A program made the position numbers and the translations under genes. The notes under the pieces are model-generated. The model did not search any database and was not told the DNA's origin. It worked only from the letters and a program-made list of their open reading frames with translations. A stretch of DNA of 48,211 nucleotides. It comes from Deltaproteobacteria bacterium. GTDB lineage: Bacteria > Myxococcota_A > UBA9160 > SMWR01. The stretch covers positions 1-48,211 of the forward strand of contig JAHEJV010000003.1 of the NCBI GenBank assembly GCA_024638705.1. Direction: 5' to 3'. This document shows, in pieces, positions 1-48,211 of the stretch. Each line of letters begins with the position of its first letter. The first letter of the stretch is position 1.

Positions 1-2286
1 GCGGGCGACCGCGATCGTCTCCGCCATCGCGCCGAGATGCACCGGGATGTGCGGCGCGTTGGCCACGAGCCCGCCGTCTGCGTCGAACACGGCGCACGAG
101 TAGTCGAGCCGCTCCTTGATGTTCGTCGACACCGAGGTGTTGCGCAGGACGGCGCCCATCTGCTCCGCGATCGACATGCAGCGGTTGCCGAAGACTTCGA
201 GGCGCACCGGGTCGGCTTCTTCGAGGGCCGCGTGGTCCACCCGGGCCAGGTCGTCCACCCGCGCGGTTGCCGCCGTCGTGTCGTGCAGGTGCAGGACTCC
301 GTCTTCCGCGACCTGCAACCGGAACCCGGGATCGAGCGCCACGGTGCCGGTCGCCTCGAGGATCAAAGCCGGTCCTTCGAGGGTGTGCCCGACGGCGAGC
401 GCTTCGCGGGCGAAGACCGGCGTGTCGACGCGACCGGCCTCGGGGAACCAGACCGGTTCGCGGCGCAGCGGCGTCGGCGCGGAATCGTCGCGCGACGCCA
501 CCTCGACGCGGGGCGGCGCCGCGCCGGGCGCGAACACGCGCGCGCGCACTGTCACGATCTCGACCGCGTGCCCTTCGCGCTTGTAACCGAAGCGGGCCTC
601 GTGCTCCCGCGCGAAGGCGGCCAGCCAATTCCCGTCGTCGGGCTCCGCGACGGGGAGCGGTGTCTCGGTGCCGACGTGGCGCAGGTCGAGGCGGCGCTCG
701 ACGCGCACCGCGTCCGGGTCGGCCCCCTCGGCGAGGAGCGCATCGCGTCCCTCGCCTTCCAGCTCCCGCCAGGCTTCCCGCACCCTTCCCGGCACCGCGT
801 CGCCCGCCGCGGACAGCGGCGCCGCGCGCGCGTCGCGCTGTCCGTCCCAGGACGCCTCGGCGATCCCGATCCCCCAGGCCGAGAGGATCCCGGCGAGCGG
901 ATGCAGCAGCACGTCGCGCATGCCGAGCAAACGCGCGATTGCACAGACGTGCTGCCCGCCGGCGCCGCCGAAGCCGGCGAGCGCGCAGCCGCGTGGATCG
1001 ACGCCGCGCGCGATCGAAACCTGCGCGATCGCCTGGGCCATGCTCGCGTTGGCGACCTCGACGAAGCCCGCCGCCGCGTCGTCAGGGGTGCGGTCGAAGC
1101 CGGCTGCGCGCAGCGACGCACACAGCGTCGCGAGCGCCGCGTCGACCGGCTCGCGCACGACCGGGAAGGGAAAGCGGTCGGGCTGCACGCGACCGAGGAA
1201 GAGATTGACGTCGGTGAGCGCCAGCTCGCGCGCCGACGCGTCGCCATAACACAGCGGGCCCGGGTCGGCGCCGGCGCTCTCGGGACCTACGGTGAAGCGG
1301 AAGCCGTCGAAGCGGCACAGCGACCCGCCGCCCGCCGCCACCGTGTGGATGCGCAGCATCGGCGCCTTAACGCGCACGCCGCCCACCACGGTCTCGAAGC
1401 TGCGCGGCAGATCGCCCGGCTCGATCAGGGAGACATCGGTCGACGTGCCCCCCATGTCGAAGCCGACCGCGCGCGGAAAGCCGGCCTGTGCCGCCACCCG
1501 CGCCGCGCCGACCACCCCACCCGCCGGACCCGAGAGCAGCGCGTTCGGCCCGTGGAAGCGCTCGGCCGAGGTGAGTCCGCCGGAGCTCTGCATGAAGCGC
1601 AGCGACGCCTGCGGAAGCGCCGCGCGCAGGGCTTCGGAGTGACCGCGCAGCAGCGGCGTGAGGTAGGCGTCGGCCGTCGTCGTCTCGGCGCGCGCGAGCA
1701 ACCCGATCTCGTTGGCGACCTCGTGCGACGCGGCGACGTGCTCGAACCCGACCTCGCGCGCCAGCGCCGCGATCGCGCGCTCCATCTCGGGGAACGCCGT
1801 CGCGTGGATCAGCGCGATCGCCACGGCGCGCACGCCGCGATCGCGCGCGCGCTCGAGCCCCGCGCGCACGGCCTCCATGTCGAGCGCGCCGATCTCGCTG
1901 CCGTCCACCGCGACGCGTCCCGACACCTCGAGCCCCTCGGCCGGAAGCGGCACGGGCTTCTCGATCGCGAGGTCGAAGAGCGCGGGACGCTCCTGGGTGC
2001 CGATCGCGAGCAGATCCCCGAGTCCCTGGTGGGTGACGAAGAGCGTCGGCACGCCGCGCCGCTCGAGCAGCGCGTTCGTCGCGACCGTCGTGCCCATCTC
2101 GACGCGTGCCGCGGGCAGTGCGTCGCCCGGCGCGACCGCGCCCGCGCGTTCGAGGATCTCGCGGATCGCGACCACCGGCGCGTCGTCCGCCGAGAGCACC
2201 TTCGCCGTGTGCAGGACGCCGTCGGGCGCGATGCCGATCGCGTCGGTGAACGTGCCGCCGCGGTCGATCCAGAAGCGCCAGCTCAC
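1..2286 (-). CDS. 5-oxoprolinase / hydantoinase A+B family enzyme, N-terminal ~760 codons (gene continues past the window start)
   Basis: Absent from the ORF track because no stop lies inside the window. Reading the minus strand from GTG at 2286 gives [46 protein letters not shown]...[43 protein letters not shown], the characteristic hydantoinase/oxoprolinase N-terminus. The 869-aa plus-strand ORF 37..2646 is its Arg-rich antisense shadow. The GTG overlaps the murJ stop (GTGA at 2283-2286). Confidence 0.8.
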
Positions 2287-3857
2287 GCGCCGCGGCTCCG
2301 TCGCATCAGTCGACGCAGAACCGCGGCGACGGCTTCGCGCTGCGGCGCGTCGCCCACCGCCTGGATGCCGAGCAGCGCGAGCCCGCCGAAGACCGCCCCG
2401 CCGACGGCGAGATCGAGCAGCGCGCCGACGAGCCCCGTCCCGAACGGCGGGATGACGAACGCCACGGTGCCCGAAACGCCCGCGATGGCGACGGCGCGCG
2501 TGCCGGTGCGCGCGAGCGCGTCGAGGGACGGACCGCCGTGCAGCGCGCGCAGCAGGAAGAGGGTGCCGCCCGCATTGATCGACATGCCGATCGCGCCGGC
2601 GGCGGCGAGGCCACGCGCGCCGTACTGGTTGCCGAGCCAGAAGTAGAGGACGACGGCGAGCGCAGCGATCACCGTGCCGAGCCACATCGGGCGCCAGGTG
2701 TCGCCGCGCGCGTAGAAGCCGCGCACCGCGATCTGCTGGACGATCCACGCCGGCACCGCAAAGGCGAAGATGGCGAGCAGTCCGGCGACGCGCAGCGTGT
2801 CCTCGGGCGTGAACTCACCGCCCTCGTAGACCACGCGCACGAGCGGCGTCGCAAAGACGAAGGCGGCGACCGCCCCGAAGCAGGCGAGCGTGACGCCGGC
2901 GCGCAGCGCGCCGAGCAGCGTCTCGTTCAGCTCCTCTTCCCGTCCTTCCGACGCGAGGCGCGCGAGCGTCGGCAGCGCGGCCGTCGCGATCGCCTGACCG
3001 ACGATCGCCACGGGCAGCTGCATCAGCACGCGCGCATAGCCGAGCGCGGCGATGCTGCCCGCGGCGAGCAGTCCGCCGAACCACTTGTCGTACCACTCGT
3101 CGACGGTGAGCAGCGTGACCCCGAGCATCAGGGGCAGCGCGGCGACGAGGTAGCTCCCCAGCGACGCATCGGTGAACGAGATGCGCGCGCCGAAGCGGAG
3201 CCCTTCCACCCGACGCGACTCGACCCACGCCGCGCCGAACGGCCCGAGCGCCGCGCCGAGCAGAGCGCCCCACGCGAACCCTTCGGCGCCGTGCTGCGCC
3301 CCGAAGAGCAGACCGCAGACGATGATCGCGCCGTTGTAGAGCAGCGGCGCGAGCGTCTGCGCCACGAAGTGCCCGCGCGCCATCAACGCCCCGCGCAGCA
3401 CGCCGCCGGTGATGAAGAAGATCTGGGCCGGGAGGACGATGCGGGTGAGCCGCACGGTGAGCTCGGTCTGCTCGGCATCGAAGCGCGGAAACTGGAGCGC
3501 GACGAGGCGGTCGGCGCCGAGCCACATCGCGATCGTCACCGCCACGGCGAGCGAACCCGTCGTGCCCATCACCACGGCGAGGAAGCGCTGGGCCGCGGCG
3601 TCGCCGTCTGCATCCCGGATCCGCGTGTAGAACGGGATGAACGCGATCGAGAGCGCGCCGCCGGCGAGGAAGTAGTTGAGCAGGTCGGGCAGCATGAAGG
3701 CGGCGCGGTAGGCGTCGACCTCCGCGCCGTTGCCGAGCAGGCGCGAGATCACGCCCTCGCGCACGTACCCGAGCACGCGCGACAGCGCGACGCTCACGGC
3801 GAGCACCGCTGCGATGACCCCGAACTTTCCGCGGGGCTCACTCACCCGGCACTCCAC
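2283..3857 (-). CDS. murJ: lipid II flippase MurJ (MviN family)
   Basis: 524-aa ORF. The N-terminus [53 protein letters not shown] matches the MurJ/MviN signature. It is a multi-pass hydrophobic protein with G/C-rich third positions. Start is GTG 3857 (alternative GTG 3845). Confidence 0.9.
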
Positions 3858-3874
3858 TCACGCCGCTCTTCCAC

Positions 3875-5056
3875 TCACTCGGGATTCGGCTCCCGCCACA
3901 GGCGCCCGTCGTAGGACTCGACGATCACGTCGTCGCCCTCGCGCCCGCGCAGATAGGGATGGGCGAGCGGAACCTTGCCGTAGGGCGTGTCGAGCACGTA
4001 CTGGGGGATCGCGAAGCCGCTCGTGCGCCCCCGCATCTCCCGGAAGAGCGCGACGCCCTCCTCGATCGGAACGCGGAAATGCGCGGTTCCTTCGAGGAGT
4101 TGCGCCTGATACGTGTAGTAGGGCCTCACCCGGAGGCGGACGAGCTGCTCGCACAGCGCCTGCATCGTCGCGACGTCGTCGTTGATCCCGCGCAGCAGCA
4201 CGCTCTGGTTGCCGACCGGGATCCCGGCGTCGGCGAGCTTCGTCAGCGCTTCCTCCGCCTCGGCGGTGAGTTCGCGCGGATGGTTGAAGTGGGTGTTCAA
4301 CCAGATGGGGTGGAAGTCGCGGAGCATCCGACACAGGTCGTCGGTGACGCGGAAGGGCAGCGTCACGGGCAGGCGCGTGCCGAGGCGCACGATCTCGACG
4401 TGCGGAATGGCGCGCAGCTCGCCGATCAGCCAGGCGAGGCGGTCGTCGGAATAGACGAGGGGGTCGCCGCCGGTCAGCAGCACGTCGCGGATCGCCGGCG
4501 TCGCGCGGATCCAGTCGAGCGCCTCGCCGAGCTCGCGCTTCTTCATCGCCCACTCGGGCTCGCCCACCATCCGCTTGCGCAGACAGAAGCGGCAGTAGAG
4601 CGCGCACTCGTTGTTCACGCAGAAGGCGATCCGGTCGGGGTAGACGCGGATCACGTTCTTCACCGGCGAGTGCGCGACCTCGTCGAGGGGATCGGCGAGC
4701 CCGGCGGCGTCGTCGAGCTCGGCGATGTGGGGCACGACCTGGCGGCGGATCGGACACGCCGGATCGTCCGGGTCCATCAGGGCCGCGTAGTAGGGCGTGA
4801 TCACGAAGTGGAAGCGCGCGGCGAGCTTCGCGATGCCCTCGCGCTCTTTGGGGGTCGGGTCGAGAAAGTGCTCGAGGGCCTCGGCGGTGCGGATGCGGTG
4901 CTGCATCTGCCACGTCCAGTCCCGCCAGTCGACTTCGCTCGGCTGCGCCTCGCTGCGCGCGGCCTTCGGCGGCACGCTTTCGTGAACTTCGCTCGGCTTC
5001 GCCTCGCTGCGCGCGGCCTTCGGCCGCTTGCGGTCGCCGCCAGGGATGCCGGTCAT
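3875..5056 (-). CDS. kamA: KamA-family radical SAM aminomutase (lysine 2,3-aminomutase-like)
   Basis: C-terminal part of track ORF 3875..6199. It has DWRDWTWQMQHRI (compare clostridial KamA DWNDWRWQVRNRI, from memory). It has the radical-SAM cluster CALYCRFC, then VLLTGGDPL, PHVEIVRLGTR, WLNTHFNHP, GNQSVLLRG and VRPYYTYQ. The ATG at 5054-5056 overlaps the upstream gene's stop (ATGA). The start is uncertain: an in-frame GTG near 4977 is an alternative, because the first ~45 codons are made of repeat-element copies. Confidence 0.85.
   Translation of the reverse strand: MTGIPGGDRKRPKAARSEAKPSEVHESVPPKAARSEAQPSEVDWRDWTWQMQHRIRTAEALEHFLDPTPKEREGIAKLAARFHFVITPYYAALMDPDDPACPIRRQVVPHIAELDDAAGLADPLDEVAHSPVKNVIRVYPDRIAFCVNNECALYCRFCLRKRMVGEPEWAMKKRELGEALDWIRATPAIRDVLLTGGDPLVYSDDRLAWLIGELRAIPHVEIVRLGTRLPVTLPFRVTDDLCRMLRDFHPIWLNTHFNHPRELTAEAEEALTKLADAGIPVGNQSVLLRGINDDVATMQALCEQLVRLRVRPYYTYQAQLLEGTAHFRVPIEEGVALFREMRGRTSGFAIPQYVLDTPYGKVPLAHPYLRGREGDDVIVESYDGRLWREPNPE
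4928..5031 (-). repeat. two tandem copies (54-bp period) of the dispersed hairpin + GCGCGCAGCGAG element, inside the 5' end of the kamA ORF
   Basis: Minus strand reads GCAAGCGGCCGAAGGCCGCGCGCAGCGAGGCGAAGCCGAGCGAAGTTCACGAAAGC, then GTGCCGCCGAAGGCCGCGCGCAGCGAGGCGCAGCCGAGCGAAGTCGAC. Both align with the copies at 10045, 21397 and 41184. In the kamA frame they translate as KAARSEAKPSEV / KAARSEAQPSEV. Confidence 0.8.
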
Positions 5057-6090
5057 CGCGCGAACCCCGCTCGCTCGAGCGCCTCGCGCAACACGTCGGC
5101 GAGGAGGTCGGCGGTGTCGCGGCCTGCGAGCTCGGCGAGGATTCCGAACGAGCCGTCGGGCGCGAAGGTGGGAAGCGGATTCATTTCGAGGAAGTGCGGC
5201 CGGCCGTTCGCGTCGAGCCTGAAGTCGGCCCGGGCGTAGTCGCGACACTCCAGCGCGTCGAAGGCGCGCAGCGCGAGCGTTTGCAGCTCGTGCTCGAGCG
5301 CGGCGTCGAGAACGCCGGGCGTGACGGCCTGCCAGCCCGCCTCGGGCGCCGGGTGACGCTCCACCGCGTGCACACCGATGCCGGTCGTCGTCTCCAGTGC
5401 GCGCTGCAGCACCGGAAGCGCGCGCGGTGGCGCGTGCCCCACGATCGTCACCGTGTACTCCGCGCCGGGAAGGAAGCGCTCGACCAGCGCCGGCTGGTGG
5501 TAGTCGCGCTCGATCCGGGCCACGGCGGAGGCCAACGAGGCGGCGTCCTCCACCCGCGAGTGCGGCCCGATCCCCTTTGCCGTCCCTTCCCATCTCGGTT
5601 TCACGAAGAGCGGGAACTTCCATCCATCGCTCGTGTTTTCGAGGTCGCTCCCCGTCAGGACGCGCGGCGACGGCACCGGGACACCCGCCTGGGCCACGCG
5701 CGCGTGCGCCCAGGCCTTGTCGAGGGAAACGGCAAGGGCCAGCGCGTCCGACCCGAGGCAGGGAATCCCCGCCATCTCGAGCAGGACCGGCGCCCAGCTC
5801 TCCCGGTTCCGGCCCCCGTAGCCCTCGGCGATCGTCATCGCGACGTCCACCGGAGGCGTCTCCCCCTTGCCGATCGCGGCGAGCAGCGCGTGCGGATTGC
5901 CGAGCCGCACCGGCGCGTGCCCGAGCCGACGCACCGCCTCCTCGAGCCCCTCGACGGTCGCCTCGGGCTCGTACTCGGCGTCGAGGTCGAAGGGCGCGTC
6001 GGGCCGCGGCGGGTGGGTGCCCAACAGGTCGTAGACGATCCCGACGCGCAGCGGCTGCGATCGGGTGGGACGGGAATCCGGGTCCGGCAC
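5053..6090 (-). CDS. D-alanine--D-alanine ligase family ATP-grasp protein
   Basis: C-terminal part of track ORF 5053..6870. LRVGIVYDLL...EYEPEATVEGLEEAVRRLGH...DKAWAHARVAQAGVPVP...FPLFVKPRWEGTAKGI...YARADFRLDANGRPHFLEMNPLP is a Ddl-like ATP-grasp layout. The start is placed at GTG 6090 (MPDPDSRPTRSQPLRVGIV), because the plus-strand VanZ-like gene begins at 6139. The upstream part of the track ORF is Arg/Gly-rich shadow. Confidence 0.78.
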   Translation of the reverse strand: MPDPDSRPTRSQPLRVGIVYDLLGTHPPRPDAPFDLDAEYEPEATVEGLEEAVRRLGHAPVRLGNPHALLAAIGKGETPPVDVAMTIAEGYGGRNRESWAPVLLEMAGIPCLGSDALALAVSLDKAWAHARVAQAGVPVPSPRVLTGSDLENTSDGWKFPLFVKPRWEGTAKGIGPHSRVEDAASLASAVARIERDYHQPALVERFLPGAEYTVTIVGHAPPRALPVLQRALETTTGIGVHAVERHPAPEAGWQAVTPGVLDAALEHELQTLALRAFDALECRDYARADFRLDANGRPHFLEMNPLPTFAPDGSFGILAELAGRDTADLLADVLREALERAGFAR

Positions 6091-6138
6091 CGCGGCAGGA
6101 TACCGACCGCGCGCGGGCGCGGAAGCTAACGTCCCGCC

Positions 6139-6636
6139 GTGCGCTCCCGCCCTGCTCCGAACGCCGCCGTCTCCGCGCCGTCGCGCGCACGGGTCGCATT
6201 CGCGTGGGGCGCCGTCGTCGCGTGGATCGCCCTCGTGTGGTGGCTCGGCAGCGGCGACTTCAACGCTACGACCACCTCGCGGATTCTCGACCCCCTGGTC
6301 CGTTGGCTGCTGCCCGACCTCCCGCCGGCCGACCGCTTCGCGCTGCTCGGCGCGATCCGCAAGCTCGCGCACCCGGTCGTCTACGGCGTGCTCGCCGGCC
6401 TCGCGTTCGCGGCTTCCCGCGTGTCGCGCTTCGATCCCCCCTGGCGGTCCGCGGCGGTCGCGTTCGTCCTCGCGCTCGCCACCGCCTCCTTCGACGAAGC
6501 GCGTCAGGCGCAGGTCGCCTCGCGCACCGGCGCGCTCGGCGACGTCGGCCTCGACGCCGCCGGCGCGATCGCCACGCTCGCCGTCGCCCTCTCGTGGACG
6601 CACCTGCGCCCTCGCCCCCCGCTCGAAGGAGGCTGA
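6139..6636 (+). CDS. VanZ-like family membrane protein
   Basis: 165-aa ORF with 4 hydrophobic segments. Shows the VanZ-like pattern IRKLAHPVVYGVLAGL ... SFDEARQAQVASRTGALGDVGLDAAGA (K-x-x-H, D-E-x-x-Q, R..D). Divergent from the ATP-grasp gene across a 48-bp spacer. Confidence 0.7.
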   Translation: MRSRPAPNAAVSAPSRARVAFAWGAVVAWIALVWWLGSGDFNATTTSRILDPLVRWLLPDLPPADRFALLGAIRKLAHPVVYGVLAGLAFAASRVSRFDPPWRSAAVAFVLALATASFDEARQAQVASRTGALGDVGLDAAGAIATLAVALSWTHLRPRPPLEGG

Positions 6637-6637
6637 A

Positions 6638-8287
6638 GTGTCCGACGCCCAGTCCCGCGGCCGGCTGCTCGACGCGGTCGAACGGATCGGCAACGCCCTG
6701 CCCGACCCGACGACGCTCTTCGCGATCGGCGCCGTGCTGGTGGCGGTGGCCGCGGAGATCGCCGTCGTCACCGACTGGACCGTGTCGCGGCCCGAGTCGC
6801 GCGCCGTCACCACCGCCGTGCTCGACGCCACCGGCGACCCGGTGCTCGGCGCGGACGGGTCGCCGGTCACGACGCCCGTGCTCGACGAGGCCGGGCGTCC
6901 GCGGATGGAGCGCGTCGATCGCGAGGTGCGCGCGAAGAGCCTCTTCTCGACCGACGGCGTCTACTGGATGCTCGCGAGCCTGGTCGACAACTTCGTCGCC
7001 TTCCCGCCTCTCGGCGTCGTGCTGGTGGGGATGCTCGGCATCGGGATGGCGGAGCGCACCGGCTTCATCGGTGCGTTGCTGCGCGCCGTGCTCGTCGCGG
7101 TGCCGCCGGGCCTCCTGACCCCGACCGTGTTCTTCGTGGGCGTGATGTCTTCGATGGGCCTCGACGCGGGTTATGTCGTCCTCCCACCCGTGGCGGCGGC
7201 GCTCTTCCAGGCGAGCGGACGCTCCCCGCTGGTCGGGCTGGCCGCCGTGTTCGCCGGCGTCTCCGCCGGATTCAGCGCGAACCTCTTCCCCACCAGCCTC
7301 GATCCGCTGCTCGGCGAGTTCTCGACCGCGAGCGCGCAGCTCCTCGATCCGGGCTACGAGGTCGCCGCCACCGCGAACCTGGGGTTCATGATCGCGTCGA
7401 CGTTCCTGCTCACCGTCGTCGGGTGGGCGGTGACGTCGCTCTGGGTGGAGCCGCGCTATGCGACGAAGTCGCCCGAGGACGGCGGCGCGAACCCGGACGG
7501 AGCCGATGCCGGCGCCATGACCCTGGCGCCGGAAGAGCGCAGCGCACTGGTGCGCGCCACCTGGGTCGCGGCGGCGGCGCTCGGCGTGGTGGCGCTCGCC
7601 ACCCTCGTCCCGGGCATGCCCCTGCACGGGATGGACGGGAAGTTTCCGCGCTGGGTGCGCGTGATCGTGCCGATCCTCTTCCTCGGCTTCCTGCTCCCGG
7701 GCCTCGTCTACGGATTCGCGATCGGGAAGCTCCAGAACGACCGCGACGTCGCGACGATCTTCGGCGAGACGATGGCCGGGATGGGTCCGTACATCGTGCT
7801 CGCGTTCTTCGCGGCCCAGTTCATCGCGTGGTTCGCGCACTCGAACCTCGGCGAGATGCTCGCGATCACCGGCGGTCGTCAGCTCGCGAGCGCCGGCTTG
7901 CCGCCGGCCGCCCTGATGGTCGGCTTCATCGTCGTGGTCGGGATCGGCAACCTCTTCATCGGTTCGATGTCGGCGAAGTACGCGTTCTTCGCCCCGGTGT
8001 TCGTGCCGATGTTCATGCAGGCCGGCATCAGCCCCGAGCTCACGCAGGTCGCCTATCGCGTGGGCGACTCGGTGACGAACGTGATCACCCCGCTCAATCC
8101 CTACGTCGTGATCATCCTCACCTTCATGCACCGCTACGTGCCGCGGGCGGGGATCGGAACGCTGGTCGCGCTGATGCTGCCCTACGCGGTGGCGTTCGGC
8201 CTGATCTGGAGCCTCATGCTGGCGGTCTGGGTCGGCCTCGGAATCCCGCTCTCCGGCGAGGGGCCGCTCTTCTACACCGCGCCCTGA
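6638..8287 (+). CDS. AbgT family transporter (aminobenzoyl-glutamate/dipeptide-like transporter family)
   Basis: C-terminal part of track ORF 6065..8287. GTG 6638 lies 1 nt after the VanZ stop and is preceded by GAAGGAGG. RLLDAVERIGNALPDPTTLFAIGAVLV, FAPVFVPMFMQAGISPELTQVAYRVGDSVTNVITPLNPY and LMLPYAVAFGLIWSLML resemble E. coli AbgT (ERIGNKVPHP, IFVPMFM, RIADSS; from memory). Confidence 0.85.
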   Translation: MSDAQSRGRLLDAVERIGNALPDPTTLFAIGAVLVAVAAEIAVVTDWTVSRPESRAVTTAVLDATGDPVLGADGSPVTTPVLDEAGRPRMERVDREVRAKSLFSTDGVYWMLASLVDNFVAFPPLGVVLVGMLGIGMAERTGFIGALLRAVLVAVPPGLLTPTVFFVGVMSSMGLDAGYVVLPPVAAALFQASGRSPLVGLAAVFAGVSAGFSANLFPTSLDPLLGEFSTASAQLLDPGYEVAATANLGFMIASTFLLTVVGWAVTSLWVEPRYATKSPEDGGANPDGADAGAMTLAPEERSALVRATWVAAAALGVVALATLVPGMPLHGMDGKFPRWVRVIVPILFLGFLLPGLVYGFAIGKLQNDRDVATIFGETMAGMGPYIVLAFFAAQFIAWFAHSNLGEMLAITGGRQLASAGLPPAALMVGFIVVVGIGNLFIGSMSAKYAFFAPVFVPMFMQAGISPELTQVAYRVGDSVTNVITPLNPYVVIILTFMHRYVPRAGIGTLVALMLPYAVAFGLIWSLMLAVWVGLGIPLSGEGPLFYTAP

Positions 8288-8402
8288 CCCCCATGAGCGC
8301 CGCCCCGGACACCGAATGCCGCAGCCCCGTAGCCTGACCGCGTGGTAGCGTAGGCGCGCCTCGGCCCCGAGCCGCCCCGCGTTTCGCATCCGGAGGACCC
8401 CG

Positions 8403-10055
8403 ATGTCCCAGAGCTTCGAAGAGGTCGCGCAGAACCTGACCGCGCCCGGCGCCCCGTTCGAGGTCGTGACCGAGACGGTGAACGACCGGCCGATGAAGGT
8501 GTTCAAGAACCGCGAGCGGTCGCTGCGCGAGAAGGTCGCCGCCGCGGCCGAGCGCGGCGACGTGCCCTTCATGGTGCAGGGCGACAACCGGGTTTCCTAC
8601 GGCGAGTTCGGCCAGCGCGCCTGGGGCGCGGCGCGCGCCCTCACCCACGACCACGGCCTCGCGAAGGGCGATCGCTTCGCGATCCTCTCCTACAACTGTC
8701 CCGAGTGGATCGTCGCGCTCTTCGGCGCCACCTCCGCCGGCGCGATCGGCGTCGGCCTCAACGGCTGGTGGGCCACCGAGGAGATCGAGTACGGCCTGAA
8801 CGACTCGGGCAGCCGCTTCCTCGTCGTCGACGCCCGTCTCTATCCGCGCGTCGAGCCGCTGCTCGGGAAGATCGAATCCCTCGAGAAGGTGTTCTTCATC
8901 GGCGACGACCCGCCCGAAGTCGCGATCGCAGAGGACGACCCCTTCGTCATCCTCTACACGTCCGGCACGACGGGTCGCTCGAAGGGCTGCATCACCACCC
9001 ACCGCGGCACGATCGCCCAGGTGACGGGCATCATGTTCTCGAACCTGGTCGGCGCCGCGACGTCGGGGCGCTCGCTGCTGCCCTCGGGAGGATCGCAACC
9101 CGCGGGCCTGTTCACCTCTCCGCTCTTCCACGTCGGCGGATTGCACTCGGTGGTGTGCACCCAGATGTCGATCGGCGCGAAGCTCGTGTTCAGCGCCGGA
9201 AAGTTCGACGCTGAAGAGTGCATGCGCCTCATCCAGGACGAGAGGATCTCGATCTGGAGCGCGATCCCGACGATGCTCCACCGCGTCGTCCATCATCCGA
9301 AGGTGGGCGACTACGACCTCTCGACGCTCAAGGGAATCTCCTTCGGCGGCGCGCCGACCGCGCCCGAGACGATCGACAAGGCGCGCGAGGTGCTGCCGAT
9401 CGAGCCGAGCTTCGCGAACGCCTACGGACTCACCGAGACCCACGGTGTCGCCACGGTGAACGGCGGCAAGGATCTGCTCGCGAAGAAGACGTCGGCGGGC
9501 CGACCGCTGCCGATCCTCGACGTGAAGATCGTCGACCCGGAAGGCAAGGAAGTGCCCGACGGCCAGCTCGGCGAGCTGGTGATCTACGGCCCGACGATCA
9601 CCCCCGGCTACTGGAACCGCCCGGACGCGACCGCCGAGACGGTCGTCGAAGGCTGGCTCCAGACCGGCGACCTCGGCTACCGCGACGCGGAAGGCTTCCT
9701 CTTCGTGGTCGACCGCGCGAAGGACATGATCCTGCGCGGCGGCGAGAACGTGTACTGCACCGAGATCGAGAACTGTCTCGCCGACCATCCCGAGATCGAC
9801 GAGGCGGCCGTCGTCGGCGTGCCCGACGCCGAGCTCGGCGAGCGCGTGAAGGCGATCGTGCGGCGCGTCCCCGGCTCGACGCTCTCCGACGCGGGCGTCC
9901 GCAAACACGTCGCCGCCCACATGGCGAGCTTCAAGGTGCCCGAGTTCGTCGAGTTCACCGACGAGCTGCTCCCGCGCAACGCGGCCGGGAAGCTGTTGAA
10001 GAACGCCCTGCGCGGAAAGGGCGCGGTGCCTTTCGACACGAAGAACCTGGGCTAG
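8403..10055 (+). CDS. AMP-dependent acyl-CoA synthetase/ligase (class I adenylate-forming enzyme)
   Basis: 550-aa ORF. Has the AMP-binding motif ILYTSGTTGRSKGC, then YGLTET, LQTGDLGYRDAEGFLFVVDRAKDMILRGGENVY and a C-terminal AAGKLLK. SD GGAGGA lies upstream of the ATG. Confidence 0.85.
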   Translation: MSQSFEEVAQNLTAPGAPFEVVTETVNDRPMKVFKNRERSLREKVAAAAERGDVPFMVQGDNRVSYGEFGQRAWGAARALTHDHGLAKGDRFAILSYNCPEWIVALFGATSAGAIGVGLNGWWATEEIEYGLNDSGSRFLVVDARLYPRVEPLLGKIESLEKVFFIGDDPPEVAIAEDDPFVILYTSGTTGRSKGCITTHRGTIAQVTGIMFSNLVGAATSGRSLLPSGGSQPAGLFTSPLFHVGGLHSVVCTQMSIGAKLVFSAGKFDAEECMRLIQDERISIWSAIPTMLHRVVHHPKVGDYDLSTLKGISFGGAPTAPETIDKAREVLPIEPSFANAYGLTETHGVATVNGGKDLLAKKTSAGRPLPILDVKIVDPEGKEVPDGQLGELVIYGPTITPGYWNRPDATAETVVEGWLQTGDLGYRDAEGFLFVVDRAKDMILRGGENVYCTEIENCLADHPEIDEAAVVGVPDAELGERVKAIVRRVPGSTLSDAGVRKHVAAHMASFKVPEFVEFTDELLPRNAAGKLLKNALRGKGAVPFDTKNLG

Positions 10056-10211
10056 CAAGCCGGTGGAACCGGCGCGCAGCGAGCCGCAGGGCGAGCGTAG
10101 TCTCGGGTCGGGCGAGCCGGTGGAACCGGCGCGCAGCGAGCCGCAGGGCGAGCGTAGTCTCGGGTCGGGCAAGCCGGTGGAACCGGCGCGCAGCGAGCCG
10201 CAGGCGAGCGT
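10045..10211 (+). repeat. three tandem copies (57-bp period) of the dispersed hairpin + GCGCGCAGCGAG element
   Basis: GCAAGCCGGTGGAACCGGCGCGCAGCGAGCCGCAGGGCGAGCGTAGTCTCGGGTCGG occurs at 10045, again at 10102 (GCGAGC variant), and as a third copy at 10159 ending ...GCAGGCGAGCGTAGTCGAAAGG. The array starts 1 nt inside the TAG stop of the ligase gene (10053-10055) and fills most of the gap to cstA. Track ORF 10063..10290 is an artefact of these repeats. Confidence 0.9.
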
Positions 10212-10286
10212 AGTCGAAAGGCGCCCTCCGACGACCGACGCGAACCGACCTTCCCTCAGGCGCACCGCGCCCCCCCGAGGCAACCC

Positions 10287-11966
10287 GTGAACGCAGCCTG
10301 GCTCGCGCTCGGTACCTTCGCGGCCTTCGCCCTCGCCTATCGCTTCTACGCGAAGTTCCTCGCCGAGCGCGTCTTCGCATTGCGCGACGACGAGCCCGTG
10401 CCCGCGCGCGAGTTCGAGGACGGCATCGACTTCGTGCCGACGCGCAAGAGCGTGCTCTGGGGCCACCACTTCACGTCGATCGCCGGGGCGGCGCCGATCG
10501 TCGGGCCCGCCATCGCGGTGATCTGGGGCTGGCTCCCGGCGCTCGTCTGGGTGGCCGTCGGCACCGTGTTCATGGGCGCGGTGCACGACTTCTCGTCGCT
10601 CGTGATCAGCCTGCGCCATCGCGGCCGCTCGATCGGCGAGGTCGCGGGCAGCGTGATCGGCCCGCGCAGTCGCACCCTCTTCCTGATCATCATCTCGATC
10701 CTGATCTGGATCGTGCTCGCCGTCTTCGCCTTCATCATCGGCACGCTCTTCGCCTCGAACCCCGGCGCGATCTTCCCGATCTGGGTGCAGATCATCGTCG
10801 CGATGGGTCTCGGCTGGCTGGTCTACCGGCGCCGCGTGTCGCTCTTTGCGCCCTCGCTCGTGGGCTACGTCGTGCTGCTCGGCGCGATCTTCTACGGCAA
10901 TGCCTTCGCCCTTGCGATGCCTTGGCTCGGCGAGATCTCGGTCGGCACCTGGGTGTGGGTGCTGCTGATCTATTCCTTCGTCGCGTCGGTGCTGCCCGTC
11001 TGGCTGCTGCTCCAACCACGCGACTACCTGAACGCCCACCAGCTGATCACCGGGCTCGGCCTGCTCTCGCTCGGCCTGGTCGTGCTCCAGCCCACGATCC
11101 AGGCGCCGGCGATCAACACGGCGCCGCCCGGCGCGCCGCCGATGATCCCGTTTCTCTTCATCACGATCGCCTGCGGTGCGATCTCCGGCTTCCACGGCCT
11201 GGTGGCCTCCGGCACGACGTCGAAGCAGGTGGGCTGCATGACCGACGCCCGCCCGATCGGCTACGGCGGCATGCTCGGCGAAGGCGCGCTCGGCATGTTG
11301 GCCGTGCTCGCCGCGACGGCCGGCTTCGCGAGCACCGCCGAGTGGCACGGCCACTACGCGAGCTGGGGCGCCGCGAACGGGCTCGCCGCGAAGCTCGACG
11401 CGTTCGTCTCCGGCGGCGCGACCTTCGTCGCGAGCCTCGGCATTCCGCACGCCACGGCGAAGACCCTGATCGCGGTGATGGTGATCGCCTTCGCCGCGAC
11501 CAGCCTCGACACGGGCGCGCGCATCCAGCGCCTGATCATCGCCGAGCTCGCCGACGGCTACGGCGTTCCCGCGCTCACGAACCGTTTTGCGGCGGGCGCC
11601 CTCGGCATTGCCGCCGCGTTGTTGCTCGCCGTCACCCAGGCCGGCGGCAAGGGGGGCCTCATCCTCTGGCCGCTCTTCGGCACCACCAATCAGCTCGTCG
11701 CGGGCGTCACCCTCCTGATCGTCTCGGTCTGGCTGCGCCAGAACGGACGTCCCTACGTCTACACGCTCGTGCCGATGATCTTCGTCGGGATCGCCACCGT
11801 CTTCTCGATGCTCGGCGAGGTGCGCGGCTACTTCGGCGCGTTCTCCGAACAGTGGCTGCTCGCCGTCCTCGGCACGGTGATCCTCGCCCTCGATCTCTGG
11901 GTGATCGGCGAGGGCGTCCGCCTCCTCTTCCGCGACCGCGCCGCACGTCCGGCGGCGGCGGCATGA
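10287..11966 (+). CDS. cstA: carbon starvation protein A family transporter
   Basis: 559-aa ORF (GTG start). AYRFYAKFLAERVFAL...FVPTRKSVLWGHHFTSIAGAAPIVGPAIAVIWGWLPALVWV is the CstA N-terminal signature. Polytopic membrane protein. Confidence 0.9.
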   Translation: MNAAWLALGTFAAFALAYRFYAKFLAERVFALRDDEPVPAREFEDGIDFVPTRKSVLWGHHFTSIAGAAPIVGPAIAVIWGWLPALVWVAVGTVFMGAVHDFSSLVISLRHRGRSIGEVAGSVIGPRSRTLFLIIISILIWIVLAVFAFIIGTLFASNPGAIFPIWVQIIVAMGLGWLVYRRRVSLFAPSLVGYVVLLGAIFYGNAFALAMPWLGEISVGTWVWVLLIYSFVASVLPVWLLLQPRDYLNAHQLITGLGLLSLGLVVLQPTIQAPAINTAPPGAPPMIPFLFITIACGAISGFHGLVASGTTSKQVGCMTDARPIGYGGMLGEGALGMLAVLAATAGFASTAEWHGHYASWGAANGLAAKLDAFVSGGATFVASLGIPHATAKTLIAVMVIAFAATSLDTGARIQRLIIAELADGYGVPALTNRFAAGALGIAAALLLAVTQAGGKGGLILWPLFGTTNQLVAGVTLLIVSVWLRQNGRPYVYTLVPMIFVGIATVFSMLGEVRGYFGAFSEQWLLAVLGTVILALDLWVIGEGVRLLFRDRAARPAAAA

Positions 11967-12814
11967 ACGTCGGCGATCTGTCGGGGAAGACGGTCGCCGT
12001 CACCGGCGCGGGCAGCGGCATCGGGCGCGAAACCGCCCTCGCCTTCGCGCGCCGCGGCGCCGACCTCGAGATTGGCGACCTGAACGAGGAGACCGTCGAA
12101 GCCACGGCGGAAGCGATCCGCAAGATCGATCGCGGGGGCGTGACGGCGGCCCGGGTCGACGTCGCCGACGCCGCCCAGGTCCGCAGCTGGGCCGACGCAG
12201 TGCACGCGCGCATACCGGCCCTCGACATCCTCGTGAACAACGCCGGCGTCGCGATCGGCGGCGGCTTCCTCGACACGACCCTGGAAGACTGGGACTGGAT
12301 CCTCGGCGTGAACACGAAGGGCGTCGTGCACGGCTGTCACGCCTTCGCCCCGGCGATGGTGGCGCGCGGCGCCGGCGGACACATCGTGAACGTCGCCTCG
12401 ATGGCTGGCATCGTCGCGACGGACACCCTCGCCGCCTACTGCACCACGAAATTCTCGATCGTCGGGCTCTCCGAAGCGCTGCGCGAAGAGCTCGCGCCCC
12501 ACGGCATCGGCGTGAGCTGCATCTGCCCGGGCTTGATCAACACGCCGATCACGCGCGCCGCGAAGCTCGTCGGGCCGCTCTCGGGCGAGGAGAACCGCGC
12601 CGAGCTGGTTCGCACCTACGAGAAGCGCAACTACGGTCCGGAGCGCGTGGCCCTGGCCATCCTGCGCGCGATCGAGAGGAACCGCGCGGTCACCCCCGTC
12701 ACGCCCGAGGCGTGGATGCTCTACTACCTCAAGCGATTCTCCCCCGGCCTCGTCTCCTGGCTGAGCCGCAGGATGGGCGAAGCGAGCCGACGCCGGCTCG
12801 GCATCGATCGTTAG
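11963..12814 (+). CDS. SDR family oxidoreductase
   Basis: C-terminal part of track ORF 10922..12814. ATG 11963 overlaps the cstA stop (ATGA). Has TGAGSGIGRE (TGxxxGxG), NNAG, and the S...YxxxK catalytic pattern (YCTTKFS). Confidence 0.85.
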   Translation: MNVGDLSGKTVAVTGAGSGIGRETALAFARRGADLEIGDLNEETVEATAEAIRKIDRGGVTAARVDVADAAQVRSWADAVHARIPALDILVNNAGVAIGGGFLDTTLEDWDWILGVNTKGVVHGCHAFAPAMVARGAGGHIVNVASMAGIVATDTLAAYCTTKFSIVGLSEALREELAPHGIGVSCICPGLINTPITRAAKLVGPLSGEENRAELVRTYEKRNYGPERVALAILRAIERNRAVTPVTPEAWMLYYLKRFSPGLVSWLSRRMGEASRRRLGIDR

Positions 12815-13815
12815 TCGGGTTTCGCGACGCTCGTCTGCGCGACGCTCGTCTGGGGGTGGAAGGCGGACCAGGCGAACCAGTAGCCCTCCACCACCTCCAC
12901 CGGCTCCGGGGCCGAAACCGAGAACGTCTCCGTCTCGGCGTCCCAGGCGACGCGCACCGGGTGCCCGCCGAACCGCTCGGCGATCACACCGCCGGCCGCC
13001 GCCACCTCGTCGGAGGGGTAGGCGCGCGCCGTGCCGTCCGCGAGGCGCAAGCCGACCGTCGGCGTCTTCGGGTGATAGGCACGCGCGAAAGGCGCGGGAA
13101 AGATCAGATCGCGTCGCCTCGCGTAGCTGCCGTATGGGTTCTGCCCGTACGGCTTGCGATGCCCGGTATCGCGAGACAACACCGTCGTATCCGGGTGCGC
13201 GGCCTTCCATTTCGCCCAGGTGGTCATCTCCGAACGGACGATGCGAAGCCGGGCGCCACGCGAGGCGCCCGTCACGGCGCGCGCCGAGATCTGGGACCAG
13301 AGGCTCTCCGTCTCGCGGTCGTACATCAGGAGGTCCGACCGGTAGAGCAGCCCCGACACCCCGAACCGCCGGGGCTCGCCTCCGCCGACGCGGCGATCGA
13401 AGACGAGGCCCGTCCCGCACAGCGGGCAGTAGGACACGAGCAGCGGGATGCCACCGAGCGTGTCGTTGACGAGCTCGTGCCAGACGAGGATCGCGATCGG
13501 ATACGCACGCGCCTCGCCCTGAGACGTCACGCCGAGCACGCGGTCTTCGTCCTCCCAACCCGCATCGACACCTTCCTGTGTCGGATGGTCGAGCGCGGGG
13601 ATCGCGTCGCGCCCGACGCCACCGTGAAGGATCTCCCTCACGGCCACGTCCGCCGGCGAGAGCACGAAACCGTTCGTCCGTCGGCGCGACTCGCCACCGT
13701 CGGCGGCGAAGCTCACGCCCGCTGCGATCAGCGCGGCAACGGCGCCCAGGCGCGCGCCCGCACGCCACCACCGCTCTCTCGCTTTTCCGATCTCGCGACG
13801 AGAATTCGATTGCAT
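12811..13815 (-). CDS. DUF3179 domain-containing exported protein
   Basis: C-terminal 334 codons of track ORF 12811..14223. Starts at MQSNSRREIGKARERWWRAGARLGAVAALIAAGVSFA, a signal-like N-terminus. YPIAILVWHELVNDTLGGIPLLVSYCPLCGTGLVFDR...SGLLYRSDLLMYDRETESLWSQ is typical of DUF3179. The in-frame upstream extension has poorer coding character. Confidence 0.75.
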   Translation of the reverse strand: MQSNSRREIGKARERWWRAGARLGAVAALIAAGVSFAADGGESRRRTNGFVLSPADVAVREILHGGVGRDAIPALDHPTQEGVDAGWEDEDRVLGVTSQGEARAYPIAILVWHELVNDTLGGIPLLVSYCPLCGTGLVFDRRVGGGEPRRFGVSGLLYRSDLLMYDRETESLWSQISARAVTGASRGARLRIVRSEMTTWAKWKAAHPDTTVLSRDTGHRKPYGQNPYGSYARRRDLIFPAPFARAYHPKTPTVGLRLADGTARAYPSDEVAAAGGVIAERFGGHPVRVAWDAETETFSVSAPEPVEVVEGYWFAWSAFHPQTSVAQTSVAKPD

Positions 13816-14298
13816 CGTCTCTTCATGAGAGTAGAATTCTCGACGACGGTCACGGTTCGCGGTGCAAGGAGACCGAGGTCTCGCACTCACCGCCGAAACG
13901 ATCCAGCCGCATCGAACCGGGCCGCCTCTCGGCGACGGTGAGGACGAGCAGGAGTTCGGGGCGAGCCAGCCCGCTCCGCGGCGAAGAGCCGCTGTCGGCG
14001 CGGTGCAGCACGCCAACGAAATCATGGCGCGAGGAAGATCTTCCCAGACCCGGGAGCTTCCAAAAAACGTGCGGAGATGCGTCGCGTCGCAGCCCTCGAT
14101 GAGCACGTCGGGCGCGACAGACAACGAGAGGCGGAAACGCCCGGACGGCCCAACCCCGGCCGGGCGTTGCGGGTCACGCCCACCGCCGACGGTCCACGGC
14201 AACTCGCCGAACCACTTCGCCAACGAAACGGCCGCCCCGCCGGAGGCCTGGGAAGACCTCGCCGCCTCGGCCCCCCTTGCCGCATCCCTGCTAGGGGA

Positions 14299-14880
14299 TC
14301 AGCGGGCTTTCGTCTCCTCGCGATCTTCGAATCGGTCGAAGTCCTCGGACACCGCGCGCACCACTCCCGTGTTCGGGAGATCCGCGTCCGGCAGCAACGA
14401 CAGGATCACACCGAGGTGCGCCACGATGACGATCCGCTCGCCGCGGTGGGCGCGGTCGTAGTCGCGCATCACGGCGCGGATCCGCTTCCGCATCGCGCCG
14501 CGCGACTCGGCGCCACCGCCCGGCGCGTCGGGATCTCCCGAGTCGAAGCGCGCCAACGAGGCGGCATCCCGGGCTGCGATCTCCTCGCGCGTCAGCCCTT
14601 CCCAGGCTCCGACGTCGAGCTCGCGCAGACGCGGGTCGCGCTCGGGCTCGAGACCGAGCGCCCGGCCCACGATCCGTGCCGTGTGGTGGGCGCGCTGGAG
14701 GTCGCTGCAGTAGAGCCGGTCGGCGCGCTCGCCGCTGAGCCTCGCGGCCAACGCCTCGGCCTGGGCGACCCCCTGCTCCGAGAGCGGCGGGTCGGCATGC
14801 CCCTGCCAGCGGCGCTGCACGTTCCAGATCGACTCGGCGTGGCGGATCAGCAGGTAGTGGGTCGACACGCGCGGAACCAT
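14299..14880 (-). CDS. histidine phosphatase family protein (phosphoglycerate-mutase-like)
   Basis: C-terminal part of track ORF 14299..15087, from MVPRVSTHYLLIRHAESIWN (RH catalytic motif). Followed by SEQGVAQAEALA, CSDLQRAHHTA, and a distal IVIVAHLGVI His. Confidence 0.8.
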   Translation of the reverse strand: MVPRVSTHYLLIRHAESIWNVQRRWQGHADPPLSEQGVAQAEALAARLSGERADRLYCSDLQRAHHTARIVGRALGLEPERDPRLRELDVGAWEGLTREEIAARDAASLARFDSGDPDAPGGGAESRGAMRKRIRAVMRDYDRAHRGERIVIVAHLGVILSLLPDADLPNTGVVRAVSEDFDRFEDREETKAR

Positions 14881-14994
14881 ATCGAAAGGTCGCGATCGTC
14901 CGGCACGCGCGAGGCCTCTCCCGTCTGGACTCGGCGACACATCCCCTGCTCCGGGGCCACTCCCCTTCAACCCCCATTTCCCGAGGAGTCCCCC

Positions 14995-15291
14995 CTGGGC
15001 CGCCGGCGATTCGATCACCTGGTGCGCGAGATTTCCGTGGCCGTGAAGACCCCGGTCGCCCGCTACTCCCTCTGGCTGCACCTCCACGAGATCGGGATCG
15101 ATCCCGAGAGGCTCGACGAGGACGGCGCGCTCGCCTTCTGCTCCGGTCCCGCCCGCGCCTTTCTCGCCGGCCTCGGGCTCCCGATCTCGCGCCGCGCGGA
15201 GCGCCGACTGCGCCGCGCCGTCGACGCCTACGACCCGGCGCGATTGACGCCGGAAGAGCTCGCCAGCGACGGCTGGGAGAGCGACGGCTAG
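14995..15291 (+). CDS. hypothetical small protein (~90-98 aa), start uncertain
   Basis: Tail of track ORF 14077..15291. Third positions are strongly G/C from about 14995 onward. GAGGAG at 14983-14988 precedes a CTG at 14995, and an in-frame GTG at 15022 is the alternative start. I recognise no family (..VAVKTPVARYSLWLHLHEIGIDPERLDEDGALAFCSG..). Confidence 0.4.
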   Translation: MGRRRFDHLVREISVAVKTPVARYSLWLHLHEIGIDPERLDEDGALAFCSGPARAFLAGLGLPISRRAERRLRRAVDAYDPARLTPEELASDGWESDG

Positions 15292-15350
15292 CGAGGGAGC
15301 GGAGAGCGAGGGCCAGCGCCGGCGCGGAGAGCGAGGGTCAGCGCGCCGCC
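15276..15350. repeat. 3 x 25-bp tandem repeat GGAGAGCGA(C/G)GG(C/T)(T/C)AGCG.....
   Basis: GGAGAGCGA starts at 15276, 15301 and 15326 (exact 25-bp period). Unit 1 contains the TAG of the small plus-strand ORF. Unit 3 contains the TGA (as TCA) of rdgB. Confidence 0.7.
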
Positions 15351-15943
15351 GCCCGGGCGATCGCGTCGCGCAACGCGACGAATGCCCGCCCGCGGTGCGA
15401 GATCCGGTTCTTCGTCTCGGCGGAGAGCTCCGCCATCGACACGTCGAAGCCCTCGGGCTGGAACACCGGGTCGTACCCGAAACCGCTCGCGCCGCGCGGA
15501 GCCGACAGGATCACGCCCGGGCATTCACCGCGCGCGACCTCCACCTCTCCGTCGGGGGTCGCGAGCGCTGCAACGCAGACGAAGCGCGCGCCGCGTGCCG
15601 CGGGCGCGACGTCGCGGAGCTCGCCGAGCAGCTTCGCGACGCGGCCCGCATCGTCGAGCCCTTCCCCGCCATAACGCGCCGAGTGCGGACCGGGGCGCCC
15701 GCCGAGCGCATCGACCTCGATGCCCGAATCGTCGCCCACGGCGGGACGTCCGGTGGCCTTCGCCACGAAGCGCGCCTTCAGGGCTGCGTTCTCGGTGTAG
15801 TCGTCCCCTTCCTCCGGCATCCGGATCTCGGGGAACCGGTCGAGGGAGCAGAGCGTGAACGCACCCTCGCCGAGGATCTCGCGGATCTCGACGAGCTTGC
15901 CCGGGTTGCCCGTCGCGACGACGACCTCCCGCGCCGCGATCAT
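15338..15943 (-). CDS. rdgB: dITP/XTP pyrophosphatase RdgB (Ham1 family)
   Basis: C-terminal part of track ORF 15338..16579, from MIAAREVVVATGNPGKLVEIREIL. Also DDSGIEVDALGGRPGPHSARY, FGYDPVF and KNRISHRGRA. The ATG overlaps the rph stop (ATGA at 15940-15943). Confidence 0.9.
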   Translation of the reverse strand: MIAAREVVVATGNPGKLVEIREILGEGAFTLCSLDRFPEIRMPEEGDDYTENAALKARFVAKATGRPAVGDDSGIEVDALGGRPGPHSARYGGEGLDDAGRVAKLLGELRDVAPAARGARFVCVAALATPDGEVEVARGECPGVILSAPRGASGFGYDPVFQPEGFDVSMAELSAETKNRISHRGRAFVALRDAIARAAAR

Positions 15944-16683
15944 CGCGCCGCCTGCGCCACCGCCTCGGCCTGCAGCCGCGTGAGCGCGGCGGTTCCCCGC
16001 AGCGCGAGCTCGGTCATGCGCGCGAGCTGCTCCGACGAGAACGTCCCGTCCTCGCCGGTGCCCTGCACCTCGACGAAACGTCCCTCGCCCGTCGCGATCA
16101 CGTTCATGTCGACCGCTGCGCGCGCGTCTTCCTCGTAGGGAAGGTCGAGCATCACGTGATCGCCGACGATGCCGACCGACACCCCCGCGACCGATCCGGT
16201 GATCGGGCTCCTCGTCACCGCGCCGCGCGCGACGAGCCGCGCCGCCGCGATCTGCAGCGCCACCGACGCGCCGGTGATCGATGCGCAACGCGTGCCACCG
16301 TCGGCCTGGATCACGTCGCAATCGACCTGGAGGGTGCGCTCGCCGAGCGCCTCGAAGTCGACGATCGCGCGCAGGCTGCGACCGATCAGGCGTTGGATCT
16401 CCTGGCTGCGCCCGGACGGACGCCCGCGCGCCGACTCGCGGCCGCTGCGCGTGTCGGTCGCTCCGGGCAGCATCGCGTACTCGGCCGTCACCCAACCCTT
16501 CCCCTGACCCTTGAGGAAGCGCGGGACGCCCTCTTCCTCGCAAACCGTGCACAGCACCCACGTCCGTCCCACGCGGCACAACACCGATCCGAGCGGATGT
16601 TCGGTGTAGTCGACCTCGAAGGTGGTCGGCCGCAGTGCGTCGAGCGCGCGTCCATCGGCGCGCACGGGGGATCCGGAGCTCAT
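15940..16683 (-). CDS. rph: ribonuclease PH
   Basis: C-terminal part of track ORF 15940..16836, from MSSGSPVRADGRALDALRP. GKGWVTAEYAMLPGAT..R......GRPSGRSQEIQRLIGRSLRA and CDVIQADGGTRCASITGA are RNase PH signatures. Confidence 0.92.
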   Translation of the reverse strand: MSSGSPVRADGRALDALRPTTFEVDYTEHPLGSVLCRVGRTWVLCTVCEEEGVPRFLKGQGKGWVTAEYAMLPGATDTRSGRESARGRPSGRSQEIQRLIGRSLRAIVDFEALGERTLQVDCDVIQADGGTRCASITGASVALQIAAARLVARGAVTRSPITGSVAGVSVGIVGDHVMLDLPYEEDARAAVDMNVIATGEGRFVEVQGTGEDGTFSSEQLARMTELALRGTAALTRLQAEAVAQAAR

Positions 16684-16735
16684 GGGGTCGTCACCTCTCG
16701 ACGAAGGAAGTGCTGCGCGCGCGGGCGTCTGTCTC

Positions 16736-17569
16736 TCAGGGCGCCGCGGGCGACGCCGTCCCGACGTCGCGGCGCGCATCGTAGCGCCGACCGAATTCGA
16801 GAACCGCCTTCTCGAGCGCGTCCACGATCGCCGCACGACCGTGCGTGCCGGTGATGCGACGCTCGTCGCCGGGATGGGTGACGAAGCCGATCTCCACCAG
16901 TGCCGCCGGCATCTGCACGCCCGACAGGACGACGAACATCGCCTGCTTCACGCCGCGCGACTTGATCGGCAGCTCGGCGAGATGGGTCTGCACGCTGCGC
17001 GCGAAATGGCTCGACTCGTCGAGGTGTTCGGTGGCGATCAGGTCGCCGAGCAGGGCGATGAACGGATCCGACAGCGCTTCGATCGCTGCGGCCTCTTCCG
17101 CGAACGCGCTGTTCTCGCGCTTCGCGACGCCAGCTGCGGCGGCGTCGCTCGCTTCGAGCGCGAGGAAGTAGGTCTCGCTGCCGTGGATCGTCGCCTGTCG
17201 CGCGGCGTTCGCGTGGACCGACACGAAGAGGTCGCCGCGCGCATCGTTCGCGATCGCCGTGCGCTCCTCCAACGGCACGCGCACATCGGCGTCGCGGGTC
17301 ATGACGACGGTGAGACCGGCTTCGCGCAGCTCCGCCGCGAGATTGCGCGCGACCGCGAGCGCGACGTCTTTCTCGAGCGAGCCCGCAGGCCCTTTCGCAC
17401 CGGTGTCCGAACCGCCGTGGCCGGCATCGATCACGACGGTGTCGAAACGCTCGCCGGTTTCGTCCGCGGCCAGCGCCGTCGCCACGATGCCCACGACAGC
17501 CGAGCACGCGATGCTCCACGACACGCAACCGCGCACGCAACTCGAAACGACGCCGCCCATTCTCACGCT
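16736..17569 (-). CDS. N-acetylmuramoyl-L-alanine amidase (Amidase_3, AmiC-like)
   Basis: C-terminal part of track ORF 16736..17986, from MGGVVSSCVRG... with a signal-like segment. VVIDAGHGGSDTGAKG, LFVSVHANA and PAALVEIGFVTHPGDE are Amidase_3 zinc-site motifs. Confidence 0.85.
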   Translation of the reverse strand, partial: SVRMGGVVSSCVRGCVSWSIACSAVVGIVATALAADETGERFDTVVIDAGHGGSDTGAKGPAGSLEKDVALAVARNLAAELREAGLTVVMTRDADVRVPLEERTAIANDARGDLFVSVHANAARQATIHGSETYFLALEASDAAAAGVAKRENSAFAEEAAAIEALSDPFIALLGDLIATEHLDESSHFARSVQTHLAELPIKSRGVKQAMFVVLSGVQMPAALVEIGFVTHPGDERRITGTHGRAAIVDALEKAVLEFGRRYDARRDVGTASPAAP

Positions 17570-17655
17570 CCCCCCGAGACCTCCATCCCCAACGGTAACG
17601 GATCCTCGCGCGAGGAACGCTTGCGGGGCTGCCTCTCGTCGGCCAAGGTGATCGC

Positions 17656-18273
17656 ATGCGTCGCGCTCTCGCCTCGGTCGGCCTGTTCGCGCTCGCCCTC
17701 CCCGCTCTTGCCCAGGAAGTCGACTGCCCGCGGGGCGCGACGGTCCGAGGCAACGCGCCGCCCGAAGGCAACCGGCAGTGGTGCGAAGACGAGTCCGGAC
17801 GGCAGCACGGGCCGAGCATCGCCTGGGACGCGGCGGGCCGTCCGCGGATCGAAGCCCACTTCGAAGCCGGCGCCATGGAGGGCGCCTATCGCGCGTGGCA
17901 CGAGAACGGTCAGCTGGCCGAGTCGGGCGCCTATCGGGCCGACCACCGGGAAGGAGCCTGGGAGCTCTTCTACGACGGCGGCACACGTGCGCGCCGTCAG
18001 GAATATCGCGCCGGGCGGCTCCACGGCATCGTCCGCGAGTGGTATCCGAACGGACAGGTCCGCCTCGAGGAACACTACCTCGACGGCACGCGCCACGGTC
18101 CCGCGCTCGCCTGGTTCGAGAACGGCCAGAAGCAGTCCGAGGGTGCGTTTCGCTCGGGCGATTTCGACGGCGTCTGGAAGGGCTGGTACGTGGACGGGTC
18201 GCCGCGGAAAGTCGCCACTTTCAAACGCGGACGGAAGATCGAAGAAGAGATCTTCCCGCCTCCGGGCAGCTAG
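17656..18273 (+). CDS. exported MORN-repeat-variant (YwqK-like) protein
   Basis: 205-aa ORF with signal peptide MRRALASVGLFALALPALA. Carries repeated G.....W..NGQ...G.Y..G...G.W units (WHENGQLAESGAYRADHREGAW, WYPNGQVRLEEHYLDGTRHG, WFENGQKQSEGAFRSGDFDGVW). Confidence 0.7.
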   Translation: MRRALASVGLFALALPALAQEVDCPRGATVRGNAPPEGNRQWCEDESGRQHGPSIAWDAAGRPRIEAHFEAGAMEGAYRAWHENGQLAESGAYRADHREGAWELFYDGGTRARRQEYRAGRLHGIVREWYPNGQVRLEEHYLDGTRHGPALAWFENGQKQSEGAFRSGDFDGVWKGWYVDGSPRKVATFKRGRKIEEEIFPPPGS

Positions 18274-18285
18274 CCCGTACCGCGC

Positions 18286-19176
18286 CTAACGCTTGCGCCG
18301 CTTTCGGCGGGTGGGCGCCTCCTGGAGATCCAACAGATCTCCGACGGTCTCGTGGCGCTGCTCGCGCGCGATCGCGAGCAGCTCGATCCACGCCTGTGCC
18401 GTCGCCTCTGCGTCTCCGAGCGCCCGGTGACGGGCGGTGTTCTTGATCCCGAAGTGGGCGCAGAGATGATCGAGGTTGAAGCGACCGAGCTTCGGCAGCA
18501 GCCGCCGCGACAGCTTCTGGGTACAGAGCACGGCGACACCCGGGGGTCGTCCCCACTGGGCGAGAAACGCGCGGCCGAGGAAGCCGGCGTCGAAGCGGGC
18601 ATTGTGCGCGACCCATGGCGCTCCGGGCGCCTCGGCGAGCCAGCGGGCATAGTGGGCGAGCGCACGATGCGCGGGGGGCGCTTCGCAGAGCATCGCGTCG
18701 TCGATGCCGGTGAGGCCGATGATCGCGCTCGAGAGCCGGCCCGGACCGGGCGGGCGCGACAGCGTCTCGAAGCGGGACACGATTCGCATCCGATCGACGC
18801 GCACGGCGCCGATCTCGATGATCGCGTCGTGCTCGCGCGACAGCCCGGTCGTCTCCAGATCGACGATCGCGAAGCGCGCGCGCTCGAGTGGCGTCGCGGC
18901 CACGCCGCTCTCGGCCGCGGGCCGCAGGGCGTCGGCGTCGAGGCGATCGGGCAGCGCCGCCGGGGCGCCGCCCAGCAGCCCCGCGACGAGGTGCCGCGCC
19001 ACCGCCTCCGCCGGCTCGACGTCCAGCGCGAGCAGTCGCTGCGCCACCTCGGGCAGCGGCACCGCCTCGCCCGCGGCACGCATCGCCCGCAGCGACCTCC
19101 GCATCCCCTCCGGCAGCGAGCCTTCGGAAAGTCCAGCCCCCGTCAGTGCACCTTCGCGAATCTCGCGTACCCTCAC
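18286..19176 (-). CDS. DnaQ-like 3'-5' exonuclease (DEDDh, pol III epsilon family) with an unassigned ~100-aa N-terminal region
   Basis: 296-aa ORF. Motifs are FAIVDLETTGL (ExoI), IIEIGAV, VAHNARFDAGFL (ExoII) and HRALGDAEATAQ (ExoIII with His). Basic tail RRKRRKR. Confidence 0.8.
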   Translation of the reverse strand: MRVREIREGALTGAGLSEGSLPEGMRRSLRAMRAAGEAVPLPEVAQRLLALDVEPAEAVARHLVAGLLGGAPAALPDRLDADALRPAAESGVAATPLERARFAIVDLETTGLSREHDAIIEIGAVRVDRMRIVSRFETLSRPPGPGRLSSAIIGLTGIDDAMLCEAPPAHRALAHYARWLAEAPGAPWVAHNARFDAGFLGRAFLAQWGRPPGVAVLCTQKLSRRLLPKLGRFNLDHLCAHFGIKNTARHRALGDAEATAQAWIELLAIAREQRHETVGDLLDLQEAPTRRKRRKR

Positions 19177-19277
19177 GCGCCGCCGGGTGGGCGGTGTCGG
19201 GCGTCCCGAACGACCGTCGCGCGCGGGCCGAAGCGCCGCGGCGGGAGACCGGCATTCGCGTTCAGGTGGGGGGAGGA

Positions 19278-21395
19278 ATGACCGATCGTATCACACGCGC
19301 GCACGCAGACCGGCGCGGCGTGTACGAGCCGAGGGAGTCCGGCGTGCAGCGATCGATCGGCGCAATCCTGGCGATGGTGGCGCTCTGCTTCGCCAGCGCA
19401 GCGATGGCCGAAGCGCCCAGCATCGCGCTCCCCGGGCTGCCGCGTATCGGGAGCTCCGCCGCCGACGCGAAGGGCGTCGTCTTCTTCCTGAAGACCGGCT
19501 TGAAGCACGGCGCGGTGGCGGTCGGCACGAGCCACACCCTTTCGCTCGACGACCTCGCCCGCGCGGGCCGCGTGGAGTTCGCCCTGCCCCGCTCGCTCGA
19601 TCGCGTCACGTGGTCGGAACGTTTCGCGGTGAAGCCCGGACGGCCGTTCAGTCTGGTCGGCGCGACGATGCGGGACGACTACCTCGCCTTCCAGCTCTCC
19701 AGCGCGCCGCGCGGCGTGCGTCTGCTCGAAGCGCTTCCCGACGCGAAGCTCACCGCGGGAACGCGCGTGCGAATGATCGGCCCCGGCGACCGCGGCGGAC
19801 GCGAGGAGCAACACGCCTTCGGCACGATCGTCGCCGCGACCGCCGACCGGCTGGAGATCGACCTCGACCTCTCCCAGCGTCTGGTCGGATGGGGGGGCGC
19901 CCCGGTTCTGCTGTCGGAGGACGAGCGCGTGGTCGGGATCGTCGAAGCCGCCGTCCCCGGAGCCGACGTCACGCGCGTGCTCGCGGCGCCGATCGACGGC
20001 GTGCTCGAGGCGCTCGTCAGCCCGCTCGACGAGGGCTCCGGGCGCGCCTTCGCCGCCTTCGCGAGCCGCGACGCGGTGATCGAGTCCGAGGAGCCGGCGA
20101 TCGTGGCCGACGACGACCGCCGCCCACTGATCGAGGCGGCCGCCGGCGATGCCACGAAGCTCGAGCTCGACATCGAGTATCCCCCGGACGGCGCGGAAGT
20201 CGCATCGACCGTGTGCGGCGCCTTCGTGGCGGGCCGCGCCCAGGCGACGCGCGGCGCGCCACGCCGTTTCGACGTCGTCCTCGTGATCGACACGTCGCGC
20301 TCGACGGTCGACAGCGCCGGCACGGACGTGAACGGCAACGGCGTGATCGGAGAATCCCGGCTCGGCACGGTCGGCGCGCTCTTCGGCGCGGGACTCACCG
20401 ATCCCGGCGATTCGATCCTCGCTGCTGAAGTCGCGGCCGCGCGTCAGGTGCTGCTGGGCCTCGACCCGCGCAGCACCCGCGTCGGGCTCGTGGCCTTCGC
20501 GGGCGAAGCCGTCAGCAGCGGCGGTCGCTATTCGCGGCGTCGCCCCGCCTACACCGTGGAAGGCCTCACCGCCGACTACACCCTGATCGAACGCGCCCTC
20601 GACGACCTGCTCGAGACCGAACCGAAGGGCCAGACCCACATGGCGGCGGGCATCGATCAGGCCACGATCGAGTTGAACGGCCTACGCGGTTCCTACTCGA
20701 AGGCCGACGCGAAGAGCGAGAAGGTGGTGTTCTTCTTCACGGACGGGCAGCCAACCCTCCCCTATGGCCCCGACGCCGAGGCCGACAACGTGCGCGCCGT
20801 CCTCCGCGCCGCGAATCGCGCGCACCGCGGCAACGTGCGCATCCACTCGTTCGCGATCGGACCGGAGGCCCTCGAGGGTCCGATCGCCGCGGTGGAGATG
20901 GCGAGCCGCACGCGCGGCTACTTCACGCCGGTGCGCAATCCGGGCGATCTCGTCGACATCGTCGAAGAAGTCAGCTTCGCGGACATCGAGAGCGTCAAGC
21001 TCGCGCACGTCGGAAGCGGCCGCGAGGCGCGGCCTTTCCGCATCACCGCCGATGGATCCTGGGCCGGCTTCCTCGAGCTCGACCCCGGCGAGAACGTGGT
21101 GTCGGTCGAAGCGAAGGCCGACGGCGGGGCCGAAGAGCGGCGCGAGCTGCGCCTGTCGGCCGTCGAGGATCCGAAGGACGAGCCCGAGCTTCCCGTCGAG
21201 CTCGTCGTCCAACGCAACCGCCTGCTCGAGGACTGCCTGATCATCGCGAAGCAGCTCCGTCTCGATCGCGAGCGCGAGCGCAACGAGGAGATCCGCCGCC
21301 AGCTCCAGCTCGAGATCGAACGCGAACGCCGCCGCGCCCGCGAGCGCGCCGACCAGCAGCGGAAGTCGCTCGACCTCGAGGCGGATGTGGACTAG
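19278..21395 (+). CDS. VWA domain-containing protein with N-terminal trypsin-like (apparently inactive) domain and C-terminal coiled coil
   Basis: C-terminal 705 codons of track ORF 18888..21395. ATG 19278 is preceded by GGGGGGAGGA. It has a signal/anchor (IGAILAMVALCFASAAMA). The MIDAS-type motif is VLVIDTSRST, followed by VVFFFTDGQPT. The C-terminus is charged heptads RLDRERERNEEIRRQLQLEIERERRRARERADQQRK. Confidence 0.75.
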   Translation: MTDRITRAHADRRGVYEPRESGVQRSIGAILAMVALCFASAAMAEAPSIALPGLPRIGSSAADAKGVVFFLKTGLKHGAVAVGTSHTLSLDDLARAGRVEFALPRSLDRVTWSERFAVKPGRPFSLVGATMRDDYLAFQLSSAPRGVRLLEALPDAKLTAGTRVRMIGPGDRGGREEQHAFGTIVAATADRLEIDLDLSQRLVGWGGAPVLLSEDERVVGIVEAAVPGADVTRVLAAPIDGVLEALVSPLDEGSGRAFAAFASRDAVIESEEPAIVADDDRRPLIEAAAGDATKLELDIEYPPDGAEVASTVCGAFVAGRAQATRGAPRRFDVVLVIDTSRSTVDSAGTDVNGNGVIGESRLGTVGALFGAGLTDPGDSILAAEVAAARQVLLGLDPRSTRVGLVAFAGEAVSSGGRYSRRRPAYTVEGLTADYTLIERALDDLLETEPKGQTHMAAGIDQATIELNGLRGSYSKADAKSEKVVFFFTDGQPTLPYGPDAEADNVRAVLRAANRAHRGNVRIHSFAIGPEALEGPIAAVEMASRTRGYFTPVRNPGDLVDIVEEVSFADIESVKLAHVGSGREARPFRITADGSWAGFLELDPGENVVSVEAKADGGAEERRELRLSAVEDPKDEPELPVELVVQRNRLLEDCLIIAKQLRLDRERERNEEIRRQLQLEIERERRRARERADQQRKSLDLEADVD

Positions 21396-21396
21396 C

Positions 21397-21453
21397 GCAA
21401 GCAGGCCTCCGAGGCCTGCGCGCAGCGAGGGGAAGCCGAGCGAAGTCGAAAGG
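21397..21453 (+). repeat. single copy of the dispersed hairpin + GCGCGCAGCGAG element
   Basis: GCAAGCAGGCCTCCGAGGCCTGCGCGCAGCGAGGGGAAGCCGAGCGAAGTCGAAAGG. It starts 1 nt after the TAG (21393-21395) of the VWA gene, separated only by C at 21396. The 8-bp stem is GCAGGCCT/AGGCCTGC. Confidence 0.85.
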
Positions 21454-21535
21454 ATGCATCCGCGCCCCGCGGAGACTCCCGTCCCCAGAATCGTCGAGCC
21501 CGTTCCCGATGAGGACACCGGGAGCCCGTTTCCGC

Positions 21536-22321
21536 TCAGTCTCCCACGTGCTCCGCGCTCGGATCGATCCCGAGCCAGCGCGACAGGTAGTGCACACCGA
21601 GGTAGAACGGTCCCGTGTCGAGCAGCGCCACGACCACCTTGAACACGTAGCCCGACCCGATGTAGACCCAGAGCTGCGACCACAGCTCCCGATCCGGATC
21701 GATGGGCAGGCCCTTCGCATAGAAGTGCGTGATCGTGATGACGGCGAAGGTGTCGACGAACTGGCTGACCACGGTCGAGCCGTTGTTGCGCAACCAGAGA
21801 TGTCGCCCGCGCGTCAGCCGTTTCCAGAAATGGAAGAGGAAGACGTCGCAGAGCTGGGCCGCGAGATACGCCACCATCGATGCGACGACCGCGCCCATCG
21901 TGAGCATGCGGATCCGGTAGAACGCGAAGTCGTAGGCGTCGCTCGGCGGAAGCCCCGTGACCGGATCGAGCTCGACCGCCGGCGGGAGCGCGCCGCCCAG
22001 CCACAGGAAGCCGGCCACCCACAGGTTGAGCATCAACCCCACCCACACCACCGCGCTCGCGCGCGCGCGACCGTAGAGCTCGCTGATGAAGTCGGTGCAG
22101 AGGAAGGTGATCGGATAGGGCAGCACGCCGACGGCCAGCGCCATCGGGATGCGCATGCCGCCCACCTCGAACGAGAGGTCGATGAAGCGCGACACCCCGA
22201 GGATGTTGAGCATCGTCATCGAGCCGAGGAACAACCCGGCGAGAACGAGGAACACCCGCTCGCGCCGCGCGTGGATCACGGACGCCTCGATCGGGTGCAA
22301 GTCCGTCACGGCCCGGAACAT
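21536..22321 (-). CDS. yhhQ: queuosine precursor transporter (YhhQ/VUT, DUF165 family)
   Basis: 261-aa ORF. GVLPYPITFLCTDFISELYG, FYRIRMLTMGAVVASMVAYLAAQLCDVFLFHFWK, WLRNNGSTVVSQFVDTFAV. Confidence 0.85.
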   Translation of the reverse strand: MFRAVTDLHPIEASVIHARRERVFLVLAGLFLGSMTMLNILGVSRFIDLSFEVGGMRIPMALAVGVLPYPITFLCTDFISELYGRARASAVVWVGLMLNLWVAGFLWLGGALPPAVELDPVTGLPPSDAYDFAFYRIRMLTMGAVVASMVAYLAAQLCDVFLFHFWKRLTRGRHLWLRNNGSTVVSQFVDTFAVITITHFYAKGLPIDPDRELWSQLWVYIGSGYVFKVVVALLDTGPFYLGVHYLSRWLGIDPSAEHVGD

Positions 22322-22380
22322 ACGAGCGATGCCCGGGCCGAGCTAGCCGGGCCGCCGGGCGTGCGAGTCGAGCCCTGCGG

Positions 22381-23085
22381 CTAGCGGCGGGCGGTGTGGA
22401 TGCGACCGCTCTTGACGGTGAAGTCGCGGTCCTCGCTGAACACCTTGAGCGGCACCCAGCCCGGCACCTCGGACATGCGCGGCAGACCGGAGGTCATCGC
22501 GCCGGTCGGATCGATCACGAACGGATCGTCGGACTCCTCGAACCACAGCGTCACCATGTGATGCTGTCCGTCGGAGGGCCGCACCACGATGGCGCGAAAC
22601 ACCTCGTCCTCCCCGAATCCGAGGTCGCGCAGCAGATGGAAGGCGAGCAGCTCGAGGCCGTCGCAGTCGTCGCCGTTGGTGCGGAAGGTCTCCTCGAGCG
22701 TGGCCCAGTGGTCGACCGGACCGTCGGCGATGTAGTGATCGCGCGACTGGGTCTGGATCCAGCTCGCCAGCTCGAGCGCGAGGGCGCGTTTGCGCTCCGC
22801 CCGGAACGCGTCGTATTTCTCGCGGAGCACGCCGCTGGTTTCCGGGTCGATGCGCAGGGGCTCGGTGCCGACGGCGGGCGTGCCGACGTCGGCGCGCTCG
22901 CGCTGCTGCCAGCCGCGGATCTTCCGGCTCCAGGCGTCGTCGGCGGGCGGCTTCGCGAAGTAGCGATAGGCCGTCTGCGCAGGCGCGGGGACGGGCGCTC
23001 GGCAGCCCCCGATCGCGATCAGGCTGCACCCGATCGCGAGCCCCAGGGCGGCCTGCCAGACGCGCGTGTGGGTTCTTTCCCCCAT
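22381..23085 (-). CDS. lipoprotein, transglutaminase-like cysteine peptidase fold (putative)
   Basis: 234-aa ORF with lipobox LIAIGGC. Candidate Cys-His-Asp triad in NGDDCDGLELLAFHLLRDLGF ... GQHHMVTLWF ... FVIDPTG. Confidence 0.55.
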   Translation of the reverse strand: MGERTHTRVWQAALGLAIGCSLIAIGGCRAPVPAPAQTAYRYFAKPPADDAWSRKIRGWQQRERADVGTPAVGTEPLRIDPETSGVLREKYDAFRAERKRALALELASWIQTQSRDHYIADGPVDHWATLEETFRTNGDDCDGLELLAFHLLRDLGFGEDEVFRAIVVRPSDGQHHMVTLWFEESDDPFVIDPTGAMTSGLPRMSEVPGWVPLKVFSEDRDFTVKSGRIHTARR

Positions 23086-23239
23086 TGCTGGGGTATCGGT
23101 TTCGAGAAGTCTTAACCTAAGCCACTGATTTCACGAGGGATTCATGCCCTCGCGAAAGTCGTGAAAAACCGCGCGAACGCTTCGATGGGTTGCCGGTCCG
23201 CGAACCGGCAGGCCACCCGCAGCGAGTTCTCGTCCCGCC

Positions 23240-23380
23240 TCAGGCCGCGATGTTGCAGGAGCGCGCGAACCCGAAGAGCACCCAGAGGAAGAGCACGATC
23301 ACGGGGATGCCGCCGAAGATGTAGAGGATCGAGACGGTATCGACCTTGCCGTGCTGTTCGTTCTGCTCTTCGTCGGACAT
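23240..23380 (-). CDS. small membrane protein (46 aa), unassigned
   Basis: Below the track's size cutoff. AAGGAG lies 9 nt upstream of the ATG. Sequence is MSDEEQNEQHGKVDTVSILYIFGGIPVIVLFLWVLFGFARSCNIAA, with nearly all third positions G/C and one clear TM helix. Confidence 0.55.
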   Translation of the reverse strand: MSDEEQNEQHGKVDTVSILYIFGGIPVIVLFLWVLFGFARSCNIAA

Positions 23381-23444
23381 GGTGCGCGTTCTCCTTCGTC
23401 GACCGACCCGATGCCGAGCCAGGGGTCGGTGAGCGGCGCGGAAT

Positions 23445-24275
23445 CTAGCCGCCTTGCGCGTTCGCGTCGACTGGCCGGAGGCGTTTCACCGAGTCCACGA
23501 GACGTCGGTAGGCATCCTCCCGCTCGTCGTTCCAAGGCAGCGCGAAGGCGTCGCGCAGACGTTCCGGCAGGAGTGCCGCGGTGATCAGCGGGACGGGTCC
23601 GCGATCGGCGCCCGGGGTCGTCAGCACCGACGCGGCGATCTCCCGCGCGGTCTCCCCGACGGTCAACGTGTCGCTCGCGATCCGATCGTCGAACCAGCGG
23701 CGGAACGAAGCGGGGTCGCCCGGCGTGCGGTCGGACGGCGCCCCGAGCAGCAACGCCATCGCGCGCTGGTCGCGGTGGAACTCGGCGAGAGCCGGAGGTT
23801 CGAGCGGACCGACGAAGTCGCGATAGATGGCGAGCGAGGTGTCGGCGAGCGTCGCCCACACCCAGAGGACGAGGTCGGGATCGCGGCCGTGATAGACGGT
23901 GCCGGCGGGGAAGGGTCCGGTCGCCACCGCGAGCGTTCCACGCACCGCCTCGTGGGATCGCGCGACACCGCGGGCCGCCGCCAGGGCCTCGTCGCGCGGA
24001 GCGAAGGCCAAAGCCGTGACCGCCGCGAGCGTCCGCTGGAGCCGACCGAAAGGGTCCCGGCGGAAATCCGAGTGCTCCGCCACGCCGGCGGCGACGAGCG
24101 GATGCGCGACCTCGAGCAACAGCGCGCGACCACCACCGAAGAGCACCGACGGCTCGCCGCTGATGCGGCGAAGCCAACCGTCCGGACGGAAGAGGCCGTC
24201 CTCCGGCGCGAGGCGCGCGTCGATTCCGGCGTAACGAAGTAGATCCTCGTCCTCGGTGGGCAGCGCCGGGTGCAT
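23445..24275 (-). CDS. oxygenase MpaB family protein (DUF2236)
   Basis: 276-aa ORF. VLFGGGRALLLEVAHPLVAAGVAEHSDFRRDPFGRLQRT is the typical DUF2236/MpaB core. Confidence 0.75.
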   Translation of the reverse strand: MHPALPTEDEDLLRYAGIDARLAPEDGLFRPDGWLRRISGEPSVLFGGGRALLLEVAHPLVAAGVAEHSDFRRDPFGRLQRTLAAVTALAFAPRDEALAAARGVARSHEAVRGTLAVATGPFPAGTVYHGRDPDLVLWVWATLADTSLAIYRDFVGPLEPPALAEFHRDQRAMALLLGAPSDRTPGDPASFRRWFDDRIASDTLTVGETAREIAASVLTTPGADRGPVPLITAALLPERLRDAFALPWNDEREDAYRRLVDSVKRLRPVDANAQGG

Positions 24276-24335
24276 GCGAGTAGCCTAGTCACTTCCGTTC
24301 CGCAGGGCTCCGGTGGGAGCCAGCCGGGGGGTGGC

Positions 24336-25538
24336 TTGAATCTGCGGCGTCAGCTGAGTGTGGTCGCGCTCGTGTACGTCATCGAGGGCTACCCGATGGG
24401 CGTGTTCCAGAACCTGCTCCCGCTCTACTTCCGTCGCCACGACGTCTCGCTGACCGCAATCGGATTGCTGAGCGTGCTCGGCTTCGCCTGGATCGTGAAG
24501 CCGCTGTGGTCACCGCTCGTCGAGCGCTTCGGCTCGCGTCAGGACTGGATCCGTGCGGCGCTGATCGCCATGGCGCTCGCGCTGCTCGCCGTGGCGGGGC
24601 TCCCGCCGAACCCGATCGGTCCGCTGCTCGCCGCCGCCCTCGCGCTCTTCTGTCTCGCGTCGGCCACCCAGGACATCGCAATCGACGCGTACACGATCGG
24701 CCTCGTCGACCGCGGCCGGGAGGGCCCGGCGAACGCGGTGCGGATGGCCTTCTACCGCGTGGGATACGTGGCCTCCGGCGGCGCGTTGCTCTTGCTCCCC
24801 GACCGGATCGGCTGGAACGAGACCTTCGTCATCGGCGCCCTCCTCTGCCTGTTCATGGCAACGACCCTCCGCTTCACCCCGTCGATCCCGCTCCCGCCGC
24901 CCGCCGAGCGGGAGCCGTTGCGCGCGCTGCGCGATTGGGTTTCGCGGCCGGGCGTCGCCGCGGTGATCGCGTTCGTCGTGCTCTTCCGCGTCGGCGACAA
25001 GGCGATGGGACCGATGCTGGCGCCGTTCTGGGTCGACCGCGGCTTCAGCAATGACGAGTACGCCGCGTTCTCGACCGCACTCGGCGCCGTGCTCACGATC
25101 GCCGGCGCCATCGCGGGCGGACTCTGGGTCGACCGTCGCGGTGTGGTGTCGGCCCTGTGGTGGACCGGCGCCTTCGCCCTCGCCTCGAATCTCGTCTACG
25201 CCTCAGCGGCGGCCTGGCCGGAGAGCGGACGCATCGGGGTGTACGTCGCGTCGGCGGGCGAAGCCGTGAGCAGCGGCGCCGTCGGCGCGGCGTTCGTCTC
25301 CTACCTGATGCGCGTGTGCGAGAAGGAGCACGCCGCGGTGGAGTACGCCGTGCTCACCGGGCTCTATGCCTCGTTCGGAACGGTGCTCGCATCCGGTTCG
25401 GGTTGGGTGGCCGAACACCTGGGTTATGCGAGCTACTTCGCGCTCACCGCCGGGCTCGCAGCGCCCGCCTTCCTATTCCTCATCCCCGCTGCGCGATGGA
25501 TGTTCCCGCTCGACTCGGACGCGAGCCAACCCGCCTGA
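24336..25538 (+). CDS. ampG: AmpG-family (PAT family) MFS transporter
   Basis: Track ORF 24270..25538. KPLWSPLVERF, ATQDIAIDAY and VLFRVGDKA parallel E. coli AmpG KFLWSPLMDRY, ASQDIVFDAW and VLYKLGDAF (from memory). The first 22 codons from GTG 24270 have A/T-rich third positions, so TTG 24336 (LNLRRQLSVVALVY..) is preferred. The start remains uncertain. Confidence 0.78.
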   Translation: MNLRRQLSVVALVYVIEGYPMGVFQNLLPLYFRRHDVSLTAIGLLSVLGFAWIVKPLWSPLVERFGSRQDWIRAALIAMALALLAVAGLPPNPIGPLLAAALALFCLASATQDIAIDAYTIGLVDRGREGPANAVRMAFYRVGYVASGGALLLLPDRIGWNETFVIGALLCLFMATTLRFTPSIPLPPPAEREPLRALRDWVSRPGVAAVIAFVVLFRVGDKAMGPMLAPFWVDRGFSNDEYAAFSTALGAVLTIAGAIAGGLWVDRRGVVSALWWTGAFALASNLVYASAAAWPESGRIGVYVASAGEAVSSGAVGAAFVSYLMRVCEKEHAAVEYAVLTGLYASFGTVLASGSGWVAEHLGYASYFALTAGLAAPAFLFLIPAARWMFPLDSDASQPA

Positions 25539-25556
25539 ATGCCGGGCTGACCAGGC

Positions 25557-26105
25557 TCAGGAATCCGGCGAGGCGTCCTCCACCGGAGGCCGCCGCCACT
25601 CGGCGGGAACCCCGGCCAGGCTCGCCTCGACCTCGAGCTCGCGCAGCCGGCGTTCGGCGCGGGCGATTTCTTCGCGGCGTTCGCGGATCTCGTTGCGCAG
25701 CTTGAAGCTGATCGGAGACGTCTCCGGATCGTGCTGGGCGCCGGGCGCCGCCATCTGCCAGCTCTCCGAGTCCTTCGCCATCGATTCGAGCTGGCTCTGG
25801 GCCGTGGCGAGGCCGGACTGGGCCTCGGCCAGATCGGCGCGGACCGCCGCGAAGCGCGACTCCCATCGCTCCCGGTCCGGATTGGCGCCGCCCGGCTGCG
25901 CCGACGGGACCGGCCCGCTGGGCAGCCGAAGCAGCGCATCGAGCCCGACGGCGGGCGCGGCCTGCGCGTCGGTGGAGGGACCCGCCGGATCCGGCGAGCT
26001 GTCGGCGCTCTCGCCCTCCTCCGTGGCCGCTGGACGCGCGATCGCGAAGACGAGCAACGCGAGCGCCACCGCGCCCCCCCACGCGAAAGACTTCTTGAAG
26101 CGCAT
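25557..26105 (-). CDS. exported coiled-coil hypothetical protein
   Basis: 182-aa ORF with signal peptide MRFKKSFAWGGAVALALLVFAIA, a low-complexity linker and helical C-terminal half (LAEAQSGLATAQSQLESMAK..RERREEIARAERRLRELEVE). No family recognised. Confidence 0.6.
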   Translation of the reverse strand: MRFKKSFAWGGAVALALLVFAIARPAATEEGESADSSPDPAGPSTDAQAAPAVGLDALLRLPSGPVPSAQPGGANPDRERWESRFAAVRADLAEAQSGLATAQSQLESMAKDSESWQMAAPGAQHDPETSPISFKLRNEIRERREEIARAERRLRELEVEASLAGVPAEWRRPPVEDASPDS

Positions 26106-26302
26106 CTCGACAATCTAGCCGAATCGCGTCGACCGACGGACCGCGGGACGGGCCCCCGAGCCCGGGGAGCGCGACGCCTCCCGGAGGCCCCGCGGGGCCC
26201 GCCTTCCTCCTCCAGGGATCCCCGGTCAAGCCACGGGGCGGTCCGCCGATAATCAAGCGGAGCCCTCACGGGGGCCAGGCACCGTCGGAGGGAGCGGGAA
26301 TC

Positions 26303-27448
26303 ATGGATCGGGAGAAGCTTTACCGCCTCCTGCGACTCGGTCTCGAGAAGGGCGCTTCCGACATCCATTTCCAGGTCGGATACCTGCCCTTGTATCGCTT
26401 CAACGGCGATCTCGTCGAGCTCCGCTACAAGGTCCTCTCGGACACCGACACCGAAGCGATCGCGAAGCTCCTGCTCGCCGACGATCCGCGCGATCTCGAC
26501 ATGGACTTCGACGAAGTCGACCTCGCGTTCGAGCTGCCCGGCGAGGGACGCTTCCGCGTCAATGTTTCCCGACAGCGCCGCTTCTACAACATCGTGCTGC
26601 GCGTCATCCCGCTCGAGATCCGTTCCGTCGAGGAGCTGAACCTCCCGAGCACGCTGCGCGACCTCGCCCAGTTCCGACGCGGCTGCGTGCTCGTGACCGG
26701 CGCCACCGGCATGGGCAAGTCGACGACCCTCGCGACGATGATCGAGGAAGTGAACAAGGTCCGGAAGGCGAAGATCGTGACGATCGAGGATCCGATCGAG
26801 TTCGTCTTCACCCACGACAAGAGCATCATCACGCAGCGCGAGGTGGGCACCGACACGCGCTCGTTCCCGAACGCCTTGCACGCGGCGCTGCGCCAGGACC
26901 CGGACGTGATCATGGTCGGCGAGATGCGCGACCTCGAGACCGTCGACACGTCGCTCAAGGCCGCCGAGACGGGACACATGGTCTTCTCGTCGATCCACAC
27001 CGCCGACGTGGCGTCGACGATCAACCGCCTCGTCTCCTTCTTCCCGCCGGAAGAGCAGATGGGCGTGCGCAACCGCATCGCCGACAACCTCCGCGCGGTC
27101 GTGTCGCTGCGACTGCTGCCCAACAAGAAGGGCACGGCGCGCGTGCCGGCCATCGAGCTGATGATCAGCACCCGCAGCATCCAGGAGTGCATCAAGGATC
27201 CGGCTAAGACCCACGAGATCACCGAGTACATCGCCCGCGCTCGCTCCGAAGGGATGCAGAGCTTCGACCAGCATCTGCTCGACCTCCTGCGCGCCAACAA
27301 GATCACCGTCGAGACGGCGCTGGCGGCCGCATCGAACCCGACCGACTTCAAGACCAAGCTCGCCCTCGAAGGGGGCGATCCCGACGAGAGCGGCGCTGTC
27401 GAGCGAGTGCTCGAACCGATGGAGCTCGAGTCGGACGAACGCTTCTGA
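26303..27448 (+). CDS. pilT: type IV pilus retraction ATPase PilT
   Basis: 381-aa ORF. GASDIHFQVG, Walker A GATGMGKSTT, TIEDPIEF, Asp/His boxes ALRQDPDVIMVGEMRD and TGHMVFSSIHT, and a PilT-type C-terminal region. Confidence 0.92.
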   Translation: MDREKLYRLLRLGLEKGASDIHFQVGYLPLYRFNGDLVELRYKVLSDTDTEAIAKLLLADDPRDLDMDFDEVDLAFELPGEGRFRVNVSRQRRFYNIVLRVIPLEIRSVEELNLPSTLRDLAQFRRGCVLVTGATGMGKSTTLATMIEEVNKVRKAKIVTIEDPIEFVFTHDKSIITQREVGTDTRSFPNALHAALRQDPDVIMVGEMRDLETVDTSLKAAETGHMVFSSIHTADVASTINRLVSFFPPEEQMGVRNRIADNLRAVVSLRLLPNKKGTARVPAIELMISTRSIQECIKDPAKTHEITEYIARARSEGMQSFDQHLLDLLRANKITVETALAAASNPTDFKTKLALEGGDPDESGAVERVLEPMELESDERF

Positions 27449-27465
27449 CGCGGAGAGCACGAACC

Positions 27466-28731
27466 GTGGCCGAACCCGCAGACAGCCAGAAGCAGCTCGC
27501 CAGCACGCTCCGCGCCGCCGCGACCTGGGCCGCGGAAGCCGTCGGAGGCGGGCAATCGCTCGTCTTCGCGGTCGGCGAGACCGCGCCCCACGACGTACGG
27601 CTCCGCGCCGCGTCGGGCTTCGCGAATCCCGAGGACGCCCGCGCCGCCGGAACCGCGCTCGTAACGCACGTCCGGGATGCGATCGCCGCGACCGGAGCCA
27701 GCGAAGTCGCCGCCGACGTCCTGCCCGGGGGCCCGCGCGCCGCCGGCGGCGCGCGCATCCACCCCGTCCGCGCCGGCGATCAGCTCCTCGGCGCGCTCGC
27801 CCTCGCCTCGCCCGCACCGCCTTCGGAAGACCAGGATCGCCGAGTCGCCGAGATCGTCGGCGTGATCGCCCTCGCCCTCGACCATGCCCGCCTCGGGGCG
27901 GAATGCGCGTCCCTGCGCGCCGGACGCGACAAGGCAGGCGGCGAGGACGGCGAGACCAACGAAGAAGTCCTGCGCCTGTCCGAGGCGCTCTTCGCCCAGG
28001 ACATCGAACTCCTCCGCAACAACGAGAAGCTCGGCAAGATCGAACGGCTCAAGAACGACTTCATCGAGAAGATGAGCCGCGAGCTGCGCACCCCGCTCAA
28101 CAGCATCATCGAGGCGATCATCTCGGTGCTCACGGGCGAGGACGACGCGCTTTCGGAGAGCGCGAAATCGGCGCTGCGCAGCGCGCTCGACGAAGGCAGC
28201 GCGTTCCTGCGCACCCTGCAGAACATCCTCGATCTCTGGCGCATCAAGCAGGGCGAGCTCCCGGTCGAGTGCCAGGACGTCAACTTCCGCGAGCTCGCCG
28301 ACGAGGCGATCTTCAGCGTTCAGGACGCGATCGGCGAACGGAATCTCCGGATCGAGACCGAGATCGTCGAGCCCTTCCCGCGGCTGCGCACCGACCTCGC
28401 GAAGCTGAACCAGATCCTCTTCCTGCTGCTCGACAACGCGGTGAAGTTCACGCCCGAAGGGACGATCACGATCCGCGCCTGGGTCGACGAAGGCATGCTC
28501 CACGTTTCGGTCGTCGACGACGGCATCGGCATCTGCCACGACGACCAGCAGTTCATCTTCGACGAGTTCTATCAGGTGGACGAGCCGGCCTCGCAGAAAT
28601 ACCGCGGCGCGGGACTCGGCCTCACGCTCGTACGCGACCTGGTCGTGCTGGTCGAAGGCGAGATCTCGGTGCAGAGCGACATCGGTCGCGGCACCACCGT
28701 CTCGCTGACGATTCCGCTGCAGCAGGCCTGA
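27466..28731 (+). CDS. cytoplasmic GAF-like / HisKA-HATPase protein with Arg in place of the phospho-acceptor His
   Basis: 421-aa ORF (GTG start, 17 nt after the pilT stop). The N-terminal ~170 aa is GAF-like. The H-box reads FIEKMSRELRTPLNSI (canonical S-H-E-L-R-T-P-L). N box LLLDNAVKFT, G1 DDGIGI, F FDEFYQ and G2 GAGLGL are all present. Confidence 0.8.
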   Translation: MAEPADSQKQLASTLRAAATWAAEAVGGGQSLVFAVGETAPHDVRLRAASGFANPEDARAAGTALVTHVRDAIAATGASEVAADVLPGGPRAAGGARIHPVRAGDQLLGALALASPAPPSEDQDRRVAEIVGVIALALDHARLGAECASLRAGRDKAGGEDGETNEEVLRLSEALFAQDIELLRNNEKLGKIERLKNDFIEKMSRELRTPLNSIIEAIISVLTGEDDALSESAKSALRSALDEGSAFLRTLQNILDLWRIKQGELPVECQDVNFRELADEAIFSVQDAIGERNLRIETEIVEPFPRLRTDLAKLNQILFLLLDNAVKFTPEGTITIRAWVDEGMLHVSVVDDGIGICHDDQQFIFDEFYQVDEPASQKYRGAGLGLTLVRDLVVLVEGEISVQSDIGRGTTVSLTIPLQQA

Positions 28732-28732
28732 C

Positions 28733-28752
28733 GGCCGCGCGCAGCGTGCGGG
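28733..28752 (+). repeat. short fragment resembling the core of the dispersed element
   Basis: GGCCGCGCGCAGCGTGCGGG shares 14 consecutive nt (GGCCGCGCGCAGCG) with the kamA-locus copies. It fills the 21-nt convergent gap between the kinase-like gene stop and the rpoZ stop. Confidence 0.4.
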
Positions 28753-28962
28753 CTACTCCTCGGCGTCTTCCGCCGGGTAGTCGGGCTTGATGTAGCCCGC
28801 GGCGATCTCGCGCAGGGAGACGACGACTTCCTTGTTGTCTTCGGCTTCCACCAGGGCGCGGGCGCCCTTCTTCAGCTGCTTGGTCCGGATCGACGCCATC
28901 TGAACCAGATGGAATCGGTTCGGGACCTTCTCGGTGCAGTCCTCGACGGTGATGCGTGCCAT
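28753..28962 (-). CDS. rpoZ: DNA-directed RNA polymerase subunit omega
   Basis: 69-aa [37 protein letters not shown]... is the classic RpoZ N-terminus. Confidence 0.9.
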
Positions 28963-29029
28963 GAAGTCTCGGGCCCCGTGGGGTTGAAGGTGGAGGCGGG
29001 ATCCTAGAGCAGGGCCCAGACGAAGGAAA

Positions 29030-29059
29030 CCCCGGCCGGCGCCGTAGCGCCGGCCGGGG
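29030..29059 (-). terminator. intrinsic-terminator-like hairpin downstream of the histone-like gene
   Basis: CCCCGGCCGGCGC-CGTA-GCGCCGGCCGGGG, a 13-bp perfect stem. On the minus strand it is followed by TTTCCTTCG, which is only a short U tract. Confidence 0.5.
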
Positions 29060-29089
29060 TCCTCGGACCCGTAAAGGCCGATTCAGCGG

Positions 29090-29392
29090 CTACCGCTTCT
29101 TGCGGCGAGCCTTCTTTCGCGTGGCCTTCTTGCGAGTGGCCTTCTTCCGGCGAGCCTTCTTGCGGGTCGCCTTCTTGCGAGTGGCCTTCTTCTTCCGGCG
29201 AGCCTTCTTACGGGTCGCCTTCTTGCGAGTGGCCTTCTTGCGTCGGGCCTTCTTCTTCGTGGCCTTCTTGCGAGTGGCCTTCTTGCGGGTGGCCTTCTTG
29301 CGTCGCGCCTTCTTGCGAGTGGCCTTCTTGCGAGTGGCCTTCTTCCTGCGCGTGGCCTTCTTGCGAGAGGCCTTCTTTCTTCGAGCTGCCAT
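29090..29392 (-). CDS. histone H1-like lysine/arginine repeat protein (100 aa)
   Basis: Inner ATG of track ORF 29090..29434. Sequence is MAARRKKASRKKATRRKKATRKKATRKKARRKKATRKK.... After Met it uses only K, R, A, T and S. This frame uses preferred AAG/GCC/CGC codons, whereas the other two frames (RRPLARR, AFFRVAFL) use rare codons. The DNA is a 21/24-nt tandem repeat over ~29093-29389. Confidence 0.7.
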   Translation of the reverse strand: MAARRKKASRKKATRRKKATRKKATRKKARRKKATRKKATRKKATKKKARRKKATRKKATRKKARRKKKATRKKATRKKARRKKATRKKATRKKARRKKR

Positions 29393-29894
29393 ACTTGGGT
29401 CACCCCCCTGTTCGGTTTGCTCTCGTTGTCCCACGGGCCGTGTGCTCTTCGCCGGTTCGGAGACGAATCTCCTCGCTGATGGTGAACCTACAGCCAGTCG
29501 GTCTGCCCCCTATCGGAGTCCCTCACACGACACTGAAGGCAATCTGCCCTCGTTCTGTCCATAAACCGCGGGCCTAGAGCAACTCTTGCAGATCAGGCTA
29601 CCAGCCCTGTTTCGAGGCCGTCAACCCACAAGCGCAAAAAAATCAACACCATGCAGATCCTAGCTGCGGGCCGGGAACCAAACATGGGCCCAACTCGACC
29701 GGAAGAAACGGAGGGAAGTCGGGCCCCGGGTCTTCGCAGCATTCGGTCGAACCCGGTGTGCGGGCGCGGGGAAAAGCATTGGTGAAGAGTTGACTTGGAA
29801 CGGCCGAGCGACTAACCACTGGCTCGGCGGGCACGGTCGTGTCGCCGGTGGCAATCCGCAGCCTGCTCTGCTCTGTTCCGTTCTGGGAGATTCC

Positions 29895-29987
29895 TTGGGC
29901 AACGTCATCAAGAAGCGCCGGAAGAAGATGCGCAAGCACAAGAAGCGCAAGCTCCTCCGACGGGCGCGCCACAAGCGCAAGCGCTAG
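29895..29987 (+). CDS. bS22-like / AURKAIP1-COX24-domain small basic ribosomal-type peptide (30 aa)
   Basis: Tail of track ORF 29790..29987. TTG 29895 is preceded by GGGAGA (5-nt spacing). (M)GNVIKKRRKKMRKHKKRKLLRRARHKRKR resembles mycobacterial bS22 [25 protein letters not shown]... (from memory). Confidence 0.7.
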   Translation: MGNVIKKRRKKMRKHKKRKLLRRARHKRKR

Positions 29988-30084
29988 AGGGCCCTGCCCT
30001 CACCGGTTCCCGACGGCGTCCGGAACCACGCGTGGATGACGATGCGACGGGTCGGCACGAGGCCGCACTCCGGACGCGCGAGGT

Positions 30085-30564
30085 CTAGGCGGTCGCCGGT
30101 TCCTCGCCCTCGGCCCGGATCCGCGCGCGTCCGATGACTCGACCCAGCAGACGATTCAACGCGTTCTCGCGGCGCAGGAACCCGAGCGGCGGACGACGGC
30201 GCTCGCCGAGTTGGGCCAGCAAAGCGCGGATCGCGGCGTTGTCCGGGTCGATCATCAACCCGCGCCGCAAGAGACGGATCGCCTCTCCCTTGAACCCGAA
30301 GCCCAGGTGGAGTCGCGCGAGGTTGTGGTAGTGGATCGGGTCGAAGAACTCGTCGCGCGCCGCACCCCGACAGAGCTCGAGCGCCTGCTCCCAGCGCCGC
30401 TCGCTCAATCCCAGCATGAGTCCGTAGTACGAGCGGTAGCGCGCCGCGCCCGGGTCGAGCCGATGCGCCGCGCGAAAGCAGGTCAGTGCGCGCTCGAGTG
30501 CGCCCGACTCGGATGCCTCGCACCCCTGGCGGAAATGGTCCTGCGCGCTGGCTTGCGTCGACAT
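30085..30564 (-). CDS. TPR repeat protein (159 aa)
   Basis: C-terminal part of track ORF 30085..31023, from MSTQASAQDHFRQGCEASESGALERALTCFRAAHRLDP. Carries 3-4 TPR-like helical pairs (..YYGLMLG.., ..YHNLARLHLGFGFKGEAIRLLRRGLMIDPDN). Confidence 0.65.
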   Translation of the reverse strand: MSTQASAQDHFRQGCEASESGALERALTCFRAAHRLDPGAARYRSYYGLMLGLSERRWEQALELCRGAARDEFFDPIHYHNLARLHLGFGFKGEAIRLLRRGLMIDPDNAAIRALLAQLGERRRPPLGFLRRENALNRLLGRVIGRARIRAEGEEPATA

Positions 30565-30870
30565 AGTGGTGAAATCACTTCGGTCGATCCGCGGCGATTC
30601 TTCAATCGGAATCGCGTCCCGACCCTCTTCCACCGGCAGAAGATCGGCAGGGATGGACGCGAAGATGCGGCGATCGCTGGGCGACGAAACGATCCGGCTT
30701 TCCGGCGGCCGGTTCTCTCGGGTCGCCGAACTCGGGGGCTCGACCGCCACCCTTCCGCAACGCCCGGATGGATCGCGCCCACCCCCGCGCGTCGTTCGCG
30801 GTCGCGCTACGCGCGTACACCCAGCCCTCTTCGCTGAGAGCCCCGGGTATCCGCCCGCCGTGGTGCCGGC

Positions 30871-30918
30871 GAGCGCGAATTCGGCGCGTGCGCAGCGAGG
30901 CGAGAGAGGCGCGGAATC
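30871..30918 (+). repeat. degenerate copy of the dispersed element
   Basis: GAGCGCGAATTCGGCGCGTGCGCAGCGAGGCGAGAGAGGCGCGGAATCG. It shares GCGCAGCGAGGCGA (14 nt) with the kamA-locus copies and is preceded by a GC-rich imperfect hairpin around an AATT loop. Its orientation is opposite to the flanking minus-strand genes. Confidence 0.4.
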
Positions 30919-30976
30919 GGACACGACCGGTTTTGCCGAGGCGAAACCCGCGGAGCGACCGGATCCCCGTCGGAAG

Positions 30977-31210
30977 TCAGTACTCGATGATCTCGAGGAT
31001 GTAGCGCTTCTTCTCCTTGCCACTCGCCGCTGCCATCAGCGTCCGAATGGCGGAAGCATGAGCGCCGCCCTTCCCGATCACCTTCCCGAGATCTTCCTTC
31101 GCAACCCGGAGTTCGAGCACGTGAGCGTGCTCGCCGATCACCTCTTTGATCTGAACCTCATCCGGCTTGTCGACGAGCGATCGAACGATTTCCATGATCA
31201 GCGACTTCAT
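30977..31210 (-). CDS. KH domain RNA-binding protein (YlqC/UPF0109 family)
   Basis: C-terminal 77 codons of track ORF 30977..31414. MKSLIMEIVRSLVDKPDEVQIKEVIGEHAHVLELRVAKEDLGKVIGKGGAHASAIRTLM contains the GKxIGKxG KH motif. GGAGG lies 5 nt upstream of the ATG. Confidence 0.85.
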   Translation of the reverse strand: MKSLIMEIVRSLVDKPDEVQIKEVIGEHAHVLELRVAKEDLGKVIGKGGAHASAIRTLMAAASGKEKKRYILEIIEY

Positions 31211-31420
31211 CTGCGCCTCCACATCCGCTTCGTCGACTCTTCGGATCGAACACGCGCCCCCCGCGCGGTCGCCGAAAGCCGAGCGGCGCAATGCACGTCT
31301 CACCCACGATAGCGCAGACGTTGGATTTCCGTACGCGACTTTGTGTCTCAGCGTCCCGCGAACACTCGCATTTCGCATATCGGCCCCGATCGAGACGCGT
31401 CTTCGGGCCCACACCCTTAC

Positions 31421-31655
31421 GCGGGGTTGGTGCTCCTTCTGCGGGCGCGGCCGGCCCGTTCAAGGCCGATAGCGAACGCGCCGACAGGTCCGTTACTCTG
31501 CGGCGCGCTTGCCCCGTGCCGTTCCCGGCGCGCGAGTGGGCGACGGAGCGGCATTCCGGCACGGCGGGCGTCCGGGGAGCCAGATCGCAGATCCGAGCCC
31601 GTTCGCGGATGGGAACGTAAGCGACACGAATGGACCCCACCGAACCGCACCAACC
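31421..31655 (+). promoter_or_regulatory. candidate Mg2+-sensing M-box (ykoK) riboswitch leader of mgtE
   Basis: Sits directly upstream of mgtE. GGGG-UUGGUGCUCCU, CGACAGG and CGUAAGCGACACGAAUGGA-CCCC occur in the same order as B. subtilis M-box GUUAGGUGAGGCUCCU, CAACAG and GCUAAAGCUCUACGAUUGAAG (recalled from memory, not computed). There is also a 9-bp long-range helix GGTTGGTGC (31425-31433) / GCACCAACC (31647-31655). Confidence 0.4.
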
Positions 31656-31730
31656 GGGTCTCCGGACCCGGCGCGCCTCCGTCTGAGCCCACGCGTCGCG
31701 CAGGCTCCGGCGGAGGTCGGAGAAAACGCG

Positions 31731-33086
31731 ATGGCGACGCCCGAATTCACAGCGCGCACGCTTCGTCGCCTTCTGGCGAGTGGCGTCACCACGCGCGCCG
31801 AGCGGCTGCTGGCGAAGATGCCGCCGGCGGACGTCGCGCCGCTGCTCTCCGATCTCACCGGCGACGAAGCTCGCACCGTGATCGAGCTGCTCTTCCGGCA
31901 GCGCCGCGCTGCACTCGTGATGCGCGAGCTGCCGCCGGAGATGCTGCCCCAGCTCTTCGAGGCGCTCTCCGATCAGCGGATCGCCGACGTGATCGCGCGC
32001 CTCGAGATCGACGACCTCCTCGAGCTCGTCGACTGGATTCCCGAGGATCGCCGCGCGGAGGTGCTGCAGCGCCTGCCCGATCACCGCCGCGACGAGTTGA
32101 TGAAGGCCGAGCTCTACCCCGAGTCCAGCGCGGGCCGGGTGATGACCACGGCCTTCATCGGACTCGACGAGAAGATGGCGGCGCAGGAGGCGATCGACTC
32201 GATCCGCGCGGCCGGCGACGGCAACGAGTCGATCCTCTACCTCTACGTCGTCGACGACCGGCGTTGTCTGAGCGGCGTCGTGCCGATCCGGCGCCTCGTC
32301 TCGTCACCGCCGTCGCGGCCCGTCGGAGAGATCATGATCCCCGACCCGGTTTGCGTGCGCGCCGAGGCCGACCAGGAGGAAGTCGCCGCAGTGGTGCGAC
32401 GCTACGACCTGCTCGCCGTCCCCGTCGTCGACGTCGACAACCGCCTGCTCGGCGTGATCACCGTCGACGACGTGATCGACGTCATCACCGAAGAGGCCAC
32501 CGAGGACATGTACCACCTCGCCGGCCTCTCCGACGAAGACCGCGTCTTCAGCCCCGCCCTGATCTCGATCCGCAAGCGTCTCCCCTGGATGCTCGTGAAT
32601 CTGGGCACCTGCTTCCTCGCCGCCTGGGTCGTCGGACTCTTCGAGCGCACGATCGAGCAGGTCGTCGCGCTCGCCGTCTTCATGCCCGTCGTCGCGGGGA
32701 TGGCCGGCAACGGCGGCACCCAGTCGCTGACGATCATCACGCGCGCGATCGCCCTAGGCGAGATCGAGTTCTCAACGGGCCTGCGCGCCGCGGGCAAGGA
32801 GCTCGCCGTCGGGCTCGTCATCGGCATCACCACGGGTGTCGCAAGCGCGGCGATCGCGATGTTCTGGCAAGCGAAGCCCGCCCTCGGTCTCGCCCTCTTC
32901 CTCGCCATGGTCGTCTCGATGGCGGTGTCCGGATTGATGGGCGCCGCCGTGCCCCTCGCGCTCAAGGCCCTGCGTCAGGACCCGGCGCTCGGCTCCGGCG
33001 TCATCGTCACGACCTTCACCGACGTATTCGCGTTCTTCGCCTTCCTCGGGATCGCGACGCTGATGCTCGATCGCCTGATCGCCTGA
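31731..33086 (+). CDS. mgtE: magnesium transporter MgtE
   Basis: C-terminal 451 codons of track ORF 31509..33086, from MATPEFTARTLRRLL. It has the N-domain, tandem CBS (AGRVMTTAF.., VGEIMIPDP.., LLAVPVVDVDNRLLGVITVDDVIDVI) and the TM domain with FMPVVAGMAGNGGTQS and DPALGSGVIVTTFTDV. Confidence 0.92.
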   Translation: MATPEFTARTLRRLLASGVTTRAERLLAKMPPADVAPLLSDLTGDEARTVIELLFRQRRAALVMRELPPEMLPQLFEALSDQRIADVIARLEIDDLLELVDWIPEDRRAEVLQRLPDHRRDELMKAELYPESSAGRVMTTAFIGLDEKMAAQEAIDSIRAAGDGNESILYLYVVDDRRCLSGVVPIRRLVSSPPSRPVGEIMIPDPVCVRAEADQEEVAAVVRRYDLLAVPVVDVDNRLLGVITVDDVIDVITEEATEDMYHLAGLSDEDRVFSPALISIRKRLPWMLVNLGTCFLAAWVVGLFERTIEQVVALAVFMPVVAGMAGNGGTQSLTIITRAIALGEIEFSTGLRAAGKELAVGLVIGITTGVASAAIAMFWQAKPALGLALFLAMVVSMAVSGLMGAAVPLALKALRQDPALGSGVIVTTFTDVFAFFAFLGIATLMLDRLIA

Positions 33087-33139
33087 TCGCGCCGCGCGAG
33101 GGCAGCGCCAGCCGATCCTTCGCGGCTACCTTCGCCGCC

Positions 33140-34108
33140 ATGCAACTGCGAACCCCTCTCTGCGATCTTCTCGGAATCGACGTCCCGATCTGCCTGGCGG
33201 GCATGGGCGGCGTCGCCTACGCCGAAGTGTGCGCCGCCGTGTCCGAAGCGGGCGGCTTCGGAACCCTCGGCATGGCGGGCGCCTCGCCCGACGGCATCCG
33301 CGACGAGATGCGCCGCGTGCGCGAACTCACTGACAAGCCCTTCGGCGTCGACCTGCTCGCCGCCCTCCCCGAGAGCATGCTCGCCTCGATCGACGTGATC
33401 ATCGACGGGGGGGCGAAGGCCTTCATCGCCGGCCTCGGCGTGCCCGGCCCGGTCATCCAGCGCTGTCACGACGCCGGCCTGCTCGTGATGAGCATGTGCG
33501 GAAAGGTGAGCCATGCGACCGCGGCCGAGGACGCGGGCTGCGACGTCGTCGTCGCCCAGGGCACCGAGGCGGGCGGACACACCGGATCGATCGGCGGCGT
33601 CGCCTTGATCCCGCAGATCGTCGACGCCGTCGACATTCCCGTGCTCGCCGCCGGCTCGTTCGTCGACGGGCGCGGCCTGGCCGCCGCCCTCGCCTTCGGC
33701 GCCCAGGGCGTCTGGATGGGCACCCGCTTCATCGCCTCCCACGAAGCGCGCGCCAACGAGGGCTACAAGAAGCGCATCACCGAGATCGGCTCGGCGGACA
33801 CGGCGGTCACCCGGAGCTACTCCGGGAAGCCGATGCGCGTCGTGCGCAACCGCTGGGTCGACGACTGGGAGCGCCGCCCGGACGAGATCCAGCGCTTTCC
33901 CGACCAGATGGTGCGCTCGGCGCGGGAAGGCGTGCTGCTCTTCGCGACGGGAGACGCCGACACTTTCGACACCGAGCAGGCTTGCATGCCCTGTGGTCAG
34001 GGCGCCGGCGCGATCGACGACGTTCCGAGCTGTGCCGAGATCATCGACCGGGTCATGCGCGACGCGCAGGAGACGATCGAGCGGCTCGGCTCGCTCGCTT
34101 CGCGTTAG
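33140..34108 (+). CDS. nitronate monooxygenase (NMO / 2-nitropropane dioxygenase family, FMN-dependent)
   Basis: C-terminal 322 codons of track ORF 31343..34108. MQLRTPLCDLLGIDVPICLAGMGGVA, VVVAQGTEAGGHTG, IPVLAAGSFVDGRGLAAALAFGAQGVWMGTRF. Confidence 0.85.
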   Translation: MQLRTPLCDLLGIDVPICLAGMGGVAYAEVCAAVSEAGGFGTLGMAGASPDGIRDEMRRVRELTDKPFGVDLLAALPESMLASIDVIIDGGAKAFIAGLGVPGPVIQRCHDAGLLVMSMCGKVSHATAAEDAGCDVVVAQGTEAGGHTGSIGGVALIPQIVDAVDIPVLAAGSFVDGRGLAAALAFGAQGVWMGTRFIASHEARANEGYKKRITEIGSADTAVTRSYSGKPMRVVRNRWVDDWERRPDEIQRFPDQMVRSAREGVLLFATGDADTFDTEQACMPCGQGAGAIDDVPSCAEIIDRVMRDAQETIERLGSLASR

Positions 34109-34931
34109 GCCGCGGCCGCAATCTCGGGCGGAACGCGACGAAGGTCAGGTCGTCGGGCTTCGACGGCTCCTCCTCGGCGGGGGCGTGCATGCGCGCGCGT
34201 GCCAGCTCGGCGAGGCGCCCACTCGCCACGGCGAGGGAACCGGTGCGCAGCAACGCGACGATCTCCTCCGTGCGCAGGTTGTCCGACAACCCGTCACTCG
34301 CGATCAACACGGTGTCGAGCGGCGCGAGGCGTCGATTGGACCCGATCTCGATGCGCATGTCCGGCGCGCCGAGCACGTTCGACACGAGGTGCCGGTGTTC
34401 GTGGTGCATCGCTTCGCCCTCGTCGAGCACCCCGGCTTCGACGGCGAACCCGACCGGCGAATGCGCGACGGTCTGGAGCTTGAGCTTCCCCCGCTGACCG
34501 ATCTGGAGGATCGTCGAATCGCCGACGTGGTAGGGCCGGATCGACTCCGGCCCGATCTCGACGGCGGCGAGGGTCGTCCCGGCGCCGACGCCCAGCGCGC
34601 AGATCGCCTCGTTCGCCCGCTCGAACCCGTTCAGGATCCCCGTCCGGAGCATCCAGCCCTCGCGCCGCGCCTCCCCGATGGCCGTTTCCAGCGATTCGAC
34701 CGCCAGTCCGGAGGCGCGCGCCCCGCCCCGCTCGCCGCCCATGCCGTCCGCCACCGCCAGCACGCCGGAGACGTCGTCGAAGGGAAGCAGCGCGGCCGAG
34801 TCTTCGTTCGGCCCCGTGCGGCCGGGTGATCTGCAACTGAAGAGCGCCACTTCGCCGGCGCCGAAGGCGTGCACTTCGGCCTCGTCCATGTCCCCATCGA
34901 GGACGCGGTGCGCCGAGCGGGGTTCGGACAT
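34053..34931 (-). CDS. PP2C-family Ser/Thr protein phosphatase
   Basis: 292-aa ORF. GRTGPNEDSA, LAVADGMGGERGG, GTTLAAV, IASDGLSDNL. The last 56 nt overlap the 3' end of the convergent NMO gene. Confidence 0.8.
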   Translation of the reverse strand: MSEPRSAHRVLDGDMDEAEVHAFGAGEVALFSCRSPGRTGPNEDSAALLPFDDVSGVLAVADGMGGERGGARASGLAVESLETAIGEARREGWMLRTGILNGFERANEAICALGVGAGTTLAAVEIGPESIRPYHVGDSTILQIGQRGKLKLQTVAHSPVGFAVEAGVLDEGEAMHHEHRHLVSNVLGAPDMRIEIGSNRRLAPLDTVLIASDGLSDNLRTEEIVALLRTGSLAVASGRLAELARARMHAPAEEEPSKPDDLTFVAFRPRLRPRPNAKRASRAARSSPARRA

Positions 34932-35012
34932 GGCCGAAGCTTAGCCGGATGCGGCCGCCACGCCGCGGCGCCCGGCGTTGCAGCTATGCTGCCGACCCGA
35001 CGTGTGTCTCCC

Positions 35013-36251
35013 ATGCCCAACGAACTTTCCCACCCGAAGAATGCACTCGTTCTCGCCGGCGGCGGCGCGCGCGGCGCCTACGAAGCGGGCGTCCTGGCCC
35101 ACCTCTTCGAGCACGTCCTTCCCGAGCTCGGCCCGGACCGCGCCGGATTCGACATCACCTCGGGCACCTCGGTGGGCGCGATCCACGCCTCGTACTCGGC
35201 GGCGACGACCCATCTCGCCGCCGCCGAACGCACGCGTCGCCTCGTCGACACCTGGATCGGGATGGAACTCGGTCAGGTCTTGCGGATCGATGCGCGCGAC
35301 CTGCTCGGCGTCCCGCTGCGCGCGATGGGGATCCGCTCGCAGCGCCGCGATGGCAACATCGTGGGCGGGCTGGTGGACGTGACGCCGCTCGAACAGCTCG
35401 TCGAGCGCACCGTCCCGTGGGACGCGCTCCACGCCAATCTCAATACGGGGGGCGGCCACGCACTGTGCATCTCCTGCACCGAGGTGCGCAGCGGTCGCGT
35501 GACCGTCTTCATGGACGGTCCGCTCGCCGATCCGGCGCCGTGGCTGCACGATCCGAACGCGAACACGATCACCACGCCGCTCACCGCACGACACGTGCGC
35601 GCTTCGGCGGCGATCCCGTTCCTCTTCCCGTCGGTGCGCATCGGCGAGCGCTACTACGTCGACGGCGGACTGCGGATGAACACGCCGCTCTCCCCGGCGC
35701 TGCGCCTGCGCGCCGAGCGCGTGCTCGTCATCACGCTCAAGCACGCGACGGAACACGACCCCGAAGCGCCCGCCTATCCGGAGGACGTGATCACCCAACC
35801 CGCCTTCCTCATCGGCAAGGTGCTCGACGCCCTGACCATGGATCAGCTCGAACACGAGCTGCACCACGTCGAGCTGATCAACGCCCTGCTCGAACAGGGC
35901 GTGACCGAGTACGGCGCCGACTTCGTCGAGCGCATGAACATCGCGGTGCGTGCGAAACGCGGCGTCGGCTTCCGAAGGGTGGAGACGCTCACGCTCCGGC
36001 CCAGCGAGGACATCGGTCGCATCGCTGCGGATTGCCGGCGACGCCACGGCGGCACGAGCTCGCTCGGACTGCTCGGGGCTTTCGTCGCACAGGTCGCGTC
36101 GCGCGGCGTGCCGAGCGACGAAGCCGACCTGCTCTCCTACCTCTACTTCGACGGTCGCTTCACGCAGGAACTCGTCGCGCTCGGACGCCAGGACGCCCGC
36201 GATCGCGAGAACGAGATCGCGGCACTGCTCGCCGAAAGCGCCCCGAGCTAG
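35013..36251 (+). CDS. patatin-like phospholipase family protein
   Basis: C-terminal 412 codons of track ORF 34869..36251, from MPNELSHPKNALVLAGGGARGAYEAGVL (oxyanion GGGxRG). Has the GTSVGA nucleophile elbow and YVDGGLRMNTPL (catalytic DGG). Confidence 0.85.
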   Translation: MPNELSHPKNALVLAGGGARGAYEAGVLAHLFEHVLPELGPDRAGFDITSGTSVGAIHASYSAATTHLAAAERTRRLVDTWIGMELGQVLRIDARDLLGVPLRAMGIRSQRRDGNIVGGLVDVTPLEQLVERTVPWDALHANLNTGGGHALCISCTEVRSGRVTVFMDGPLADPAPWLHDPNANTITTPLTARHVRASAAIPFLFPSVRIGERYYVDGGLRMNTPLSPALRLRAERVLVITLKHATEHDPEAPAYPEDVITQPAFLIGKVLDALTMDQLEHELHHVELINALLEQGVTEYGADFVERMNIAVRAKRGVGFRRVETLTLRPSEDIGRIAADCRRRHGGTSSLGLLGAFVAQVASRGVPSDEADLLSYLYFDGRFTQELVALGRQDARDRENEIAALLAESAPS

Positions 36252-36946
36252 ACCGCGTAGGTCTCGTCGAGGTAGGCGACGATGTCCACCGACTCGTAGA
36301 GCTCGGCGCCGGTGTTCGGGTCGGCGAGCCACGGAACCATCATCTTCCCGGCGCGCTCGACGAAGGCGTCGCGACCCGGACTGCCGCCCGCGACGTTGTG
36401 CAACAAATAGGGAAGCTCGAGCTGCGACAGCGCCTCGCGGACGATGCGGCAGAACGGCGAGGCCTCGAAGGAATAGAGCTCGAGGGGCTGCTCCGGCGCG
36501 CGCGCCTCGCGATACCAGCCCCCGCCCCCGAAGCGCGGAAGGCCCGCGAGGGTCGACGAGACGTCGGTGAGGATCCCCGATCCCAACGTAATCGGGACGT
36601 TCCCGTCGCCGTAGGACGCGAAGAGATGCTTCACGATGTCGTCCGATTCGTACATCGCGCGGCCGACGTTCGGGTCGACGAGATAGGGGAACAACTCCTT
36701 CCCGCCGAGCTTCGCCACCTGCGGGCGGTAGGTGGGCCCGCCCTTCGGACAGGGATGGACCATCGCCTCGAGATCGAGGATCGAGAGGGCCTCGCGCACC
36801 TTGCGACAGTAGGGGCAGGCTTCGAACTCGTAGAGCTCGAGTCGCATCGCCGGGCGCTTGCCGAGCTTGCCGACCCGCGCGCCACTTCCCAGGCGCCACA
36901 CCGTGGTGATGGCGGATGTCGCGACGTCGAGCGGTCGGTACATCAT
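36248..36946 (-). CDS. tandem glutaredoxin-like / GST N-terminal-domain protein
   Basis: 232-aa ORF with two thioredoxin-fold halves: LELYEFEACPYCRKVREALSILDL...FPYLVDPN and LELYSFEASPFCRIVREALSQLEL...VPWLADPN. GAGGAGAGG lies upstream of the ATG-ATG at 36946/36943. An internal start at 36847 (MRLELYEF) is possible. Confidence 0.7.
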   Translation of the reverse strand: MMYRPLDVATSAITTVWRLGSGARVGKLGKRPAMRLELYEFEACPYCRKVREALSILDLEAMVHPCPKGGPTYRPQVAKLGGKELFPYLVDPNVGRAMYESDDIVKHLFASYGDGNVPITLGSGILTDVSSTLAGLPRFGGGGWYREARAPEQPLELYSFEASPFCRIVREALSQLELPYLLHNVAGGSPGRDAFVERAGKMMVPWLADPNTGAELYESVDIVAYLDETYAV

Positions 36947-37053
36947 CCTCTCCTCGCGCTGCGACGGTAGCCCCCTGCCCTTTCTCCGCTACCCGGCTTG
37001 GCCGCGAGCGAGAGATCCGTGCGATCATCGCGCACCCGCCAGCAGGAGGAGCC

Positions 37054-37839
37054 ATGGCCACCCGACCCCTCGATCGATTCCGCCTCGACGGCAAGACCGT
37101 CGCGGTCACAGGAGCTTCGTCGGGGTTCGGCCATCACTTCGCGGGCGTGCTCGCGTCGGCGGGCGCGAACGTCGTGCTCGGCGCGCGTCGCGTCGACAAG
37201 ATCGAAGCGCGCGTCGAAGAGCTGAGGCAGAGCGGCGCCCGCGCCCTCGGCGTGGCACTCGACGTCTGCGACGGCGACAGCCTCGCCGGCTTCCTCGACG
37301 CCGCGTGGGACGAGTTCGGCTCCCTCGACGTGCTGGTGAACAACGCCGGCATCGAGCCCGGACCGAAGACCTACGCGCTGATCGACGAGGACGACTGGGA
37401 CTCCGTCCTCGACACGAATCTCAAGAGCGTCTGGCGCAGCGCGAAGCTCTACACCGAACGGGTCATCGGCCGGAGCCAGGACGGCGGAAACATCGTGAAC
37501 ATCGCCTCGATCACCGCCTTCCGCACGATCAAGGGCCAGTTTCCCTATGCCGTCTCGAAGGCGGCCGTCGTCAAGGCGACGGAGGTGCTGGCGCTCGAGG
37601 CCGCGAAGCACCGGATCCGCGTGAACGCGCTGGCCCCCGGCTACATCCTCACCGATGTGAGCCGCGTCCTGCTGGAGAGCCCGAAGTCCGACGCCTTCGA
37701 GAAGCGCATCCCGCAGCGCCGCTACGGGCAGTTCGACGACCTCGACGGCCCGCTGCTCCTGCTCGCGTCCGACGCCTCGACCTACATGACCGGCTCGACC
37801 GTCGTGGTCGACGGCGGCCACCTCTGCGCCGAGCTCTAG
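37054..37839 (+). CDS. SDR family oxidoreductase
   Basis: C-terminal 261 codons of track ORF 36916..37839. AGGAGG lies upstream of ATG 37054. TGASSGFGHH, NNAGI, YAVSKAAV, APGYILTD. Confidence 0.85.
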   Translation: MATRPLDRFRLDGKTVAVTGASSGFGHHFAGVLASAGANVVLGARRVDKIEARVEELRQSGARALGVALDVCDGDSLAGFLDAAWDEFGSLDVLVNNAGIEPGPKTYALIDEDDWDSVLDTNLKSVWRSAKLYTERVIGRSQDGGNIVNIASITAFRTIKGQFPYAVSKAAVVKATEVLALEAAKHRIRVNALAPGYILTDVSRVLLESPKSDAFEKRIPQRRYGQFDDLDGPLLLLASDASTYMTGSTVVVDGGHLCAEL

Positions 37840-38441
37840 GAAGCGCCCGGCCGGACTCGCTCCAGATAACGCACGACGTACTTCCCGAGGACGTCGACCT
37901 CGAGGTTCACGCGATCGCCCGGGCTCCGATCGCCGAGGTTCGTCTCGGCGAGCGTGTGCGGGATCAGCGCGACATCGAAGGCGTCGTCGGTGACGTTCAC
38001 GACGGTCAGCGAGACCCCATCGATCGTGATCGAGCCCTTCTCGACGAGGAAGCGGACGAGCTCCGTCCCGCACTCCACTTCGAGACGGACGTCGTCCCCC
38101 CGGCGCTCGAAGGCGCGGACGCGCCCGGTGCCGTCCACGTGGCCCTGCACGATGTGGCCGTCGAGCCGGCCGTCGGCGCGCATCGCGCGCTCGAGGTTGA
38201 CGCGCCCGCCCTCGCGCTGATCGCCGAGCGACGTCTTCTCGAGCGTCTCCTTCACGGCTTCGAAGGTGAGCCGTTCGCCCGCGATCTCCGTCACCGTGAG
38301 GCAGCACCCATTCACCGCGACGCTGTCGCCGATGCCGACGCCGCCCGACGCCACGCCCGCTTCGACGACGACGCGCGTCACGTCGCCCTGCCCGTCGAGC
38401 GAAACGATCGGGGCGACCGCCTCCACGATGCCGGTGAACAT
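37836..38441 (-). CDS. ribE: riboflavin synthase (alpha chain)
   Basis: 201-aa ORF. MFTGIVEAVAPI..., GDSVAVNGCCLTV and the duplicated-barrel motif GSITIDGVSLTV. Confidence 0.92.
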   Translation of the reverse strand: MFTGIVEAVAPIVSLDGQGDVTRVVVEAGVASGGVGIGDSVAVNGCCLTVTEIAGERLTFEAVKETLEKTSLGDQREGGRVNLERAMRADGRLDGHIVQGHVDGTGRVRAFERRGDDVRLEVECGTELVRFLVEKGSITIDGVSLTVVNVTDDAFDVALIPHTLAETNLGDRSPGDRVNLEVDVLGKYVVRYLERVRPGAS

Positions 38442-38444
38442 GGC

Positions 38445-39797
38445 CTAGCGCCCGAACCGCTGGTCGATCTGTCGCTGCATCTCGTCCCGCACGGTCTGAT
38501 AGGACGCGGGCAGCTCGATCGGAGGGTTCGGCAGCTGCGACTCGATGCCTTCGAGCTGCATCTCGTGGTAGCGCACCTTGAAGTCGACGAACTTGAGCCC
38601 GTGGGCCGTCGAGATCGTCACGACGCGGTCGCTCTTCTGGATGACGCCCTGACGCACCAGCTTCTCGGTGGCGGCGAGAGCCACGCCGGTGTGCGGGCAG
38701 TTGAACAGGCCCGTGCGGTCGGCGCGCGCGCACGACTCGGCGATCTCCGCCTCGCTCGCCTGCTCGACGATGCCGTCGTAGCGCTTGAGCGCATCGATCG
38801 CCTTGTCGATCGATACCGGGTTCCCGATCTGGATCGCGTTGGCCAACGTCGGTCGCGCGGAGATCGGCTCGAAGACCTCGAAATCGCGCTGGTAGGAGAG
38901 ATAGAGGGGGTTCGCGGCCTCGGCCTGGGCGCAGACGATGCGCGGCACCCGGTCGATCAGGCCGAGGTCGCGCAGCATGTCGAGGCCCTTCGCGAGCGCC
39001 GAGACGTTTCCGAGATTCCCGCCTGGAATCACCATCCAGTCGGGCACCTCCCAGTCGAACTGCTCGACGATCTCGATGCCGACGGTCTTCTGCCCCTCGA
39101 TCCGCAGGCTGTTCATCGAGTTCGCGAGGTAGATCCCGTCGCGCAACGAGATCTCCTTCACGATCTCCATGCAGCCGTCGAAGTCGGTGTCGAGGGCGAA
39201 CACGATCGCGCCGTTCGCCACGGGCTGGATCAGCTGCGCTACCGACACCTTCCCGCGCGGCAGGAAGACCACCGCCGGGATCGCCGCCGCCGCCGCGTAG
39301 GCCGCGAGCGCCGCCGAAGTATCGCCCGTGGACGCACACGCCACCGCCGGGATGTCCACGCCGCGCCGACGCATGTCGTTCACCTGGGAGACGAGCACGG
39401 TCATCCCGAGGTCCTTGAAGGAGCCGGTGTGGGAGTTGCCGCACTGTTTGATCCAGAAGTCGTCGATCCCGATCTCCCGGCCGTAGCGATCGGCCCAGAA
39501 GAGGTTCGTATGTCCCTCGTACATCGAGACCGCATGCTCGTTGTCGATGCCGGGCAGCACCCATTCCTTCTTGCCCCACACGCCGGAGCCGTAGGGCCAT
39601 TCACTCGAATGCGTGCGCGAGGCGAACAGGCGCTTCCACTCCTCGGCGGGGGTCTTGCGCAGCTCGTCCATGTCGTGGGCGACTTCGAGCAGCGACCCGT
39701 CGCGAGCGGTATAGACCACCTCGTCGAGGGGATAGGTCTCGTCGTGGTCTTTGATGCTGCGGAACCACGCGCGATGGCTGGGTTTCGGATCGGGCAT
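38445..39797 (-). CDS. thrC: threonine synthase
   Basis: 450-aa ORF. NPTGSFKD-type PLP site ([12 protein letters not shown]), [25 protein letters not shown]. The stop lies 3 nt before the ribE ATG. Confidence 0.92.
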
Positions 39798-41128
39798 CAG
39801 AGCCCCTCCTCGATGCGGACGAGCCGCGTCGGTGCCGTGACGTCGGGCAGTGCGTCGATGCGTTCGAGCGCTGCGCGCAACGCCGATTCCTGCGCCGGGT
39901 GGGTGAGCACGAGCACCGGGACGGAGTCGCCTTCGCCGCCGCGCCCCTTCTGGATCACCGACTCGATGCCGATCCCGTGCTCGCCGAGCGCGCCGGCGAT
40001 GTGACCGAGGACGCCGGCGCGATCGAGCGCGGTGAAGCGAAGATAGGCGCGTCCCGAGATCTCGCCGAGCGGCACGAGCGGCACGGGTCGCAGCGCGTCG
40101 GGCAGGTAGGAGAGCGGCGCGACGCGCCCGGCGCCGCCGCGGTCGATCTCCCGCGCGATCTCCACGAGGTCGGCCACGACCGCGCTCGCCGTCGGCAGCT
40201 CGCCCGCACCGGCGCCGTAGAAGAGCGTCGGCCCCACGGCGTCGCCCGTGACCGCCACCGCGTTCATCGCGCCGTCGACGCTCGCGAGCAGGCTCGACTT
40301 CGGGATCAGCGTGGGATGCACGCGCGCCTCGATCCGCTCGGCACCGCCCGCATCGACATGGCTCTTAGCGATGCCGAGCAGCTTGATCCGGTAGCCGAAC
40401 TCGTCGGCGGCTTCGAAATCGACGGGCGCGAGACCGCTGATCCCCTCGGTGGGAATCTCCTTGAAGGTCAACTCGGCGCCGAACGCCATCGCCGCGAGCA
40501 GCGTGAGCTTGTGCGCCGCGTCGACGCCCTCGAGGTCGAAGGTCGGATCCGCCTCGGCATAGCCCAGGTCTTGCGCGCGCTTCACGACCACTTCCTGCGC
40601 CTCGCCCGTCGACTCCATCTGGGTGAGCACGTAGTTCGTGGTGCCGTTCATGATGCCGTGCAGGCTCTCGATGCGGTTGGCCACGAGGCCCTCGCGGATC
40701 GAGCGCAGGATCGGGATGCCGCCGGCCACGCTCGCCTCGAAGCCGACGTCGACCCCCGCGCGCTGGGCGGCGCCGAAGATCTCCGCGCCGTGCAGCGCGA
40801 GCAGCGCCTTGTTCGCCGTCACGACGTGCTTCCCGGCCGCGATCGCCGCGAGCGTGTAGCGCTTCGCGATGTCGTAGCCGCCGATCAGCTCGATCACGAT
40901 CGACACGTCGGGGTCGGCGATCAGACCGTCCGCGTCGGAGTCGAAGCGCACGCTCGAGAGATCGACGCCGCGATCCGTCTCGGTGTCGAGGTCGGCCACG
41001 CGCACGACGCGCAGCGGGAAGCCGAGCCGCTGCTCGATCACCGCGGCGTTGCGCTGCAACACCTTGACGACCCCCGTGCCGATCGTCCCCAGACCGATCA
41101 GTCCGATTCCGATTCCGCGCTCAGCCAC
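39797..41128 (-). CDS. hom: homoserine dehydrogenase
   Basis: Track ORF 39797..41158. The preferred start is GTG 41128 ([20 protein letters not shown], with AAGGAA 8 nt upstream). [10 protein letters not shown], the catalytic region, and a C-terminal ACT domain ([30 protein letters not shown]). The stop overlaps the thrC ATG (TGATG). Confidence 0.9.
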
Positions 41129-41183
41129 GACTCGATTCCTTCGACATGTTGATCTCACCTGTTCGGACGACGGCGGAGGCCAC

Positions 41184-41234
41184 TGTTCGACTTCGCTCGA
41201 CTGCGCCTCGCTGCGCGCCGGCCAGCCGGCTTGC
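41184..41234 (-). repeat. single copy of the dispersed hairpin + GCGCGCAGCGAG element between the aminotransferase gene and hom
   Basis: Minus strand reads TAG-A-GCAAGCCGGCTGGCCGGCGCGCAGCGAGGCGCAGTCGAGCGAAGTCGAACAG. The GCAAGC starts 1 nt after the aminotransferase TAG (41236-41238). Confidence 0.85.
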
Positions 41235-41235
41235 T

Positions 41236-42441
41236 CTAGATCTGCGCTTCCCGCAGGAAGCGGCGGATGCCCCGCACGGCCTGGCGGATGCGGTGCTTGT
41301 TCTCGACCAGGGCGAAGCGCACGTAACCCTCGCCGTGCTGGCCGAAGCCGAGCCCGGGCGACACGGCGACCTTCGCCTCACGGATCAAGCGTTTTGCGAA
41401 CTCCATCGACCCGAGTGCCTGGAAAGGCTCGGGAATCGGCGCCCAGACGAACATCGTCCCGAGTGGCTTCTCGATCTTCCACTGGCCCTCGCCGGGCACG
41501 CCGAGGCCGTCGATCAGGACGTCGCGGCGCTCGCGATAGGTGGCCTGGTTCTCGGCCACCACGTCCTGCGGTCCGCGCAGGGCGACGATCGCCCCGATCT
41601 GGATCGCCTGCGGCATGCCGTAGTCGAGGTAGCTCTTGATGCGCGCGAGCGCGTGGATCATCTCGCGATTCCCCGCCGCGAACCCGACGCGCCAGCCCGC
41701 CATCGAATGACTCTTCGAGAGCGAGAGGAACTCGATCGCCACGTCCTTCGCCCCCGGCGCCTCGAGGATGCTCGGCGGCTTGTAGCCGTCGTAGCAGACT
41801 TCGGCGTAGGCGAAGTCGTGGAGCACCATCAGGTCGTGCTCCTTCGCGATCGCGATGATCCGCTCGAAGAACGCGAGGTCGACGACCGTCGTGGTCGGAT
41901 TGTGCGGGAACGACAGGATCAGCATCTTCGGCTTCGGCCAGGTGCACGCAATCGCCTCTTCGAGGTTGGCGATGAAATCCGTGTCCGGTTCGAGCGGAAC
42001 GTGGCGCAGGTCGCCCCCGGCGATGATCACCGAGTACTGGTGGATCGGATAGGCGGGGTCGCCGCAGAGCACGACGTCACCCGGCCCGATCGTCATCAGC
42101 ACGAAGTGGGAGAGCCCTTCCTTCGCACCGATCACCGCGATCGCCTCGCTCTCCGGATCGAGCTCGACGGCGTGGTTACGCTGATACCACTCGGTCGCCG
42201 CCGCGCGCAGGTTCGGAATCCCGCGCGACGCCGAATAGCGGTGATTGCGCGGATTCCTCGCCGCCTCGGCGATCTTCTCGACGACGTGCGGCGGCGTCGG
42301 CAGATCGGGATTGCCCATCCCGAGGTCGATGATGTCTTCGCCCGCGCGGCGGGCCGACTTCATCAGCTCGATCACCTCGGCCAGGATGTACGGGGGCAGG
42401 CGATTGAGCTTGTCGAAATGATGATGGATCGGTTGGGTCAT
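41236..42441 (-). CDS. class I/II PLP-dependent aminotransferase (AlaC-like alanine/aspartate transaminase)
   Basis: C-terminal 401 codons of track ORF 41236..42495, from [23 protein letters not shown] (GGAGG 7 nt upstream). [24 protein letters not shown], and [14 protein letters not shown] (PLP Lys). Confidence 0.88.
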
Positions 42442-42556
42442 CGGAGGGCCTCCCGGTCCGCGGAGATCCCGCAGACGAAACCCGACGTGGAGCATGGATG
42501 GAGGCGCGCGGCACTCGCCGTCGCGCTCTTTTCCTCTTCGGCAGAAGCGGTGGAGA

Positions 42557-44806
42557 CTATGGCAATTCCTTCGCCGGGCAAGCGGCGCCGCCCGATGGCG
42601 AGCCGGTCTTCCGCCCGAGGACGGCGAGCACCGCGAAGAGGCCCGCCAGACCGATCGCGAGGCCGGTCCACGGCCCCCAGCCCGCCCCGAGCAGGATCGG
42701 CAGATGGCCCGCCAGCAGCGCGACTCCGGCCACGCAAAGGGCGTAGGGCGCCTGGGTCCGGACGTGGTCGAGGTGGTCGCAGCCGCTCGCGACGGACGAG
42801 AGAACCGTCGTGTCCGAGATGGGCGAGCAGTGGTCGCCGAAGATCGCGCCGTCGAGCACGGCGCCGACGGCGATCACGACCATCGTCGCCCCGCCGAGAT
42901 CGGTCTGGGCCCCGAGCACCGACGCCAGCGGCACCGCGTTCGGCAGCAGGATCGCCATCGTCGACCACGAGGAGCCGGTCGAGAACGCGACGAGCGCAGC
43001 GACGACGAAGAGCAGCACCGGCAGCAGCCTCGGCGCGAGAGCGTCGGCGAGCAGCGCGACGAGGTAGTCGGCGGTGCCGAGGTCTTCGCAGACGGCCCCG
43101 ATCATCCAGGCCTCGAAGAGCAGCGCGCTCGCAAAGGCGAGCGTCGGGCCACTCACGGCCGAGGCATGGGCGATCTCGCGCAAGCGAAGATGCGGTCGCC
43201 GCGTGGCGGGCCAGAGGCGCGCGCCGAGGATCGCCGCCGCGAGCCCAGCCGCGACGCCGGCCCCGACCCAGGAAACCCCGGTGGCGCTCGCGAGGATCGC
43301 CGCCCCTGCCGCCACCCCGAGGGCGCCGCGCAACCGGTTCGAACCGGCCGACGCGGCCGCGACCGCGAGTCCGATCACCGCGCCGCGAAAGATCGGCCCT
43401 GCTCCGCTGCCGTCGAGCAGCACACGACGCCAGCTCTCGGCGTCGCGCCAGGCGCCGTCGCCACGCATCAGCAGGTCGAAGCCCCCGCCGTCCGCGGCGA
43501 TGCCGACGACGGTGGCGAGCAGTATGACGGCGATCGGCAGGAGCGCCCGCCAGGCCTGCGCGGGCATCCCGTCGCCGGGTTGCATCCGCGCCAGCGCGTT
43601 CGAGATGGGAGGCCGCGACCCGGGCCGCGCGACCTCGCCGGTGCGGCGCGCGCGCATCTCCGCCCGCCGCATCGGACCGAAGTCGCGTCCCGAGAGCGCC
43701 ACGAATCCGACGAACGCGAGCGTCAGCCAGCAGTAGAACCGGTAGGGCAGCGACGCGACGAACACCACGTAGGCCGACGTCTCGATGCCCACGGCGGGCA
43801 GCTGCGGTGCGAACACCGAGACCTGATAGGCGATCCAGGTCGAGAGCAGCGAGAGCCCGGCAACCGGCGCCGCCGTGCTGTCGACGAGATAGGCGAGCTT
43901 CTCCCGCGAGATGCGCAGCCGGTCGGTGACCGGCCGCAAGGTGCTCCCCACCAGCATGCAGTTCGCGTAGTCGTCGAAGAACACGAAGAGCCCGGAGAGC
44001 CAGGTCATCGCCTGCCCCGAGCGCGCTCCGCGGGCGAGCCGCTTCGAGCGCTCGACCAACCCGGCCATGCCGCCCGCGCGGCTCATCACGCCCACCATCC
44101 CGAGGAGCGCGACGATGAAGCCGATGATCTCGAAGCGGAAGGTGTTGGTCAGCTCGTGCCAGAGATAGACGGCGAAGATGTTCCAGAAGCCCTCCAGCGG
44201 TGCCCAGAAGCCGGCGCCGTCGCGAGCCGCCATCGCGATCGATCCGGCGAGGATGCCGAGGAAGAGCGCCGGCAGGGTGCGACGCCAGATGAGCGCCGCG
44301 CCGATCGCGAGCAGCGGGGGAAGCAGCGCGGCCCGACCGGGCAGGAAGACCGGCTCGGGCGCGGGGAGCCGCACCGCCTCGCCTTCTCCGACGAAGCGGC
44401 CCTCGAGCGCGACCCGGTCTCCCTCGCTGCGCACGTCGATCTCCAGACGCGCGAGGGAAGGCTCGGCGCCGGACACCGCGCCCTGCGACCTCGAGCCTTC
44501 GCCAAAGTTGCGGAGTGCGGTGCCGATCGCTTCCGCAATGCGATGGCGGGGATCGACGTCGACGCCGTCGACGCGCACGCCCACGCCGACGACGTTCGAG
44601 CCGCGCGCTTCGGCCAGAGCCGCGAGGAACGACGCCTCGCCGCCGCGCGCGCGCTCCGCATCGGCGCGCAGCAAGCGCGCGACGCCCTGTGCGCGCAGGG
44701 CGTCGCGATCGGCGTCGGGCGCCCAGAGCAACGCAGCGCACGCCAGCACCAGCGCGAACGACGTGAGCCGTCCGCGCCGCGTGATGGCCTGCGCCGTGTC
44801 GGTCAT
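42557..44806 (-). CDS. Na+/H+ antiporter NhaC family protein with ~190-aa N-terminal extension
   Basis: 749-aa ORF. The core has [50 protein letters not shown], and [19 protein letters not shown], typical of NhaC-type transporters. Confidence 0.8.
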
Positions 44807-44837
44807 GGCCCGACCGCGCGGGTCGCGCCGCCCTGGC

Positions 44838-46877
<2,040 letters not shown>

Positions 46878-47117
46878 GGGCGTCGTGTCTCCGGAGATTG
46901 CGCGGCCGCGCACTGCGGCCGGACACCGATGAGTGGAACCGATGTTGGGCGGGGAACAGCCGGGTGGGAGAGCGCCGTCACGAGGGCCCCAGGGGGCTCC
47001 AGTCGCGTGCGCCCAGCCTCGGGGCGGGCGGGAAGCTAGACGCCCGCACCCGGAATTTCCAGTGAAATCTGGGGGCTCCGGGCGTTGTGGCGGGTCGACA
47101 GGACACCTGACGGGCGT

Positions 47118-47145
47118 TTGACGACGGCTCCGCGAACGTCACAAT
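47118..47145 (+). promoter_or_regulatory. possible sigma70-type promoter for the glycosyltransferase genes
   Basis: TTGACG (47118-47123), 16 nt, then CACAAT (47140-47145), ending 24 nt upstream of the GTG at 47170. This is a consensus match only. Confidence 0.25.
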
Positions 47146-47169
47146 CGACGCACCCTCCGCGGAGCCCGT

Positions 47170-47886
47170 GTGTCGCGCTGCATCGTCGTCGTCCCTACCT
47201 ACAACGAGGCGGAGAACCTGGGTCGGCTCGTCCCCGAGGTGCTCGCGCAGGATCCGTCGCTCGAGGTGCTCGTCGTCGACGACGCCTCACCGGACGGAAC
47301 CGGCGCCCTCGCCGATCGGTTGGCGGAGAAGGATGCCCGGGTCCACGTCCTCCACCGGCCGGTGAAGGAAGGCCTGGGGCCCGCCTACCGCGCGGGCATC
47401 GCGCGCGCCCTCGAGCTCGGCGCCGAGTTCGTCGTCCAGATGGACGCCGACTTCTCCCACCCCCCCGACGCCCTCCCCGCCCTGCTCGCCGGGATCGGCG
47501 AGTACGACGTCGTGAGCGGCTCGCGCTATCTCGACGGCATCACCGTGGTGAACTGGCCGATCGAGCGCATCCTGATCAGCTATTTCGGCAACGCCTACGT
47601 GAAGCGCATCACCGGCCTCGCAATCACGGACACGACGGGTGGCTTCCGCTGCATGCGACGCGAAGCCCTCGAGCGCATCGGATTCGATCGCATCCGCGCC
47701 AACGGGTACTCGTTCCAGATCGAGTTGAACTACCGATTCGCCCGCCTGGGGCTGCGCGTGAAGGAGATCCCGTTCTTCTTCCTCGACCGCACGCGCGGCG
47801 AGTCGAAGCTCTCGTGGCGCATCGGCCTCGAAGCGCTCTGGTCCGCGCCGAAGCTCCGGCTGATGGACGCGCTCGGAAGGCTCTAG
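47170..47886 (+). CDS. polyprenol-phosphate mannosyltransferase-like GT2 glycosyltransferase
   Basis: 238-aa ORF (GTG start, GGAG 6 nt upstream). VVVPTYNEAENL, VVDDASPDGT, QMDADFSHPP, GSRY, GGFRC. Confidence 0.88.
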   Translation: MSRCIVVVPTYNEAENLGRLVPEVLAQDPSLEVLVVDDASPDGTGALADRLAEKDARVHVLHRPVKEGLGPAYRAGIARALELGAEFVVQMDADFSHPPDALPALLAGIGEYDVVSGSRYLDGITVVNWPIERILISYFGNAYVKRITGLAITDTTGGFRCMRREALERIGFDRIRANGYSFQIELNYRFARLGLRVKEIPFFFLDRTRGESKLSWRIGLEALWSAPKLRLMDALGRL

Positions 47887-47895
47887 TCGGAAGTC

Positions 47896-48211
47896 GTGCG
47901 GATCCTGATCCTCAACGAACGAGACCCCGAACACCCCGCCGCCGGCGGTGCGGAGACCCACGTCCACGAGGTGTTCCGTCGCCTCGTCGCGCGCGGTCAC
48001 GAGGTCACCGCGCTGGTTTCGTCGTTTCCCGGCGCGGCCCGGCGCAGCGAGCGCGACGGCATGCGCTTCGAACGCGTCGGGAAGGTGCCGGTCTACTACG
48101 CCCGAGCGGCGGCCGGCTGCGCGTGGCGCACCCGGAGAGGCACTGTCGACGTGGTCGTCGAGTGCCTGAACAAGATGCCGTTCCTCGCACCGCGTTATTC
48201 GGCGCGTCCCG
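47896..48211 (+). CDS. glycosyltransferase family 4 (GT-B) protein, N-terminal 105 codons (runs off the window end)
   Basis: Not in the track because there is no stop. From GTG 47896 my translation is VRILILNERDPEHPAAGGAETHVHEVFRRLVARGHEVTALVSSFPGAARRSERDGMRFERVG.... This is a typical GT4 N-terminus (GGAE), with G/C-rich third positions. Confidence 0.7.
   Translation, partial: MRILILNERDPEHPAAGGAETHVHEVFRRLVARGHEVTALVSSFPGAARRSERDGMRFERVGKVPVYYARAAAGCAWRTRRGTVDVVVECLNKMPFLAPRYSARP

Follow-up and report, generated by a model that had tools for sequence, protein, structure and literature searches.

A hairpin-bearing repeat family at gene ends in uncultured Myxococcota, with a REP-like module and a MIRU-like organisation

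Short interspersed repeats in bacteria

The closest described systems to the repeat presented here are the REPs and the MIRUs. The REP literature (Di Nocera 2013, PMC3733652; Nunvar 2010, PMC2817692; Bertels and Rainey 2011, PMC3116915) deals with palindromes tagged by GTAG or CGTC and with the REPINs/BIMEs, and REP families have been found to hold complementary stem variants, self-complementary loop expansions, copies contiguous with stop codons, and intragenic copies (PMC3733652). MIRUs—mycobacterial interspersed repetitive units (Supply et al. 1997, summarised in PMC3184786 and PMC12548453)—are GC-rich units of 40–100 bp, organised in head-to-tail arrays at dispersed intergenic operon sites of a high-GC genome, whose open frames overlap the neighbouring stop and start codons at a −4 spacing, so that little effect on expression results. 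Compared by description, the repeat of this study resembles MIRUs in unit size, GC-richness, and array organisation, and at some of its loci in the open frame and the −4 spacing as well, although its host belongs to another phylum and many of its copies are convergent or antisense to their neighbours.

Other parallels concern single traits. The RPEs (Rickettsia palindromic elements), like the intragenic REPs, are in-frame palindromic insertions tolerated as extra peptide segments, as are some copies of the present repeat; however, RPEs are longer and mostly intragenic, whereas the repeat is intragenic in a minority of cases (about 20 of 130 copies), confined to ORF termini. Elements of the IS200/IS605 type share with it the presence of hairpins with conserved single-stranded flanks, as well as the absence of terminal inverted repeats and of target-site duplication.

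The repeat was recognised in a window of 48,211 nt, the whole stretch of DNA that was analysed (contig JAHEJV010000003.1, assembly GCA_024638705.1), and represents a previously undescribed family common to many uncultured Myxococcota genomes. Rfam returned no match for the array of three units found there (at the gathering threshold and with E values up to 10), nor for seven related loci at the gathering threshold, and nothing relevant to the core sequences or to repeat elements of myxobacteria came up in full-text literature searches. The reading that we favour, with a probability of roughly 0.6, is that the family is a short interspersed DNA repeat that is non-autonomous and belongs to an uncultured Myxococcota lineage, with a REP-like module and a MIRU-like organisation.

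Copies in the window and in related genomes

Seven units at four loci of the window (Table 1) are matched by a covariance model with 51–74 bits each, the next best match reaching 16 bits, and the pattern GCGCAGCGAG-N6-9-CGAGCGWAGT is found seven times, versus none in 100 shuffles. The dispersed repeat that a sequence-only reading had placed at four clear loci is recovered at all of them by both searches. The coordinates given by that reading need small corrections, among them the start of array 1, which had been set at 10045, 10 nt too early. Two further stretches, taken for degenerate or fragmentary copies, fared less well: 30871–30918 corresponds to a weak match that may represent a decayed copy, and 28733–28752 is not supported, as it holds just a 12-mer with one mismatch, of which there are 18 matches against about 6 expected.

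Table 1. Units of the repeat in the window and associated features.
Feature	Coordinates	Strand	Description
Array 1	10055–10222	+	3 units, starts 10055, 10112, 10169; 57-bp period, 97% matches
Array 1, unit 1	10055–10111	+	56.8 bits; GCAA; H1 GCCGGT-GGA-ACCGGC at 10059–10073; core 10074–10101
Array 1, unit 2	10112–10168	+	51.4 bits; GCGA replaces GCAA; 98% identity to unit 1
Array 1, unit 3	10169–10222	+	70.8 bits; H2 CCGCAGG, 1 nt shorter; tail CGAAAGGC
Extra spacer, ~64 nt	10223–10286	+	From the end of array 1 to the cstA GTG start (10287)
Array 2	5031–4924	−	2 × 54 bp
Array 2, unit 1	4978–5031	−	74.2 bits; H1 GCGGCC-GAA-GGCCGC
Array 2, unit 2	4924–4977	−	59 bits; 54-bp period
Single copy	21397–21454	+	59.3 bits; H1 GCAGGCCT-CCG-AGGCCTGC
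Single copy	41182–41234	−	67.5 bits; H1 GCCGG-CTGG-CCGGC; tail CGAACAGTGGCCTCCG
Candidate decayed copy	30869–30925	+	Weak match, 14 bits, E about 0.02 (rough)

The genes flanking the window copies are ordinary housekeeping genes. In array 1, the first G of unit 1 doubles as the G of the TAG stop (10053–10055) of an AMP-binding (acyl-CoA synthetase) gene. The plus-strand single copy begins 1 nt past the TAG stop (21393–21395) of a VWA-domain gene, and lies between convergent genes, with a Vut_1 gene at 21536–22321 on the minus strand. Likewise, the minus-strand single copy begins 1 nt past the TAG stop (41238–41236) of an aminotransferase gene, and a homoserine dehydrogenase gene (39797–41128) is found downstream. 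The GCAAGC box had therefore been correctly described as lying 1 nt inside or after a TAG at three loci. Array 2 is held in frame within the N-terminal coding part of a KamA-like radical-SAM gene (3875–5056), where it adds 108 nt (36 codons), relative to orthologues, between the conserved ATGA start overlap (5056–5053) and a conserved DWRDWTWQMQHR motif.

Beyond the window, about 100 MAG contigs of Myxococcota/"Deltaproteobacteria" together carry 160 or more copies of the unit (162 covariance-model matches in 718 kb), and more than 112 matching stretches occur in genome contigs, chiefly from Myxococcota/Deltaproteobacteria MAGs. The loci of this set were chosen by an exact pattern and their genes called with a simple purpose-built caller; the conserved flank is also kept in 32 copies outside the scan-pattern selection. 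Related repeats exist in other phyla.

Unit architecture and covariation

The anatomy of the unit, based on 132 dissected copies, comprises within 46–60 bp and in this order GCAA, a perfect palindrome (H1), GCGCAGCGAG, a mini-hairpin (H2), CGAGCGRAGT, and a semi-conserved tail of ~10 nt. H1 has 2–12 bp, of which the GC...GC base is fixed and the inner 0–10 bp are free to vary, with 44 distinct arm/loop combinations, and its stem reaches at least 5 bp in 45% of the copies versus 1.4% at random positions. It is bordered on the top strand by GCAA (5′) and GCGCAGCGAG (3′), and on the bottom strand by CTCGCTGCGC and TTGC. H2 reads CCGNAGG or GCGNAGC, that is, a c(GNA)g mini-hairpin between GCGA and GAGC, and the GNA triloop is found in 70 of the 109 hairpins of H1 and in almost every H2; GC-GAA-GC is a classic extra-stable DNA mini-hairpin. 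The two "half-repeats" formerly seen in the tail make better sense as the arms of this second hairpin, GC-GA-[G(S)C GNA G(S)C]-GA-GC.

Several of these features are those of REPs, namely a short GC-rich stem-loop with an unpaired conserved flank in many dispersed copies, and sub-families that show complementary changes in the stem and self-complementary sequence added within the hairpin. The contrast previously drawn with classical REPs, in which the palindrome itself would be the conserved part, was overstated, since published REPs show the same traits (PMC3733652). The differences lie elsewhere: the repeat has neither the GTAG nor the CGTC tag of the REP definition (PMC3733652), its flanks being GCAA and GCGCAGCGAG, and it holds a conserved non-palindromic 3′ module of at least 27 nt with a second mini-hairpin. 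A perfect palindrome of variable sequence and GNA mini-hairpins have not been described for MIRUs either, and the hairpin is far more variable than the usual cognate hairpin of a single IS200/IS605 transposase.

Over both hairpins, 97.3% of the cells are paired, versus 73.5% in shuffles, and double-sided changes amount to 205 versus 63, a value equalled in none of 500 shuffles, in a statistic that counts cells and not independent compensatory events on a phylogeny. The stems that pair perfectly and yet differ across loci, first noticed in the window, are thus a property of the whole family, which is a genuine dispersed family of variable but always-pairing hairpins. Among 1088 cells, eight are wobble pairs and 29 are unpaired. 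Because pairing is almost purely Watson–Crick and the loops are GNA triloops, the hairpins suggest a better fit to pairing at the DNA level than to a strand-specific 3′-UTR RNA. Folding-energy z-scores of single units, computed as RNA and as DNA, are not significant in any case (−0.5 to −1.2 in RNA), and the structural support is therefore covariation rather than folding energy.

Anchoring at gene ends and insertion

The anchoring at gene ends proposed from the window is borne out across the family by stop adjacency (P about 1e-10). Sixteen of 58 copies are located at most 4 nt from a sense stop (null 0.036, P 2e-10), and 23 of 54 at most 11 nt from the stop of a convergent gene (null 0.093, P 1e-10). 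The element adjoins the stop of the gene transcribed toward it with nucleotide precision and in either orientation, whereas its distance to the downstream start is variable. As in REPs, copies favour the spaces between unidirectional or convergent genes, close to where the upstream ORF ends, and are rare in divergent spacers; stop codons are abutted or provided by their ends, and intragenic copies, often N-terminal, occur as well.

Orientation is less uniform than the window would suggest. All four clear window loci lie in sense behind their upstream gene, with the hairpin 4–6 nt past the stop or start region, and to this extent the sense bias reported for them stands; family-wide, however, it is weak, as the 75 classified arrays comprise eight divergent, 24 convergent, and 43 co-directional ones, of which 25 are sense and 18 antisense (39:24 once intragenic copies are counted), and the upstream gene has the same sense in 58 cases versus 35. 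One orthologous stop codon is occupied in opposite orientations in two lineages, L098 (sense) and L106 (antisense).

Since orthologues without units exist, comparison of the corresponding sequences has shown that units are inserted at gene junctions. The junction of array 1 spans 231 nt in the window, while in most orthologues it reads TAG-N3-20-GTG, with merely 3–20 nt in total between the stop and the cstA start; the ~64-nt spacer behind the array may be sequence co-inserted with it. Similarly, L159 carries a copy directly after TGA where L123 has TGAgacgATG, and further filled and empty pairs are L110/L004, L038/L010, and L067/L106. Where neighbouring genes overlap, units lie within the first or last codons of an ORF and keep its frame, as in L010, whose element is in frame at the C-terminus and preserves the ATGA overlap with the next gene. 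The idea that the element behaves as inserted DNA is supported by these filled and empty orthologous sites, which MIRUs also exhibit. MIRUs, however, are reported to have tetranucleotide direct repeats at filled sites, and none were found here: flank matches at k = 3–6 equal those of permuted-flank controls, which gives no sign of target-site duplication. Terminal inverted repeats are likewise absent, the two ends resembling direct repeats of each other.

Units have also been shown to multiply locally into head-to-tail arrays, the periods of which are mostly divisible by three (15 of 22, P 9e-4). Adjacent pairs are head-to-tail in 29 cases and inverted in one, unlike REPs, which form mainly inverted dimers and are rarely head-to-tail (PMC3733652).

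The window genes include no transposase gene, in agreement with the sequence-only reading. A phmmer search with approximate IS200 TnpA and E. coli RayT query sequences gave no match among the ORFs (80 aa or longer) of 182 sequences (1.09 Mb, a small sample), so that a RAYT gene of the kind that REPs flank was not detected in this set, a weak negative. Clustering of the genes within 2.5 kb of elements revealed no recurrent neighbour beyond large metabolic families. No specific tetranucleotide target was found at the insertion flanks, and replication-strand bias, as judged by GC skew, is absent (47:50); in both respects, as well as in the lack of a detected Y1 transposase, the repeat differs from IS200/IS605 elements.

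A model for the repeat

Under the favoured reading of a non-autonomous DNA repeat, H1 and H2 would act as single-stranded DNA structures, and the conserved non-palindromic flank would be the site at which, in trans, an enzyme with a gene in another place binds; this enzyme may be HUH/Y1-like or another enzyme acting on single-stranded DNA. In these very compact genomes, the surviving insertions would be those that destroy neither a stop codon nor a reading frame and leave the −4 start/stop coupling intact. The inserted units would be co-transcribed with the neighbouring genes, and a GC-rich hairpin 4–6 nt past the stop probably also alters how translation terminates or how stable the mRNA 3′ end is, whether as a by-product or as a secondary benefit. 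Much of this behaviour has precedents, as stop adjacency, complementary stems, and intragenic copies are already known for REPs, and tandem arrays and ORF coupling for MIRUs.

Alternative explanations

A more specific possibility, which we hold to be doubtful, is that of a new class of single-stranded DNA mobile element which, in one orientation or the other, seeks out the position immediately 3′ of stop codons. Such an element would rely on extra-stable DNA mini-hairpins with GNA triloops, together with the conserved flank of 27 nt, would be served by an enzyme that is neither RAYT nor IS200-type, and would be neutral to translation through its open frames and periods in multiples of three. 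Against the favoured reading stand the failure to find a mobilising gene or a recurrent neighbour and the missing replication-strand bias; the strand-specific GNA loops and the flank conserved over many MAGs could be explained equally well by a host function.

A host function has its own formulation in a cis-acting RNA element of 3′ UTRs or intercistronic regions, whose hairpin would shield the upstream mRNA against 3′ exonucleases, act as a transcription terminator, or tune translation termination, whose tail would be a protein-binding site, and whose copies would be kept by selection. The sense placement of all four window loci and the abutment of the upstream stop, with variable distance to the downstream start, are in line with this proposal, and the same stop-adjacent pattern has been taken to indicate that REPs are transcribed and function as RNA (Di Nocera, PMC3733652). 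Predicted RNA minimum-free-energy folds include both H1 and H2. An analogy can also be made with stop-proximal REPs from E. coli, which, when at most 15 nt from the stop codon, reportedly stall ribosomes (a finding attributed to Liang, Rudd and Deutscher in 2015). However, the tail is non-palindromic and yet its orientation to transcription is just 25:18, one stop codon bears both orientations in two lineages, and some copies lie in frame inside ORFs. Moreover, wobble pairs are not more frequent than other mismatches, the hairpins of the window loci lack a following U-tract, and neither the fold z-scores nor the Rfam searches speak for an RNA, which makes this explanation unlikely.

Less probable still is a MIRU-type "coupling" element, in which an open frame joins the upstream stop to the downstream start and spares translational coupling in operons, in agreement with the MIRU behaviour described in PMC12548453 and PMC3184786. 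Head-to-tail arrays predominate, with periods divisible by three in 15 of 22 cases (P 9e-4), and an ARSE(A/P)(K/Q)xSEV frame is open throughout every window unit. The −4 coupling is seen at 5031–4924 and in L010, where the in-frame copies (KamA-like N-terminus and L010 C-terminus) preserve the ATGA overlaps, and the frame across array 1 terminates in a TGA overlapping the cstA GTG. Nevertheless, this GTGA is ancestral, being found in element-free orthologues too, seven of the 22 periods are not divisible by three, and about nine copies contain an in-frame TAG in H2 (CCGTAGG or GCGTAGC); the 24 convergent and 18 antisense arrays also stand against a coupling role.

A classical DDE-transposase MITE (e.g., of IS5 type) that duplicates a CTAG/YTAR target would account for TAG stops in a genome of 70% GC. 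CTAG indeed stands in front of the element in 10 of 15 stop-adjacent copies and at each of the three stop-adjacent loci of the window, follows the tail in nine copies, and is found on both sides in L133, between convergent stops, while in at least 25% of convergent gene pairs the two stops overlap in a YTAR. However, insertions are also found directly after TGA and TAA, and no transposase was found in the window or in the loci. The missing duplications and inverted repeats, with ends that are direct-repeat-like, largely refute this explanation.

Integron attC-like recombination sites at the 3′ ends of gene cassettes, also structure-conserved, sequence-variable hairpins directly behind stops, are effectively refuted, as the consensus holds no RYYYAAC or GTTRRRY core (R″/R′ sites), no integrase is found among the window genes, the neighbours are housekeeping genes in conserved synteny and not cassettes, and the repeat occurs in both orientations, inside ORFs, and in tandem arrays.

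Two further candidates were rejected: stop-codon read-through or recoding by a PYLIS/SECIS-like hairpin after TAG, as the phase between stop and element varies by locus, the element also follows TGA and TAA, and the stops themselves are ancestral; and a hammerhead-like reading of the related repeats of other phyla (CUGA...GAG-hairpin-CGA), in which the GAA core is missing and which has no Rfam match.

Implications

For genome analysis, the units cause spurious or extended ORFs in MAG annotation, are likely to be VNTR-type markers, and may break assemblies. If the repeat were a stop-homing single-stranded DNA element, it could colonise genomes in which a quarter of the gene pairs overlap by 4 nt, and new peptide segments would be added at protein termini.

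For the Myxococcota, a phylum for which no REP-like or MIRU-like element was found described in the searchable literature, the family provides a well-defined repeat. It unites REP traits—a hairpin with a conserved flank and stop adjacency—with MIRU traits, such as head-to-tail arrays, preservation of the frame, and start/stop coupling. The two independent insertions in opposite orientations at one stop codon, together with the nucleotide-exact abutment, make gene-end targeting a testable question.

Copies of the repeat in the window

The clear copies named by the sequence-only reading exist, at corrected coordinates (see table). The pattern GCGCAGCGAG-N6-9-CGAGCGWAGT gave seven matches in the window versus none in 100 dinucleotide-preserving shuffles, and a covariance model trained on 32 family members scored the seven window units at 51–74 bits, with the next-best window match at 16 bits. 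Tandem Repeats Finder reported a 57-bp array at 10055-10215 (97% matches), and Rfam gave no match to the window repeat at any threshold. One of the degenerate copies also proposed may be a remnant (last table row), while that at 28733-28752 is unsupported. The flanking genes are of housekeeping type (AMP-binding, CstA, ATP-grasp, radical-SAM/LAM, VWA, Vut_1, aminotransferase and homoserine dehydrogenase), with Pfam domain assignments that agree with the calls of the simple gene caller.

Table. Positions of repeat units in the window
Feature	Position	Strand	Basis
3-unit array	10055-10222	+	direct reading, covariance model
2-unit array	5031-4924	-	direct reading, covariance model
Single unit	21397-21454	+	direct reading, covariance model
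Single unit	41234-41182	-	direct reading, covariance model
Possible remnant	30869-30925		14 bits, E about 0.02 (rough calibration)

Separately, window positions 29096-29377 hold a 15-nt (also 45-nt) tandem repeat of ~18 copies, with consensus CTTCTTGCGGCGGGC and lower GC (63%). Its GC3-rich minus-strand frame would give A-R-R-K-K pentapeptide repeats, and an ORF at 29083-29403 reads RRPLA repeats; the simple gene caller placed no gene there. This stretch may encode a basic, histone-like repeat protein.

Family spread and unit anatomy

When one genome per species was scanned, the matches listed numbered more than 112, mostly from metagenome-assembled genomes (MAGs) labelled Myxococcota, Deltaproteobacteria or Myxococcales, together with some bins labelled Spirochaetales. 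By our own estimate, a database this large should yield ~9 matches by chance, so isolated matches in other phyla carry no meaning alone.

Dissection of 132 copies gave the order of the unit as GCAA, a hairpin (H1), GCGCAGCGAG, a mini-hairpin (H2), CGAGCGRAGT and a tail. H1 is a perfect palindrome with a fixed outer GC...GC and a variable inner part of 0 to ~10 bp, and H2 is a 7-nt spacer reading CCGNAGG in 68 copies, GCGNAGC in ~40 and CGGCACG in two. The tail, of ~10 nt, follows a semi-conserved YCAWCRGRMC with sub-family extensions such as CGAACAGTGGCCTCCG. The element ends without terminal inverted repeats, with a direct-repeat-like likeness between its ends (GCAAGCGAAGC and GCGAGCGAAGT). 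The flank CGCGCAGCGAG...GAGCG(G/A)AG was kept in 32 model matches outside the scan pattern, and its conservation is therefore not an artefact of pattern selection.

Several sub-families depart from this plan (L numbers denote genome contigs with the repeat, L001-L112, or, among higher numbers, orthologous metagenome loci). In one (L010, L022, L025, L065), the conserved block GCGCTGGCCGCGCC recurs ~40 nt downstream of ...AAGTCGAACAGTGGCCTCCG, and another has a second hairpin after AAGT (GCGGGTGG plus a GC-rich palindrome; e.g., L017, L027, L067, L100, L103), so at least some sub-families are composite elements of at least 110 nt. In a third (L133 2684-2732 (-), L008, L036, L039, L102, L104), (C)TAGGAGGCCGAC... 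replaces GCAA, and the 5' and 3' arms of H1 carry a Shine-Dalgarno-like GGAGG and CCTCC, respectively. The L133 copy exactly fills the gap between two convergent stop codons and has CTAG at either end.

Filled and empty orthologous sites

Presence or absence at orthologous loci, which the sequence-only reading had proposed to check, yielded filled and empty pairs. A metagenome scan with the AMP-binding protein upstream of the 3-unit array as query gave 69 orthologous loci (64–83% identity), most with the same acs-cstA junction and only 3–20 nt from the stop to the cstA GTG, e.g., TAGaggcgctccGTG. The window spacer measures 231 nt and opens, right at the shared TAG, with the three units. The ~64 nt between the last unit and the cstA GTG (10223-10286) have no counterpart in the orthologues; their first 11 nt (AGGCGCCCTCC) resemble the ancestral L121 spacer (AGGCGCTCC). 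At L159, a copy lies right after the TGA of the AMP-binding orthologue (TGA-c-GCAAGC...), where its relative L123 reads TGAgacgATG; in both, the stop codon and C-terminus are ancestral, so the element did not bring the stop there.

The 2-unit array lies inside a KamA-like radical-SAM gene. In four orthologues (L137, L131, L135, L115), the start ATG or GTG overlaps the upstream stop, and 8–16 codons precede a conserved DWxDWTWQMQHR motif. The window gene has the same overlap (GCGCGATGA), then seven codons, exactly 108 nt (2 x 54) of in-frame repeat and DWRDWTWQMQHR; the repeat is a 36-codon in-frame insertion.

Comparison of the genome loci among themselves added five further cases. One gene end (...SFRKR*) is common to L098 and L106, followed in L098 by TAG-cg-element in sense with a minimal H1, and in L106 by TAG-element in antisense, where H1 is 8 bp long; the stop codon thus received two insertions independently, one in each orientation. 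The entire gap separating a pair of convergent stops in L110 is occupied by the element (TGA|element|c|TCA), where L004 has ~430 nt. A TAG/TAA stop site is filled in L038 and empty in L010, and a site 2–4 nt after a TGA is filled in L067 and empty in L106. At a second site, filled in L010 and empty in L038, the L010 upstream ORF continues across the element, read in its ARSE... frame, and keeps its ATGA overlap with the next gene, and L038 has a different C-terminal tail ending in an equivalent GTGA overlap. Such comparisons reveal insertion polymorphism, and the element is inserted DNA.

Anchoring at stop codons

Gene calls came from a simple caller based on codon log-odds, for which the loci served as training set. 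The sense orientation behind the upstream gene seen in the window persists family-wide as an excess, although a weak one: called upstream genes share the sense of the element in 58 cases and run against it in 35. By array, co-directional gene pairs hold 25 sense and 18 antisense cases, 24 arrays lie between convergent and eight between divergent genes, and 20 further arrays overlap called ORFs (14/20 in sense).

The proposed anchoring at gene ends holds in both orientations: whichever way the element lies, the end facing the incoming gene sits at that gene's stop codon. Sense stops fall -1 to +2 nt from GCAA in 16/58 copies, and stops of convergent genes -1 to +9 nt from ...AAGT in 23/54, against expected fractions of 0.036 and 0.093 when insertion points are uniform over element-free spacers (P ~2e-10 and ~1e-10). 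Distances to downstream starts are broadly spread. The sense stops adjoining GCAA are TAG in 11 cases, TGA in three and TAA in two (background: TGA 363, TAG 231, TAA 40).

The genomes sampled by loci L001-L112 and the window are extremely compact: co-directional and convergent pairs alike have a median spacer of 19 nt. In each class, 25% or more of the pairs overlap by exactly 4 nt, as ATGA/GTGA start-stops or shared YTAR stops, respectively, and TAG makes up 36% of stop codons. Some of the positional precision thus comes from the survival of certain insertions only; length-weighted random insertion with subsequent selection, however, does not account for the stop-codon pattern. TCA at the right end belongs to the element's own consensus (50/128 copies), so some convergent ORFs end in an element-supplied stop, as Di Nocera et al. 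saw in GTAG REPs (PMC3733652).

In L069, copies at 2199-2251 (-) and 6512-6563 (-) end in sense 2–3 nt upstream of the 5' ends of two minus-strand tRNA-Ser genes (2109-2196 and 6420-6509), so that tRNA gene 5' ends are another place where the element can lie.

Pairing of the hairpins

Stems that vary yet always pair, as the sequence-only reading described them, are borne out across the family. In 59/130 copies, H1 forms a Watson-Crick stem of 5 bp or longer, versus 1.4% of 5000 random positions. In a 150-copy alignment, which was fitted to the model and whose cells are non-independent events, standard pairs fill 97.3% of cells versus 73.5% in shuffles, and both-sided changes 205 cells versus 63.5; none of 500 shuffles and no slid register reached these values. 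Despite the model fitting, the 44 different arm/loop combinations among the 63 H1 stems of at least 4 bp imply many separate changes.

RNA helices usually tolerate wobble pairs preferentially. Here, wobbles (8/1088 cells) are rarer than other mismatches (29). GNA triloops closed by C:G occur in 70/109 H1 and nearly all H2 hairpins, and the minimal H1, GC-GAA-GC (42 copies), is reportedly an exceptionally stable DNA mini-hairpin (a finding attributed to Hirao et al. and to Yoshizawa et al. 1997). Single units do not outdo shuffles in folding energy, whether folded as RNA or as DNA (z -1.2 to +0.2), with H1 and H2 both present in the predicted folds. Rare wobbles, GNA loops, shuffle-like energies and the weak orientation bias of the non-palindromic flank together point to pairing at the DNA level. 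Predicted folds suggest that the two tail 'half-repeats' noticed earlier form opposite sides of a longer H2 (GC-GA-[stem-GNA-stem]-GA-GC) that includes tandem G.A mismatches, an inference because the positions concerned are invariant.

Relation to known repeats and mode of spread

The attC and DDE-MITE readings fail on their defining features, the latter on terminal inverted repeats and target-site duplications: flank k-mer matches equal those of permuted controls (k=3-6). GC skew gave no strand bias (47:50). Among adjacent copies, 29 pairs run head-to-tail and one is inverted. Of 22 distinct array periods, 15 are divisible by 3 (P about 9e-4), which fits the in-frame insertions in the KamA-like gene and L010. 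A search of 1.09 Mb of loci for Y1-type transposases, a weak test, detected none, and no neighbour gene recurs near elements except big metabolic families.

MIRUs, as described in the literature, match the element in organisation, with 40–100 bp units in head-to-tail arrays dispersed at operon junctions, and their unit ORFs are coupled to neighbouring genes at -4 spacing (PMC3184786, PMC12548453); many copies of the Myxococcota element, however, are antisense or between convergent genes. The contrast drawn earlier with classical REPs was overstated. REP surveys already report families whose stem variants are complementary, loops enlarged by self-complementary sequence, positions near the upstream 3' end between ORFs that are unidirectional or convergent, termini that provide stop codons, and intragenic copies, often N-terminal (PMC3733652). 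Unlike REPs, the Myxococcota element carries neither a GTAG nor a CGTC tag, and its dimers are not mainly inverted.

A different repeat occurs in MAGs of other phyla (L049 7221-7287 (+) and 7430-7497 (-), an inverted pair ~140 nt apart; also L030, L041 and L083), three of these four loci being labelled Eremiobacterota, Coriobacteriales and Bacteroidota. It reads GTCATCCTGAGCG...GCGCAGCGAG-[mini-hairpin]-CGAGCGWAGTCGAAGGA, has the GCGAG-hairpin-CGAGCGAAGT core in common with the Myxococcota element, is enclosed by a covarying outer stem (ATCCT/AGGAT, TTCT/AGAA, GTCT/AGAC) and has no Rfam match. The two may form a phylum-spanning superfamily, or may have converged on GNA mini-hairpins.

No description of the Myxococcota element was found in the searchable literature, within incomplete search coverage. 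It is a real, previously undescribed interspersed-repeat family, a REP-like module with MIRU-like organisation that displays in-frame terminal insertions, Watson-Crick covariation and head-to-tail arrays with periods mostly multiples of 3. Its hairpins would function at the level of single-stranded DNA, with the element probably mobilised in trans and possible secondary effects on mRNA 3' ends. As a category the family is not new, and precedents exist for most of its 'surprising' behaviours; its combination of features and its targeting of stop codons merit genome-wide follow-up.
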